Shown here: positions 1-64,000 of the stretch, piece after piece | Numbering within the stretch: position 1 is the first letter of the stretch | Layout: each line of letters begins with the position of its first letter | NCBI GenBank assembly: GCA_965223545.1 | Contig: OZ245006.1 | Location: 7,840,001-7,904,000 of the forward strand | Length of the DNA: 64,000 nucleotides | DNA from: Planctomycetota bacterium | GTDB taxonomy: Bacteria; Planctomycetota; UBA1135; UBA2386 | Direction of reading: 5' to 3' | The notes under the pieces: generated by a model | What the model was told of the DNA's origin: nothing | Databases searched by the model: none | Seen by the model: the letters and a program-made list of their open reading frames with translations, nothing else | Position numbers and translations under genes: made by a program

Positions 1-15
1 GATGCAGCCCGGGGG

Positions 16-300
16 GTGAGCTGGCTGGCGTGGGAGTGGCGGCACGGCAGGATCATCCGACGTACATCCACTCGTGACCGTTGGGCGGACCTTGGGCAGG
101 TTGTGGCCGTGCGAGCGTTTCGCGTCGATGGGCGCTCGGACGTCTACTACGGTCACGACTACATCTGGCCCGATGGCGACGGGTTCGCGCAGGGTGAGAC
201 CCCGCCTGTAGGCGTAGAGTCCCGGCCCGGTCGCTTGTTGAGTGACCGGCGCTGGGAGCGTCTGCGTGCGCGCGTGCATGCGGCGGAGGCCCCGGCGTGA
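16..300 (+). CDS. Phage hypothetical protein (94 aa)
   Basis: GTG start; GTGA overlap with the next gene. Confidence 0.65.
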   Translation: MSWLAWEWRHGRIIRRTSTRDRWADLGQVVAVRAFRVDGRSDVYYGHDYIWPDGDGFAQGETPPVGVESRPGRLLSDRRWERLRARVHAAEAPA

Positions 301-3300
301 CCGTCGAGTACCGGCAAACGGACACGGCCGCGACCCACGGGTCTGCGGCCTATTGCTCCGGACTGTCCGCGGCCCAGACTGAGGTCAACAAGGCAGCCTC
401 GGTCGGCGGTGCCGCAGGTACCGCCACGCTCACGGCTCAAACGAACAGCGAGGGCACTCGCTACGCGGTCATTTGGGAGACCGATGCGGTTGGGGATGTC
501 GGCGCCTGGCCCGCGTCCACGGCGACGGTCCGACTCAACATCACCACCGGCAACTCGAATGTCTCCGTCACAGAGGTCTACCTGTGCCGCGTCAATTCCT
601 CGGGAACCTCGCAGGGGACATGGGGCAGCAGCACGGGTCTGACTACCTCGTGCACGTCGGGCGTCAAGAGCTGGAGCGTCACGACGAGCGAGATGACAGC
701 GGGGCAAGGTGTCTCGTCGACCGACCGTCTGGTCGTCGTGATCGGCATCGCCCGCACGGGGGGGCATGGCGGTCAGTCGTTCGATTGGCAGTCGGATCAG
801 CTCATCACGACGCCCTTCACAGCGGCGACGGTTCTGACGCCATCGGCGCAGGAGGCGACGAGCTCGACGGTTGCCCCCACGCTCTCGCGCGTCGTCACCG
901 TTCCTACGCAGGAAGCGACGACATCAGCCCCGAACCCGACAGCTACAACCAACACAACGGTTGTGGTCTCCGCGATAGAGGCGACGACTAGCACGCCATC
1001 GCCTGTCGCCGGAACCTTCACGCCCGCGCAAGGCGTGTGGCGCTGGTACTCGGATGCAACGCCGGATGGCAGCATGACGGCGCTGGCGGCGGAGAACATG
1101 GCGCCGACGTTGACGGCTGCGCAACTTGAGAACGGAACGCTGCGGTTACGCGTCCGACTCATCGAGCAGGGCGGAATATCGGGGTCGGATGTGGCGGCAG
1201 CCCTGCAGTATTCGCATGACGACGTCGAGTGGTCTCAGCTAGGGGACCAGGGCGACGCAGATGCGTACTGGTTCCGATACGAGGATGGCGCAGCAGTCGC
1301 CGGAGCAACTGTCGGCTCGACCCTGCTCTCGGGAGCATCGACAAAGGGTAAGTACCACGAAACGGCAGTAGGGACCGAGAGTCTCTCGGCCAACGGCGAT
1401 CTAGAGGTCGATTTTGCGATTCGCGCACGGTGGCCGTGCGAAGGATCGGTCTCGTTCCGTATGGTGCTTGGTGGCACGTCCGTGCCGCTTGACACAGGAG
1501 CGTCCTACCCAGGTGTAGTGATCCCTGGTACGCCGACTCGACGCCACTCGATCACTTCACTAGGCTTCACCGATGTCTCGACGGCAAACGTCGAGCTTCG
1601 ACAATCTCCGGTCAACCACGGCTTCTACCATGCAGACCGGTTCTGGGTCTTCCACGCGGTTGCGACCGGGCTAGACCCCTTGATTCGCTACCGCCACTGG
1701 TCCGGCCCAGGATCTGAGTGGTCGTCCGAAGCCTCATTTTCAAGCGGCGACACATCTACGAATCAGGGCAAGATCCGAGTGGCGCTCTGGGGCGCGACGG
1801 ATCGGGTGTACGTCCTCAACGGGAACAACAACGGGAGCAGCGATCGTTACCTGAACCGTGGCACGATCAGTGGCGGCACGATCACGTGGGATGGGAACAC
1901 GACCGTCAACGCGGAATGGGCCAACGACGGGAATGGGCTGAGCCTCGACGATGGGGGACACATTTGGGTTGGCGGCGTGCGAGGGACGGCCGGTGATCAG
2001 CTGTGGGCTCGGCGCTCAACAAACGCGGACAGCCTCTCCGCGTTTGAATCCACGCACACCGTTGCGACACCGAACACTGTAACCGTCCATCGCGGTGCGG
2101 CGTGCATCGGCCTGGCCTCAGGGAAGGCAATTGTCATCTATCACGATGACGTGGATTCAAAGATCAAGTCCGCCACCGTTTCCAACGACGGATTTGGGAC
2201 TGTCACCACAGCGATCGCCAGCACTGCCGCACACGACATGGACTGGGGGGTGGCGCGTGGTGGCGGACACGTGTTCCTTGTGCACACGGACTCGGCATCT
2301 AACGGCGGAGATCTGAAGCTCAGGGTATTCGACGAATCAAGCGAGACCTGGTCAACTGCGACGACCCCTCCAACCGGTACAGCGAATCGACCTATAGGGA
2401 CGGACGATCAGGTCGCATTACAAGTTTGCGGCGACGATCTGCTGGTCTACTTCGTGGTACGCGATCCTCTTGGGGGAGACGATCGCGTTGTCAAGATGCT
2501 GCGGTACACGGGGCTCGGGCCGTCGGGTACATGGGATGCAGCCGTCACGATCTCTGAAGGAGATCGGGGGAGAATCGATCGGATCTCGTCGATCTACGGG
2601 GTAGACGCGCCTGCCGCGCTCTGCTTTGCCCAGTTCGGCTACGACGGCAGTGCTACCGGCATTCGGAAGTCGCCCATCCAGCTGGAGTATTACACACTGG
2701 CTCGCCCTGAGGTCGGCGCGCAGGAGGTCACCACGACCGTTCTGAGCCCGACGGTCATCACGAGCAGCAACCTCAGTCCTGCACCCCAAGAAGCCACGAC
2801 ATCGACGGGGTCGGTTGGCTTAGCTCGCGACATTGACGTTGGCGCGCAGTCGGTCACGACCGACACGCCGGCGCCGAGCCTTGACCGTGCACTGCCGACC
2901 GGACCGCAGGAGGCGTCGACCTCGACCACTGCGGTTGGCCTCTCGCGAGTCATCCAAGTCGGGGCGATCACTGCGACGACGGATACCGTTGCCGTCGGTC
3001 TTGACCGCCACCTGACGGTTGGCGCGCAGGAGGTGACGACGTCCGAGGCCGCGGTTGCGCTGCAGCGCACGGTCGCGGTCGGGAGTCAGGAGGCGACGAC
3101 CTCGAGCCCGGCAGTGGGCGAAGACCGCGCGCTGCCTGTTTCAGGCGAGGAGGCAACCGCGTCGACCGGTGCGGTGACGGTGCTCGAGGCTTCGAACCTG
3201 ACGCCGGCAGCCCAAGAGGTGACCACTGACACGCCTACAGTCGGGCTCGCCAGGACCATATCGGTCCCGTCGCTGGAGGTGGCGACCGACGCCCCCGCGG

Positions 3301-4682
3301 TTGGACAAGACCGGGCTTTGTCGGTTGCGCCGCAGTCCGCGGCAACCGACACGACTGCCGTTGGGGAGGACCGAGCGGTCGCGGCCACGGCCCAGGAGGC
3401 GACGACCTCGACCGGATCGGTCACGGTGGTGGGGTCCTCGGCGCTTGCTCCGGCGGCGCAAGAGGCGGTCACCGACACGCCGGCCGTTGGCCTGAACCGG
3501 ACACTGACCGTCCCGGCGCAAGAGGCGTCCGCAACGACGGCAGACCCGGGCCTGAGTCGCTCTCTCGTCGTGGGGGCTCAGGAGGCCACGGCAGACACTA
3601 CGGCTGTTGACGAGCTGCGCACGATCGCGGTGCCTGCCCAGACCGCGACCACAGACACGCCGGCGGTCGGAGAGGACCGAACCCTCGCAGTGAGTGCTGA
3701 GACGGCAACGGCCTCGACCGGCGCCGTCACCCCAACCACTGAGACCATAGTCTCGGTGCCGGCGGTAGAGGCCACGACGTCGACCGTCGACCCGGCGCCG
3801 CAGAGGCTCCTGACTCCAGCGGCTCAGGAGGCAGTGGCAAGCACGGTCGACCCGACCTTGGCCCGCACGCTCCAAGTGCCGCCCGAGTCGGTGACGACTG
3901 ATGCGCCGGCCGCAGAGCCCCAGCGGACCCTGCCGGTGTCGGCCGAGGAGGCCACCGCGACCACTGGCTCGGTCTTGGTGCAGGGAAGCGCCGCGGTCTC
4001 GGTGCCGGCGCAGGAGGCGACCACCGATGCGCTGGCTCCTACGGTCCAGCGCACGGTCACGGTTCCGGCGCAGGAGGCGACAACCTCGGCGCCGGCCGTG
4101 GGGCAGAGTCGGATCGTGGCCGTCGGAGTCATCACGGTCACAACGTCGACAACGACTGTGGTCACCGGTACCGCCGAAACCAAAGGCGTCCTAGCGCAGG
4201 AAGCGGTCACGGACACGCCAGCGCCCGGGATCAACCGCACGATCGCGGTCGGGCCCATCGACCTGGTCACCGAGGCGCCCAACATGGGGCCGTTCGCGCT
4301 CGGAGTCGACGGGCTGCTGCTCAGCACTCTGGTGCTCGAGCCGACCGTCACGCGGACGATCTCGGTGTCGGCGCAGGAGGCGACCACCGATGCTCCTGCG
4401 GTCGCGGATGTCTTCCCCTCCATCACGCCCCCGGCGCCCGAGGCCACAACCTCCACGGCCGCCCCGGTCGTTACGCGTCAGATCCCCGTTGCTTGCATCG
4501 AGGCCACGACCGAGGTGGCTGCCCCGTCGGGTATTGGCGCGATCACGACTCGCACGGTCACGACTACCGGCGAGTGGAGCAAGCCAGTAGTCTTTGCCCC
4601 CGGAGATCGCTGGATGGTCCAAGTCGATGGGCCCGCAACCGATGACGTGAGCGTCTCGGTCGGGCTTCACTTCGGAGACTGA
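297..4682 (+). CDS. Large virion fibre-like protein with ~20-aa T/A/V-rich repeats and a central beta-rich domain
   Basis: 1461 aa; repeats like PAQEATTDTPAVGLxRTLxV; lies just upstream of the holin-like gene. Confidence 0.75.
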   Translation: MTVEYRQTDTAATHGSAAYCSGLSAAQTEVNKAASVGGAAGTATLTAQTNSEGTRYAVIWETDAVGDVGAWPASTATVRLNITTGNSNVSVTEVYLCRVNSSGTSQGTWGSSTGLTTSCTSGVKSWSVTTSEMTAGQGVSSTDRLVVVIGIARTGGHGGQSFDWQSDQLITTPFTAATVLTPSAQEATSSTVAPTLSRVVTVPTQEATTSAPNPTATTNTTVVVSAIEATTSTPSPVAGTFTPAQGVWRWYSDATPDGSMTALAAENMAPTLTAAQLENGTLRLRVRLIEQGGISGSDVAAALQYSHDDVEWSQLGDQGDADAYWFRYEDGAAVAGATVGSTLLSGASTKGKYHETAVGTESLSANGDLEVDFAIRARWPCEGSVSFRMVLGGTSVPLDTGASYPGVVIPGTPTRRHSITSLGFTDVSTANVELRQSPVNHGFYHADRFWVFHAVATGLDPLIRYRHWSGPGSEWSSEASFSSGDTSTNQGKIRVALWGATDRVYVLNGNNNGSSDRYLNRGTISGGTITWDGNTTVNAEWANDGNGLSLDDGGHIWVGGVRGTAGDQLWARRSTNADSLSAFESTHTVATPNTVTVHRGAACIGLASGKAIVIYHDDVDSKIKSATVSNDGFGTVTTAIASTAAHDMDWGVARGGGHVFLVHTDSASNGGDLKLRVFDESSETWSTATTPPTGTANRPIGTDDQVALQVCGDDLLVYFVVRDPLGGDDRVVKMLRYTGLGPSGTWDAAVTISEGDRGRIDRISSIYGVDAPAALCFAQFGYDGSATGIRKSPIQLEYYTLARPEVGAQEVTTTVLSPTVITSSNLSPAPQEATTSTGSVGLARDIDVGAQSVTTDTPAPSLDRALPTGPQEASTSTTAVGLSRVIQVGAITATTDTVAVGLDRHLTVGAQEVTTSEAAVALQRTVAVGSQEATTSSPAVGEDRALPVSGEEATASTGAVTVLEASNLTPAAQEVTTDTPTVGLARTISVPSLEVATDAPAVGQDRALSVAPQSAATDTTAVGEDRAVAATAQEATTSTGSVTVVGSSALAPAAQEAVTDTPAVGLNRTLTVPAQEASATTADPGLSRSLVVGAQEATADTTAVDELRTIAVPAQTATTDTPAVGEDRTLAVSAETATASTGAVTPTTETIVSVPAVEATTSTVDPAPQRLLTPAAQEAVASTVDPTLARTLQVPPESVTTDAPAAEPQRTLPVSAEEATATTGSVLVQGSAAVSVPAQEATTDALAPTVQRTVTVPAQEATTSAPAVGQSRIVAVGVITVTTSTTTVVTGTAETKGVLAQEAVTDTPAPGINRTIAVGPIDLVTEAPNMGPFALGVDGLLLSTLVLEPTVTRTISVSAQEATTDAPAVADVFPSITPPAPEATTSTAAPVVTRQIPVACIEATTEVAAPSGIGAITTRTVTTTGEWSKPVVFAPGDRWMVQVDGPATDDVSVSVGLHFGD
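2709..4540 (+). repeat. About 30 in-frame ~60-nt repeat units (QEATT-type)
   Basis: Periodic CAGGAGGCGAC-like motif; 20-23 aa period in the translation. Confidence 0.85.
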
Positions 4683-4686
4683 GACC

Positions 4687-4968
4687 ATGAGACGAGGAGT
4701 GCGGACCAGCGAATTCTGGCTGGCGCTGTTTGTGGCGGTCGCCTCCGCGATCCCTGCCGCATGGGCTACCTCGCCCTGGGCGCAGGCGGCCGGTGCGATC
4801 GCTGCGGCGCTTGCGTCCATGGGCTACGGGATGGCGCGGGCCGAGGTGAAGAAGGCGGAGCAGAAGGCGACCCTCGGGGCGCCGGCCGCTCCGTTCACTT
4901 TCACGACTAGTTCAGGTGGTCATGGCCCCTGGCGCCCGGGGCCGGGCTCCACAGGAGGAGTGTCGTGA
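4687..4968 (+). CDS. Holin-like small membrane protein
   Basis: 93 aa; TSEFW motif, two hydrophobic helices, basic tail. Confidence 0.65.
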   Translation: MRRGVRTSEFWLALFVAVASAIPAAWATSPWAQAAGAIAAALASMGYGMARAEVKKAEQKATLGAPAAPFTFTTSSGGHGPWRPGPGSTGGVS

Positions 4969-5213
4969 GACGGCTCTGTGCGGCGGTTTTTTTGGCTCTT
5001 TCGCTCACCAGCTGCGCCGACCTCCGTCCCGACGCCGCCTACGTGCGGGCTGACCGAGCTCGGTTCGACGTGATCGAGCCGATCGTGCGCGCACTCGCGG
5101 ACGAGGACCCGGCCAACGATCCCGACCTTCGGTCCAGCAACGGCCTGGCCCTGTTGGCGCTCCTCGACGGCTGGCGCGTCCAGCTCGAGGCTGCAGAGAG
5201 GGCGAATCGATGA
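4965..5213 (+). CDS. Small lipoprotein (possible spanin-like)
   Basis: Signal MRRLCAAVFLALSLTS-C with lipobox; GTGA coupling. Confidence 0.65.
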   Translation: MRRLCAAVFLALSLTSCADLRPDAAYVRADRARFDVIEPIVRALADEDPANDPDLRSSNGLALLALLDGWRVQLEAAERANR

Positions 5214-5518
5214 GTAGGGTGTCCACGTTCGTCGAATCCGTGCGCGACGACATCGACGCCAGCCTGCAACGCTTCCTGGAGGAGGACACGCCGGAGATCC
5301 GCGCCATCGCGCACCGGCTCGTCGAGATCTCAGCAGAGGTCGCCGTGGACCGGATGACGGGCATCGATACGTCGGTGGCCGAGAGAGCGATCGCGGCGAC
5401 GTACCTCGAGCTCGCGAGCGCGACGAGCACCGAGACCGCCGCGGCGGTGGTGGGCCTGGCGACTCGGATCCTCAGGGGCGCAACCGGTGTTGCCCTACGG
5501 GTGGTGGCGGGGCTGTGA
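5210..5518 (+). CDS. Phage hypothetical helical protein
   Basis: ATGA and GTGA overlaps on both sides. Confidence 0.65.
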   Translation: MSRVSTFVESVRDDIDASLQRFLEEDTPEIRAIAHRLVEISAEVAVDRMTGIDTSVAERAIAATYLELASATSTETAAAVVGLATRILRGATGVALRVVAGL

Positions 5519-6075
5519 GCTTTCCCGAGCACATCGAGTGGCTCATCGGAGCGCTCACAGCGTTCGTCGCCGGCTGTGCCGCGGTCCTGAAGTCGCTGAA
5601 GGGGCTCCAGACCAAGGTTGATGAGGTCGCCTACGAGACGCAGCCGAACGGTGGGGAGTCAATGCGGGATGCGATCGACGAGATCGGCAAGCGCATCGCT
5701 CACCTGGAGGCTCGATCGGCCGCATCGATGCGCGCCATGCTCGATACGACTTCGGAGCCCTGGTGGGAGAGCGACGCCGAGGGCGAGTGCCTGTTCATCA
5801 ACCGCGCAATGGAGCGGCTGACGGGAATGGGCCGGTCAGAGGCTCGCGACCACGGGTGGGTGAGCTTCTTGCACGTCGATGATCGCGACGCCGTGCGTGA
5901 CGAGTGGTACAGCGCGGCGCGCGAGGGCCGCATGTTCGACATGCGGTATCGATACGTGAATCTGGCGACAGGCGATGTCCATCACGTGCACGCCGTTGCA
6001 CAGCACTACACCGTTGACGGTGTACGGCTCGGGTACTACGGGCGCGCGGTCGTCGAGTCCACGGACGAGCGGTAG
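5515..6075 (+). CDS. Membrane-anchored single PAS/PAC domain protein
   Basis: N-terminal TM helix, PNGGESMRDAID linker, then WESDAEGECLFINRAMERLTG..GWVSFLHVDDR PAS motifs. Confidence 0.85.
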   Translation: MSFPEHIEWLIGALTAFVAGCAAVLKSLKGLQTKVDEVAYETQPNGGESMRDAIDEIGKRIAHLEARSAASMRAMLDTTSEPWWESDAEGECLFINRAMERLTGMGRSEARDHGWVSFLHVDDRDAVRDEWYSAAREGRMFDMRYRYVNLATGDVHHVHAVAQHYTVDGVRLGYYGRAVVESTDER

Positions 6076-6148
6076 GAAAATGCGGCCCCGGGTTTGAGGC
6101 GCCCGAGGCCGCGGAGCTGGGGGCGGTGGACGCCCCGAATGCTGTGGG

Positions 6149-7042
6149 TCAGAACAGCTCGAGATCGACGAGCACCGGGCAGTGGTCGGACGCTTTGGGC
6201 TGGTCCTCGCCAACATCGTCGAACCGCCCGCCTTGATATCTCGTGGCCCGCCAAGGCAGTCCTGAGCGGACGACCTCAGGCGTGGCGTCCGGGTTCGCTT
6301 CGGCCAAAAGACGGCCGCAGAGGATGTAGTCGAGCTGGTTGTACTCGCCACCGCCCGCCCAGTAGTGCGTCCAGCGGTCCTCGGCAGGAAGGCGACCGGC
6401 CAGGTCGACGAGTTCCGGATGGTCGAGCAACGGAGAGAGGGCCGTGCCTTCGCCGCGGTAGTCGTTGAAGTCGCCGACAACCACGAAGTTCGCGGGTATG
6501 CCTGGCTCGTAGTAGTCGTCGATCATCGAGGCCACGGCGGTGACCTGCTCTTCGCGCCGCGGCCGCGTCGCGCTTCGGCCGCCCATCATCGACTTGAAAT
6601 GGTTGACGAAGAGCGAGAGCACCTTGCCGCCGACGTTGATGTCGACCTCCAAACAGTCGCGCGAAAACAGCCAGCTCGTACCCGCGGCATTCCGGTCGTC
6701 GCGGTGTGAGCGGATCGCCACGATGGGGTAGCGGCTCAGGACGCCGACATCGATCTTCCGGGGGTCGTGGCTGTCCACCACGATCCGGTGGCGGTAGCCA
6801 CGACCGCCGAGGTAGCGCGAGTTGAACCGTTCGAGCACCTCGAGACTCTCGACTTCTTGGAGACAGACGACGTCTGCGTCGGTCGCCCTGATCGTCTTCG
6901 CGGTGATCTTCTTGGCGTCGTCGTCGTGCAGGTCGAACGCCAGGTTGTTGATCGTGAACCCGTCGTCGCTGGGGGTGAAGTTGCGGCGGAAGCGGTAACG
7001 GGCGAAGAGGTTCTCGCAGTTGACGGTTGCGATGCGGACCAT
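6149..7042 (-). CDS. Endonuclease/exonuclease/phosphatase (EEP) family protein
   Basis: ATVNCENL, LQEV, NHFKS, GDFND, LDY and SDHCP motifs. Confidence 0.92.
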   Translation of the reverse strand: MVRIATVNCENLFARYRFRRNFTPSDDGFTINNLAFDLHDDDAKKITAKTIRATDADVVCLQEVESLEVLERFNSRYLGGRGYRHRIVVDSHDPRKIDVGVLSRYPIVAIRSHRDDRNAAGTSWLFSRDCLEVDINVGGKVLSLFVNHFKSMMGGRSATRPRREEQVTAVASMIDDYYEPGIPANFVVVGDFNDYRGEGTALSPLLDHPELVDLAGRLPAEDRWTHYWAGGGEYNQLDYILCGRLLAEANPDATPEVVRSGLPWRATRYQGGRFDDVGEDQPKASDHCPVLVDLELF

Positions 7043-7055
7043 GGCTGCCGCACCC

Positions 7056-7394
7056 TCAAGCAGGGCCCCAACCGCCTGGGATCAGGATCCGATTCCCCGG
7101 ACGGACAGTCGGCGCCCAGTCCAACGGGACGATCTCAACGCCGCGGATCCCGGGCCCGGCGACCGCCAGGGCGTCACAGACGAAGTCCTGACGCGCTTCT
7201 GGGAACTCGACGTATTCGTCCAAACTCCCAACCCGCACGGCCTGGACCACTTCTCCCCGATCACTGACCAGCCCCACGCGGTAACCCGGCGACCGTTCGC
7301 CCCACTGCTCCGGTTGTGGCGGCAACCACCGTGGCACAGCAAACGAGGCGCCGAGGGCGCTGAGGAAGTCGCGACGGCATAGTCCGCGCGCCAT
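7056..7394 (-). CDS. Hypothetical protein with Tat-like signal
   Basis: MARGLCRRDFLSALG; start placed at ATG 7394. Confidence 0.55.
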   Translation of the reverse strand: MARGLCRRDFLSALGASFAVPRWLPPQPEQWGERSPGYRVGLVSDRGEVVQAVRVGSLDEYVEFPEARQDFVCDALAVAGPGIRGVEIVPLDWAPTVRPGNRILIPGGWGPA

Positions 7395-7479
7395 CTCGCG
7401 CCCGCCGAGACGGATCAACGCCGCAGACCAAGTCATGCTTCGCTCTCCTGCGGACTGTGAGGCAACATGCCGGTCAAGA

Positions 7480-8196
7480 CTACCACTCTCCAGCGTCATC
7501 ATCGTCATCGTCGGCGACAGCGCCTTCCGGCAGTGCGCCGCCGTTGGCAGCCGCTGGAGTCTCAATCGTCAGGCTCTCGTTCCCGCGAAGTACGAGCAAC
7601 GTCACAAGCTCGCCAGGCTCGAGCGTGAGAAATTGCTCTGCAGCTGGCATCACCCCCACTGCGTTGACCTTGGTCGATTTCCCGTTCACCGCGAGAATGC
7701 GGTCGCCAGCGCGGAGGCCGGCCCCTGCGGAATCGGGTGTGGGCGCCAACACGAAGCCGTCAGAATCGATCGATGCACCGATACAACTCTTGGCGATGCG
7801 GTACAAGCCAACTGCGAAGTGGTTTCGATAATTTGCGTACGATCCAAAGATGCCGTAGCCGTGGTACATCGTCGTCGAGCCTGCGTATTGCGAACCTCGA
7901 AACGTCCAAGCTATGACGTCGGGCTTGTGCTTCTTCGACTTGCTCGTCACCCCTTTCGCACCGAGCCGAGTGATCGTCCCGTGGGTGGAGTACGACGCCG
8001 TGGCGTACGGCACCAGCACAGCGACGCCTTCCTCGAACAGTTGCTCGAGCGGTGCGACGATGGGCGGGTCTTGAGTCTGCTCGACTGCGAGTGCGGACTC
8101 GTAGCACGGTAGCTCGCGCAGCTTCCAGTGGCTGCAGGATGGAAGGAGGGCGAGCAGGAGCAGCGAGCGGCAGGGGGTGAGTATCGGCTGGCTCAT
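7480..8196 (-). CDS. Lipoprotein with C-terminal PDZ-like domain
   Basis: LLLLALLPS-C lipobox; AGLRAGDRILAVNG motif. Confidence 0.75.
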   Translation of the reverse strand: MSQPILTPCRSLLLLALLPSCSHWKLRELPCYESALAVEQTQDPPIVAPLEQLFEEGVAVLVPYATASYSTHGTITRLGAKGVTSKSKKHKPDVIAWTFRGSQYAGSTTMYHGYGIFGSYANYRNHFAVGLYRIAKSCIGASIDSDGFVLAPTPDSAGAGLRAGDRILAVNGKSTKVNAVGVMPAAEQFLTLEPGELVTLLVLRGNESLTIETPAAANGGALPEGAVADDDDDDAGEW

Positions 8197-8283
8197 GGGG
8201 GTGGGTCGATGTTTGGAACGGCGCTCGCCGTCCCAGCTTTCCTCCCCTGCCCCCGCCCCCGGGCTACGAAACGATGTGCTCGG

Positions 8284-8544
8284 CTAACCGGGTGCTGGCT
8301 GGATCGATCGCGAAATCTGCGGGCAATCTCCGAAATTGAAGTTTGCAAGTGTCCACCCGTGCGACGGGACGGGCCATTCTCCGCAGCCATTCCCTTCAGC
8401 ATCCACGTCGAACGTGACAGAAGATGTTTGCTCTCCGCCATCGTCGATGCTGACCGTCACAGAGCTGTTGGGAGGCCGGCCTGAGATGCAGACTGTCGCG
8501 GTTCCGCCGGCGGTGAGTGGGTCGGGGGTGACGCTCAGGGTCAT
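8284..8544 (-). CDS. Small beta-rich hypothetical protein
   Basis: 86 aa; ATGA coupling to the upstream gene. Confidence 0.6.
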   Translation of the reverse strand: MTLSVTPDPLTAGGTATVCISGRPPNSSVTVSIDDGGEQTSSVTFDVDAEGNGCGEWPVPSHGWTLANFNFGDCPQISRSIQPAPG

Positions 8545-8900
8545 CGGAGTTCCTTGCGAAAGTGGTCTTGTTGGATGGAGGCGTCGAGGGCTAAGCCCGG
8601 GTCGTTCTCCGCCTGTCGAATCGCGCGGATTCCGTCGCGGATCGTCGCCGCAAGCTGAAGCAGTGCGGCTTGCCTTCTGCCGTGGGGCTCGCCCGGGGCC
8701 TGAATAATCGAGATGGCTTCACGAGCCGGAAGGCTTGTTCTGCTGCTCCGGCCGTCCCACTTGGCGAACGCATAGCCCGACCCGACCAACGGCGCCGCGC
8801 AAATCAGTATGACCAGCGCCGACCTCAGCGGCCCCGATCGGCGGCGCCTGGGTCGGAAGTCGTCTGGGTAGCGCTGCTCCACTCCCCAGCCCACTAGCAT
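8541..8900 (-). CDS. Single-TM hypothetical protein
   Basis: ATG at 8900 overlaps the repressor stop (TAATG); hydrophobic SALVILICAAPLVG segment. Confidence 0.6.
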   Translation of the reverse strand: MLVGWGVEQRYPDDFRPRRRRSGPLRSALVILICAAPLVGSGYAFAKWDGRSSRTSLPAREAISIIQAPGEPHGRRQAALLQLAATIRDGIRAIRQAENDPGLALDASIQQDHFRKELR

Positions 8901-9391
8901 TAGTTCGGGTCTCCCCTTTGCATCGCTGCCCACTGCTCCCATGCGCCGGGCGCGCGTTCCCGCACGTGCTCCTCACACTGCCGATGCAACGCCTCAGCCT
9001 CTTCCGGTGTGGTCACCCGGAAGGGTGTTGGCACAAGGAACGCAACCTGAAACGGGGGCAGGACCCTCTTGACCAACAGTCCGCGAGCATCCGCGTCGGC
9101 GTTCACGGCCAGCAAGCGTTGGGCGAGGGTTTCGTCAACGACAGCAACCCCACCGAGCAGCTCTGACGGAGGCGTGCCGAGGAGGTAGTTGGCGTCAACC
9201 CGACACCCCTTGCCCTGCAACAGGAGGACGAGGTCGGCCAAGTTGTCAGCGGGTGGTGTCGCCGAACCTGCTTCCCAGTTTTGGAGGGTTTTAAGGCCGA
9301 CGCGGATTGCCTCGGCGGCCTCCTTCTGCGTCAGCCGGGCCTGGCGACGCGCTTTTGCAAGCCGTTGACCGATCGCGATCCTGTCAACCAC
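8900..9391 (-). CDS. XRE-family HTH regulator (probable prophage repressor)
   Basis: IGQRLAKARRQARLTQKEAAEAIRVGLKTLQNWEAG..P; GTG start inferred at 9391. Confidence 0.85.
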   Translation of the reverse strand: MVDRIAIGQRLAKARRQARLTQKEAAEAIRVGLKTLQNWEAGSATPPADNLADLVLLLQGKGCRVDANYLLGTPPSELLGGVAVVDETLAQRLLAVNADADARGLLVKRVLPPFQVAFLVPTPFRVTTPEEAEALHRQCEEHVRERAPGAWEQWAAMQRGDPN

Positions 9392-9468
9392 GAGCGGGAA
9401 TGTCCCACCCGGGCCAGACTCCGGCAAGAACAGCCCCAACAAAACTGGGAAAGGGCGGAATGGTGCGC

Positions 9469-9496
9469 TTGACACACGCCAAAAAGTACGTATCCT
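9469..9496 (+). promoter_or_regulatory. Sigma70-type rightward early promoter
   Basis: TTGACA (9469-9474), 16-bp spacer, TATCCT (9491-9496); divergent from the repressor. Confidence 0.65.
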
Positions 9497-9646
9497 GCCC
9501 CCATCAGTCAAGCCCGGACATGATCCAAACCGCCCACTACGCCCCCGGAAGCCGCGATGCGATCGACATCGTGAGCGCGCAGAAAAACGCCGTAGAGGTG
9601 CTGAGCAGGTTGCAGTCATGGGCTCCGACAGGGAATCCCCGAGAGG

Positions 9647-9823
9647 ATGGTCTATCCCGATCAACGCTCAGTTGGCAGGGGCACGGACGCGCAATCTCGG
9701 GCGAAACCCTTCGCATGGGACGCGAACCCGCCGCGAGAAAGTATCGCAGCGGTCTACCGCAAGTTTGCGCGGCGACGCAAGTTGCGCTCTCGCAACCAGC
9801 TTCTGTCACTCTCCCTGGCCTGA
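9647..9823 (+). CDS. Putative 58-aa Arg-rich peptide (below the ORF track cutoff)
   Basis: MVYPDQ...YRKFARRRKLRSRNQLLSLSLA*; followed by a terminator-like hairpin. Confidence 0.35.
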   Translation: MVYPDQRSVGRGTDAQSRAKPFAWDANPPRESIAAVYRKFARRRKLRSRNQLLSLSLA

Positions 9824-9845
9824 ACGGGCTCCAGGAGGAACGTTC

Positions 9846-9873
9846 GCCGTCCCAGGGGCTGGACGACTTTTTT
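9846..9873 (+). terminator. Intrinsic terminator-like hairpin
   Basis: GCCGTCCCAG-GGG-CTGGACGAC followed by T6. Confidence 0.55.
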
Positions 9874-10044
9874 CACGAAATCCGCCGGGTCGGCAACCAG
9901 CCCGGCACCGCTCGACTCCTGGCCAGCACGACGGCGCGGAAGGTGCGCCAAAGCCGGTCAGAGTGGAGCACCTTGAACATGGCGCTGGCGCGCTGCTGCT
10001 CCGGCAGCAACGTCATGGGGCGCGCCAGCGCCGATCTTCCAGGA

Positions 10045-10177
10045 GCGGGGCACCACCCGGGCTACGGCCCGGCCCGCGAGGAACAAGTCGAAGCGGGTCA
10101 CCACCCGAGCCAAAAGCTCGGCCCGCTAGGAACAAGTCGCCGCGGGGCACTACCCAGGCTCGACCAGCCTGGCCCGC
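10045..10177 (+). ncRNA. Tandem array of three structured hairpin units (48-49 nt period); degenerate fourth unit at 10312-10359
   Basis: GCGGG-x-CAC(C/T)AC-[hairpin]-CCCGC units with GGAACAAGTC linkers; inner stems differ in sequence but stay paired. Confidence 0.65.
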
Positions 10178-10180
10178 ACC

Positions 10181-10238
10181 GTGTTCCGCTCTCCCCGATG
10201 CCTTCCGGTTTCGAGGAGAGCGGGGCGCGGGTCTTTTT
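10181..10238 (+). terminator. Terminator or attenuator directly after the hairpin array
   Basis: GTGTTCCGCTCTCC / GGAGAGCGGGGCGC stem with G-U pairs, then T5 at 10234-10238. Confidence 0.6.
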
Positions 10239-10452
10239 CAAGGCGGCGATGGCCGAGCCTCGCCCCTGTCGCTCACTCACTCTTCGCCGCTACCCACAGC
10301 TGACGTTAGTCGCGGGACTCACCACAAGTACACCGGCACCAGCCGCGGGGGAACAAGTCAGGCGAAGAGCAAGGTCGCGTCCAGGGGGTCATCGGCCCGG
10401 TCTGTCGACCGATCTCAACCTATACGCGGCCCCGTGGGAGGGGGCAAGGCGC

Positions 10453-10836
10453 ATGGAGAATTCCGACGTAGATCAGGTCGCCCGTATCGTCTCCTGGCAC
10501 TTCCGATTGCCGCTCGACGAGTTTCACGACCGCGAGGTCCGCACTCGCCAGGCGGTCGCGGCCCGCAGCGTGGCGATGGCTGTGCTGCACCGTTGCGATC
10601 CATGGGCGACGCAGCGTCGCATCGCGGAGGCGATGGGCTGCACCCACCAGACCGTTGGGAACGGCATGGCCCGTGCGCGCGGGACGTACGAGATCCAGCT
10701 CGAGCGTTGCGCGGAGGAGTTCGAGGCATGGCTCGAGCTGCGGGAACAGCGACGGGCTGAACAGCGGGCGGCGGAGCCGGTGGCTGAGGCTGGCGGTGAC
10801 GAGTTCGAGGCTGCGGAGCGGGAGGTCGAGGCGTGA
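10453..10836 (+). CDS. HTH protein resembling the DnaA C-terminal domain
   Basis: VARIVSWHF..R..AARSVAMAVL..IAEAMGCTHQTV pattern; ATG at 10453. Confidence 0.7.
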   Translation: MENSDVDQVARIVSWHFRLPLDEFHDREVRTRQAVAARSVAMAVLHRCDPWATQRRIAEAMGCTHQTVGNGMARARGTYEIQLERCAEEFEAWLELREQRRAEQRAAEPVAEAGGDEFEAAEREVEA

Positions 10837-11036
10837 TTCCGATCGACGAGATCGAGTCGTCGCATGGAAAGCATGCGACACGTGAGAAAGGCGTCTGCCT
10901 CATGGAGGCTGTGGCCTGGTGGCAGGGCGAAGAGCACTCGGACATGCCGGAGTGTGTGTGCTCAGTGATCTTCTTCGCCTCCAACGAGGGTGCGATGGCG
11001 GACTTGGAAGCGTGTGCGGCGGAGGCGGGGGCTTAG
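10833..11036 (+). CDS. Small Cys/His phage protein, possibly truncated
   Basis: GKH..GVCLMEAVAW..GEEHSDMPECVC; GTGA coupling. Confidence 0.5.
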   Translation: MIPIDEIESSHGKHATREKGVCLMEAVAWWQGEEHSDMPECVCSVIFFASNEGAMADLEACAAEAGA

Positions 11037-11040
11037 GGCT

Positions 11041-11487
11041 ATGATGTCAACGCTGAGCAAGTGCCGTTTCTGCCGCAACGGGAAAGTCCTGTTGACGAGG
11101 ACAGATCGCGGGTGGCGACACGTGACCGCTGATGGTCGGCATTGCCGCTGCACTGACCTCAGTCGGGCTACACGGAGCTTGGTGTGGTCCCGCGGGCACA
11201 GGCATCTGGACCGTTGGGGGTGGAACAGCGGGGTTCCGCTGTATTTCATTGAGCTGCTCACCCCCTCGCGAGACGACACGGACCGTCGCGAGTTGTCGAT
11301 CGAATGGGCAGCCCACTGGAGTAAGGTGGTCGGTAGGTTTACGCCAACGCTGCGGGCGAAAGATCTTTGCGAACTGCAGGAGGAGTGTCGGCGGGACTGG
11401 TGTCAATTATCCACCCTGCAGCGAGAGGACATCCTTGCGTCTGAGCGTCGAGCGATGTGGGAACAGAATGCATTGAGGGGCGCTTAG
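11041..11487 (+). CDS. Phage hypothetical protein with CxxC...CxC
   Basis: CRFC..CRC; fills the gap between early genes. Confidence 0.5.
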   Translation: MMSTLSKCRFCRNGKVLLTRTDRGWRHVTADGRHCRCTDLSRATRSLVWSRGHRHLDRWGWNSGVPLYFIELLTPSRDDTDRRELSIEWAAHWSKVVGRFTPTLRAKDLCELQEECRRDWCQLSTLQREDILASERRAMWEQNALRGA

Positions 11488-11491
11488 GGCT

Positions 11492-11776
11492 GTGGCAACC
11501 CACCGACAGCCGCGGCCGATCATGCGGACCGCCGAGATTGCGAGGGACTACGGGATCACCGTCTCCGACATTCGGGCCATGGAGCGCATGGGGCAGTTCG
11601 TTGCGATCCAGTGGACAAGCCAGCGTGCCGGCTTTGTCTGCCGTGCTGACTTCTTGCGGTGGTGGGACACGCGTGACGAACGCTGTCGCCAACGCATCGA
11701 ATCCGAGCGCCGCCGCGAGCAGGCGATCACCCACCCAGGGACGACCGCTTATGACTTTCTCTCTTCCTCCAAGTGA
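11492..11776 (+). CDS. Excisionase-like HTH protein
   Basis: MRTAEIARDYGITVSDIRAM; convergent with and overlapping the integrase. Confidence 0.6.
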   Translation: MATHRQPRPIMRTAEIARDYGITVSDIRAMERMGQFVAIQWTSQRAGFVCRADFLRWWDTRDERCRQRIESERRREQAITHPGTTAYDFLSSSK

Positions 11777-12806
11777 TCGGCTGGATCGCGCGCCGAGCGT
11801 CGCGTCCGACGATACGCGCGTAGTGGCGAGCCATCGAGAGACTGCGGTGTCCGAGCATCTCAGCGATCTGGAACTCGGAGGCTCCGCTCATGGCCATGAT
11901 CGTTCCGAGTGTGTGGCGCAACGCGTGGCAATGCAGTCGTGGCTCACCCAGGCGTTTGCTCCAACGTTTCATCATCGAGAGCAACCCGGAGTAGGAGAGT
12001 GGAAGGAGCGATGCTTGCGGAGTCGCTGGTCCGCGCAGCGCGAGCAGCTCCCGGAACGCGGTTCGCGCATCCTCGTGCAGCGGCACGGTACGCGGTCCTC
12101 GCTTGCCGTGCGGCACCTCAAGCACTCCGCGACGCAGCTGCAGGTGCTCGAGGCGGGCATCCGCGGCCTCGCGCAGGCGGAGCCCGGTCATCAGAAGCAA
12201 CTCGATGATGAGTGCATCACGATCGGAGTTGATGCGCGCGTCACCCTCCCAGCGGCGAATCGCTCGAAGGCCGAGTCGGACCTCGGTGGGGCCGAACCAG
12301 TCGATCTTCGGGGGAGGAGCATCGGGCAAGAACGCGAGGACGCGCTTCAGAGGACTCGGCACACCAGCGACGACGAAACACCGGCCAAGCGCTCGGAGGT
12401 CGGCTCGCACGGTCGACCAGGAGACGGTCTGCGCGCGACGTCTCGCGAACGACTCGATGGCCTCAGGCGTCAGTTGGTAGAGCGCGGGGTTCTCAGGGAA
12501 CTCGCGGGCGAGGAGTTGGAATCGTTCGACGTACCACTGGTGCGTGCGCGGCTTGCGTTCTTTGCGCTCGCAGAGTTCGAGGGCGAGACGCATCGCGCCG
12601 GCGAGCGACATGGGGTCCGGAGGGATGACCCTCTCGCGATGTCGCATTCGCTCGAGGTCGGCGAGCGCTTCGGCTACCGTTGCCCTCGCTGGGCTTGGCA
12701 GCTGTCGACCGTGCTCGAAGACTCGGGCCTTGTAGACGAAGCCGTTCTTGCGGGTGCGAACCTGGATTCCGGCGGGGACTCTCGGCAGCTTCCGACGCGT
12801 GGCCAT
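11727..12806 (-). CDS. int: Tyrosine recombinase/integrase
   Basis: TGLRLRE, HGK, HALRH, LGH and ARHY catalytic motifs; adjacent to the tRNA fragment. Confidence 0.95.
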   Translation of the reverse strand: MATRRKLPRVPAGIQVRTRKNGFVYKARVFEHGRQLPSPARATVAEALADLERMRHRERVIPPDPMSLAGAMRLALELCERKERKPRTHQWYVERFQLLAREFPENPALYQLTPEAIESFARRRAQTVSWSTVRADLRALGRCFVVAGVPSPLKRVLAFLPDAPPPKIDWFGPTEVRLGLRAIRRWEGDARINSDRDALIIELLLMTGLRLREAADARLEHLQLRRGVLEVPHGKRGPRTVPLHEDARTAFRELLALRGPATPQASLLPLSYSGLLSMMKRWSKRLGEPRLHCHALRHTLGTIMAMSGASEFQIAEMLGHRSLSMARHYARIVGRDARRAIQPITWRKRESHKRSSLGG

Positions 12807-12896
12807 GCTCCATTTGTACCGCGCATCTGTACCGCGGCAAGGCGGGATAGCCGTGGACGGGCGCGAGAAGGCGTCTCCGGTCAATACGGCCGACAG

Positions 12897-12941
12897 CTGT
12901 TAATCAGTGGGTCGCAAGTTCGAGTCTTGCTCGGGGAGCCA
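12897..12941 (+). other. attR core: 3' half of tRNA-Asn(GTT)
   Basis: CTGTTAA anticodon loop, GCAAG-TTCGAGT-CTTGC T-arm and TCGGGGAGCCA end; the 5' half is absent. Confidence 0.88.
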
Positions 12942-13005
12942 TTGACGCAAGGAGCCCGGCCTTTGGCCGGGCTCCTTGCGTTAATGGCTCCCCGAGCAAG
13001 ACTCG
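12921..13005. repeat. 41-bp inverted repeat (1 mismatch, TTT loop) including the tRNA 3' end
   Basis: 12921-12961 is complementary to 12965-13005. Confidence 0.95.
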
Positions 13006-13133
13006 GTCCCGCGTTCGTCGTGGCTGGCGCCACTCCGGCCGCGGGATCGAGTCTTTGGGGTTGCGCCGGCTTCGGGACGACGGGAATCGTTCGGCGAGGC
13101 CGGCCTGGGTGGTCGAGGCCGGTACCTGTTGTC

Positions 13134-14993
13134 TCACCACAGCCCCGTCGCCAGTGGGATCCCGAGCGAGGCCACCAGCCAGACGACCAGCGACAACGGG
13201 AGGCCCAGCTTGACGAAGTCCAGGTAGCGGTAGCCGCCGGGACCGCAGACCATCAGATTGACCTGGTGCGCGATCGGGGAGGCGAAGCACATCGAGCCGC
13301 CGTAGCAGACCGCCAAGAGCATGGCGCGCAGCAGGGCTTGGGCTTCGGCGGAGTCGGCGGCGACGCCGCGCGCGGCGGCGAGCTGGGTCGCGGCGGCGAG
13401 CGCGATCGGCGTGAACAGGACTGCCACCGCGCTGTGCGCCACCAGGAAGTTGAACAGTAACCCGAGCAGGACGAAGCCGCTGGCTACCGCGGCGGCTCCC
13501 CAGGGCGAGAGTAGGATCACCAGGTAGTCCGCGCACCAGGCGGCGACGCCGGTTTCCCGCATCGCCTCGCCGAGTGCGAGGGTTCCCGCCAGGAAGACCA
13601 GGATCGACCAGTCGATGGCGCCAAATGCGTGGCGCGTGCTCACCACGCCGGTTGCGACCATCGCCAGCGCCCCGGCGAGGGCGACCGAGCTCGCCGGCAT
13701 CGCCTTCCAGTGGAAGATGGATTGGGCCGACAGGAGCGCGATCACTGCAATTGCGATCAACAGAGCGATGGCCGTGTGGCCGCGGAGTCGCGCGGGCTTC
13801 GGCTCGCCGGCGAGGGCGAAGAAGTCCTGGCTGCCGCGCAGCCGGGCGCGGGATGCCTCGTCGCCGCTCACCAGCAGGACGTCGCCGGGCTGCAGAGCTT
13901 GTTGCCCCACCCGTTCGTGGATGTGGCGGCCGGCGCGCAGCACCGCCATCGGGGTGACGCCGAACCGGGAGTGCATGCCGAGCTCGGTGATCCGCTGTCC
14001 CGCGAGCGTGGAGCGCGGTGCCAGGGCGACCTCGAACAGCTCCACCGTGCGCGGGTCGACCTTCAAGCCGTGCAGCCAATCGAGTCCCGCCGTCCCCGTG
14101 AGAGTGCTGAAGGCTTCGAGCGTGCCGCTGACGACGATCACGTCGCCCGGTTGCACGATTGCGTCGCCGAACGGCTTCTGCTGCATCACCTCGTCCCGGA
14201 TGTAGCACAGCGCCGATGCGCCGCCCTCCGTCAACGGCAGCTCGTAGCGCCGGCCGAGGAGTGCGCTGTCGGCACCGACGCTCAGCTCGGTGACGAAGTC
14301 GCGCTGCGGGCTCTTCTCGATCAGCACGGTCAAGCTCTGCCGGTTCGGCAGGGCGCGGCGCGACACCAGGGCGAGGAAAGCGATCCCGGCCAGGGCCATC
14401 GGCACACCGACCGGTGTCACGCTGAACATCGTCAGCGGCGGGGCGCCCAGCTGTTCGGCGAGGCCGCTGACGATCAGGTTGGTCGACGTGCCGACCAGCG
14501 TGCAGATGCCGCCGAGGAGCGCGGCGAACGACATCGGCATCAGCAATCTCGAGGCCGGGATCCCGCTCTTGGCCGACAGCTTGAGCAGCACGGGGATCAT
14601 CACCACGACCACCGCCGTGTCGTTGAGGAACGCGGACATGGCGGCCGCCATCAGGCACAGCACCAGCACCAGGCGCCACTCCTGGCCGGCACTCAAGCGG
14701 GCCAGCAGCCGGCCGAACAGCTCCATTGCCCCGGTGCGCGTCAGTCCCTCTCCGATGACGTAGAGGCCGGCGATCGTCAGCACCGCCTTGTTGGCGAAGC
14801 CTGCCGCCGCGGTGCCGGTATCGATGACTCCCAGCAGGGGCAGCGCGACGACCAGCATGAGGCCGAGCGCGGCGAACGATGCCAGCTCGGTCACCAGCAG
14901 CACCAGAAAGACCGCGGTGGCGGCGAGTACCAAGAAGCCGTCGGAACCGAGCTCCGCGGCCGCGATCGTGGACAGCGCCATCCGGTCGGTCAT
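13134..14993 (-). CDS. SLC13/CitMHS-type permease with TrkA-C domains
   Basis: SAFLNDTA, GGICTLVGTSTNL and PIAHQVNLMV..PGGYRYLDF motifs; multiple TM helices. Confidence 0.92.
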   Translation of the reverse strand: MTDRMALSTIAAAELGSDGFLVLAATAVFLVLLVTELASFAALGLMLVVALPLLGVIDTGTAAAGFANKAVLTIAGLYVIGEGLTRTGAMELFGRLLARLSAGQEWRLVLVLCLMAAAMSAFLNDTAVVVVMIPVLLKLSAKSGIPASRLLMPMSFAALLGGICTLVGTSTNLIVSGLAEQLGAPPLTMFSVTPVGVPMALAGIAFLALVSRRALPNRQSLTVLIEKSPQRDFVTELSVGADSALLGRRYELPLTEGGASALCYIRDEVMQQKPFGDAIVQPGDVIVVSGTLEAFSTLTGTAGLDWLHGLKVDPRTVELFEVALAPRSTLAGQRITELGMHSRFGVTPMAVLRAGRHIHERVGQQALQPGDVLLVSGDEASRARLRGSQDFFALAGEPKPARLRGHTAIALLIAIAVIALLSAQSIFHWKAMPASSVALAGALAMVATGVVSTRHAFGAIDWSILVFLAGTLALGEAMRETGVAAWCADYLVILLSPWGAAAVASGFVLLGLLFNFLVAHSAVAVLFTPIALAAATQLAAARGVAADSAEAQALLRAMLLAVCYGGSMCFASPIAHQVNLMVCGPGGYRYLDFVKLGLPLSLVVWLVASLGIPLATGLW

Positions 14994-15098
14994 TGGAGCC
15001 GGACCGTTCGCGCGAGGCTCGGCCTTTCGACCGCCGGATTCCAGAAAACACCGGCCCGGGGATTGCCGCGGGAATCGAAGAACGCCGCCGCGACGTTG

Positions 15099-16562
15099 TC
15101 ATCGATCGGGGCGAAGCTCGACGAGGTGGGCGAGGCGAAACCTGCCTTCCGCTTCCGCGTAGGCGATGCCGGTCAGGGTGTCCCCGGTCAGCCGGAGGTC
15201 GAATCTCCAGGTCGGCACCGCGCGGAACTGTGTTCCGGGGAGGTGGTGGTCGGGGGCGAACGATGCTCGGAACGTAGAAGAACGGATCCTGGACTCCGTG
15301 GATGGAACGGTTTCGCCGCCGACGGACAGGATCGCGTGCCCCTCGCCGATCTGAAGTCCCACCTCCAGGGTGTCGCGTGGCAGCTGCACGGTCCCTTCGA
15401 AAGCACCCTCGATCGGTGGAGCGTCGTCGACACCGTAGCCGACCGCCATGTTTGCATCGGCCATCTCGAGTCCCATGTCGACGATCAATTGCGACTCGGC
15501 GTCGAGCAAGACCGATTCCGGGCCGTTCGTGAGCAGGACGTAGCCATCATCCTGGCGGGGATACCCGCGGATGCGACCACCCGCGGTCGATGCCGATCCC
15601 GTGAAGAAGAAGTACTCCGGCTCGGGCCAGGGACGCCAGCCGATGTGTTGCTCCGAGTCGACGCGGCCAAGCAAATGGTCCTTGCGACGAAGCTCGGTGC
15701 GCATGCGGCGCATCTGCCGAACCCGCATGATGCGCTTGCCGTCGAATCCCCCGCCCTGGAGATACAGGAGGACAAAGTGTGCCAGATCGGAAGCCGAGCT
15801 CCAGAGGCCGTTGGCGGCTGGATTGTCGCTGGCGAGCGGGGCGACCGGTGCGAGCGAGCCAGTCGTGTCCTTCCGATAGATGGTGGCCACGTCTGCGGTG
15901 CTGGCCAGCGGTCCGGTGGCGTGCATTCGCAGCTGGGAGAACAGATCTTGCCGCAAGAACCGATCCCAGGGTTGGTCGGTCGCTGCTTCGATCACGCGTG
16001 CCAGCGCGACATAGCCCACGTTGTGGGTGACGCGGAGGTTCCTGAAGCCTGCGGTGATTCCGTAGTCTCGCAGCGTCTGCTCCAGGCTGGGCACCATCTC
16101 CTCGGCCTCGAAGGCGTTCCAGTGCCCGGGCAGGCCGGCACCGTGCTGCATCACCGCTTCGACCGTGAGCGTGTCCGGGTCGCCCGAGGGAAACCGCAGC
16201 TTCGCGCCGGGGAGATAGTCGTTGACCGGCTTGTCGAGGTCGATGACCTCGCGGTCGGCCAAGAGCATCAACCCGGTCGCCGTCAGCACCTCCGAGATCC
16301 GTCCGACCGGGTAGACCGTGTCGGGTGTGGCCGGGCGCTGCGTCGCGAGGTCGGCGAAGCCGAATCCCTCGGCCCAGACGATTTCGCCCGCGCGCAGTAC
16401 GACGACCGAGGCTCCCGGGAGCTCCCCGTCGCCGACGGCCCGCTGGAGCAAGCGGCGGGTCTCTTCGAACTCGGCGGGCGGGGCGATCGTCTGCGCGGCA
16501 AGCCCCGCGGCCAAGAGCAGGGCGGAGAACGAGCAGACTGTTTCCCGGCATTGACTCGTCAT
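15099..16562 (-). CDS. Secreted beta-lactamase-fold protein, catalytic motif altered (copy A)
   Basis: PGASVVV, GFGFAD, GLWSSASDLA; GRISE in place of SxxK. Confidence 0.85.
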   Translation of the reverse strand: MTSQCRETVCSFSALLLAAGLAAQTIAPPAEFEETRRLLQRAVGDGELPGASVVVLRAGEIVWAEGFGFADLATQRPATPDTVYPVGRISEVLTATGLMLLADREVIDLDKPVNDYLPGAKLRFPSGDPDTLTVEAVMQHGAGLPGHWNAFEAEEMVPSLEQTLRDYGITAGFRNLRVTHNVGYVALARVIEAATDQPWDRFLRQDLFSQLRMHATGPLASTADVATIYRKDTTGSLAPVAPLASDNPAANGLWSSASDLAHFVLLYLQGGGFDGKRIMRVRQMRRMRTELRRKDHLLGRVDSEQHIGWRPWPEPEYFFFTGSASTAGGRIRGYPRQDDGYVLLTNGPESVLLDAESQLIVDMGLEMADANMAVGYGVDDAPPIEGAFEGTVQLPRDTLEVGLQIGEGHAILSVGGETVPSTESRIRSSTFRASFAPDHHLPGTQFRAVPTWRFDLRLTGDTLTGIAYAEAEGRFRLAHLVELRPDR

Positions 16563-16600
16563 TGCTTCAGTCTACGGCGAAGGTCGCTTGGCCACCGCGG

Positions 16601-18811
16601 TCAGTACGCAACCGTCACCGCGAGCCCCCCCGACAGCGCCAGCCCCGGCGCCGAAGCCGCGGGATCCGCCGCGGCCGCCTGGCAGTAGAGCACTGCACCG
16701 GCCAGGGTTGCCGTCGCGGGAAGGGGCAGGGAGAACGACGCGATGCCCGCGTTGTTCGTGCTGAGGTTGCTCAGCAACGCGGTGCTCGGGTCGACGAGCA
16801 CCGTGCAGCCACCGCCGATGGCGATGCTTGCCTGGCGAGGCGCCAGCAGCAGCGCCGCGGTTGCGAGGGCAGGGGCGTCGGAGAGCTCGATCGCGAATCC
16901 CTGTCGCCCGAGCAGCGGCGTGCCGAAGGCGCTCAGCGTTGGCGGGTTGCCGGTGGTGGCGCAGCCCTGGCCGTAGGGCGCCGCCCCGGGAAGGGCTGGA
17001 CTGCCGTAGAGCCACGTCGATCGTCCCAGCAGCATGACCGCGCGCTGGCGAAATGCGTCGTACGCCATCAGCCCCGTTGCGGGGGGAAAGCCGGTGCTCG
17101 ATTGCTGGGTCCAGTCGGTGCCGTCCCACTCCCAGATGTCGGCCAGCGGAAACAGCCCGAGTCCGCCGAACACCACGACCCGGCCGCGCGCGGCGTCGTA
17201 CAGCATGCCGTGTCCCGACCGCGCCGGCGGACTCGTCTTGGGGTTGAGTTGGATCCAGCGCGTGCCGTCCCATTCCCACGTGTCGCCGAACGCGCGCGTG
17301 CCGCTGTAGCCGCCGAACAACACGATGCGCTGGCGCCGGGGGTCGTAGGCCATGGCCAAATCGAAGCGCGCGGCGGGGCTCGTGGCCGGCACCCGGACCG
17401 ACCAGTCGGTGCCGTCCCACAGCCAGGTGTCCGCCAACGCGGCTCCGCGGATGCCGCCGAACAGCAGCGTGCGCCGCCGCGCCGCGTCGTACGCCATCGC
17501 CGGCTGTACTCTCGCCGGCGGCGTCACCGCGGGGGCAGTCTCGTGCCACTGCGTGCCGTCCCACTCCCAGGTGTCGTCGCGGGTGGTCTGGCCAAACCCG
17601 CCGAAGACCACGGTGCGGCCGCGGTCGCTGTCGTGCGCCATCCCGTGATTCTCGCGAGCCGGAGCGCTCCTCGCCGGGGAGCGCCGCATCCACGAGGTGC
17701 CGTCCCATTCCCAGGTCTCGGGCGCCGCGTTGCGCCCGGCCTGCTTGCCGAACAAGACGGTGCGCTGGCGCGCGTCGTCCTGCGACAGCGCAGCGAACTG
17801 CAAGAACGGCGGTGCCGGAGTCGGTTGTAGAACCCATCCCGTGCCGTCCCACAGCCACGTGTCGCTGCTCCACCGCGTCCCGTCGAAGCCGCCGAACAAC
17901 ACGACGCGTTGTCGCGTCGCGTCGTATGCCAGCGTCTGGCGAGACCGGGCCGAGGGCGTCGCCGCCGCCGGTAGCAGCTGCCATTCGGTGCCGTCCCACA
18001 GCCAGGTCTCGGCCGACGCCGCGCCGTTGTCGGTGCCGCCGAACAGCAGCGTGCGTTGTCGCGTGGAGTCGTAGGCCATCGCGTGCTCGGCGCGGGGCGC
18101 GGGGCGGGTCGCGGGCGAGCGCACCGCCCACGCGGTGCCGTCCCACAGCCACGTATCGTTCAGCGTGCCGATATCGCTGTCGCCGCCGAACAGCAGCACG
18201 CACTGCCGCGCGGCGTCGTAGACCATGGCGTGGCGGTCACGTGGCATCGGGCTTTCACTCGTGCTCCGCTCGGTCCAATCGCTGCCGTCCCATTCCCAGG
18301 TGTCGGCAAACTTCTGCGATGCATCGGCGCCGCCGAACAGCACGACGCGGTTGCGCTCGGCATCGTACGCCATTGCGTGGCCCGCGCGCGCGGGAGGCAC
18401 ACGGACCGGCGAGCGTTGGGCCCACGCCACTCCGTCCCATTCCCAGGTCTCCGCCAGCGGGGATTGGCCAGCATCGCGCCCGCCAAACAACACCAAGCGT
18501 GCGCGGGCAGCGTCGTAGGCCGTGGCGTGCCCCATCCGGGCGGTCGGGCCTGCCGGCGTCGACCGGGCAGTCCATTCGCTGCCGTCCCATTCCCAGGTCT
18601 CCGCGCGCGTGTTGCCGTAGTCGCCGCCGACCAGCACGACACGGCGCCTGGCCTCGTCGTAGATCATGGCGTGTTGGTCGAACGCGTCGGGACTGGCCTG
18701 TCGCTCGACCCAGTGGCGCGGTTGCGACCGAGCGGCCGTGGCGGCAATCCCGAAGAAGATCAGGACGCGCGTGAGCTGCGCGAGGCGGGGTGCGGACCGT
18801 CGGGGACTCAT
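16601..18811 (-). CDS. Secreted Kelch-like propeller protein with C-terminal domain
   Basis: 11 WxWDG repeats with YD..R..LFGG; signal peptide; ATG at 18811. Confidence 0.9.
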   Translation of the reverse strand: MSPRRSAPRLAQLTRVLIFFGIAATAARSQPRHWVERQASPDAFDQHAMIYDEARRRVVLVGGDYGNTRAETWEWDGSEWTARSTPAGPTARMGHATAYDAARARLVLFGGRDAGQSPLAETWEWDGVAWAQRSPVRVPPARAGHAMAYDAERNRVVLFGGADASQKFADTWEWDGSDWTERSTSESPMPRDRHAMVYDAARQCVLLFGGDSDIGTLNDTWLWDGTAWAVRSPATRPAPRAEHAMAYDSTRQRTLLFGGTDNGAASAETWLWDGTEWQLLPAAATPSARSRQTLAYDATRQRVVLFGGFDGTRWSSDTWLWDGTGWVLQPTPAPPFLQFAALSQDDARQRTVLFGKQAGRNAAPETWEWDGTSWMRRSPARSAPARENHGMAHDSDRGRTVVFGGFGQTTRDDTWEWDGTQWHETAPAVTPPARVQPAMAYDAARRRTLLFGGIRGAALADTWLWDGTDWSVRVPATSPAARFDLAMAYDPRRQRIVLFGGYSGTRAFGDTWEWDGTRWIQLNPKTSPPARSGHGMLYDAARGRVVVFGGLGLFPLADIWEWDGTDWTQQSSTGFPPATGLMAYDAFRQRAVMLLGRSTWLYGSPALPGAAPYGQGCATTGNPPTLSAFGTPLLGRQGFAIELSDAPALATAALLLAPRQASIAIGGGCTVLVDPSTALLSNLSTNNAGIASFSLPLPATATLAGAVLYCQAAAADPAASAPGLALSGGLAVTVAY

Positions 18812-18894
18812 CGTGTCACCTCTCGTCGTGGCGTGGATCGTCGGCGCGATTCTCCGGATTGTAGCGCGCCAGCGGTTGCGGGGAGGGCTACGCC

Positions 18895-19001
18895 CAGCCT
18901 GCTGCGACGCCAGGGCTTGTGAGTGCGACCGGCGCGCGGGACGATGCCATGATGGAACCCGAGCGCCGACCCGCGGGCCCCCCGGAATCGGTGCGCGCCG
19001 C
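18895..19001 (+). repeat. 107-bp direct repeat, copy 1
   Basis: Matches 21798-21904 with one mismatch. Confidence 0.95.
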
Positions 19002-19081
19002 TGCGCCAGATTCGGCGTGCATGAGGAGCGCCTCCCACGTTGGGCGTTATCACCATGTGACCCCTTTATTGAGTGGAAAAA

Positions 19082-20290
19082 ATGCATCGTAAGATGAACA
19101 TTGTGGCACTCCTGTTCTCCGGGGCTTTGCCTTGTCAGAATACGTGGATCGTTGACGCGAGCGACCGCCCAGGGGCCCATTTCACAGACCTGCCTCCCGC
19201 GGTTGAATCGGCGGCTCCCGGAGACACGCTCGTCGTTCGAGTAGGGCTTTACTCGAGCACGACTGTGTCCAAGGGGTTACAGATTGTTGCCGCACCTGTC
19301 CCACCCTATAGTTCCAAAAGTGGATTCGAAGTACGGGAAAGTATGACGATCAGTGGCTTGGGCCCGGGGCAGAAGTGTACCATCAGGGGGCTTTTTCCGG
19401 TCACTGTTCCGCGATTTCAACTGAACATTTGGGAGAATGCCGGACCAGTCTATGTCGACTCCTTTTCCAACCGCAGTTTTGGGAGTGCAGGGGTTTCTAT
19501 CAGAGACTGCGCACAGGTCACTCTGAACTGGTGCTCGATTGACTGGGTTTGGGCGAAATCCAGCGGGGTCCTTATCTCTGAATCCATGATCGGAGTTAGG
19601 CGCGACCCAATGGCGGGCATCGATGTTTGTGAGGCGCGTATCGTAATTGCGTCCTCCTCCGTGGTTGCGTCAGGGAGGATGCTCGGGGTGGGTTGTCAAG
19701 TGACCACGTCCCCGTTGCCAGCGCTCCGTGCTGTAGATAGCGATATCCTCGTAACTGGTCCTTCGGCAATTATTGGTGGCCAGGCCATTCGCCGGGGGTG
19801 CGAAGGCGTACAGGTCGACGGTGTGTCCGGGCGTCGCGGCTCGATTGTTCTTGGCAGCCTAGCGCGCGTCGATGGTATCGCAGGTAGCATCAGGGTGATA
19901 CGTCAAGATTATCCCCATATCGGCGCACATAATGCGATGGGGTTGGGGGTCGTATCGCTTACGCTGTGGGGTCCGGCAAATGCCGCTTCGGTAATACTCA
20001 CGAGCGTGGCGCAGCCAGGGCCGTCGCAGCCACTTGGCGCATCCCCTGGCTGGCCGGGCATTTGGGTGGGATCCATTTTTGCTGCCGTGCATGCCGCAAC
20101 TCTGCCGGCGACGGGACGCGCAAGTATTGAGTATCCCTTGCCGGGAGCCTTGCCACCATCATGGGTTGGCTTGCCGGTCGCTTTTCAGGCACTGACGCTA
20201 TCCAGCTTGGGGGTCGTCGATGTGTCCACTGCTAGTGTGGTGCGTCAGACAGATGGGAATTATCCGCGAGTGCGGCCTTGGCTCGGGTGA
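19082..20290 (+). CDS. Secreted beta-helix-like protein; 3' end interrupted by IS630
   Basis: WIVDASDRPGAHFTDLPPAVESAAPGDTLVV; lower GC than neighbours; native tail lies at 21405-21427. Confidence 0.75.
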   Translation: MHRKMNIVALLFSGALPCQNTWIVDASDRPGAHFTDLPPAVESAAPGDTLVVRVGLYSSTTVSKGLQIVAAPVPPYSSKSGFEVRESMTISGLGPGQKCTIRGLFPVTVPRFQLNIWENAGPVYVDSFSNRSFGSAGVSIRDCAQVTLNWCSIDWVWAKSSGVLISESMIGVRRDPMAGIDVCEARIVIASSSVVASGRMLGVGCQVTTSPLPALRAVDSDILVTGPSAIIGGQAIRRGCEGVQVDGVSGRRGSIVLGSLARVDGIAGSIRVIRQDYPHIGAHNAMGLGVVSLTLWGPANAASVILTSVAQPGPSQPLGASPGWPGIWVGSIFAAVHAATLPATGRASIEYPLPGALPPSWVGLPVAFQALTLSSLGVVDVSTASVVRQTDGNYPRVRPWLG

Positions 20291-21332
20291 CCTTGGCCAG
20301 GATGTCGCTTGCTTTGGCCGTCCAGATGAACGGTTTGGGGTCCATGTTGTGCTGCTCGATGTATGCCTGAATCGCTTCGATGAGTCGTCGGACGCTCGGG
20401 AACGCGCCGCGCCGGATTCGTTTTGTAGTGATGTCGCGAAAGAAGCGCTCGACCATGTTGAGCCACGACGCACTCGTTGGCGTGAAGTGCATGTGAAACC
20501 GAGGGTGACGCTTCAACCAGCGCTTCACCTTCGCGTGCTTGTGGGTCGAGTAGTTGTCAGCAATGATGTGGACGTCCAGGTGCTTGGGGACCTCCGCGTC
20601 GATCAGTCGGAGGAACTTCAACCATTCGATGTGCCGATGCCGCGGTGCACACATGCTGATGATCTTGCCGGTTGCGGTGTTCATCGCGGCGAAGAGCGTG
20701 GACGTCCCGTTGCGCTTGTAGTCGTGAGTGACGGTCTTGGTACGGCCCGAGCGAAAGGGCAGGGAGGGCTGCGTCCGATCGAGCGCTTGGATCTGCGACT
20801 TCTCGTCGCAGCTGAGCACAATCGCGTTCTCGGGAGGGCTCAGATAAAGGCCGACGACGTCCTCGAGCTTCTCGACGAAGTTGGGGTCACGACTGACTTT
20901 GAAGGTGCGGAAGAGGTGCGGCTTCAGCCCGTGTGCAACCCAGATTCGGCGAATCGTCGCCGCACTCACGTCGACCAGCTTCGCCATGTCGCGAGTGCTC
21001 CAGTGCGTGGCGTTCGGTGGATCCTCCTGCGTCGTGATCCGAATGATCTCGGCGACAGTTTCCTCGTCTATGGTACGTGGGCGACCGCGGCCAGGTGCGT
21101 CTTTTTCGATGCCCGCTATGCGCTCCTCGGAGAACCGTTTGCGCCACAGGCTCACGGTCTTCTGCTGTGTCTCGAGCTTCTCCGCGATCTCCTTGTTCAG
21201 CATTCCTGCTGCAGCGTGCAGAACGATCTTTGCGCGCAGGACGAGGCGCGCCGGCGTGCTTCGGCCTCTGGCAAACTTGTGCAACTGCCTTCGCTCGTCT
21301 TCGGTGAGTGTGATCGGAACTGCTACTCGCAT
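20232..21332 (-). CDS. IS630 transposase
   Basis: CDEKSQIQAL, ADNYSTHK and WLNMVERFF (DDE) plus N-terminal HTH. Confidence 0.97.
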   Translation of the reverse strand: MRVAVPITLTEDERRQLHKFARGRSTPARLVLRAKIVLHAAAGMLNKEIAEKLETQQKTVSLWRKRFSEERIAGIEKDAPGRGRPRTIDEETVAEIIRITTQEDPPNATHWSTRDMAKLVDVSAATIRRIWVAHGLKPHLFRTFKVSRDPNFVEKLEDVVGLYLSPPENAIVLSCDEKSQIQALDRTQPSLPFRSGRTKTVTHDYKRNGTSTLFAAMNTATGKIISMCAPRHRHIEWLKFLRLIDAEVPKHLDVHIIADNYSTHKHAKVKRWLKRHPRFHMHFTPTSASWLNMVERFFRDITTKRIRRGAFPSVRRLIEAIQAYIEQHNMDPKPFIWTAKASDILAKVTRAKAALADNSHLSDAPH

Positions 21333-21402
21333 CGTGGTGGCCTCCCACGATACACAACGCGCGCGCGCCCAAATAATTACACCTATTTACGAGGCACTAC
21401 AC
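20235..21402 (-). mobile_element. IS630-family insertion sequence
   Basis: Imperfect TIRs (GTGTGGTGCGTC.. / ..GAGGCACTACAC); TA duplicated within a CTAG target. Confidence 0.92.
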
Positions 21403-21458
21403 TAGCGTGACCGTGCTGGGGTACTAAGTGGTGCTAAGCACGGCGGGGCTTTGCCAAG

Positions 21459-21790
21459 ATGTCCGAGCCCGGGATACGGACCCTGGTGGAGCGGATCGAG
21501 ATGGAGGTCTCGACTCTGTGCGAACATCGGTCGTTCCGTTGGCTCGTAGTGCTCTGTGACGGCAAGGAGTTCGTCTGGCGCATGGCTGAGGTCGCTGGGT
21601 GTGCCAAGAGCCCGCGACCTTCATCCTCGACTGCGACCACGGATCGTCCTACATCGCGGACGCGGGCGACGCGATCTACGGAGACAGGACGCCGGAGGCC
21701 GAGCGTAGGCATCGGTGATGGCGCGACGAACTGCAGCGCGACGGAAACGCCGTCGACACCGGATCGTAGCGCGATCGCGCTTGCGGAAAG
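21459..21790 (+). pseudogene. Degraded transposase fragment (ISKra4/ISLre2-like)
   Basis: VVLCDGKEFVW, then after a frameshift ATFILDCDHGSSYIADAGDAIYG..*WRDEL. Confidence 0.6.
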
Positions 21791-21797
21791 CCGCACA

Positions 21798-21904
21798 CAG
21801 CCTGCTGCGACGCCAGGGCTTGTGAGTGCGACCGGCGCGCGGGACGATGCCATGATGGAACCCCAGCGCCGACCCGCGGGCCCCCCGGAATCGGTGCGCG
21901 CCGC
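21798..21904 (+). repeat. 107-bp direct repeat, copy 2 (contains the start of the downstream gene)
   Basis: Matches 18895-19001. Confidence 0.95.
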
Positions 21905-23123
21905 GGCCGCCGCGCTCCCCTCGCGCCGCCATGCGGAGATGCTGTACGACGCGGTCGTCGCCCTGATCGGCAGCGCGGGCTGGGAGGAGACGGCGAACGG
22001 CGGTGCGATGCGGCGGTTGTTCCGGCGCGATCCGCACCATGCGTCGCAGATCGTGCCTTGGCCGGTGCTCGAGCTCAGCATCGGCCGCCGGTTCGCCGTC
22101 GTCACCGACTGGGTACCCTTCGGCGTGGAGCCCATCGATGTGCCGCCTCCGCCGCCGGCAAAGCCGCCGAAGCTGCGCGGGCTCGGCGCGGGCGAGATCC
22201 GCCTCGTGGACGGGCCCGAGCACATCGAGATCGTCTACGGCGACGACGGTGCCAAGCTCGAGACCTGCCGGTCGCACCATCGCCATCCGCTCGCCGCCTT
22301 GCCGAGTGCGGTCGCGGCCGAAGGCGGGAATCCGACCGAGTTGCTCGCGCAGTTCATCGCCGGGCTCGCCCCGACCCGTCACGGCCCGGGGTGCATCCAA
22401 CTGCCGGTGGCGATGCCGCACGGCGCGCAGGGCGTTTGGTGTTGCGGACTCGGGGCGTTGCGACGCGCGCTGTTCGAGGAACGCGTGGGGCGGGGTGCGA
22501 GGTGGGCGGTCGCCGATGGGATGACCGGCACGGCGGTCGCCTCCGGCGAAACGCGGGAGGAGGCGCTGTCGCGCTGGCGCACCGCGGTCGCCGAGCGCTT
22601 GCCTTGGCCCGAGCCGCAGTCCGAGCCGGAAACGCCGCCGGACCTTCCCCCCGGCACGATGACGATCCGCGCGCCCGAGCCCGACGTGCCACTGCCCGAC
22701 GCCGTCCCCGCAAACGTTCCCGCCGTGCTCGTGCCGATCGAGCCCGCGCCGGCGGCGCCACCCACCTTCGGCTCGTGGATCACGCTGCTCGGCGCGTACG
22801 GAGCGACGTTCTTTGCCGCGTGCCGCCGCAAGCGCGCGGGCTTCACGCTGATCGGCCGAGAAGCTCTGGAGGTCGTCGACTTCGAGCGCCTGGATGCCGA
22901 GATGGACTGCGTCGACGACGCCCAGGAAGAGCAGTTTCTCGACGCCATCGCGAGGACCCCGGGGGGTGCCCAGCGTTGGCCGTGCCGGACGACGACCTAT
23001 CGGGTGCGCGACGACGGCGGCCTGGTCTTCGACAGTTCCCACGAGGGGCCGGAGTGGCGGGCGGACCACCTGGACGGCGACGCCGTCGTGCGGCGCGTCG
23101 TACGGCAACGTTGGGTGCAGTGA
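21852..23123 (+). CDS. Hypothetical protein (423 aa)
   Basis: Host-like codon pattern from MMEPQRR; no recognisable motif. Confidence 0.65.
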   Translation: MMEPQRRPAGPPESVRAAAAALPSRRHAEMLYDAVVALIGSAGWEETANGGAMRRLFRRDPHHASQIVPWPVLELSIGRRFAVVTDWVPFGVEPIDVPPPPPAKPPKLRGLGAGEIRLVDGPEHIEIVYGDDGAKLETCRSHHRHPLAALPSAVAAEGGNPTELLAQFIAGLAPTRHGPGCIQLPVAMPHGAQGVWCCGLGALRRALFEERVGRGARWAVADGMTGTAVASGETREEALSRWRTAVAERLPWPEPQSEPETPPDLPPGTMTIRAPEPDVPLPDAVPANVPAVLVPIEPAPAAPPTFGSWITLLGAYGATFFAACRRKRAGFTLIGREALEVVDFERLDAEMDCVDDAQEEQFLDAIARTPGGAQRWPCRTTTYRVRDDGGLVFDSSHEGPEWRADHLDGDAVVRRVVRQRWVQ

Positions 23124-23133
23124 ACGCCGGTGG

Positions 23134-24579
23134 CTACTGCGCCCGGCGCAGCTCGACCAGGTGGGGGAGGGTGAAGCGGTCCTCGGCAACCGCGTAGGCG
23201 ATTCCGTCGAGGGCGTCTCCGATCCGCCGGAGATCGAAGCGCCAACTGGGAACGGCTCTGAACTCCGTTCCCGGCAAATGGCCGTCGGGGGTGAACGTCG
23301 CCCACAGCCTCGACGAAGAGACGCGCGTGTCGAGGGACCGGACGGTTTGACCGCCGGCGGACAAGGTCGTGGCGTGCACACCGATGTCGAGCACGACCTT
23401 TAGCGCGCCGTTTTCGAGCTGCACCGCGCCCCTCCAGGTTCCGTCCATGGGCGGGGCGCCGCGGTTGCCTCCGGGTCTGAGTGGCTGTCGCCAGTCCGCG
23501 CCCTCTTCGTAGCCGAGGTCCGCGATCAACTGCTGTTGGACGGCGCGCAGGGCTCGCGGCGCACCGTTCGTCAGCAGGACGAACCCATCGTCGGCGTCCG
23601 GATAACCGCGGACGAACCCCGGCAGCTCATCGAGGTAGATGTACTCGGGCTTCGGCCACGGACCGATGCGCCATCCGATGCCCCGTCCACGACCATCCTT
23701 GCGGTCGATGGCCGTGCGCATGCGGCGGGTGAGGTTCTCGTTCAGGATTCGCTCACCGCCAACCGCACCGTCTTGCAGATGCAGGAGCAGGAACCGGGCT
23801 TGGTCGGAGGCGGAACTCCAGAATCCGTACGCGGCTGGATTGCTGCTCTTCGCCGGCGCGACCGGCGAGAAGCCGCCGGAGACTTCTCTCCGGTAAAGGG
23901 TTGCCGCCTTGCTTTCGTCGGGAGCAAGACCGGTGGCCCGCAGCCCCAGGTGAGCAAAGAGCTCTTGCCGGAGGAACCGATCCCAAGGTTGCTCGGTCGC
24001 GTGCTCGACCACGCGCGCCAGAGCGACATAGCCGATGTTGGTGGGGCGCGGCCACTCGGCGTAGCTGGCCGTGACTCCGAATGCGCGGAGGGTCTCCTCC
24101 AGGGCCGGGACCCTCTCGTCGGCGTCGTAGAAGCTCCAATGCACTGGCAAACCGGCAGCGTGCCCCATCACCGCCTCGATGGTCACCGAGTCTGCATCGC
24201 TCGCGGGGAAGCGCAGCTTGGCGCCTGGTAGAGCGTCGTTGAGGAGGGTGTCGAGCTCGAGGACGTCGCGGTCGACCAAGATCATCAAACCGGTCGCCGT
24301 CAGGACCTCCGAGAGTCGTCCAACCGGGTAGACCGTCTCCGGCGTAGCCGGGCGCCGCGTCGCGACGTCGGCCATACCAAATCCCTCTGCCCAGACGGTC
24401 TTTCCCCCACGCAGCACGACGATCGAGGCTCCCGGGAGATCGCCGTCGTCGATGGCTCGCTGGAGCAAGCGACGCGTTTCCAGAAACTGGTCGGGCGCGG
24501 CGATCTCCTGCGCGGCGGGTCCGGCGGCCACCGCGATTACGGAGCACGCGAGAGCGGCATCTTGGCACCGACTCGTCAT
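23134..24579 (-). CDS. Secreted beta-lactamase-fold protein, catalytic motif altered (copy B)
   Basis: Full-length paralog of 15099-16562; GRLSE in place of SxxK. Confidence 0.85.
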   Translation of the reverse strand: MTSRCQDAALACSVIAVAAGPAAQEIAAPDQFLETRRLLQRAIDDGDLPGASIVVLRGGKTVWAEGFGMADVATRRPATPETVYPVGRLSEVLTATGLMILVDRDVLELDTLLNDALPGAKLRFPASDADSVTIEAVMGHAAGLPVHWSFYDADERVPALEETLRAFGVTASYAEWPRPTNIGYVALARVVEHATEQPWDRFLRQELFAHLGLRATGLAPDESKAATLYRREVSGGFSPVAPAKSSNPAAYGFWSSASDQARFLLLHLQDGAVGGERILNENLTRRMRTAIDRKDGRGRGIGWRIGPWPKPEYIYLDELPGFVRGYPDADDGFVLLTNGAPRALRAVQQQLIADLGYEEGADWRQPLRPGGNRGAPPMDGTWRGAVQLENGALKVVLDIGVHATTLSAGGQTVRSLDTRVSSSRLWATFTPDGHLPGTEFRAVPSWRFDLRRIGDALDGIAYAVAEDRFTLPHLVELRRAQ

Positions 24580-24854
24580 GTGGGCAGCTTACGCTCCGCC
24601 CGGCCTCGCGGCGCCTCAGGGGGAAAGGGCTGGATTTCGTCAACCGGAGCCGCGCGCGGAGACGGTTCCTGGGCAGAAGAATGACCTCCAGAGTCTCTAC
24701 GCTGTTGTTCGTTGCGGGGCGGCCGCTGCGGCCGCGACGCAGACCGTGGCGCTGCGACCCCCCAGAACTGCTTTCGACAGGGCCGCTTGGTCCGAGCAGG
24801 TCGAAGCGACCGCCGCCGCCGTCCGAGAGGCCAACGTGATGGCGGTCTGGGCCC

Positions 24855-28184
<3,330 letters not shown>

Positions 28185-28246
28185 CGAGAAAGGCGGGGGG
28201 GGTCACGCGGATCACGCAGTGCCGCGGTCGGGCGCGACTTCGTCGC

Positions 28247-30118
28247 TCATTGGACCACGACGCGCAGCACGTTGCTCGCGCTGAGCAGGGCGCCACTGCA
28301 GGCCGCCGGGTTGATCCAGGCGAACTGGAAGCTCGCGCTCGCCCCTGCGGGAACCGTCGCGAGCGGCAGCGGCACGGTGATCGTCGTCGGCGCGCCGGGA
28401 ATCGGCAGCGCCAACGAGAACGGCAGCAGATGGCTCCCGAGGATCGGTTGCAGCGGGCCGCACGACGCGGTGACGTCCACCAGCAGCGCGCCACTCGGCG
28501 GAGTCGTGCCCGCCGCCGGCATGCCCGAGCAGCGCAGGGCGCACGCGGTGCTGCCACTCGCCGGCCACGCAGTGACTCCGGTGAACAGGCGCGCGCCACA
28601 GGTCGGCGAGTCGAGCGCGCAGCGCTGCGCTCCCGCCGGCAGCAAGTTGAAGCGCGCGACGGTGATGTCCCAGCCACCTGAGTGCGGATTGGTGGCAAAC
28701 GGGACCGTGGCCTGCGCGGCGCCGGCCCACACGATGCCGCCGAGCGGATCGGGCGCCGCCGCGAGGAGAGCGGTGTAGGTGGTGCCCGGCGTACCGAAGA
28801 AGCTGGCGTACTGGATGCGATCCGCCGCGGGGTCGAACTGCGCGACGAACGAGCACGGCAGCGCGCCGCTCTGCACGGTGCAGGGTTGTGTTGGCTGTAG
28901 GCTTCCCGCGTTCGTACCCGGCAGCGTGGCGGAGGCCGTCGAGCCGACCAGCGTCACCAACCCCGCGGCGTCGACCGAGATCCCGTTGCCGCCGTCGTCG
29001 CGGCCGCCGCCGTAGTAGGTTCCCCAGACGACCTGGCCGGAGCCCGCGCGTCGCGGGTCGAGGCCGAACACGAACGCGTCGTAGACGCTGGCCAAGAGCG
29101 GCTGTGGTGCCCCCGCCGTCACCGGCAGATCAGCGGACCGCGTGTGTCCGGTGATCCAGAGGACGCCGTTGTGCTCGGCCAGGGCGTTGCCGTTTTCGAG
29201 CAGTGTGCCGCCGAAGTAGGTCGACCACACGAGCTGGCTCGCCGGCGGCAGGGAGGGGTCCAGCTGGCAGAGCACGACGTCGGTCGCGCCGCCCGAGAAC
29301 TGGCGTTGGAACGCGTTGGCGGTGGTGGGAAAGGCGTTGGAGTCGGTTTCCGCGAGCACCGTGACGACGCCGCGGGCATCGACGTGCAGGTCGCTGGGCG
29401 TCAAGGCGGGCTCGCTCCCCGCGCTGCCGAGATAGGTCGAGTAGCGCATTGCAGCGCGACCGGCGATGTTGGGGTCGAAGTGGGTCACGAACAGGTCCGG
29501 CGGGCCCGGCGCCGCCGTCGCCCACGCATTGGCGGTGGTGGGAAAGTCGGACGATGTGGTCTTGCCGTGGACCCAGATCGAGCCGGTGCGATCGGTGTGC
29601 ACGTCGGAGGCATCGTCGTCGCCGCCGCCACCGAGGAACGTGGCGTAGCGCAACGCGCCGCCTTTGGCGTCGAGCACGGCGACGAACGCGTCGAGTCCCG
29701 GCGCCAGCGACGCTTGTGTCGCGGTGCTCGTGGTCACGGGGAAATCGGCGGAACTGGTGGCACCCGCGATGACCACGCGTCCCGTGACCGGATCATGGCA
29801 GACCGCGTTGGCCCAATCGTCGCGGTTGCCGCCGAGAGTCACGGTCCAGAGCACGGCTCCGGCCGGCGACAGATGGGCGACCAGCGCGTCCTGTGCGCCG
29901 GCAGTGGGCTGAGTGGTGGTCGAACCGACGACGAAGCTGCTGCCGTCATCGAGGGCGCACACGCCCCTGGTGGACCAGCAGACCTCGTCGCCGGCTCCGC
30001 CGACGTGAACCGCCCAATCGATCCCTCCGTTTTGCGCCGCGGCGAAGGCGTTCGAGAGTGCGAGGCACAGGCCGATGCGGGCGCCCGTGCAGAAGCCGCC
30101 AGGTTGTCTTGTCGTCAT
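28247..30118 (-). CDS. Secreted SBBP-type beta-propeller protein with C-terminal domain
   Basis: Repeated YSTYLG/WSTYFGG, T.S.DFP.T and DAFV motifs; signal peptide. Confidence 0.88.
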   Translation of the reverse strand: MTTRQPGGFCTGARIGLCLALSNAFAAAQNGGIDWAVHVGGAGDEVCWSTRGVCALDDGSSFVVGSTTTQPTAGAQDALVAHLSPAGAVLWTVTLGGNRDDWANAVCHDPVTGRVVIAGATSSADFPVTTSTATQASLAPGLDAFVAVLDAKGGALRYATFLGGGGDDDASDVHTDRTGSIWVHGKTTSSDFPTTANAWATAAPGPPDLFVTHFDPNIAGRAAMRYSTYLGSAGSEPALTPSDLHVDARGVVTVLAETDSNAFPTTANAFQRQFSGGATDVVLCQLDPSLPPASQLVWSTYFGGTLLENGNALAEHNGVLWITGHTRSADLPVTAGAPQPLLASVYDAFVFGLDPRRAGSGQVVWGTYYGGGRDDGGNGISVDAAGLVTLVGSTASATLPGTNAGSLQPTQPCTVQSGALPCSFVAQFDPAADRIQYASFFGTPGTTYTALLAAAPDPLGGIVWAGAAQATVPFATNPHSGGWDITVARFNLLPAGAQRCALDSPTCGARLFTGVTAWPASGSTACALRCSGMPAAGTTPPSGALLVDVTASCGPLQPILGSHLLPFSLALPIPGAPTTITVPLPLATVPAGASASFQFAWINPAACSGALLSASNVLRVVVQ

Positions 30119-30228
30119 GGTTGCTGCCCAAGGAGCAATTGGCGGGGGATGTTTCACGCGATCTCGTGTTTCGGCCGGGGCGCGGATCCAAGGCGCCGGC
30201 GCGGCGCGGAGATAAACTCCGGCGCACA

Positions 30229-30888
30229 GTGGATCCCACAAGGTCGAGCGTCGGGCCCGAGCAGGGCGATGGGCTGGTCGCTGCGGCGCAGCGCGGCGAG
30301 CCGGGCGCCATCGACGCGCTGATCGCGGCGCATCTCGACGACCTACGGGCCTACGTGCGTCTGCAGCTGGATCCGCGGCTGCGCGTTCGGGAGTCGAGTT
30401 CCGACGTGGTGCAGTCGGTTTGTCGCGAGGTGCTCCGCGATCTGCCGCGCTTCGGCGACCGCGGCCCCGGGGCGTTCCGCGCTTGGCTGTTTGCGGCCGC
30501 GCTCAACAAGATCCGGCGCAAGCGCGCGTTTCACCGGGCTCGCAAGCGCGACGTGGGGCGTGAGGTCCGGGTCGCGAGCGGCGACCACGGCAGCGGGCCG
30601 GTGCGCGCGGGGCTGTACCTCAGCCTTGCCGGTGGCGAACCCAGTCCGAGCCAGCAGGCCATCGCCCACGAGCAGGCCGAGCGCATCGAGCGCGCGATCG
30701 ACCGGTTGCCCGCTGACTATCGGGAGGTGTTGCTGCTCGCCCGCGTCGTCGGCTTGAGTGGCCGGCAAGTGGCCGAGCGCATGGGGCGCAGCGAAGCCGC
30801 CGTGCGGACGCTGCTGACCCGAGCCGGGATTCGGCTGTTGGCGGCCTTGGAGGAACGCGATGGTGATCCCGAGACGGCGCCGGAATGA
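30229..30888 (+). CDS. ECF sigma factor (kinase-associated type)
   Basis: ESSSDVVQSV, FRAWL, PSPSQ and LPADYREVLLL motifs; GTG start. Confidence 0.92.
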   Translation: MDPTRSSVGPEQGDGLVAAAQRGEPGAIDALIAAHLDDLRAYVRLQLDPRLRVRESSSDVVQSVCREVLRDLPRFGDRGPGAFRAWLFAAALNKIRRKRAFHRARKRDVGREVRVASGDHGSGPVRAGLYLSLAGGEPSPSQQAIAHEQAERIERAIDRLPADYREVLLLARVVGLSGRQVAERMGRSEAAVRTLLTRAGIRLLAALEERDGDPETAPE

Positions 30889-30915
30889 TCGCGCGACGTG
30901 CGCGGACCTCAGGCC

Positions 30916-31287
30916 TCAAGCCAGCAGCCCGTCACCGCCGTCGTCGTGCCGGTCGAGCCAATCGCGCACTCTGCCGACCACGTCGGCGACGTCCGCGCCG
31001 GCCTCGATGGCGACCGACACGTGCCCGTCCGCGCGCGGAACCACGAGTTGGAAGAAGTTGCCGTAGCGGATCAAGAGGTACTTCATGCCACCGCAGTCGA
31101 TCGATCCCCGTTGGGTGGTGAGCTTGAGGAGCGTCGGGTTGACGAGGAGCTCTTCGTAGCGATCCGACTCCGCGCTGCTCGCGCCCCTCGTGTCGGCGCG
31201 GGCCACCGTTGTCAAACGTCCTCCCCGGTAGACCGCGACGTAGCGGATCGCGGCGTTCAGGTGCAACAGCTGCTCCACCAGGCGCAT
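30916..31287 (-). CDS. Hypothetical small protein, possibly roadblock/profilin-like
   Basis: 123 aa with IRYVAVY and EELLVNPTLL..DCGG..IRYG; fold is a guess. Confidence 0.65.
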   Translation of the reverse strand: MRLVEQLLHLNAAIRYVAVYRGGRLTTVARADTRGASSAESDRYEELLVNPTLLKLTTQRGSIDCGGMKYLLIRYGNFFQLVVPRADGHVSVAIEAGADVADVVGRVRDWLDRHDDGGDGLLA

Positions 31288-31364
31288 GGCGAGCAGTCTG
31301 TCATCTAGTCGGGCTCGCGAGAGAAGAGAATCCGGATTTCATTCGGTAGGATGAGGTGGTGGGT

Positions 31365-32661
31365 ATGAAGAACCTTGTCGCGGTCGTGATCGCGGTCGCG
31401 ATCTTCCAGGCAGCACCAGCGGCGCAAGCCCTGCTCGTGGGCGCCACCCGTGCGTATCGATCGATTCAAGACGCGGTCGACGCCGCTGCTCCGGGGCAGC
31501 TGATTCTGGTGGATCCCGGCATCTATCCCGCGGTCCGGATCGACGGCAAGGGCGTCTCGATCCTGTGCAGGGGATCGACGAGCGGCTGTTTCGGCGTGCT
31601 GAGTGGCGGAGCAGCGCCCGCCATCGAGATCGTCAACGTGCCCGCCGGGCAGTCCATGTCGTTGGTGGGGTTCACCACCGACTTCGAGACGGGCGCGGCT
31701 CCCGCCGTGAGGATCGCGCAGTGCGACGGGACGGTGAGCTTGCGGCAGGGAGGCGCGTACGGGCGGGCCGACCTTACCGGGATCAGCGCGCGCGCCGCGA
31801 TGGATCGTCGATGCTCGATCGGTCGTGCTGAGACACGTGTATGCCGGCGCGGTCGGCACCAGCGCGACGCGCGCGAGGCTGACCGCGGTGCCGGTGGCGG
31901 CGGGTGGAGGCCTCGATGCAGGGGTCCACGGGCTGTTGATCGAGCGCAGCAATGTGGTCGTGATCGCCGGTTCCGGAGCTGGATTCGACAACTTCACCGC
32001 CCCGTCCCTGTTGGAGGCGCGCGGTGGCGACGCGGTGCGCGTCTTGGATGGCAGCACGGTGCACCTCTGGGGGCCGCGGTTGCCCGGGCAAATGGTGGGA
32101 GGAGCCGGTGCGGCGATCGGCGGGAACGCAGTGCACTGGGCGGGGTCGGGTTTCCCGGCGGTCCAGGCCTGCGGCAGCTTGTTCCTGACTCCTGGAGCGG
32201 GGCCACTGCCGGGCGGGCGGTTCGCGGTGCGTTACGACCGAGGTTTGTTGACGGTGGGGCCACCCCCCGTGGTGCGCGCGGTGCCGCGGTGTACCCCGAC
32301 CGAAACGGGGTTCGCCGAGTTTGGCATCGATGCGCGACTGCAGCCCGGAACCAGCGAAAACATCGTGGTCTACGCCAGCCTCGGCCAGCCGTATGTCCCT
32401 TTCATCGGTGAAGTGTCGATCGGTGCACCGTTGCCCGGTGTCGCCAACGGGCGGTTGTTGGACTACATGTCGCCGAGGGTCGTGGCGCTGGCGCCCGGCG
32501 TCTCTTCGTTCCCGAGAGCCGTGCTGCCCGTGACCATTCCCCTGGCCGCTCCACTGCTCGGAACCCAGCTCGGCGTGCAAGCCCTGCTCGGCCCGGTGCC
32601 GAGTGTGCCGGCCTCGGGCTTCGCTCTCAGCATGGGCGAAGTCTACGTGGTTTCGCCGTGA
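31365..32661 (+). pseudogene. Secreted beta-helix-like protein split by a frameshift near 31800
   Basis: SIQDAVDAAAPG N-terminal half continues in another frame as WIVDARSVVLRHVY. Confidence 0.75.
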
Positions 32662-32676
32662 TGGGGTGGCGAGCCG

Positions 32677-34063
32677 ATGAGCACCACCGATGAAGATCGC
32701 GAGCCGGTCCCGGAAGACCGCCGGGCGCCCAAGCCGATCGAGCGTCGGGTCGAACGGCTGCTGACCCCGCTGCAGGAGTTCATCTCCGACCAAGTCGTCG
32801 CGAGCGGACTACTGCTCGGCTGCGCCGTCGTCGCGCTGGTGCTGGCCAACTCGGCCTGGGCCGACCATTACGACTCGATCCGCGAGGCCAAGGTCGGCAT
32901 CCACGCCGGCAGCTTCGAGCTGTCGATGTCGCTGCGGCATTGGATCAACGATGGTCTGATGGCGCTGTTCTTCTTCTTGCTGGGGCTCGAGATCAAGCGC
33001 GAGTTTCTGGCCGGCGACCTGCAGGATCCGCGGCGGGCCCGCTTGCTCGCGGTGACCGCGTTGGGCGGGATGCTGGTGCCCGCAGCGGTCTTTGCCGCGC
33101 TGTGTCCGCCGCAGGCCTCCGGCGGGTGGGGAGTGCCAATGGCGACGGACACCGCGTTCGCGATCGGAGTCCTCGCGTTGCTGAGAACGCGGGTGCCCGC
33201 AAGCCTGGCGGCGTTTCTGGTCGGCCTGGCGATCATCGACGACATCGGGGCTGTGCTCGTGATCGCCTTCTTCTACGGCCACGAGCTCTCGGCCGACGCG
33301 CTGCTCGCTGCTCGCGGCACTTGGACTGTTTGCGTTGCTCGTCTCCTGCAACGTGTTCGGCGTGCGGCGCCCCGCCGTCTACCTCGGCGTCGGGGTCGCG
33401 CTGTGGTACGCGGTGTTGTGCTCTGGCATCCACGCGACGGTCGCCGGCGTGCTGGTCGCGCTCACCGTGTCGGCCCGGACCAAGGTCTCGTCTCACCGTT
33501 TCGAAGAGCGGATCGCGCGTCTGATGCGCCGTCTGCGCCGGCAGCGGCAAGAGGATACGGACATCCTTGCGGCCCCTTCGCAGCACGAGATCGTGGAGGA
33601 GGTGCGGCGGACGGCGCGGCGGGCGAGCACTCCCCTGCAGCGGTGGGAGACCGCTCTCGAGACGCCGATCGGTTTGCTCGTGGTGCCGCTGTTCGCACTG
33701 GCGAACGCTGGCGTAGAGGTCCGCGGGCCCGCGCTCGCGGCGGTCAGCGACCCGCTCGTCCTGGCCGTCGCCGCGGCGCTCGTCGTCGGCAAGCTGCTCG
33801 GCATCACCGGCTTTTGCTGGCTCGGCTTGACCTTGCGCGTCGGTGTCCTGCCTCCGGGGATCAGCATGCGGCACGTCGCGGGGATGAGTCTGCTCGCTGG
33901 CATGGGATTTACGATGTCGATCTTCATCGCCAACCTGGCGTTCGCGACCGACGCGGCGATGCTGCAGACGGCGAAACTGGGGATCCTGATCGGTACGGCC
34001 ATCGCCGGCGCGTGCGGCTACCTGGTGTTGCGCGCCGGCGGCAGCCGCGGCACGGTCACGTGA
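32677..34063 (+). pseudogene. nhaA: Na+/H+ antiporter NhaA with a frameshift near 33313
   Basis: WINDGLMALFF, ATDTAFA and AIIDD, then in a shifted frame SGIHAT, FALANAG and GFTMSIFI. Confidence 0.92.
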
Positions 34064-34991
34064 GCGTGGCTTCGATGCGGCTCAGGCTTGCGCCGGGAGC
34101 CACGGCACGCAGGACCGCTCGGGTGGCCGACTCCTGGCTGATCGGCGCCGGCGCCTCGACCATCACCGCGCCGGTGACGGCGAGGTCGTCGCCGGGATCC
34201 AGGCTCATGCTGAGATGAGTGAGCGCGGATTGCAGCGGCGACATGCTGGGGTTGAAGGCGGCATTCTCCGCATAGCGGCCGGCGTAGACCGCGCCTGAGC
34301 TGTGCATGAGTGCGAGCCCGCAGTAGTCCTTGGAGTACGGCGCGTAGCTCGCGTTCGCCGCGGCGAGTGCGGCGAGCGCCGCGGGAGTCGCGTTATGCGT
34401 GCGCAGGCCGTGGTTCTGCGGAGCCATCAGTCCGCCGGTCACGCCCAAGTCGTGCGGCCCGAACGGATCGGGCAGATAGTCGGCCAGGGGCCGGGAGGTG
34501 TAGCCGGTCGCAGCTTCGTCGGCGACCAGCAGCACGTCCAGCTGCGCTGCGGTGGCGAGCTCGAACAAGAACTGACGGCAGTAGCCGCACGGCGCCGCAT
34601 TGACCGCCAGTGCCCGGAGACCCTGCTCGTCGTGCAGCCACGCCAGCGCGGTCGCTGCCTGCTCACCATGCACGCTCAGGCTCAGCGCCTCGCCGGAGAA
34701 CTCGAGGTTGGCGCCGAGGTACAGGCTGCCGGGGCCGGGCCCGGTTGTCGGCGGCATTCCCAGAGCAACGGCGCCGACGCGAAACCCCGAGATTGGCGGC
34801 CGCGCGTACGCGGCCGCCACCGGGAGTAGCTCGGTCATGAGCTGACCGACCTCGATGCCCTCGGTCTGCAGGATGGACGCCACGACGGCCGAGGGCAGCA
34901 CTCCCGCGGTCAGGCCGGTGGTCACCAGGTCGCGGGTGTCGAGGGAGCGGCGGCGCAGGGCGTGTTCGATGGCATCAGCAAGTGGAGGCAT
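34056..34991 (-). CDS. cdd: Cytidine deaminase (two-domain type)
   Basis: HGEQ, PCGYCRQ and ENAAFNPS motifs. Confidence 0.92.
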   Translation of the reverse strand: MPPLADAIEHALRRRSLDTRDLVTTGLTAGVLPSAVVASILQTEGIEVGQLMTELLPVAAAYARPPISGFRVGAVALGMPPTTGPGPGSLYLGANLEFSGEALSLSVHGEQAATALAWLHDEQGLRALAVNAAPCGYCRQFLFELATAAQLDVLLVADEAATGYTSRPLADYLPDPFGPHDLGVTGGLMAPQNHGLRTHNATPAALAALAAANASYAPYSKDYCGLALMHSSGAVYAGRYAENAAFNPSMSPLQSALTHLSMSLDPGDDLAVTGAVMVEAPAPISQESATRAVLRAVAPGASLSRIEATLT

Positions 34992-35017
34992 GGTTCATGC
35001 AGCCGCCGACCGACAGA

Positions 35018-36349
35018 TCACTGTTGGTTGATGACGATCACCGCGCCGGTGGACAGCACGCGGTTGCCGATCGGATCGAGGAGCTCGGCCTGAAACGAGA
35101 TCGGGCCGCTGCTCGTGGTTGGAAACGGCGATTGCAGCGCCAGCAAACCGCTGCCGCCGATGACCCCCATGAAACTGACCACCGCGGCGTTGGGATCGAT
35201 CCAGAGGTAGCTGCTGCCGAGCGGAGTGGGCGCCCCGGCGGGTGGAGGGGAGGACCGGACGATGGCGCTCCACTGTGGTGGCCCCCAGAGACGTCCGCTG
35301 ATGGTCCCTCCGGGCGCTGGGTATCGGATGGCGAGATCCGGCACGATCTGCGCGATCACCTGCGGGCCAGCGACACCGTTGTGCGGCTCGGGTGTCGCCG
35401 GATCGACGGTGACCTGACCGCTGCCGAAGACACCAGCGCCCGCGGCCACCGTGCCGCAGAACAACGTCTCCGCGGTGCCGCCGAGGGCCGAGCCGCCCGG
35501 GCCGGTGATGGTCACCGACCCCGAGCGCAGCTCGACGGCCGGTCCCGGCATCAGCGTGACGGCGCAGGTGAAGGGATCGATCGCGCCGCCGGAGCCCAAG
35601 ACGATCGAGTCGGCGAGGATCACTTCGCTCTGGTCGACCAGCAGCGCGTGCGGCTGCGGGCCGAGCGCGGCCACGACACGGCACTGGTTCATCAGCACGA
35701 GACTGCGCCGGTCCACCGTCACCACGCTCGCGTCGCACGTGTTGAGAGTGACGTGCACCGAGCTGCTGATTGCGAACGCGCCCAGCCCGAACACGCCGAC
35801 GTCGATTTCCTCGCAGTGCACCGAGCCAGCGTTGTTGTCGCACCGCACCGAGCTCGCCACGCCCAGGTCGGCGCTCATTCGCTTGAGGGCGCAGCGTTCA
35901 CCTGCCGGGAGGTTGGCGATGGTGAACGCGCCGCGAAACACCACGCTGTCGCCCCAGGTCTCGGGGACCACGTTGATCCCCTTGGTCAGCGTCGGTGCGG
36001 CGTAGTTGCCGCTGCGCACGCGCAGGGTGTGGCCGGCGCGCACGCGCGTGCTGGTCGCCGCGGACAAGAGGCTGGTGAAGTGGCTGCCCGGGCCGGCGGC
36101 TTGATCGACGATCCAAACCGAGCGGGGGCCGTCGACCGGCCGCGGTGCGGGCGCCACGCGTGCCGCGGCGGCAGAGCCGTCGGCAGGACGGCCGCTCGTC
36201 GGGAGCTCCTGCGCGGGGACAGCGAGCGCCGACAGCACGGCGAAGGTGGCCCAAGTGAGCCGCCGGCAGATGGCGGGGAGATTGGGCGCGGCCGGGGCCG
36301 GGCCGATCGTGCAGCGATGCATGCGTCCTACCTCGGGATGTCGGGTCAT
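35018..36349 (-). CDS. Secreted beta-helix-like protein with C-terminal domain
   Basis: WIVDQAAGPGSHFTSL..SGNY; paralog of the 19082 gene; ATGA coupling. Confidence 0.78.
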   Translation of the reverse strand: MTRHPEVGRMHRCTIGPAPAAPNLPAICRRLTWATFAVLSALAVPAQELPTSGRPADGSAAAARVAPAPRPVDGPRSVWIVDQAAGPGSHFTSLLSAATSTRVRAGHTLRVRSGNYAAPTLTKGINVVPETWGDSVVFRGAFTIANLPAGERCALKRMSADLGVASSVRCDNNAGSVHCEEIDVGVFGLGAFAISSSVHVTLNTCDASVVTVDRRSLVLMNQCRVVAALGPQPHALLVDQSEVILADSIVLGSGGAIDPFTCAVTLMPGPAVELRSGSVTITGPGGSALGGTAETLFCGTVAAGAGVFGSGQVTVDPATPEPHNGVAGPQVIAQIVPDLAIRYPAPGGTISGRLWGPPQWSAIVRSSPPPAGAPTPLGSSYLWIDPNAAVVSFMGVIGGSGLLALQSPFPTTSSGPISFQAELLDPIGNRVLSTGAVIVINQQ

Positions 36350-39300
36350 TGGTCGAACCGCCGGATGCCCATCGAGCCTGCGACGTAGACTTCGGCCTTG
36401 CCGTCGGCACCGACCAAGTCGGCGATGACGATCGAGTTGAGCGCGCCCACCGCGCCCTCGACGTATTCGGTGTCGAGCAGCGCCGCGCTGCTGCCATCGA
36501 ACACGAACAGCTCACCGGTGAGCGTCGTCACCACGATCTCGGGAACTCCGTCGGCGGTGAAATCGTGCAGCGCGATCCCCGACGGCGCGTAGCCCAGCGC
36601 GCCCGCCCCGGTGGGCATCGGCACGGTGAGGTGCGGCACGAAGTTGGTGCCGTCGTGAGTGAGGACGCGCAACGTCGCGGTGGCGTCGTTTCCGGCGCTG
36701 TCGACCGTGTCGTAGTAGGGCGCGAACACGACTTCGTCGAAGCCGTCGCCGGTGAAGTCGCCGAGCGCGAGTGCCATTCCGCCGAAGCCGTAGTCGGCGC
36801 TTTGCGTGCGGATCGGTTGGGGTGCGTGGCTGCCGTCGAAGCGAGTCTCGAGCAGCATGACCACGCCGTCGAGGCCGCTGACGACTGCTTGTGGCGCGGT
36901 CAAGCCGGGATCGACGCGCCCGATGCGACAGGCCTGGTGCGACCAGATGTCGGCGAGGTCGTACTCGGTGCGCAGCGCGATGCCATCCCCCGGCGACGAG
37001 GGCACCGCGGGCCGTGCACCGACCAGGTCCGGCCCGGTCGAGTTCCACAGCGCCTGCAGGCGCGGCACCGGCGTGGCCGCGAGGTCGTAACGGACCGCCT
37101 GCACCAGATTGGGATAGGAGAGTGGATACGCACCCGCCCACAGCGGCTTGGGGGCCCACCAGGCCGCGTGCGAGATGCCGCCGGACAACAGCGCGTCCCC
37201 CGGCTGCTGGAACACCCAGAACCCGCCGAACAAGAACGTGCTGTCGGCCGCGATCGGAGCCCAGAAGGATGGGATCAGCGGCAGGTACGCCTTGGTGGTG
37301 ACGCGGCGCGCCGGGCCCATGGGGTTGACGGCCCACTGCGACACGCCGACTCCGCCCTGCTCGAGCTTCATCTTCTGGGCGTTGGGTCCCGCCCAGACGA
37401 TGCGTGAGACGCTGCGCGGAAGCGCGACCTCGAGACTGATCGCCGTGCCGATCGGCACGCCGTTGGTGGGATTGATCCGCCACCACGCGCCGGTGGCGTC
37501 CACCGCGCGCAAGGTATTGGTGACGGGGTCCGCGGCCATCGCCCACGTGGCCGCCAACGTGGAGTTAGTGCGGTGGTCGTAGAACGTCGTCGCGCCCGGG
37601 TCCACCTTGCGCAGGATCGACAGCCGGAAGGGAGGCGAGGTGTCGAGCACGTCGCTCAGCTGTAGCCAAACCACGTGCCCCGCGAGCGTCGAGATCACGA
37701 TCTCGTCGCCGGGGTTGCCGTCGAGGTCGCCGGTGGCGACCGCGACCGCGCCGCGGGCCGGCGCGAACGACTCGAGGTTCTTGAGGCCGACGAGGGTCTT
37801 GGTGTCGTCCCAGATGACGAGGTGCCGTTGGAACAAGGCGACGATGTAGGTCGTCCCGCCGCTCTGCGCTACCGCGAACGAGCCCTCGTTGCCCGCGACC
37901 AGCGGACCGTACAGCGACTTCAAGCCACCGGGGTTCTCGAGCGAGCCGAACTCGTCGACCACCTGCAGCGTGTCGGCGTCGAAGATGCGTACGGCGGTGG
38001 TCTGCGTGCCGGAGCTCGGCACCGAGGACGGCCCGAGCAGCGTGCCGTAGAGGCCCGCGACGCGCGGTTGTCCGGCCCACTGCACGGGCTCGAGGCCGAT
38101 CATGCGCCCGTACTGCAGTGACGAGGCGGCGACGAGCTTGCCCTGCGGCCCCGAGGTGACCGTGGTGTCCATCTCGAGGGCGAACACGTGGCCCCGCGCG
38201 GACATCCCGTAGATCGGCCGATCGAAGTCACTGCTCGGCAGATGCGGTGTCGGTGTCGGGCCGACGACGAGGTCGCGAATGCCGCCCTCACCGTGCCAGG
38301 CGAGGACCGAGAGGTTTTGGTCCAGCACCAACAAGCGGCCGTGCAGCGTCGTGCAGACGATCTCCATGCCCGGGTTTGCCGGGTTGATCTCGGCGATCTG
38401 CAGTCGTCGCGGCCACGCGTACTCGAACGCCGGGGCGGCTTGACCAAATGGAGCATCGGCAACCGCTTCCAGTGCCAAGGTGCTGGCGTCGAGGATCGCG
38501 ATGCGCTTGTAGGAGGCCGCGACGACTTCGTCCTGGGCGTCCCCATCGACGTCCGCGACCTGCAGTGCCCACGCGCCGTAGCCGATGTCGAAGTCGGCGC
38601 CGGCGTCGTTGGACTGCGCCATCTCGCGCAGAGGCTCGAGCGTGCCGGGCGCGATCACGTCGCGGGCGAAACGGTGGATCACGCCGTCGGCGCTGCCGAC
38701 GTAGACCGAGCCACCGCGCACCACCAGCGAGTCCTTCCACCCGGTGTAGGTGCCGTGGCCGTGGCGGCGGAACGCGGGCACCTCTTGCAGCAAGCCCGCC
38801 GCGGTGGGCACGTCGGGCCGCGCTGGCCGCGCCAGCACGTGGTCGTGCGGCTCGAGCGTCGCCAGCGACGCCGCCAGCGGGACCAGTGGTGGGGGGCGCA
38901 TGCCCGCGGTGATGGTCACGTCGATCTGCTTGCGCGCCTCGGGCACCATCTCCCACAGGGCGTCGGTGACGTCGTGAGTGGTGATCGAGCCGGAGGTCTT
39001 GAAGATCGTGAACGGCTCGCCGACGGCGTTGTCGCCGTGGCACGCCTTGCCGACCACCGACCACCAGATGTGTGGTGGGTGCAGTGCCGTGCTGATCGGG
39101 GTGTAGCGGCCGAACCGCAGGTTGGTCGCCGACGGATCGACGATCTTCACCCAGTCGTTGCCGTGGGTCACTGGATCGACATCACCGGACAGCAAGTAGA
39201 CCGGGCGTAGGACGTGGCCGCCGCCGAGGTCTCGGTTGAGCACCAGCCGGTTGAGCAGCGACAGGCTCTTGTAGTCGGTGCCCTCGATGCGACAGAAGAT

Positions 39301-40308
39301 CGGAAAGTCCGTCATGTCCGCCAGCGTGTAGCCGGCGCCGCTGTTTCCGCGACCGAGTGCAGTGCTGTAGAAGTCGTAGCTGTCCTGGTCGTTGATGACG
39401 GTACGCACGCTGGGGTGGAAGGCGGAGTCGAAGCCGGCGTGGAACTCGTCGGGGTAGAGCAGCGGAAAGAGGTGCGCCGGCAATCCGCCGTAGGAGCCCC
39501 CCGCGACCAAGAAGCCGATCTTGGTGGCGTCGTAGCCGAGGTCGTCCACCAGGTGGCGGATGACGATTTCGCGCAGTTGGCGGTAGCGCTGCATGGTCGA
39601 CACCAGCGGGCGGTGCGACGCCGCGGGGACGATGTAGGCGCCGAACACGTCGTAGTCGCGGCTGCCGGCGCCCGGCCGGAAGTGCTCGACGACGCGATCG
39701 ATGCCGGGCCACGGGTACCGGAACCAGTTGCCGGTAGAGGAGTCCCGCGCGGACCAGAGACCGTAGTTACTGGCGTCGCCTGGGTAGGAAAACGGTGCCT
39801 GGTCCGGCTTGTCCAGCGGCACGTGGGTCGGCGGCACGGAGAAGACGACGACCGCGTAGCGGCCGGCGCCCGACGGCAACGGGTCCGGGCCGATCAACTC
39901 GTAGGACGCCGCGAATTCGGTGGGTGGTTGCGCCGGGGGCCGGCGGATCTCACCGACGCGGTGGCGCAGCGAGCTCGGGGCCGGCGTCGAGAACGGCGTC
40001 CAGCCGGTGCCGAGGAGGTCGACGGTGTAGCCGAACGCTTCGGGTGGCGCCGGGTCCGCACCGAGCACGCCGCCGACGTCGACGCCAGCGAGCACCGCCG
40101 CCTCGCCGTAGTTCCAGCGGCCGTCGGGGAGATTGAACCACTGTGAGCGTTCGAGCGGGTCGGCGGGCGTCACCGCCCCGGGGGCCAGCGGCGCGATCGC
40201 GGCTTCGCCGCCGACTTGCGCCACGGCGTCGCGGCGCGAACCCGCGAGCGCAAGAGTTCCGAGGACGAGAGGCCACGAGCGCTGGAGCACGGGGCGGATG
40301 GGAGGCAT
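36346..40308 (-). CDS. Large secreted protein: alpha/beta-hydrolase-like N-terminus plus FG-GAP repeats
   Basis: GGSYGG; DVDGD..DEV, DLDGN..DEI, DFTGDGFDEV and DFTADGVPEI repeats. Confidence 0.8.
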   Translation of the reverse strand: MPPIRPVLQRSWPLVLGTLALAGSRRDAVAQVGGEAAIAPLAPGAVTPADPLERSQWFNLPDGRWNYGEAAVLAGVDVGGVLGADPAPPEAFGYTVDLLGTGWTPFSTPAPSSLRHRVGEIRRPPAQPPTEFAASYELIGPDPLPSGAGRYAVVVFSVPPTHVPLDKPDQAPFSYPGDASNYGLWSARDSSTGNWFRYPWPGIDRVVEHFRPGAGSRDYDVFGAYIVPAASHRPLVSTMQRYRQLREIVIRHLVDDLGYDATKIGFLVAGGSYGGLPAHLFPLLYPDEFHAGFDSAFHPSVRTVINDQDSYDFYSTALGRGNSGAGYTLADMTDFPIFCRIEGTDYKSLSLLNRLVLNRDLGGGHVLRPVYLLSGDVDPVTHGNDWVKIVDPSATNLRFGRYTPISTALHPPHIWWSVVGKACHGDNAVGEPFTIFKTSGSITTHDVTDALWEMVPEARKQIDVTITAGMRPPPLVPLAASLATLEPHDHVLARPARPDVPTAAGLLQEVPAFRRHGHGTYTGWKDSLVVRGGSVYVGSADGVIHRFARDVIAPGTLEPLREMAQSNDAGADFDIGYGAWALQVADVDGDAQDEVVAASYKRIAILDASTLALEAVADAPFGQAAPAFEYAWPRRLQIAEINPANPGMEIVCTTLHGRLLVLDQNLSVLAWHGEGGIRDLVVGPTPTPHLPSSDFDRPIYGMSARGHVFALEMDTTVTSGPQGKLVAASSLQYGRMIGLEPVQWAGQPRVAGLYGTLLGPSSVPSSGTQTTAVRIFDADTLQVVDEFGSLENPGGLKSLYGPLVAGNEGSFAVAQSGGTTYIVALFQRHLVIWDDTKTLVGLKNLESFAPARGAVAVATGDLDGNPGDEIVISTLAGHVVWLQLSDVLDTSPPFRLSILRKVDPGATTFYDHRTNSTLAATWAMAADPVTNTLRAVDATGAWWRINPTNGVPIGTAISLEVALPRSVSRIVWAGPNAQKMKLEQGGVGVSQWAVNPMGPARRVTTKAYLPLIPSFWAPIAADSTFLFGGFWVFQQPGDALLSGGISHAAWWAPKPLWAGAYPLSYPNLVQAVRYDLAATPVPRLQALWNSTGPDLVGARPAVPSSPGDGIALRTEYDLADIWSHQACRIGRVDPGLTAPQAVVSGLDGVVMLLETRFDGSHAPQPIRTQSADYGFGGMALALGDFTGDGFDEVVFAPYYDTVDSAGNDATATLRVLTHDGTNFVPHLTVPMPTGAGALGYAPSGIALHDFTADGVPEIVVTTLTGELFVFDGSSAALLDTEYVEGAVGALNSIVIADLVGADGKAEVYVAGSMGIRRFDQ

Positions 40309-40531
40309 GGGGCTCCTGTCTTGGAAGCGAGGTGGCGGCGAAGCCGCTGCGTTGCGGACGCCCGACGCCCACCTGATGTTCCGTGGTTGGGCGCGGCAAA
40401 CCTGCGCGTCACCAAAACGGTACGCTCAGCAACCATACCAGTGTGGCGCGTTGTTCGGCGCCCGCCTCGACGGATCGACCAGCGCAATGGGACGGAACTC
40501 CGTAAGATGCAGCGCGGGGTTTTCTCGCGTC

Positions 40532-41905
40532 ATGCGTCTGTCGAGCTACAACCTCTTCGTCCGCGACGGAGACCACACTGTGGCCGTCAACTTGCTGTCG
40601 CGCGCGGCGGTCAAGCTGTCGCCGGCGTCCTACCGGAGGCTGCTGCGGTGGAGCGGTGACGGCCTGCCCACCGACCTCGGCGACGACGAGCGGACGTTCG
40701 CCGAGTTCATGGTGCAAAGTCGCTTCTTGATCGACGATGACTTCCACGAGATCGGGTTCATCCGGGAACGCACGCGGCGGGAGCGGTTCCACTCTCGCGC
40801 GCTCGGCCTCGTCATCGCGCCGACGATGGGCTGCAACTTCTCCTGCCACTACTGCTTCGAGGACAAGGCCGAGGTCTTTCTCGACGCCGCGTCGCAGGCG
40901 CGCATCCTCGAGCTGGTGGCCGAGCGGACTGGCTCGTTCGACGCTCTCGAAGTGCAGTGGTTCGGCGGCGAGCCGCTGCGCGGCCTGGACGTGGTCGAGT
41001 CGCTGTCATCGGGCTTTTGCGCGCTGGCGGCCGAGCACGGGTTCTCGTACTCCGCCCTGCTGATCAGCAACGGCTACTTGTTGACCGCCGACGTCGCCGG
41101 GCGGCTGTGCGCCCTCGGCGTGCGCAGCTTGCAGGTCACTCTCGACGGCGACCGCGCGCTGCACGACCGCACGCGGCGCGAGCCGGGCGGCCACGGATCC
41201 TTCGACCGAATCCTCGCCAACCTGCGCGCGGTCCCCGACGAGGTCGAAGTCGGAGTGCGCGTGCACTTGGCGCCGTTCAACCACACGGACGTCCTGCGCC
41301 TGCTGGACACGCTCGACGCCGCGGGCATGCAGCAGCACATCGACCGCTTGTACTGTGCGCCCTTGTTCAACTACCGCGCTGGCATGACGTCGCCGGCTTA
41401 TCAACCCGACGGCAAGCGGTTCGCGTCCTCCGCCGAGTTCGCGGCGTTGCAAGTGTCGGTCCTGGAGAAGGCGCACGCGCTGGGGTTCCGGCTCGACGAT
41501 TTCTTGGATGTCAGCTACGGAATCTGCACCGCGGTGCGCGGGGATACCCTGCTCGTCGACGCCCAGGGCCACTTGCTGAAGTGCTACAAGGATTGCGGCG
41601 TCGCCGAGGAGGCCTTTGGTGATCTCGCCGGCGGCGTCGATCGACCGGAGAACTTGCGCAAGTGGGTCGACGTCGACATCCCGCGCGACGAGGAGTGCCG
41701 CGCCTGTACGTTCCTGCCGGTGTGCTTCGGTGGCTGCGCCAAGCAATGGCAGGAGGGCGCCGACAAGTCAGTGATCTGCACGCCGTTGAAGTACAACTAC
41801 GAAGAGCGACTGCGGCTGCTCTTCCGCGACACCGATCTTTGCCCGCCACGCGCGCCGGCGGCCGCGGGGTCGGCCAAACCGGTCCTGCAGCTCGGCACGC
41901 GGTGA
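40532..41905 (+). CDS. Radical SAM/SPASM domain protein
   Basis: CNFSCHYC, WFGGEP, CRACTFLPVCFGGC..C. Confidence 0.93.
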   Translation: MRLSSYNLFVRDGDHTVAVNLLSRAAVKLSPASYRRLLRWSGDGLPTDLGDDERTFAEFMVQSRFLIDDDFHEIGFIRERTRRERFHSRALGLVIAPTMGCNFSCHYCFEDKAEVFLDAASQARILELVAERTGSFDALEVQWFGGEPLRGLDVVESLSSGFCALAAEHGFSYSALLISNGYLLTADVAGRLCALGVRSLQVTLDGDRALHDRTRREPGGHGSFDRILANLRAVPDEVEVGVRVHLAPFNHTDVLRLLDTLDAAGMQQHIDRLYCAPLFNYRAGMTSPAYQPDGKRFASSAEFAALQVSVLEKAHALGFRLDDFLDVSYGICTAVRGDTLLVDAQGHLLKCYKDCGVAEEAFGDLAGGVDRPENLRKWVDVDIPRDEECRACTFLPVCFGGCAKQWQEGADKSVICTPLKYNYEERLRLLFRDTDLCPPRAPAAAGSAKPVLQLGTR

Positions 41906-41911
41906 GGAAGC

Positions 41912-42601
41912 ATGGTGCTGCGCGTCTTGCTCTGGCGCATCGCGGCGGACTGGCACGACCTGCGGCGGGCGCTCTGTCCCGGTGACGCCACGGTCTGGTA
42001 CTTCGCGTTCGGCGCCAACCAGTCCGACGACGTCCTGCGGCAGCGGCGGGTGTTTCCGCTGGAGGCAAAGGACCACGTCCTGCCCGACCACCGGCTGAGC
42101 TTCGCGCAGCCGTCGCCGCACGAGGGCGTGGGCTTCGCGACGGTGGAGCCGGCACCAGGGCACCGGGTGTACGGCAGGTTGTACCGAATCCTGCGCGCCG
42201 ACCTGCGCCGTCTCGACTTCGTCGAGGCCGCCAGGGTGCTGCGGTTGCAGGCCCGCGTCGCGATGGTCGACGGCGAGCGCACGTTGCACTACTACCGGGC
42301 GGCCGCGCCGCGCGAAGGGCTCGCGCCGACGCCGCGCTATCGAACCCTGTTGGTCGAGGCGCTCTCCGCGCGGGACGACGTGCCCGCGGGCTACCTCGAG
42401 GAGCTCGCCCGGGGGCCGACGTGCGAGCTCGGGGCGCTCTCCCCGCTGCCCGGCTTCGCGCTGCTGCCGACCGCCCTCGAGAGCGCGCCCGGCATCGGCC
42501 GAGTGGTGCGCGGCTGCAACCGGCGGGCGATGACAGCGGCGCTCTGGCTGGCGCGTGATTGGCACCCGTGGCGCCGATGGGTCCGCCCGCCGCGGGGCTG
42601 A
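41912..42601 (+). CDS. Gamma-glutamylcyclotransferase family protein
   Basis: YFAFGAN, VYGRLY and LDFVE motifs. Confidence 0.8.
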   Translation: MVLRVLLWRIAADWHDLRRALCPGDATVWYFAFGANQSDDVLRQRRVFPLEAKDHVLPDHRLSFAQPSPHEGVGFATVEPAPGHRVYGRLYRILRADLRRLDFVEAARVLRLQARVAMVDGERTLHYYRAAAPREGLAPTPRYRTLLVEALSARDDVPAGYLEELARGPTCELGALSPLPGFALLPTALESAPGIGRVVRGCNRRAMTAALWLARDWHPWRRWVRPPRG

Positions 42602-42721
42602 AGCAACGGGAAGCGCTTCCGTGCGGGCGACTTTTCTCGCCGGAAACGCCCTTGGATACCGCGCGCCGCTGGCGTTTCGGGCAGTGCGGGCACTCGGGCC
42701 CGCTCCACCCACGGCAACCGC

Positions 42722-45124
42722 ATGCGCACCCTCGCTCTCGTCACCTGTCTGCTCGTTCTCGCTCCCGCCGCCGTCGCCCAGAAGACGTTCGCCTACCACG
42801 GCGCCGACGGCGACACGCACCAAGGACACTTCGACACGATGTCGGCGAGCGGCTACCGCATGATCGCGTTCACCAGCTACGGAACGGTCGCCAGCCCTCG
42901 CTACGCCGCGGTGTGGATCCAGCGACGTGGCCCCGCGTTCGTCGGTTTCCACGGCCTCGACGGGAACGCGTATCAGCAGCTGTTGGACGACAACGCGCAG
43001 ACGCACACGCCGCGACTGCTCTCCGCGGTCGGCTCGGCCAGCGACGCGCGGTTCAGCGGAGTGCTGGAGGTCGCCAAGCACGGCATCCGCGCCCGGCACG
43101 GCATCGACTTTGCCGAGCTCGAGCAGGAGATCGAAGCCGCCGCCGCACTGCGTTGGCGGATGACGACTGTCGACGCCTACGGCGACGCGCAGGATACCCG
43201 CTACGTGGTCGCCTTCGAGCCCAACGACACCGACAAGTACGGCTGGGGCATCTACGGCGCCGACAGCGGGACCGAGCACAACGCGCAGTTCGCTGCGATG
43301 GCAGCGGGCTACGCCCGCGCCGTCAACGTCGCCATGAACCACGATGGCTCGCACTTCATCACGTTGTGGTACGACACCGACGTCGGCCCTTGGGCCGCGC
43401 ACAGCGGCATGTCGGCTTCCGAGTACGACAGCAAGGTGCAGAGCTACGCCAGGGCCGGCTGGTATCCCATCAACGTGCACGCGGCCGGCGGCGGATCGAA
43501 GACCGAATTCGCCGCGATCTTCGCCGCCACCGACGTGCCCAAGCAGAGACAGTGGTCGGAGACGGGACCGTTCGTACCGGAGCTGGTCGCGTTCGACGAT
43601 TGGGCGAAGGACTTCCTGCAGGGCGCCGGCGTGCGTTCGGGCATGCTGTGCGTGGTCAAGGACCAGCGGCTGGTGCTCGCCCGCGCCTACACCTGGGCGG
43701 AGGCGGGCTATCCGCAGGCGCAGCCCGACAGCCTGTTCCGCATCGCATCGCTGAGCAAACCACTCACCAGCATCGCCATCCACCAAGAGATGCAGCAGGC
43801 GCCGCAGACCTTCGGCTACGCCACGCCGATGGCGGGCTTGTTCGGCAATCCCGTGTTCGCCGACCCGCGCAGCAACGCGATCACGATGCGTCATTTGCTG
43901 ACGCACCAGGCGGGCTTCGACAGCTCGGCCAGCTTGGAACCGATGTTCGCCGACACCACCATTGCCAGCGCGCTCGGCGTCGCGCTGCCGGTCAACCCCG
44001 ACCAGATCCGCACCTACATGCAGGGCCAACCCCTCGACTACACACCGGGAACGGCGACCGTGTACTCGAACTACGGCTTCAGCCTGCTGGGCCGAGTGCT
44101 CGAGGCGCTGCACCCCGGCCAGAGCTACGAGCAGGTCCTGCAGGCGCAGCTGTTCGCGCCGCTCGGCATCACCCGGGCGGTGCTCGGCGGCTCGACCGTG
44201 GCGCAGATCCTGCCGGGCGAGGTGCGCTACCACCCGCGCCGCCTGCGCACCGCGCAGAGCGTCGTCGACCCGCAGCAGGGTTGGGTGCCCCTCCGCTACG
44301 GTGGTTGGAATCACGCCAACCTCGATGCGCACGGCGGCTGGGTGCTCGCGGCGCCGGACTACGCCAAGGTGCTCGCTTCGTTCGACCTCGGTGCGCAGAA
44401 CCCGATTCTCGGCGCCGCGCTCACGCAGAGCATGTGGACCAGCGAGCCGGGTGGCTTCGCCAAAGGTTGGTTCGAAGTCGACGTCAGCGCGCCGGCCGGC
44501 GGCACGATGAAGATGTTCGCGCATACCGGTGGCCTCGGCGGGTCGGTGTCGTTCGCCGGACGGCGGGAGGACGGGGTGTCGTTCGTGTTCTTCACCAACG
44601 GCAGCGACGACTGCCGCACCATCAGCGGCGACGCGCTGAGCGTCGTGGCCAACAGCATCCCGGCTTGGCCGGCGCACGACCTGTTCCCGCAGTTCGGCTT
44701 GCCCGCATTCAAGCACACGCCGGGTTCGATCAAGTCGTTCGGCCAGGCGTGCCCCGGCTCCAACGGCACGCCGGGCCTCAGCTACATCGGCGTGGCCGAG
44801 ACCGGCGCGCAGCTGTCCATGGTGCTCACCAGCGCGCCGCCGGCGACCACCGCCTACTTCCTGCTCGGCAACCAGGTGAGCATCAGCCTGGCGCCCTGGT
44901 TCGCGCCGCTGTGCACGCTCTACTCGATGCCGGTGCTCACGCTGCCGGTGCCAACGTCCGGCGTGGGCACGGCCGTCGCCCCGCTCACGCTGCCGTCCTC
45001 GTCGAGTTTCATCGGCGCGCGTTGGGCGGCGCAGTACCTGATCTTGGACCCGGCGGCGAGCTCCGCGGGCCTGTCCGCGACCAACGGCCTCGACTTGCGC
45101 ATCGGTGGTTGGAGCGGGATGTAG
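42722..45124 (+). CDS. Secreted serine hydrolase with tandem YAAVW-type repeats and C-terminal domain
   Basis: Intact SLSK, YSN and HTG motifs; N-terminal repeats. Confidence 0.9.
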   Translation: MRTLALVTCLLVLAPAAVAQKTFAYHGADGDTHQGHFDTMSASGYRMIAFTSYGTVASPRYAAVWIQRRGPAFVGFHGLDGNAYQQLLDDNAQTHTPRLLSAVGSASDARFSGVLEVAKHGIRARHGIDFAELEQEIEAAAALRWRMTTVDAYGDAQDTRYVVAFEPNDTDKYGWGIYGADSGTEHNAQFAAMAAGYARAVNVAMNHDGSHFITLWYDTDVGPWAAHSGMSASEYDSKVQSYARAGWYPINVHAAGGGSKTEFAAIFAATDVPKQRQWSETGPFVPELVAFDDWAKDFLQGAGVRSGMLCVVKDQRLVLARAYTWAEAGYPQAQPDSLFRIASLSKPLTSIAIHQEMQQAPQTFGYATPMAGLFGNPVFADPRSNAITMRHLLTHQAGFDSSASLEPMFADTTIASALGVALPVNPDQIRTYMQGQPLDYTPGTATVYSNYGFSLLGRVLEALHPGQSYEQVLQAQLFAPLGITRAVLGGSTVAQILPGEVRYHPRRLRTAQSVVDPQQGWVPLRYGGWNHANLDAHGGWVLAAPDYAKVLASFDLGAQNPILGAALTQSMWTSEPGGFAKGWFEVDVSAPAGGTMKMFAHTGGLGGSVSFAGRREDGVSFVFFTNGSDDCRTISGDALSVVANSIPAWPAHDLFPQFGLPAFKHTPGSIKSFGQACPGSNGTPGLSYIGVAETGAQLSMVLTSAPPATTAYFLLGNQVSISLAPWFAPLCTLYSMPVLTLPVPTSGVGTAVAPLTLPSSSSFIGARWAAQYLILDPAASSAGLSATNGLDLRIGGWSGM

Positions 45125-45221
45125 CGCAGTCCCGCCGATGGCGCGTTGACGTCGCCGGCTGATCCGGTGATCCTGAAGCCGACGGATCGTCAGCAGCTTG
45201 CGCAACGGATCAGAACGTCTC

Positions 45222-47456
45222 ATGCAACTCGGGCGCGCGGCGGTCTGGATGCCGGTCGTGCTGCTCGCGTTGATGGCGGTCGGGGCGTGGTTGTCGTGGT
45301 GGTCCGGGCCGCCGGTCGCGCCGCTGTTCGAGTTGCCCGCCGAGGCGCCGTCGGGCTCGACCCGTGCTCTGATCGGCCCGCTGCCGGAGCCAGAGGCGGG
45401 GGCGCCGCGGGATCCCGTGGTCGCGCTCACGCCGCGGCTCACCGTTACCGGCCGCGTGCTGTACGCGCGGGCGCGCACGCCGGTGACCGGTGCTGTCGTC
45501 GAGCTGGCCCCTCGCCCGACCCCATCCCGGCTCCTTGCCAGTCGAGTCGTCGCGACCGCGCGCCCTGACGCGGACGGTACGTTCCATCTGGACGTTCCGA
45601 CCAACACCGACCATCGCTACGACCTGTGCGTCACGGTTGACGGGGTGCGCTACCGGCACGACATTCCACCCCAAACCGCCGGTGACGCTGACTACGACGC
45701 CGGTGCGCTGGTGGTAGGGAGCGCGTTCACGGTCGCGGGGTCAGTGCTCGCTGCCGACGGCCGCGCGGTCCCGGGCGTCCGCTTTCGGCTCGTGCGCCGG
45801 CAGTCGGCGGCGTTTGCGCGGGAGGACTTCGATCAGCGCGGGATGGTGCAGATCACCGCCAATGGTGCCGGCGGCTTCGTCACGCCGACGCCGTTGACCG
45901 AGGGGACCTGGCACGTCACTGGGGACGACTGCGAGATCGTGCGGGCACCTCCGATCCGCATCGACTCCGGTGGTGTGGTGCCGGCAGGGGAGATTACGGT
46001 CGTGGTCGAGATGCCGGCGCTGATTCTCGGGCGCGTGACGAGCGTCGAGGGCGTGGGGCTCGGCGGCATGCAGGTCCTGGCCAGCGCGGGGGCGCGCCAC
46101 CGCCAGGCGGTGAGCGCCGCCAACGGGGAGTTCGAGCTGCGCTGGCCGGGCAGTGGACCGATCTCGTCGATCGAAGTGACCGACCCTCGCGGGGAGTATC
46201 CGCGAACCCTGCGCACCGGTGCGTGGACGGTCGAGGACGCGCCGCTCCGCATCGTGCTGGAGCGGGGGGGGACCGTGGCCATCGCGGTGGTCGATGGGCG
46301 GACCGGGGCTGGCATTGCTGGTTGCCGGGTCAAAGTGCTGCGAAGCGCCGGAGCCAGGGCCCGCGCTACCGACCAATCCGTGGCGACCACGGGGGCCGAG
46401 GGGGTCGTCGTCGTCGACCGACTCGCCGGCGCCGAGGTCTTGGTGGCGGTCGGGGCGGCCGGCACTGGGTTCGCCGACTCTGGGCTTGTACGCGTCCGCA
46501 CGGATGCCGGCAGCGCGCGCATCGCACTCTCGCGCCCGCGCCACAGGATCACGGTGATCGATGACGAGGGCCGGCCGGTCGCGGGGGCGGGAATCACGGT
46601 GTGCCAGCCGTTGGCGAGCCTCGGCTTGCCGGGCAAGGGAATTCATGGTGCGCTGACCTTCGATACGCTGACACCGGTGGCCACTGGCCTGCACCGCCAG
46701 CTGCAGGTCGCAGCAGGGCGCACCGGCGAGAGCGGCGAGATCGTGGTCGGCGATGCCGGCGGGCGCGGGCTGGTGTTGCAAGTCCACGCCCCGGGGTGCG
46801 GATTGGTGCGGGTGGATCCGTGGCAGCCGGTGCCTGGCAGAACCACGATCGTGCGGCTGTCGCCCTCGGGGCGGATCCTGGGCAGGATCCGCGATTGGTC
46901 GGGCGCTTCGTCGCGAGCGCGCGTCGTCGCTTTCGACGGCGACCGGTGGGTGCCGGCCTTCGAGGGACCGCAATGGGAGGTGAAGCCGGACGGAGCGTTC
47001 GAATGCCGTGGGCTCAACCAGGGTGAGTGGGAGCTGTGGCTGGTGGTCGAGCCGCAGCACGGCTTGACCGGTGAGGTCCGCTTGCGCGCCGCATCGGTGG
47101 AGGTGCGCAGCGGGCAGGTCCACCGCACCGAAATCGAACTCCCCCCGGCCCTGCGGTGGCAAGAGGTCATGATGACGGTGTCAGTGGATGGAGCTCCGTT
47201 TTGGGGGCGCATGATGCTCGCCAAGATCGACGCCGCGCAGCCGGGTCGTCCGATCCTTGGTCGGGTCGGCCCGCTCTGGACCACGCGCCAAGGGACCCTC
47301 ACCGCAACCCTGTTGCCGGGCGCGTACGTCGCGACTCTGCACGGTGCGGGCGACGCCGCGCCGCTCCGGGTGAGCCAAGTCTACGAGGTCGGCGCCGCGA
47401 CGGGCTCGATTCGCATCGAGGCCGCGGCCGACGAGGCGGGCGGTAGGCGCGAGTAG
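45222..47456 (+). CDS. Membrane-anchored protein with carboxypeptidase-regulatory-like beta-sandwich repeats
   Basis: Repeated GRV..G.PV.GA and DG.F motifs. Confidence 0.8.
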   Translation: MQLGRAAVWMPVVLLALMAVGAWLSWWSGPPVAPLFELPAEAPSGSTRALIGPLPEPEAGAPRDPVVALTPRLTVTGRVLYARARTPVTGAVVELAPRPTPSRLLASRVVATARPDADGTFHLDVPTNTDHRYDLCVTVDGVRYRHDIPPQTAGDADYDAGALVVGSAFTVAGSVLAADGRAVPGVRFRLVRRQSAAFAREDFDQRGMVQITANGAGGFVTPTPLTEGTWHVTGDDCEIVRAPPIRIDSGGVVPAGEITVVVEMPALILGRVTSVEGVGLGGMQVLASAGARHRQAVSAANGEFELRWPGSGPISSIEVTDPRGEYPRTLRTGAWTVEDAPLRIVLERGGTVAIAVVDGRTGAGIAGCRVKVLRSAGARARATDQSVATTGAEGVVVVDRLAGAEVLVAVGAAGTGFADSGLVRVRTDAGSARIALSRPRHRITVIDDEGRPVAGAGITVCQPLASLGLPGKGIHGALTFDTLTPVATGLHRQLQVAAGRTGESGEIVVGDAGGRGLVLQVHAPGCGLVRVDPWQPVPGRTTIVRLSPSGRILGRIRDWSGASSRARVVAFDGDRWVPAFEGPQWEVKPDGAFECRGLNQGEWELWLVVEPQHGLTGEVRLRAASVEVRSGQVHRTEIELPPALRWQEVMMTVSVDGAPFWGRMMLAKIDAAQPGRPILGRVGPLWTTRQGTLTATLLPGAYVATLHGAGDAAPLRVSQVYEVGAATGSIRIEAAADEAGGRRE

Positions 47457-47465
47457 CGAGGACTC

Positions 47466-48089
47466 ATGCGGCGCTCGGTCACCGTGGTCTTGATCTTCGT
47501 GGCGGCGTCGGCAGTGTCGTTCGTGTGGCTCGCCGGCGCGCTCGAGCGGGCGCTGGCCGGCGGCGACGTGGTGGCGTGGTTGCGCCAGCAGCGGGGCGAC
47601 GCCTGGTGGGTCGGCGGTGGCCTGCTGGTGTCGGACCTGCTGTTGCCGGTGCCGACCAGCGCGGTGCTGACGGCGTTGGGGGTCGTCTACGGTGCGTTTT
47701 GGGGCGGGGTGGTCGGCGCTGCCGGCAGCTTCGCCGCGGCGGCGACCGGCTACTGGCTGTGCCGCGCGGTCGGCGAGCGCGGCGCGCGCTGGCTGCTCGG
47801 CGCGGATGACCTCGGGCGGGCGCAGGCCTTCTTCGCGGGCCGGGGAGCGCTGCTGGTCGCCGGCTCGCGGTGGGTGCCGGTGCTGCCCGAGCTGCTGGCC
47901 TGCGCCGCGGGCCTGGCGGGGATGCGCTGGTCGCGCTTCGCGCTCGCATCGCTGTGTGGATGCGTGCCGCTGGGCTTCGCCTGGGCAGGAGTCGGCGCGT
48001 GGGGTCGCGATGCCCCCGGCTGGGCCCTCGCCCTCTCGATCGTCGTGCCGCTGGCCCTGTGGTACGCCGTCTCCCGGCGCGTCCGGTGA
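47466..48089 (+). CDS. DedA/VTT family membrane protein
   Basis: LLPVP, GYWLCR and SRWVPVLPE..AG motifs. Confidence 0.88.
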   Translation: MRRSVTVVLIFVAASAVSFVWLAGALERALAGGDVVAWLRQQRGDAWWVGGGLLVSDLLLPVPTSAVLTALGVVYGAFWGGVVGAAGSFAAAATGYWLCRAVGERGARWLLGADDLGRAQAFFAGRGALLVAGSRWVPVLPELLACAAGLAGMRWSRFALASLCGCVPLGFAWAGVGAWGRDAPGWALALSIVVPLALWYAVSRRVR

Positions 48090-48229
48090 GCGATGGCCAA
48101 GCGCCGTCGTCATGGCGGCGTCGCCGCCGGGGCGGTTCTGTCGGCGCCCGAAACATCGCCGACCGGCGCTCAGCCCATACCCCGCGGCGGCCGAAAGGAA
48201 CCATGGACTGCAGTCCGGGCTTCCTTGCA

Positions 48230-48610
48230 ATGACCACACCCAACGAACCGACACAGCCGCGGCGGGCCGAGCGGCACGCCGCCGAGTTGATCTTCGCCGC
48301 CATCACCGAGCCGGGGACCGCGACCGAGGGCACCCGCGATCAGGCCTTCGGCGTCGTGCTCGACGTCAGCGAGGGCGGCATGCGACTGGCGACGCCGCAG
48401 CCACCGAAGGCCAAGCGACGCGTTCAGGTGCGGGTGGCGATCGAGGAGCAGATCTTCGCCATCGAGGCGAACGTGCGCTGGGTCAAGCAAGTGCGCGTCC
48501 GCACCTACGAGGTCGGTCTGCGCTTCGACGCCGAGGACTTCGGCAAGGCCGAGTTCTTGGCCGACTTCATGGCGCGGGTGGCGACCGAGCAGCTCAGCGC
48601 TGTCGACTGA
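48230..48610 (+). CDS. Stand-alone PilZ domain protein
   Basis: RRAER and DVSEGG motifs. Confidence 0.88.
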   Translation: MTTPNEPTQPRRAERHAAELIFAAITEPGTATEGTRDQAFGVVLDVSEGGMRLATPQPPKAKRRVQVRVAIEEQIFAIEANVRWVKQVRVRTYEVGLRFDAEDFGKAEFLADFMARVATEQLSAVD

Positions 48611-48651
48611 CGCGCGCTGCCGACTGACGCGTGGCCGCGAGGGCCTGAGCG

Positions 48652-49971
48652 TCAGCGAGGTTGGGCGAGCGCGGCGTCGAGCACCGGGTCCCGCCCGGCG
48701 AAGTAGTCCGCCGCCGACAGCGCGACGGGCACGTGCGGAGCGTGCTCCAAGCGCGCGTCCCGCGGGCTCTTCTCGTGATAGCGGGTCGCGATCCGGACGG
48801 TGATCGCGGGAGAGTGCGGCAGTTGGACCGAACGGGCGTCGCCGTACTGGTTGGGCGCGCCTCCCGGCGCTTCGCCGATCAGGGTGACGTGGTCGATCGA
48901 GCGCTCGGCCTCGGTGACGAAGTTGCCCGCCGCGGAGAACGTGGCACGCCCGGTCAGCAGCATGAGGTGGCCGGCGGCGTTGATGCGGGGGTGATCGCGC
49001 AGCATGCGCAGCAGGGGGCGATAGGTCGTGTTGCTCCCGCCGCCGTTGTTGCGCAAGTCGATGATGACGCGCCGCTCCGGTGTCTCGCCGGCAAGCGCGG
49101 CCAGGCTGCGGGCGAAGGCCGCGATCGACACGCCGCCGGCGGCGCGCGCTTGCATCGCGTGATACTGGACGTAGACCGCGTCGTGCTCGGCCAGCAGCTC
49201 CATGCGCAGCGGTATTTCGCGGTGGCGCAGCCAGCGCACGGTGTCGTCCGGCGGCAGCATGAACGGCATGTGCGGCATCGCGGCGCGCGCCGCCGAGCTC
49301 GCGATCCGCGGCCACCGGCTGGTGCGTTCCGCCCCCGTCGCGGGGTCGCGCAGTCTTGCGGTGACCTCGGACTCGCGCTGACTGCAGCCGGTCGCGGCCA
49401 GCAGCTCCGGTATGTGGGTCAAGAACAAGCGGCGGACGCGGTGGTTGGTGGGGTTGTCCGCCGGCACCAGCGGTGCGAGGGCGGCGAGAATCTCCGCTGG
49501 CGCCCGGCCGTCGATGGCGAGCAGCTGCCAGCCGCGGTCGCCGGCGCGGTCGTCGTCGGTATCGACGACGTAGATCCCCTCGGGAAACTCGTACAGCTGC
49601 ACCGGTAGGCGACCGTGATCGCGGTGGCGCACACCGCTGTGTCCTTCGCCGCCGGCGGCGCCGAGCAGGGCCACCAGCCGCATCAAACGCAGCAGCATCT
49701 CGGTGTCGGTCGTCGCCTCGATGTCCTCGGCAGCCGACGCCAAGGCCGCGTCGAAGACGTCGCGGTCGACGCCGTGGAACGGATTCGGGTGCAACGCGAG
49801 CAACTGCTCGCGCACGAACCGCAGGTCCGCGCGCCAGCCGTCGGTGCGCGATCGTTCCATGGCGCGCGGCGCTTCGCTCGGCGGCGGTTGTTGCGCGCGG
49901 GCGCACGCGCCGGTGGCCAGTCCGATGGCGATCAGGATGGAGATCGCTTTCGCGGGGTGAGTCGCGTCCAT
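48652..49971 (-). CDS. S41 peptidase-like exported protein
   Basis: IIDLRNNGGG, TFSAA and IGE..GG motifs. Confidence 0.82.
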   Translation of the reverse strand: MDATHPAKAISILIAIGLATGACARAQQPPPSEAPRAMERSRTDGWRADLRFVREQLLALHPNPFHGVDRDVFDAALASAAEDIEATTDTEMLLRLMRLVALLGAAGGEGHSGVRHRDHGRLPVQLYEFPEGIYVVDTDDDRAGDRGWQLLAIDGRAPAEILAALAPLVPADNPTNHRVRRLFLTHIPELLAATGCSQRESEVTARLRDPATGAERTSRWPRIASSAARAAMPHMPFMLPPDDTVRWLRHREIPLRMELLAEHDAVYVQYHAMQARAAGGVSIAAFARSLAALAGETPERRVIIDLRNNGGGSNTTYRPLLRMLRDHPRINAAGHLMLLTGRATFSAAGNFVTEAERSIDHVTLIGEAPGGAPNQYGDARSVQLPHSPAITVRIATRYHEKSPRDARLEHAPHVPVALSAADYFAGRDPVLDAALAQPR

Positions 49972-50035
49972 TGGCCCTCGATGGTAGCGGTCCGGCGCGC
50001 TGTCGCTGGTTGGGGGCCTCGGTTACCGTGGCGCG

Positions 50036-51184
50036 ATGGTTCAGCCCGAGAGCCCCCTTGGCGGTGTCGGCAAAGACGCCTCACTGCGGGCGAGCGTCGT
50101 GGAGTTTGATCCAGCAGTGCCGATCGAGCGGGCGTCGATGCCGCCCTCACAATGGTACACCTCCGCCGCGATCGAAGAGCTGGAGCGCACCGCGGTGTGG
50201 CCGCGGTGCTGGCAGCCGGTGGTGCGCCGCTCGCAGGTGGCCGAACCCGGCACCCACGCGAGCGGTTGTTTCGCGGGCGAGCTGTGGGTGGTGACGCGCG
50301 ACGCCGAGGGTGCGTTGCGCGCGTTCCACAACACCTGCCGGCACAAGGGGCGGGAGGTCGTGACCGGCCATGGCAAAGCCGAGGCGCTGGTCTGTGGCTA
50401 CCACGGCTGGCGCTACGGCCTCGATGGCCGGTTGCAGCACGCGCCGCGGATGACCGGGGTGCGCGGGTTCGACCGAGCAGCGACGCGCTTGCCGGCGATG
50501 GCGTGCGCCGAGTGGGGGGCGTGGGTGTGGGTCTGCGCCGACCCCGACGCGCCGCCCCCACATGAGGCGCTCGGGCCGGCCGGGGAGGCGTTGGAGCAGC
50601 GCGGCTTCGAGGCGCTGCGCTACGTCGACACCGTGGAATGGGAGATCGGCTGCAACTGGAAGGTGTACGTCGACAACTATCTCGACGGCGGCTACCACAT
50701 CCCGCACATGCACCCCAGCCTGGCGGCGCAGATCGAGATGGCCGCCTACGCCACGCAGGTGTTCGACCGCAGCTCGCTGCAGACGGCCCCGGCGACCGCG
50801 GACCGGGCGGGCGGCGAGCTGGCCTACGACCCGGCGGCGCGGATCGGCGCCGGCGCGTTGTACGCGTGGCTCTACCCCAACTTCATGCTCAACCGCTACG
50901 GGCCCTGTCTGGACACCAACCTCGTGGTGCCACTGGGGCCGGATCGGTGCCGGGTGGTCTACGAGTTCTACTTCGAAGGCGAGCCGAGCCCGGAGTTCGT
51001 CGCCCAGAGCCTGGAGCAGGCCGCCGTCACCCAGCGCGAGGACATCGAGATCTGCGAGTCGGTACAACGCGGGCTGCGCTCCCGCGGCTACGACCGCGGC
51101 CGCTACGCGCCGGCGGTGGAAGTCGGCGAGCACCACTTCCATTTGTTGTTGGCGGCGGACCTGCGTGCAGAACTCGGGCTCTAG
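50036..51184 (+). CDS. Rieske oxygenase alpha subunit (choline monooxygenase-like)
   Basis: CRH..CGYH, NWK..DNYLDGGYHIPHMH, EDIEICE.VQ. Confidence 0.92.
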   Translation: MVQPESPLGGVGKDASLRASVVEFDPAVPIERASMPPSQWYTSAAIEELERTAVWPRCWQPVVRRSQVAEPGTHASGCFAGELWVVTRDAEGALRAFHNTCRHKGREVVTGHGKAEALVCGYHGWRYGLDGRLQHAPRMTGVRGFDRAATRLPAMACAEWGAWVWVCADPDAPPPHEALGPAGEALEQRGFEALRYVDTVEWEIGCNWKVYVDNYLDGGYHIPHMHPSLAAQIEMAAYATQVFDRSSLQTAPATADRAGGELAYDPAARIGAGALYAWLYPNFMLNRYGPCLDTNLVVPLGPDRCRVVYEFYFEGEPSPEFVAQSLEQAAVTQREDIEICESVQRGLRSRGYDRGRYAPAVEVGEHHFHLLLAADLRAELGL

Positions 51185-51212
51185 TCGCCAGGTCGTCGGT
51201 GCGCGAGGTGCC

Positions 51213-52739
51213 TCAGGAATCGCCCAACGCCGCGCGCGCGCCCAGTACCCCGGCGCCGCCGGCGAACGGACCGCCAGGGTGGCTGCCGGCGCCGCACGAG
51301 TAGAGGCCGGCGACCGGGGTCGCGTAGCGGCTGAGGGCCAGGGCGGGCCGCTGCAGCAGCAGCTGGTCCAACGCCAGCTCGCCGCGGTAGAGGTGGCCGC
51401 CGCGGAGTCCGTAGCGGGTCTCGAGATCGGCGGGTGTGAGCAGCTGCTCGGCGTGCACCAGAGTGGTCGTGCCGGGGACAGCGGCATCGAGCGCCGCAAC
51501 GATGCGGCGGCGTAGATCGGCGCGCGCGGCGTCGTCCCAACCGCCGCGCAGCGCGTGGCTGATGCCGTGCACGTGCACCGAGAGGGTGCCCGCCCCCGCC
51601 GGAGCGCAGCCGGGGTCGCTGCGGTGCCAGAGGCGCACGTCGAGCCACGGCGCGGCGCAGAGCTCGCCGTACTTGAGCGCGTCGGCGGCGCGCTCCAAGG
51701 TCTCGGGGTCGGTGGCGGTGACGAAGCGGTGGACGTCGCCGGGCAGTCGGTCGAGGTCGCCGCGCAGTGCCAGCAGCAGAACGGCCGAGCTACCGCGGGC
51801 GCGGAGGTGGTGCAGCTCGGTCTCCACCGGTCGCGGCAGCAGACCCGCCGGCAGCAGGTCGAGGAGGGTGTGCTGCGGGTCGAGCGCTGACAGCACCAGG
51901 GGCGCGGCCAGCTCGGTGCCGTCGCGCAGCGCGACCCCGGCCACCGCGGGAGTGGAGCCGGCCACGGTGGTGATGCGCGCCGCCTCGGCCTCCAGCAGAA
52001 AGCGGACGCCGAGGGTTCGGCAGCGCTGCTCCAGGGCGGCGCACACGGCTGCGGGGCCACCGACCGGTTCGTCGCCGCGCGCGGCCTCGCGCAGCAAGAG
52101 CAGTGCGGTGGTGCCCGCGGCGCGCGGGCCGACGACGGTGCCACAGAGAGCGGGTGCGCACAAGCCGGCGCGCAGCGCTGGATCGGCGAACCACTCGCCC
52201 AGCCAGTCGTGTGCGGGCAGGTTGGCGATCCGCAAGAGCTCGTGCAGGTCGCGCTTTCCCAGCCGGCGCAGTGCCCAGCCGCGTCGCGCCAGGCCCAGCG
52301 CGTCGCGCCAACCCAGCTGCTCGGTCATCGGTGGGGGACTGTCGAGCAGGTCGGCAACGACGTGGGTCAGGCGGTCGATGGATGCCCGCCATCGTTCGTA
52401 CGCCGCGGCGTCGGCCCCGGTGCCACCGGCATCGCGCGACAGCGCGGTGCGGACATCGCCCTCGGCGACCACGTGCAGCGCGCCGCGGTCCGCGCGCCAG
52501 GAGACGTCGTGTTCACCCAACGCCGTCGCCAGCAGTCCGCGGCGCAGCAGCCCGGGATCGTGCAGCAGGCCCGGCACCACGTGCCCGTCGGCAAGGGGCA
52601 CGGCCGCCGCGATCCCGCCCGTCTGCGGCGCGCCGTCCACGACGGTGACCTCGGCTCCTCCGCCGGCAAGCGTCGCTGCCGCCGCCAAGCCGTCGAGATC
52701 GGCCCCCAGCACCACCGCGCGTCGCTGGCCGTCGGCCAT
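51213..52739 (-). CDS. Phytoene desaturase-family FAD oxidoreductase with degenerate Rossmann motif
   Basis: VVLGADLDGL; TPADLE..GG, GLYSCGAGSHPGG; ATG at 52739. Confidence 0.85.
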   Translation of the reverse strand: MADGQRRAVVLGADLDGLAAAATLAGGGAEVTVVDGAPQTGGIAAAVPLADGHVVPGLLHDPGLLRRGLLATALGEHDVSWRADRGALHVVAEGDVRTALSRDAGGTGADAAAYERWRASIDRLTHVVADLLDSPPPMTEQLGWRDALGLARRGWALRRLGKRDLHELLRIANLPAHDWLGEWFADPALRAGLCAPALCGTVVGPRAAGTTALLLLREAARGDEPVGGPAAVCAALEQRCRTLGVRFLLEAEAARITTVAGSTPAVAGVALRDGTELAAPLVLSALDPQHTLLDLLPAGLLPRPVETELHHLRARGSSAVLLLALRGDLDRLPGDVHRFVTATDPETLERAADALKYGELCAAPWLDVRLWHRSDPGCAPAGAGTLSVHVHGISHALRGGWDDAARADLRRRIVAALDAAVPGTTTLVHAEQLLTPADLETRYGLRGGHLYRGELALDQLLLQRPALALSRYATPVAGLYSCGAGSHPGGPFAGGAGVLGARAALGDS

Positions 52740-52741
52740 CG

Positions 52742-54328
52742 TCAGATCCTCGCCTTGCGCAGCATGGTTTTGGCGCACAGCGCCCCCGGCGCCCCCATCA
52801 GCCCGCCGCCGGGGTGCGCGCCGGAGCCCGCCAGCCAGAGGTTGGCGATCGGGGTCGCGTGGCGCGCCCACCCAGCCGCTGGGCGCAAGAACGCCATCTG
52901 GTCCAGGGTCAGCTCGCCGTGGAAGATGTTGCCCTCGGTGAGGCCGAACTCCTGCTGCAGGTCCCACGGAGTCAGCACCTGGCGGTGCAGGATCAGGTCG
53001 CGGAGATCGGGTACGTATTCGGCGAGGGTGTCGACGACCGTGTCGCCGAAGGCCTCGCGCTGGGCCGGCCAATCGTCGGCGCCGGTGGACAGGTCGTACG
53101 GCGCGTACTGCACGAAGCACGACATCACGTGTTTGCCCGGCGGCGCGACCGTGGGATCGACCGTCGACGGAATCACCACGTTGATGTAGGGCCGGCGCGA
53201 GAAGGAGCCGTACTTGGCTTCGTCGTACGCGCGCTCGAGGTACTCGACGCTGGGCGCGATCGCGATGTCGCCGCGCAGGTGCTCGTCGCCCGGGCGGCAG
53301 GCGAACTCCGGCAAGCGATCGAGCGCCAGGTTGACCTTGCCCGAGCTGCCGCGAAACCGGTAGCGCTGGATCGCGCGGGAAAACTCGTCGGGAAGATGGT
53401 CGGCGCCGACGAAGCCGAGGAACGTCCGGCGTGGGTCGCAGCCGGAGATCACGTGCTTGGCCCGCACCACGTCGCCGTTTGCCAGCACCACGCCGGTGGC
53501 GCGCTGGCCGCGCACCTCGATGCGCTCGATCGGCGCCTCGGTGCGGATCTCCGCCCCGAAGTGGCGCGCGGCCGCGGCGATCGCGTTGCTCACCCCACCC
53601 GTGCCGCCGCGCTGGAATCCCCAGCTGCGGAACGCGCCGTCGATCTCGCCCATGTAGTGGTGCAGCAGGACGTACGCCGTGCCGGGCGAGCGCACACCCA
53701 AGAAGGTGCCGATGATGCCGCTCACCGACATCGGTGCTTTGAGCTCGTCCGACTCGAACCACTCGTCGAGGAAGTCGATGGCGCTCATCGTCAGCAGCTT
53801 GAGCCGCAACTCGCGCTGCGCCGTATCGGCATCCCCGAAGCGGCGGCCGAGCCGCAGCAGGTGACTCAGCTCGCCGGGGTGCAGGCTGGTCGGCTCTGGA
53901 GCGGGCGCGTCGATGATGGGGCGGACGAAGCGTCCGATCTTCGACATCGCCTGGCTGAACTCGGCCAGCGTCTCGGCGTCGCGCCGGCTGAACGCCGCCA
54001 CCTCGTCGCGGGTGCGGGCGGCGTCCGACCAGCGGCACATCGAACGGCCGTCGGGCAGCGGCAGGAACGACGACTCCAGCGGGATCAGGTCGAGACCGAA
54101 GCGCGGCAGCTGCAGCTCACGGATGATCCACGGCCGCAGCAGACTGACGACGTAGCTGCACACCGAGTAGGTGAAGCCGTCGTACAGCTGCTCGCTCACC
54201 GCGGCGCCGCCGAGCACGTGGCGGCGCTCGAGCACGAGGACGCGACGCCCGGCCTTGGCGAGATAGGCGGCGCAGACCAGGCCGTTGTGTCCACCGCCGA
54301 CGATCACCGCATCCCAGAGCTGCGCCAT
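52742..54328 (-). CDS. Phytoene desaturase-family (PYROXD2-like) FAD oxidoreductase
   Basis: GGGHNGL, GTAYVLLHH, GNIFHGEL and HPGGG motifs. Confidence 0.93.
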   Translation of the reverse strand: MAQLWDAVIVGGGHNGLVCAAYLAKAGRRVLVLERRHVLGGAAVSEQLYDGFTYSVCSYVVSLLRPWIIRELQLPRFGLDLIPLESSFLPLPDGRSMCRWSDAARTRDEVAAFSRRDAETLAEFSQAMSKIGRFVRPIIDAPAPEPTSLHPGELSHLLRLGRRFGDADTAQRELRLKLLTMSAIDFLDEWFESDELKAPMSVSGIIGTFLGVRSPGTAYVLLHHYMGEIDGAFRSWGFQRGGTGGVSNAIAAAARHFGAEIRTEAPIERIEVRGQRATGVVLANGDVVRAKHVISGCDPRRTFLGFVGADHLPDEFSRAIQRYRFRGSSGKVNLALDRLPEFACRPGDEHLRGDIAIAPSVEYLERAYDEAKYGSFSRRPYINVVIPSTVDPTVAPPGKHVMSCFVQYAPYDLSTGADDWPAQREAFGDTVVDTLAEYVPDLRDLILHRQVLTPWDLQQEFGLTEGNIFHGELTLDQMAFLRPAAGWARHATPIANLWLAGSGAHPGGGLMGAPGALCAKTMLRKARI

Positions 54329-55527
54329 CAGGCCTTCTTTCGCTCCGGGTCGAAGAACGGCAGCGGGGTGACCACGGCGGCGGCCGTGTGGCGTTCGTAC
54401 TCGCAGGTGACCTCGATCGAGATCGTCGTGCCGGGGGCGGCGTGTGCCGCATCGATGGTGCCCAGCGCCAAGTACTGCTTGAGCAGCGGCGACCAGGCGC
54501 GGCTGGTCGCGTAGCCGATCTGCGCGCCGCCGTGCAGCAGCGGGACACCTTCGCGGCAGGTCTCGGTGGCCAAGTGGGGCACCAGGCCGAAGCGGTCGTG
54601 GATCTCTTCGAAGGCGTCCCAGTCGACCACCAGGCCGACGAACGCGCGCCGGCGCCCGGCCTGCCGCTCGCGGAGCAGCGCTTGCTGGCCGACGAACGGC
54701 TCGCGTTCGAGCTGCAGCATCCAGTCGAAGCCGAGCTCGGCAGGCGTCGACTTCTGCCGTTCGATGAACGCGTGCCGCGCCGGGGTGTAGTCGACGCCGT
54801 TCAGCACGAAGCCGGCTTCGACGCGGGAGACGTCGAGTGCGTCGAGGCCCATCGGCAGCAGCCCGTGCGGGCGGCCGGCCTCGAGGACCGCGTCGAGCAG
54901 GGCGATGGCACGGTCGTTCTCGACCCACAGCTCGTAGCCGAGGTCACCGGTGTAGCCGGTGCGTGTCACGACCCCCTCGGCGCTGCCGCCATCGAGGCCG
55001 AAGCGGGCGGGCATGGCGCGAAAGAAGCGCAGCGCGTCGATGCCGCCGCCGACCACCGGCCGCAACACGTCGCGCGCCCGCGGGCCCTGCACCGCGAGTG
55101 CGGCGAGGGATCGGCTGACGTCGTCGATGCGGACGTCGAGGTCGCGGGCGTGGTCGGTCAGCCAGGCGTAGGTCGGCTCGGCCGAGGTCAACCGCAGGTG
55201 GTCATCCGCCAGTACCGAGACGGTGCCGTCGTCGAGCACCTTGCCGGCGTGGTCGGTCCAGCAGACGTAGCTGACCCGGCCGACTGCGTGTCGGGTGAAG
55301 TCGCGGACGCTGATTCGGGACAGCAGCGCACGGGCGCCCTGGCCCCGGATCTCGTACTTGTAGAGCGGAGTCGCATCCATCACCGTCGCTTGATGGCGCA
55401 GCGCGTAGTACTCGCGGTCTACGTAGGTGTCGTAGCGCCGCACCGCGTGGCAGCCGGCCCATTCCTTGAACGCCAAGCTGGTGCACAGGGCGTGGGTGCG
55501 CGCGTGGAAGGCGGTGGGTTGGGGCAT
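54328..55527 (-). CDS. GcvT-like aminomethyltransferase/demethylase
   Basis: LAVQGP, TRTGYTGDLGYE, RVEAG and PFFDP motifs; start could be 55548. Confidence 0.92.
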   Translation of the reverse strand: MPQPTAFHARTHALCTSLAFKEWAGCHAVRRYDTYVDREYYALRHQATVMDATPLYKYEIRGQGARALLSRISVRDFTRHAVGRVSYVCWTDHAGKVLDDGTVSVLADDHLRLTSAEPTYAWLTDHARDLDVRIDDVSRSLAALAVQGPRARDVLRPVVGGGIDALRFFRAMPARFGLDGGSAEGVVTRTGYTGDLGYELWVENDRAIALLDAVLEAGRPHGLLPMGLDALDVSRVEAGFVLNGVDYTPARHAFIERQKSTPAELGFDWMLQLEREPFVGQQALLRERQAGRRRAFVGLVVDWDAFEEIHDRFGLVPHLATETCREGVPLLHGGAQIGYATSRAWSPLLKQYLALGTIDAAHAAPGTTISIEVTCEYERHTAAAVVTPLPFFDPERKKA

Positions 55528-55621
55528 GCGAGGCCGCGCCGCAGGCATGGGCCCGCGACGACGAGCGGAAGGTAGCGCGCATCCGCGCAGCGGCAAAGCG
55601 CGGAGTGGATGGGCGAACGCG

Positions 55622-57253
55622 TCAGCCGCCGGTGCGACAGAAGCACGAGCCCGGGATCTCGACGTCGGCGTGGGCCCATGCTTTGGCGAAACGCGCCCGC
55701 ATCTGCTCGGCCTCGGCGTGGCGACCCAGCTCGGCCAGGCACTCGGCCAGGCCGTGCAGGGCCCAGCCGTTCTCCGGATAGCGCTCGAGGTTGGCGCGGT
55801 AGACCTGCTCGGCCGCGGTGAAACGGCCGCGCTCGGTCAGCAGCGCACCGAGGGCGTGCCGGGCGGGCTCCATCCAACCCCAGGGCTCGTCGTAGTTGAG
55901 CGACAGGTCGAGCTCGACCGCGCGCTGCAAGAGCGCGAAGGCGCGCTCGTCGTTGCCGCGCCGATACTCGAGCTCGCCTTCCAGCACTGCCTCGGCCACC
56001 GCGAGAATCTCGGCCACCGAGTTGTTGAACAGCAATCGCGACTCGGGCACCGCGGCGCGGGCGTCGCGGAACGCGACCAGCGTGTCGGCCGCCTCATCGA
56101 CCTGACCGAGGGCTGCCTGCGCCAGACCGCGCGCGTAGGTCCAGACCGCTCGGGTCGCCAGCAGGTCGGTGTCCGGCTCGGGCTCGGCCAGCAAGTCTTG
56201 CCACAGCCCGAAGCGCACCATGACGTGGTACGGAGTGGCGTGGAAGATATCGAGGAAGTCGATCGCCTCCTGGGCGAGTCCCGCCGGGATCTCTTCGACC
56301 AAGCGCCGCGCGGCGCGCAGCGCCATGGCACGCTGTCCGGTCCACATCGCGCCGTAGGCGACAAAGTGGTAGTTGTGCAGTCGGTAGAGGCTGTAGAAGT
56401 TCTCGCGGCCGGCGTGACGGACGTAGATCTCGTCGAGCGCGACCGCGCGTTCGTTGACGCGGATGAGGTCCTGGTAGAGCCCGGCCCACAGGTAGATGTG
56501 GCTCGGCATGTGCACGAGATGGCCGAGCCCCGGCGCGAGCTGCTCGAGCCGTCGCGCCGCTGGCAGGGCCGCGCGCAGCTCGGGCCCGGCCTCCATCGCG
56601 TGGATGTAGAGGTGGCACAGCGCGGGGTGATCCGGCCAACGCAAGAGCGCCGGCTCCAAGACCGTGCGGATCTCGGCGGTCTCGGGGGCAGGTGTGCCGT
56701 CGGGCGCCCACAGCTTCCACGGCCGCAGCATCATCAGCGCCTCCGCCGTGAGAGCGGCGACATCGTCGTCGTCGGGATGCGCCCGGTGCACCGCGCGCAT
56801 CGCCTCGGCGTACGCGGCTTCGACCGGCGGCCGGTCGACGAGGGCGTCGGACGGGTAGCGCACCTGTAGCGCATCGATGAGCGCGCGCTCGACCGGCGAG
56901 GCACCGGTGGCCAAGGCCGCGGCGCGGCGGCTCGCCTCGAAGGTGGTGCGCGCCGTCTCGTCGGTCATCTCGACGTTGTTGTAGTTGGGACCGGCGGCGT
57001 AGCCGATGCCCCAGTGCGGCATCGCGCACTCGGGGTCGAGCTCGGCGGCGATGCCGAAGCACCGGATCGCCTCTTCGTGGTTGAAGCCGTAGGTCAGCGC
57101 CAGTCCGCGGTCGAACCAGCGCTGCGCGTCGGCCGAGGCGGTGTGGATCGGAAAGTGGACGTCGCCGATGTCGTAGACCGTGGCGCTGGGCGATTGCAGC
57201 GAGCGGCAGGCGGTGATCGCGGCGACCAGACAGAGGGAAAGGGGCAAGCGCAT
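55622..57253 (-). CDS. TPR-repeat lipoprotein with His-rich motifs
   Basis: ITA-C lipobox; GFNHEEA, HLYIH and HLVHMPSHIY. Confidence 0.85.
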   Translation of the reverse strand: MRLPLSLCLVAAITACRSLQSPSATVYDIGDVHFPIHTASADAQRWFDRGLALTYGFNHEEAIRCFGIAAELDPECAMPHWGIGYAAGPNYNNVEMTDETARTTFEASRRAAALATGASPVERALIDALQVRYPSDALVDRPPVEAAYAEAMRAVHRAHPDDDDVAALTAEALMMLRPWKLWAPDGTPAPETAEIRTVLEPALLRWPDHPALCHLYIHAMEAGPELRAALPAARRLEQLAPGLGHLVHMPSHIYLWAGLYQDLIRVNERAVALDEIYVRHAGRENFYSLYRLHNYHFVAYGAMWTGQRAMALRAARRLVEEIPAGLAQEAIDFLDIFHATPYHVMVRFGLWQDLLAEPEPDTDLLATRAVWTYARGLAQAALGQVDEAADTLVAFRDARAAVPESRLLFNNSVAEILAVAEAVLEGELEYRRGNDERAFALLQRAVELDLSLNYDEPWGWMEPARHALGALLTERGRFTAAEQVYRANLERYPENGWALHGLAECLAELGRHAEAEQMRARFAKAWAHADVEIPGSCFCRTGG

Positions 57254-57286
57254 GGGGAACCTCCGGCGGCATGATAGGTTGGTTCC

Positions 57287-58612
57287 GTGTGTCGACAAAG
57301 CAACCGTCCTGCCGCGCTGCGCCTGCGCGTTCCTCGGCGCCTTTCCGCCTGCTTCTGCACGCTGCTGATTGCGCTCAGCGTCTCCGCGCAAGAGCCCGTT
57401 GACTCAGCGCCGACATCACCTGCGGAAGGCGTCCGTCACTGGAACCAGTGGCGCGGGCCGGACCGCTCGGGCCACAGTCCCGCGCCCGCATGGCCGGCCG
57501 CGCTCGAGGGCAGGCTGCGCGAAACGTGGCGCGTCGAGCTCGGCGCCGGCTACTCCGGTCCGGTCGTCGATGGTGCGCGCGTCTACACGCTGGAGACCGA
57601 GGACGGCAGCCGCGAAGTGGCGCGCGCGTTCGACCGCGAGACGGGCGAACCGCGGTGGGCGGTGGCTTGGGAGGGCGCGATCCAAGTGCCACCGTTCGCT
57701 GCCCGCAACGGATCGTGGACGCGGTCGACGCCAGTCGTCGCGGGCGGCGCGGTGTACTTCGGCGGCATGCGCGACGTGTTGGTCTGCCTGGATGCGGGCA
57801 CGGGAGCCGAGCGGTGGCGGGTGGACTGCGCCACCCGCTTCGATGCACCGCGGCCCGAGTTCGGCCTGGTGTGCTCACCGCTGGTGGACGGCGGTTGCCT
57901 GTACGTGCAGGCTGGCGGTGGGGTGCTGTGTCTGGATGCCGCCGATGGAACCACGCGGTGGCGCGCGCTGGCGGACGAGGCCGGCGAAGGTGTGTTCGGC
58001 GGGGCGTTCGCCTCGCCGGTGATGGCCGAGCTCGCCGGCCGGCGCATGTTGCTGGTGCAGGGCAGGACGCGGCTGCACGGTCTGGACCCCGATAGCGGTG
58101 CGGTGCTGTGGTCGCGCGCCGTGCGCACCGACCGGGGGATGAACATCTTGACCCCGCAGCCGTTCGGCGACGGCGTCTTCACCACCGCCTACGGCGGCCG
58201 CGCGGTGTTCTTCGAGCTCGCGGTGGACGAGGAGTCGGGCGCGGTGCGGGCGGCCGAGGGTTGGCGCGGGCGCGCCCAGGGCTTCATGACGTCGCCGGTC
58301 GTCGTCGACGGCGACGCGTACCTGTTCCTGCGCAGCCAGCGGTTCAGTTGTGTCGATCTTGTAACTGGAGCGACCCGGTGGACGTCCGGCCCGATGGGGG
58401 ACCGCTACTGGTCGTTGGTGGCGCAGGGCGATCGGATCCTGGCGCTGGCCGATACCGGTGTGCTGCGCTTGATCCGCGCGTCGCCCGAGAGCTGCCGCGT
58501 CGAGGAGCGAGTGCAGCTGGCCGACGACGACACTTGGGCCCACCTGGCAGTGGACGGCGGTCAGATCTTCGTCCGCGCGCTGCACGCGTTGGTCGCGTAC
58601 GAGTGGCGCTGA
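57287..58612 (+). CDS. PQQ-like (BamB-type) beta-propeller protein
   Basis: WNQWRGP; repeated S.P and LD..TG...W; start approximate. Confidence 0.88.
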   Translation: MCRQSNRPAALRLRVPRRLSACFCTLLIALSVSAQEPVDSAPTSPAEGVRHWNQWRGPDRSGHSPAPAWPAALEGRLRETWRVELGAGYSGPVVDGARVYTLETEDGSREVARAFDRETGEPRWAVAWEGAIQVPPFAARNGSWTRSTPVVAGGAVYFGGMRDVLVCLDAGTGAERWRVDCATRFDAPRPEFGLVCSPLVDGGCLYVQAGGGVLCLDAADGTTRWRALADEAGEGVFGGAFASPVMAELAGRRMLLVQGRTRLHGLDPDSGAVLWSRAVRTDRGMNILTPQPFGDGVFTTAYGGRAVFFELAVDEESGAVRAAEGWRGRAQGFMTSPVVVDGDAYLFLRSQRFSCVDLVTGATRWTSGPMGDRYWSLVAQGDRILALADTGVLRLIRASPESCRVEERVQLADDDTWAHLAVDGGQIFVRALHALVAYEWR

Positions 58613-58690
58613 GGCCGCTGCCGGCTGCACAAAGAAGACCCGGGTCCCTAAGATGCCGGCCCCGTTCTGGCTTCTGTCCGAGGTGGTCTG

Positions 58691-60520
58691 ATGTTGTTCG
58701 CTCGTGGTGCCGTCGCGTTCCTTTTCACCGCCACACTGCTCGCTGCGCCGCAGGACGCGGGTGTGACGGACGACCGCGCCGCGCGCGAAGAGGCGTTTCG
58801 CGCGTTGATGTCGGGCGCGGTGCTGGCCGGTCACTTCACCGATTCGGCGTCGAGCCGGCCGCCGCAAGAGGAGCGCTACGCGATCGGCGAGGTGCGCAAG
58901 CTGCGCGGGGATCGGTGGCGGCTCGACACCAACATCCGCTACTCGGGCAAGGATCTCACCGTGCCGGTGGTGGTCGAGGTGCGTTGGGCCGGCGATACGC
59001 CGATGATCCAGCTCACCGACGTGGCGGTGCCGATGTTGGGCAAGTTCACCGCGCGCGTCCTGGTCTACGGGGATCGCTACGCGGGGACCTGGGCCGGGGC
59101 CGATCACGGTGGCCACTTGTTCGGCAAGATCGAGAAGGCGCCGCCGCAGGCGGCGGTGGTGGACGGCGCCGGTCGAGGAGGATGGTCGAACTGGCGCGGC
59201 CCGCTGGGTAGCGGTGCCGCCCCGGAATCGCGACCGCCGACCGAGTGGAGCGAAGATCGCAATCTGCGTTGGAAGGTCGAGCTGCCGGGTGCCGGCAGCT
59301 CGACTCCCGTGGTGTTCGGCGATCGCTTGTTCGTGACGTGTGCGATCGAGACCGACCAGCGCGGCGAGCCGTCGCAGTTGGAGCGCCCCGATGCCGGCGG
59401 CGAACGGTCGTCGCGGCCCGGCGGTGAGCGGCGCAACCGTCCGCGGCCGCCCGGCGGCGAAGCCGGCGAGCGGCGCGGCCCGCCGCGCGGTGGCTTCGGC
59501 GGTGGGCCGCCGACCACGGTTCTGCAGTACGCGGTCGTCGCGTTCGACCGGCAGAACGGCGAGCAGTTGTGGCAGACGGTGGTGGCCGAGGGCGTGCCGC
59601 ACGAACGCGGCCACGGCACCTCGACGCAGGCGCAGAACTCGGCGGTCACCGACGGCGAGCGCCTGTACGCGCACTTCGGATCGCGCGGCTTGCACTGCCT
59701 CGACCTGCAGGGCGAGGTCTTGTGGTCGGTGGACTTCGGTCCGATGTTCACCCGCCGGCAGTTTGGCGAAGGCAGCTCACCGGCGCTGTACGGCGACGCG
59801 CTCGTCGTGCCCTGGGATCACGAGGGCGACTCGTTCATCGCGGTGCTCGACAAGCACACCGGTGAGGAGCGCTGGCGGCAGCCGCGCGACGAGCCGACCA
59901 GCTGGGCGACGCCGGTCGTGGTCGAAGTCGATGGCAGGGCGCAGGTGATCCTGCCGGCGACCAACGCGAGCCGGGGTTACGACCTGGAAACCGGCGAGGA
60001 GGTCTGGAGCTGTACCGGGATGACGACCAACTGCATCCCCACCCCGATCCACCGCGATGGCGTCGTCTATCTGATGAGCGGCTTCCGCGGCAACGCGCTG
60101 CAGGCGATCCGGCTCAGCGGCGCGCGCGGAGTGCTCGACGGCACCGACCACGTGCTTTGGAGCCACAACCAGAACACGTCGTACGTGCCCTCGGCGCTGC
60201 TCTACGGCGAGCGACTGTACTTCCTGCGCAGCAACAACGGCGTGCTGTCGTGCCTCGACGCCGCCACGGGCAACGTGCACTACGAGGGCCAGCGGCTCGG
60301 CCTGCGCACGGTGTACGCCTCACCGGTGGGGGCCGGCGGTCACGTCTACCTCACTTCGCGCGACGGCAAGACCGTGGTGGTGGCCGACGGTGACGAGTAT
60401 CGCGTAGTCGCCGAGAACCAGCTCGACGACGTCTTCGACGCCAGCATCGCGGTGGTCGGCGACGTTCTCTATCTGCGCGGCCGGCAGCATCTCTACTGCG
60501 TCGCCGCTTCCTCGTCGTAG
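58691..60520 (+). CDS. PQQ-like beta-propeller protein with extra N-terminal domain
   Basis: WSNWRGP, SSP, SWATP and YASPV motifs. Confidence 0.9.
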   Translation: MLFARGAVAFLFTATLLAAPQDAGVTDDRAAREEAFRALMSGAVLAGHFTDSASSRPPQEERYAIGEVRKLRGDRWRLDTNIRYSGKDLTVPVVVEVRWAGDTPMIQLTDVAVPMLGKFTARVLVYGDRYAGTWAGADHGGHLFGKIEKAPPQAAVVDGAGRGGWSNWRGPLGSGAAPESRPPTEWSEDRNLRWKVELPGAGSSTPVVFGDRLFVTCAIETDQRGEPSQLERPDAGGERSSRPGGERRNRPRPPGGEAGERRGPPRGGFGGGPPTTVLQYAVVAFDRQNGEQLWQTVVAEGVPHERGHGTSTQAQNSAVTDGERLYAHFGSRGLHCLDLQGEVLWSVDFGPMFTRRQFGEGSSPALYGDALVVPWDHEGDSFIAVLDKHTGEERWRQPRDEPTSWATPVVVEVDGRAQVILPATNASRGYDLETGEEVWSCTGMTTNCIPTPIHRDGVVYLMSGFRGNALQAIRLSGARGVLDGTDHVLWSHNQNTSYVPSALLYGERLYFLRSNNGVLSCLDAATGNVHYEGQRLGLRTVYASPVGAGGHVYLTSRDGKTVVVADGDEYRVVAENQLDDVFDASIAVVGDVLYLRGRQHLYCVAASSS

Positions 60521-61593
60521 GGTGGCAGTGGCGTTCCGGCATCGGGGTCGAGCCACCAGATGTTGCCGGTGTCGTCGCCCGCCGCGATGCATCGGCTGTC
60601 GGGAGAGATCGCGACGCAGCGCACCGGCGCGTCCGCGGTCAACAGGCGTCGCCGCTGGCCGGAGGACAGGTCGATGGTGACCACGCGGCCGCCGCCGTCA
60701 CCGGCGACGGCAAAGCGCCCGTCGGGAGCGATCGCCACGCACCAGATCCACTCGCCGCCGCCGTCGTGGAGGACGCGGGCGCGCGCTTGCTCGGTGCCGT
60801 GGGGCAACCACCATTGCCGCAGCCGGGTGTCCTCGCCCGCGCCCAGCACGGTGCGGCCGCGCATGGCCACGGCGGTCTGCTGCCGGCTGTGCTCGAAGGG
60901 CAACCGCGGCGCGGGATTGCCGAGCTGGAAGACCACCGTGTCGCCGGACCGGTGCGCCGCCACGATGTGGCGCTCGGCGCCGGTGGCGAGCGCGCGGAGC
61001 CAGCCGTCGCCGTTGTGGACGGATTCTGGGGCGCGGTCGATGTGCCAGCGGTAGAGCGTGCCGAAGGCGGCGCGTCGGGTGCCGGCCAAGACGGTGTCGC
61101 CGGTGACCGCGGCCAGGCACAGTACCCGGCCGTCGATCGGGGTCGTGGCGTCGTGTCGCAGCGGCGAGCGCTGCGTGCCGCGTTCGTCGATGTGGATGGC
61201 GTGCAGGCTCGAGCCGGGGCCGGCGACCACCGTGCGGCGGCCGGCGAATACCAGCGCGCGGAGCTCGTCCTCGAAACGGAGGAGCGCGGGAGCCGGCCGG
61301 ACGGCGTCGCGCGGATGCAGGTGCAGGGCGCCGTCGGCACCCCCCGACGCCAACACCGCGCCGTCGGGCGCGAAGGCCAGCGCGAGGACCGGGCCGTCGT
61401 GTGCCGGCAACGCGAGCTGGTGCGGCACGCGTGGAGCGGGCGTGGTGCAGGCGGCGACGGTCGCTACCAAGACCAGTGCCGCAGCTCGCCGTCGCGGCCG
61501 AGCGAGCGCATGCGTCGCCGCCCGTCGAAGCGCACCGCGAGCACGGCGCCGTCGTGGCCGGCCCACTCGATTCGTCGTCGGTTTGCTTGCCAT
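60493..61593 (-). CDS. WD40-repeat protein (start uncertain)
   Basis: H.GPVLALAFAPDG..LASGG.DG; CVAI.PD repeats. Confidence 0.75.
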   Translation of the reverse strand: MASKPTTNRVGRPRRRRARGALRRAATHALARPRRRAAALVLVATVAACTTPAPRVPHQLALPAHDGPVLALAFAPDGAVLASGGADGALHLHPRDAVRPAPALLRFEDELRALVFAGRRTVVAGPGSSLHAIHIDERGTQRSPLRHDATTPIDGRVLCLAAVTGDTVLAGTRRAAFGTLYRWHIDRAPESVHNGDGWLRALATGAERHIVAAHRSGDTVVFQLGNPAPRLPFEHSRQQTAVAMRGRTVLGAGEDTRLRQWWLPHGTEQARARVLHDGGGEWIWCVAIAPDGRFAVAGDGGGRVVTIDLSSGQRRRLLTADAPVRCVAISPDSRCIAAGDDTGNIWWLDPDAGTPLPPYDEEAATQ

Positions 61594-63812
61594 ATCTCCA
61601 CCGAGCCGTCGGCGAATCCGATCGCGACCGCGCTGCCGGCCGCGTCACTGGCAAAGCTGGTGGCCGGACGGCGGCTCAGTCCGTCCCGGCCACAGCGCAC
61701 GGCGAGGTCGCCGCCTTCGCCGACCGCGTGCACGACCCCATCCTCGGTCAGTGCCAGCAAGTCGGAGGAGCTCCAGTGCAGCGCGATGAAGGCGCCGTCG
61801 TGGCGCGCCACCGGCCGAAAGCGCCGGCCGTCGCGCTCGAGGATGGCGAGCCCACGCTCGCGCCACGCCACCGCCAGGTGGGATGCCTGTGGGGCGAGCG
61901 CTAGGGCGTGCACAGCGCCGGGTGCGGCAGGTGTCCAGCGGCCGACCTGGCGGCCGGTGTCGGTGTCCCAAATGCGCACCACACCGAGCTGGTCGCCGGT
62001 GACCGCGATCGGCTGTCGGTCGTGGAGCGCGACCGCGGTGATCCCGGCGCCGTGCCCCTCGAGTGGTTCGTGCAGAACCCACTGCGCGTCGTCCCGGGGC
62101 GCGCGGAACAGCTCGGCGAGCTTGCCGTCGGCGATCACCGCCTGGCTGTCGGACAGCGCCACCGGTTGCCCACTGGTCCGGGGCACGTGCAGGCGGAGAC
62201 CGTGTGGCGTCGTCAACACCGCTTCGGCGCGGCTGCACACCAGGGCCGAGTCGTCGGGGCCGAGTGCCGCCGCGAGGGGTGTCGTGGTCAGCGAGTCGAC
62301 GGACGTGGGGATGCCGGTGGCCCGCACCCAGGCGCGGACGGTGGTGGTGTTGCCGGCCGGGTCGCGCACCGTGGCGCGCACCAGCGTGCGCTCGTGATCG
62401 GGCACCCAGCGCAGCACCGGTTCGGCTGTCGAGGCGTGACCGGGCACGACGTCGAGTGCGTGCAGGTCGGTGGCCGGTGACACGGTGATCGGCAGGTGGT
62501 GTGGGCGGCCGAGTACCAGCGGTTGCTCGGGCAGGCCGAGCTCCACGATCGGTGGCGCGCTGTCGCGTTGGATCGTCAACCGCACCTCGGCGGATCGATG
62601 GCCGGCCCGGTCGAGCGCCCAGGCGCGGACCCGGTAGCGACCGTCGACCGGCGTCGGCGCATCGGCGGCGTAGATGCCGCCGAACTGGTGCGCCAAGTGC
62701 AGGGTGGACGTCGTTCCGTCGGGGCCGGTACACGAGGCGCGCACCGATGCGACATCGGCGGCCGCGCAGCGCAGCTCGATGGTGGTGCGCGCGGTCCGCG
62801 TCCAGACGACGCCCGGCGGTGGGGGATCGAGCACCGGTGGATCGGCGTCCGCGTCGAGCAGCAGCGCGCAGCGCGCCTGGCCGTACACGAGCGCCAGCTG
62901 CTGGGTGCCGACGGTGGGCATGACCCAGTCGAGGGTGAAGGCGCCGTCGGCAGCGACTTCGGCAATCCCGCTCGCCTCTCCGCCGCGGGCGCGCACCACG
63001 CCGGCGCCGCGGCCGTGGACCCGCCCGCGAATGCGCAGGGCGGAGGCCGGTGGCCGCGCGACGCGATCGCCGTGCCGCAGGCCGGCCAGCACGATGCGCG
63101 CGGCTTCGGCGGGCGGGGTCGGTGGCGCCACCGTCACCGGACCGACGGCGCCTCCGGGCGGCGTGCTCGGCCGCGTCGTCACCGCGGGCTCCGGCACCGG
63201 GTCGACGGAGATCTCGTGCGTCAGCGTGCACGGGCCACACTGCAACTCCATCCGGTGCGAGCCGGGTGCCGTGAACGTGACGCAGCCCTGCTCGTCGCGG
63301 GTCACCGGTGACGGGCCGCGCTCGGGGCCGGTGACGATGAGCCGCTCGATCGGCACGGACGACAGGAGTGGCACCGGCTCGCCGCAGCGCGCGCGCGCCG
63401 GCAGAGCGGCGATGAGCTGCTGGCGCAGGGCGTCGACGCAGTCCCGGCGCGCGCGGTCGAGCAGCCGCTGCACGCGGCTGCGCGCTCGGCCGGCCAAGGA
63501 TTCGGCGACGGGGACCTGCGCTAGCCGGGACCAACCCGCCAGCAGCTCCGCCGCCGGCAGCCGGGCCAGGGCGTGCCAGTCGGCGAGGGTCGCGCAGGTC
63601 GCGGCCAGGGTTTGCGTGGCCGCATAGCGCGGCCCCCAGGGCAGCGCTGCCTCGAGCTGCTCGGTCGCCGCGGTGATGCCCTCGGGGCGCGCTTCCAGCT
63701 CGTGCAGTGCGGCGGCGAGAACCTCGTCGTTGTGCCAGAACGACGCGGCGAACACTCCGCCGCCGAGTGCCGCGAGCAGCAGGGCTCGGCCGCCGACTGC
63801 GCCGCCCGTCAC
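61464..63812 (-). CDS. Membrane-anchored Ig-like plus WD40 protein
   Basis: GTGA overlap with the surE stop; D.AG motifs; GH...VRIWD. Confidence 0.75.
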   Translation of the reverse strand: MTGGAVGGRALLLAALGGGVFAASFWHNDEVLAAALHELEARPEGITAATEQLEAALPWGPRYAATQTLAATCATLADWHALARLPAAELLAGWSRLAQVPVAESLAGRARSRVQRLLDRARRDCVDALRQQLIAALPARARCGEPVPLLSSVPIERLIVTGPERGPSPVTRDEQGCVTFTAPGSHRMELQCGPCTLTHEISVDPVPEPAVTTRPSTPPGGAVGPVTVAPPTPPAEAARIVLAGLRHGDRVARPPASALRIRGRVHGRGAGVVRARGGEASGIAEVAADGAFTLDWVMPTVGTQQLALVYGQARCALLLDADADPPVLDPPPPGVVWTRTARTTIELRCAAADVASVRASCTGPDGTTSTLHLAHQFGGIYAADAPTPVDGRYRVRAWALDRAGHRSAEVRLTIQRDSAPPIVELGLPEQPLVLGRPHHLPITVSPATDLHALDVVPGHASTAEPVLRWVPDHERTLVRATVRDPAGNTTTVRAWVRATGIPTSVDSLTTTPLAAALGPDDSALVCSRAEAVLTTPHGLRLHVPRTSGQPVALSDSQAVIADGKLAELFRAPRDDAQWVLHEPLEGHGAGITAVALHDRQPIAVTGDQLGVVRIWDTDTGRQVGRWTPAAPGAVHALALAPQASHLAVAWRERGLAILERDGRRFRPVARHDGAFIALHWSSSDLLALTEDGVVHAVGEGGDLAVRCGRDGLSRRPATSFASDAAGSAVAIGFADGSVEIWQANRRRIEWAGHDGAVLAVRFDGRRRMRSLGRDGELRHWSW

Positions 63813-64000
63813 CGCGCCGGCTCCATGGCCTCGCGCCACGCAGCCGCGCGCGGATGGTCGGTCAGGTCGTAGGACAGCGGGGTGACCGCGATCCTGCCCT
63901 GGGCGATCGCCTCGACGTCGCAGCCGGGTGCGGTGTGGGCGAACGACATGCCGTCTCCCACCGGCCAGTAGTAGACCTGCCCTTCGGGCGAGGTGCGGCG
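63809..64000 (-). CDS. surE: 5'/3'-nucleotidase SurE, 3' end (partial)
   Basis: RRTSPEGQVYYW..GCDVEAIAQGRIAVTPLSYDLT. Confidence 0.85.
   Translation of the reverse strand, partial: RRTSPEGQVYYWPVGDGMSFAHTAPGCDVEAIAQGRIAVTPLSYDLTDHPRAAAWREAMEPAR

What the first reader, a model, noticed from the sequence alone, without database searches (positions are those of the whole stretch)
10045..10359. Tandem array of covarying hairpin units in the prophage early leader
Seen: three units start at 10045, 10093 and 10142. Each reads GCGGG-(G/T)CAC(C/T)AC-[inner hairpin]-CCCGC, and they are joined by linkers containing AGGAACAAGTCG. The inner stems differ in sequence yet stay paired: CCGGGC-TACG-GCCCGG, CCGAGC-CAAAA-GCTCGG and CCAGGCT-CGACC-AGCCTGG. 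The spacing is 48 then 49 nt, which breaks the reading frame, so this is not a protein repeat. A degenerate fourth unit (GCGGGACTCACCAC...CCGC..GGAACAAGTC) sits at 10312-10359. Inference: a modular structured RNA, or ssDNA element, that I cannot assign to a known family. It could be a put/nut-like antiterminator, an array processed into small RNAs (as in type III antitoxins or P4 CI-type immunity), or a GGA-presenting CsrA sponge.
Basis: partly seen in the sequence, partly recalled or inferred. Interest (0 to 1): 0.85.

Follow-up and report, generated by a model that had tools for sequence, protein, structure and literature searches.

The report
Prophage RNA array mimicking gene starts
A prophage carries a real tandem array of bulged RNA hairpins whose two repeated signal words also mark the translation starts of several distant genes of the same prophage, so the array likely acts as a multi-site decoy RNA for a phage regulator of those genes, a role not yet tested.

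Summary
The array is real: three bulged hairpins at 10045, 10093 and 10142, a terminator-like hairpin at 10179-10239, and a degenerate fourth unit. It lies behind a near-consensus promoter facing away from the repressor gene of a 77.5-kb prophage. No Rfam family or outside homologue was found.

Each unit shows two single-stranded words, box A (CACCAC) and box B (AGGAACAAG). A two-box pattern defined from the array hits 5 times in the 8.1-Mb genome, all in this prophage. Three gene starts 45-60 kb away carry box A in a hairpin loop and box B as the ribosome-binding site: a VIPR-like gene and two starts in the recombination operon. A fourth, probably leaderless gene begins with both boxes.

Best reading (0.45): a sense-strand multi-site decoy for a phage translational repressor, possibly the adjacent helix-turn-helix protein. 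Main rival (0.2): the opposite strand is a c4-like antisense RNA array. CsrA sponge and type III antitoxin fail their tests. The ligand, strand and expression are untested, and the covariation among three units is not significant. The evidence is from one genome.

The parts
9469..9496 (+). Rightward sigma70-type promoter (TTGACA-16-TATCCT), predicted source of the array transcript
   Evidence: 10 of 12 consensus matches; the only hit in 9000-11000, shuffles give 0.1
9483..9511 (-). Overlapping leftward promoter candidate (TTGACT-17-TACTTT) for the repressor gene
   Evidence: pattern scan; inferred
8900..9391 (-). XRE-type prophage repressor gene (start codon inferred)
   Evidence: PHROG repressor families E 6e-8, Pfam HTH_3/HTH_19
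9848..9874 (+). Weak terminator-like hairpin t1; its tail can pair with box B at 10 of 11 positions, probably chance
10045..10077 (+). Unit U1: bulged hairpin, box A (CACCAC, 10051-10056) in the bulge, UACG loop closed by C-G
10078..10092 (+). Linker 1 with box B (AGGAACAAG, 10079-10087); no start codon follows
10093..10126 (+). Unit U2: bulged hairpin, box A at 10099-10104
10127..10141 (+). Linker 2 with box B (10128-10136); 13 nt identical to the start of the leaderless gene at site S4
10142..10177 (+). Unit U3: bulged hairpin, variant box A (CACTAC, 10148-10153)
10179..10239 (+). Long hairpin (-41.6 kcal/mol, 4 G-U pairs) with U-rich tail: predicted intrinsic terminator
   Evidence: not listed by the simple terminator scan, whose loop limit it exceeds
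10312..10359 (+). Unit U4: box A (10320-10325) in a 3-bp hairpin loop and box B variant (10349-10357), in the leader of the HTH gene
10453..10836 (+). 127-aa DnaA-C-terminal-type HTH protein; candidate ligand, binding untested
   Evidence: Pfam Bac_DnaA_C E 3.5e-6, below cut-off; atlas phage Bac_DnaA_C clusters 0.93; best PDB match DnaA-DBD, E 0.19, from a low-confidence model
9520..10836 (+). 438-codon open frame running through array and terminator, in frame with the HTH gene; reality uncertain
   Evidence: 9520-10452 stays open in 0.8% of shuffles in a given frame and 2.1% in any of three; no homologue of the N-part
11492..11776 (+). Excisionase-like gene at the end of the same rightward gene row
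   Evidence: phrog_66 E 1e-5
11727..12884 (-). Tyrosine integrase
   Evidence: phrog_1 E 1e-38, PF00589
12897..12941 (+). attR: 45-bp exact repeat of the 3' part of a tRNA gene 77.5 kb upstream (attL at C1:7775442-7775486)

Best explanation
The array is likely a sense-strand decoy RNA: it repeats the two words (box A, box B) found at the translation starts of distant genes of the same prophage and would soak up a phage-encoded translational repressor of those genes. SHOWN in sequence: the units, the promoter- and terminator-like flanks, and the boxes at sites S1 (C1:7790736, vipr-like gene), S2 (7803701, first gene behind a TTGACT-16-GATACT promoter of the recombination operon), S3 (7804436, head of an overlapping ORF pair ahead of the RecE/YqaJ-like gene) and S4 (7803342 minus strand, a probably leaderless 86-aa gene). 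INFERRED: when the repressor lifts, the early promoter makes an RNA of about 735 nt ending at 10239 with three exposed copies of box A and two of box B, none followed by a start codon. INFERRED: a protein that reads box A in a loop or bulge and box B on the ribosome-binding site blocks translation at S1-S4, and the array titrates it, setting a threshold or delay for early lytic genes. SPECULATIVE: the protein is the adjacent DnaA-C-type HTH protein (with U4 in its own leader) or the XRE repressor, and binding may also tip termination at 10179-10239.
For: The pattern was fixed from the array before the targets were seen. CAC[CT]AC-N20-27-GGAACAAG hits 5 times on both strands of 8,105,304 bases, 5 of 5 in the prophage: 3 in the array plus S1 and S3. 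AGGAACAAG: 6 of 44 genome copies are in the prophage against 0.37 expected (P 2.5e-6); followed by a start codon, 3 of 7 against 0.04 (P 9e-6). The only 6-mer shared by the 45 nt upstream of those three starts is CACCAC; 5e-6 of random triples share it. It sits in hairpin loops with unrelated stems of 10, 5 and 5 bp, against 6 of 58 other CACCAC in the prophage with stems of 5 bp or more. The S1 stem has 3 G-U pairs and is unremarkable as DNA (z -0.5). The A...B...ATG pattern occurs once each in 3 of 400 other genomes of the phylum, none with CACCAC in a loop, against 3 times here. For the plus strand: promoter, terminator with G-U pairs and U tail, and a C(UACG)G loop. Multi-copy design is the logic of CsrB/RsmZ (recalled). 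Phage HTH proteins binding 5'-UTR stem-loops to block ribosomes are documented for Aca2 (PMC13551039, passages), and RegA represses about 30 mRNAs at their starts (PMC3014915, passages).
Against: No ligand is identified, and nothing shows that the HTH protein binds RNA. There are no expression data. No homologous array was found anywhere, so there is no evolutionary test. All 34 base pairs of U1-U3 are Watson-Crick, so the minus strand folds as well and exposes the complementary words. The target layout (upstream word plus word on the ribosome-binding site) is that described for c4 antisense targets. Both variant positions (U3 box A, U4 box B) would be G-U tolerant for an antisense partner. 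41% of the 61 CACCAC in the prophage are accessible anyway. In the folded full array, box B costs 3.5-3.9 kcal/mol to open. S2 and S4 were recognised after the fact, with a different spacing or order.
Confidence: 0.45

Rival explanations
1. The opposite strand is the functional RNA: a tandem array of c4/CI-like antisense modules. Its bulge (complement of box A) would pair with the target loop and its single-stranded tail (complement of box B) would cover the ribosome-binding site, silencing S1-S4 in the lysogen.
For: c4 b' occludes the ribosome-binding site while a' binds upstream (PMC5320573, passages), the same layout as S1-S3. Single minus-strand units fold and leave both words open, 0.1 kcal/mol each for one unit. 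S4 offers 11-13 contiguous pairs to the tail. The only places in the prophage with both complementary words are the minus strand of the array and the plus strand at S4.
Against: No phage-type promoter was found on the minus strand to the right of the array. Promoter, terminator G-U pairs and the UNCG loop favour the plus strand. The U3 variant would mismatch as an antisense word. No Rfam C4 match. Known c4 and CI are co-directional with their targets and single copy.
Confidence: 0.2
2. A cis-acting attenuator or put/nut-like element: the units bind a factor or RNA polymerase and decide read-through of the terminator into the HTH-excisionase genes, with S1-S4 as further loading sites.
For: It lies between the early promoter and a strong terminator. 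While the terminator 3' arm is unmade, the lowest-energy fold pairs 10042-10053 with the terminator 5' arm, about 11 kcal/mol better than separate folds. The full terminator then wins by 10.5. An open frame crosses the terminator (2% by chance), recalling read-through control at Gifsy-1 isrK-orf45 (PMC4825925, passages).
Against: The antiterminator duplex is no better than shuffles (144 of 300 and 63 of 300). Holding box A open leaves a 9-bp version of it. Box B is placed as the ribosome-binding site in S1-S3, which points to translation.
Confidence: 0.14
3. The sense array is a sponge or target for an antisense RNA made elsewhere in the prophage, such as plus-strand read-through across the start of the S4 gene.
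For: The plus strand at C1:7803325 carries both complementary words in a row. Variants in U3 and U4 are wobble-compatible with it.
Against: No promoter or defined small RNA is evident there. The box-A complement is buried, 7.6 kcal/mol to open. The site is more simply the start of a real gene on the other strand.
Confidence: 0.09
4. The boxes are DNA sites or merely a phage-preferred ribosome-binding signal (like mycobacteriophage start-associated sequences), and the array is a DNA titration site for the DnaA-like HTH protein or a leftover duplication.
For: The neighbour resembles the DnaA DNA-binding domain. Start-associated sequences of unknown function exist (PMC3203893, passages). AAGGAAC-like ribosome sites are common before vipr homologues. 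Covariation is not significant.
Against: Spacing between the boxes varies (15-26 nt). Box A is kept single-stranded by unrelated stems with G-U pairs, and the array stems are perfectly paired despite sequence change.
Confidence: 0.08
5. CsrA/RsmA sponge or type III toxin-antitoxin repeat.
For: GGA is in each linker and at the ribosome-binding sites. A repeat array followed by a terminator and a gene is the type III layout (recalled).
Against: No CsrA (PF02599) in the genome, 91% complete; the control rang in 3 of 14 genomes. Conservation extends beyond GGA and includes box A. No ToxN/AbiQ-like family among neighbouring ORFs.
Confidence: 0.04

Closest known systems
CsrB/RsmZ-type protein-titrating small RNAs
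   Same: Several copies of a signal that also overlaps target ribosome-binding sites, held single-stranded in a stable RNA ending in a terminator (family features recalled).
   Different: Bipartite phage-specific signal (CACCAC + AGGAACAAG); GGA in linkers, not loops; no CsrA in the genome; targets confined to one prophage.
P1/P7 c4 antisense RNA (RF01695) and P4 CI RNA
   Same: Phage immunity-type region; targets have an upstream word plus a word on the ribosome-binding site; structured RNA with terminator and an open frame across it.
   Different: The array is same-sense as the mRNA sites, tandem, not three-stemmed, with no Rfam match; targets are dispersed over 60 kb instead of flanking.
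Aca2 and T4 RegA translational repressors
   Same: A phage protein blocking ribosome binding at several mRNAs; Aca2 is an HTH protein reading 5'-UTR hairpins.
   Different: No cognate protein is identified here; no multi-site decoy RNA appears in the passages I read.
Start-associated sequences (SAS/ESAS) of Cluster K mycobacteriophages
   Same: Asymmetric phage-specific word containing the Shine-Dalgarno core plus extra conserved bases, at starts of non-structural genes, with an upstream companion element.
   Different: Only 3-4 sites; the companion is a loop word in RNA hairpins, whereas ESAS repeats were judged DNA sites; here a start-less tandem array of the same words exists.
HK022 put / lambda nut; STAXI motif
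   Same: Tandem structures in a phage early leader before a terminator; STAXI is a 2-3-fold repeat near DNA-handling genes.
   Different: No Rfam match; no pseudoknot partner seen; the words recur as ribosome-binding sites.

Membership tests
CsrB/RsmZ sRNA | Cognate CsrA/RsmA protein in the host or phage | tested here: not met
   PF02599: 0 matches in G000 (91% complete); controls positive in 3 of 14 genomes
CsrB/RsmZ sRNA | Repeated GGA in hairpin loops (recalled) | tested here: not met
   GGA lies in the linkers; the loops are UACG, CAAAA, CGACC
CsrB/RsmZ sRNA | Repeated motif also overlaps ribosome-binding sites of targets | tested here: met
   S1-S3
c4 antisense RNA (RF01695) | Covariance-model match / three-stem fold | tested here: not met
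   No match in the window or in 70 kb of the upstream prophage
c4 / P4 CI antisense immunity | RNA complementary to targets on the same transcript, upstream and downstream | tested here: not met
   No site with both complementary words on the plus strand 9490-12900
c4 / P4 CI antisense immunity | Target with an upstream specificity word and a word on the ribosome-binding site | tested here: met
   S1-S3, compared with passages of PMC5320573
c4 / P4 CI antisense immunity | RNase P processing to a stable small RNA | not testable with these tools
   No RNA data available
Type III toxin-antitoxin antitoxin | Adjacent ToxN/CptN/TenpN-type endoribonuclease gene | tested here: not met
   Pfam, PHROG and PADLOC scans of neighbouring ORFs
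Type III toxin-antitoxin antitoxin | Tandem repeats followed by a terminator before the gene (recalled) | tested here: met
put/nut antiterminator | Located between the early promoter and an early terminator | tested here: met
put/nut antiterminator | Processive antitermination via RNA polymerase or an N-like protein | not testable with these tools
   needs transcription assays
Attenuator | Specific antiterminator helix exclusive with the terminator | tested here: inconclusive
   Predicted but not better than shuffles
Aca2-type HTH translational repression | HTH protein binds the 5'-UTR RNA motif of its operon | not testable with these tools
   HTH gene follows U4; binding untested
SAS of Cluster K phages | Asymmetric phage-specific word at starts of non-structural genes, rare in the host | tested here: met
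   the sequence is unrelated to the Cluster K word
STAXI motif | Repeated pseudoknot | tested here: not met
   No Rfam match; bulge and linker are not complementary
VIPR vrRNA | 5-nt period of conserved 3-mer plus variable 2-mer | tested here: not met
   The array has a 48-49-nt period; 5-nt arrays lie elsewhere in the prophage

The most novel reading that the evidence does not exclude
A temperate phage runs its own complete post-transcriptional circuit. An unrecognised RNA-binding repressor reads a bipartite loop-plus-Shine-Dalgarno code on dispersed early genes, including its VIPR anti-competitor system and recombination genes. A dedicated tandem decoy RNA from the main lytic promoter titrates that repressor and gates its own terminator. 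This would be a phage-built Csr-like switch with unrelated parts, working beside the DNA repressor.
Probability: 0.3. Interest if true: 0.88.

Novelty: new variant of a known kind. Interest (0 to 1): 0.7.

Why it matters
Phage lysis-lysogeny switches are known mainly as DNA repressor circuits, with a few single antisense RNAs. An array that repeats the start signal of dispersed phage genes links one RNA to a small regulon and makes a compact, testable prediction: which leaders are controlled, by which two words, and in which orientation the array acts. It would also suggest a function for unexplained start-associated sequences in other phages, and it ties expression of a VIPR-like system to the phage switch. 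Either main outcome, protein decoy or tandem antisense array, has no precedent in my literature searches.

Tried and rejected
Rfam: nothing at gathering score in the window, 7 sub-threshold chance hits in 9400-10600, and only the att tRNA in 70 kb upstream.

DNA homologues: best E 1.5e-4 over 34 nt in 90 family genomes. The one match over U1 lacks the boxes. A covariance model of the four units gave best E 0.028 in those 90 genomes and nothing under E 0.29 in the rest of the prophage and contig C2. GenBank phages gave only 27-42-nt chance matches.

A box-independent tandem descriptor over 2.5 Mb of fetched loci found 5 copies of one exact 39-nt duplication without linker.

Protein anchors: no relatives for the HTH ORF, repressor, integrase, the N-part of the long frame or the S4 gene. 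The atlas lead DUF1403 (0.93) for the N-part was not confirmed by Pfam. Leaders of vipr homologues: 0 of 102 distinct leaders have both boxes (4 have A, 2 have B), so the code is not part of VIPR loci in general.

Sequencing runs: no RNA holder listed. Four small-share runs gave 7 near-identical ~150-nt fragments and one unrelated partial match, none over the array.

VIPR-like guides had no convincing target in this genome under the one-skip rule (best 29 of 40). A tRNA-acceptor mimic in the slipped U1/U2 register was dropped because U2/U3 does not keep it. One folding constraint failed (returned 0) and was replaced. Earlier-findings look-ups gave nothing relevant. The primary paper on P4 nested-gene control could not be read, so that parallel rests on PMC4825925 and recall. 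Supplements of the bioRxiv VIPR papers were not seen and may list this VIPR type.

Full report
OBSERVATION. Each folds into a 5-bp outer stem, a 7-nt 5' bulge and a 6-7-bp inner hairpin. The region folds far better than shuffles (z -5.1). This fold, searched without regard to sequence, occurs 88 times in the genome, and only here as a cluster of three. Covariation proper is thin: 2 of 11 pairs change on both sides, matched by 109 of 500 shuffles. The fourth unit keeps the two conserved words but not the fold. Two nucleotides after U3 begins a -41.6 kcal/mol hairpin with four G-U pairs and a U-rich tail (10179-10239), a predicted terminator.

CONTEXT. The window is C1:7840001-7904000 of G000. 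A 45-bp exact repeat of a tRNA 3' part marks a 77.5-kb prophage from C1:7775442 to window 12941. At its right end an XRE repressor gene points left. A 10/12 sigma70 promoter at 9469-9496 points right through the array to a DnaA-C-type HTH gene, small ORFs and an excisionase-like gene, converging on the integrase. One frame is open from 9520 to 10836. Shuffles keep 9520-10452 open in 0.8% of cases for a given frame and 2.1% for any of three. Codon usage over the array is not gene-like and the N-terminal part has no homologue, so I leave its reality open.

THE KEY RESULT. From the units I defined box A, CAC(C/T)AC in the bulge, and box B, (A)GGAACAAG in the linker, 23-24 nt apart, and then scanned the prophage and genome. 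The pattern hits 5 times in 8.1 Mb, all in the prophage: three in the array and two at gene starts. AGGAACAAG is enriched there (6 of 44 copies, 0.37 expected; one of the six lies inside a coding region). It precedes a start codon three times (0.04 expected). These sites are S1, before a 188-aa phrog_4652 protein followed by 5-nt-period arrays, which matches the description of VIPR loci; S2, before the first gene behind a strong promoter of the operon holding the RecE/YqaJ-like gene; and S3, before a 33-aa ORF that overlaps a 78-aa ORF just ahead of that gene. In all three, CACCAC lies 15-26 nt upstream in a hairpin loop, and it is the only shared 6-mer. The stems are unrelated in sequence, and the S1 stem has three G-U pairs. 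Six of the 58 other CACCAC in the prophage have such stems, although 41% of all 61 are accessible by opening energy. A fourth site, S4, is the start of an 86-aa gene 7 nt behind a promoter-like -10 box; it begins with box B then box A and shares 13 nt with linker 2. In 400 other genomes of the phylum the A-B-ATG pattern occurs three times singly, without the loop. So the array carries start-less copies of a code that marks the translation starts of dispersed, non-structural genes of the same phage.

MECHANISM. Array and mRNA sites are the same sense if the array is read from the rightward promoter, which the promoter, the terminator's G-U pairs and a UNCG loop favour. A same-sense, multi-copy, start-less RNA is best read as a decoy. 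The variable spacing and unrelated stems point to recognition of single-stranded RNA, and box B on the ribosome-binding site points to translational control. I therefore favour titration of a phage translational repressor (0.45). Aca2 gives a precedent for an HTH protein in that role (PMC13551039; abstract and passages) and RegA for a multi-target repressor (PMC3014915; passages). The neighbouring HTH protein is only a candidate: it groups with phage Bac_DnaA_C clusters, its model is of low confidence (pLDDT 61) and its best structural match is DnaA-DBD at E 0.19.

RIVALS. The unit stems contain no G-U pair, so the minus strand folds as well and exposes the complements. The target layout equals that described for c4 (PMC5320573; passages). 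An antisense array is therefore a serious rival (0.2), weakened by the lack of a minus-strand promoter. Attenuation (0.14) is suggested by folding snapshots in which the U1 5' end captures the terminator 5' arm, but that duplex is no better than shuffles and survives opening box A. An antisense RNA from the plus strand at S4 (0.09) lacks a promoter and buries one word. DNA-level or neutral readings (0.08) have the SAS precedent (PMC3203893; passages). CsrA sponge and type III antitoxin (0.04) fail direct tests.

COMPARISON AND NOVELTY. No Rfam family matches. It works like CsrB/RsmZ or like c4/CI but is a member of neither by the features tested. P4 CI pairs with complementary flanks (PMC4825925; passages) and STAXI is a repeated pseudoknot (PMC2864571; one section and passages); neither holds here. 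Literature searches found no phage multi-site decoy of this kind (listings only unless stated), within a library that lacks most subscription papers. For VIPR I read parts 1-2 of 6 of bioRxiv 10.64898/2026.04.26.720920 and passages of 10.64898/2026.10.15.759431 and 10.64898/2026.10.21.760802. Features of CsrB, put/nut and type III antitoxins are recalled, not read.

LIMITS. The element is known from one prophage. No homologue of the array or of its neighbouring proteins was found, so there is no conservation or covariation test, and there are no expression data. The link between array and gene starts is statistically strong and was predicted before it was seen for S1 and S3. What binds the boxes, and on which strand the array acts, is inference.

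VERDICT. A real structured element and the likely hub of a small phage post-transcriptional regulon; new variant of a known kind; interest 0.70.

Noticed in passing
L001:10776-12940 (G000:C1:7790776-7792940): VIPR-like locus: a 188-aa phrog_4652 protein, a 175-aa accessory ORF and about eleven runs of 5-nt repeats with a non-canonical CGC core. No target was found in this genome. 1071 protein relatives were counted, and many homologous loci show CGC- or GGC-core repeats upstream.
   Followed up: partly
L003:1806-2106 (between scaffold and major capsid genes): A strongly folded 300-nt intergenic region (z -5.2) with two hairpins sharing an 11-nt word that contains the complement of box A, mostly paired on the plus strand. 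Possibly a capsid-leader or packaging element, or a weak antisense lead.
   Followed up: partly
L002:3345-3680: Divergent promoter pair (TTGACT-16-TAGGAT leftward, TTGACT-16-GATACT rightward), each with GCGCAAAGTC beside the -35 box: probable operators.
   Followed up: no
window 11027-11043 and 11478-11494: A second repeated start-associated word in front of two early ORFs (family D6).
   Followed up: no
window 9500-10044: The leader upstream of the array is also highly structured (whole 9500-10460 z -5.3), including a 13-bp stem at 9981-10032 with an inner hairpin and a 3' bulge.
   Followed up: partly
G000:C2 (L004, L005): The second contig (39.6 kb) looks like a separate phage genome with head, tail and recombination genes; it lacks the two-box code.
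   Followed up: partly
L003:12706-13616: A gene pair resembling a phage-associated antitoxin and a Doc/Fic-type toxin, inserted among tail genes (by eye; not scanned).
   Followed up: no
L001:3839-4405 and L002:10270-10839: The prophage carries an RNA ligase (RLIG1/phrog_14301) and a truncated cysteinyl-tRNA-synthetase-like ORF.
   Followed up: no
window 5515-6075: A holin-position membrane protein fused to a PAS domain.
   Followed up: no
L416 and L412: AGGAACAAG flanks short GGC-core repeat tracts in two viral contigs, resembling vrRNA separators; link to box B unknown.
   Followed up: no
L177:4239-4320 (also L179-L182): An exact 39-nt tandem duplication of a bulged hairpin near vipr homologues.
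   Followed up: no
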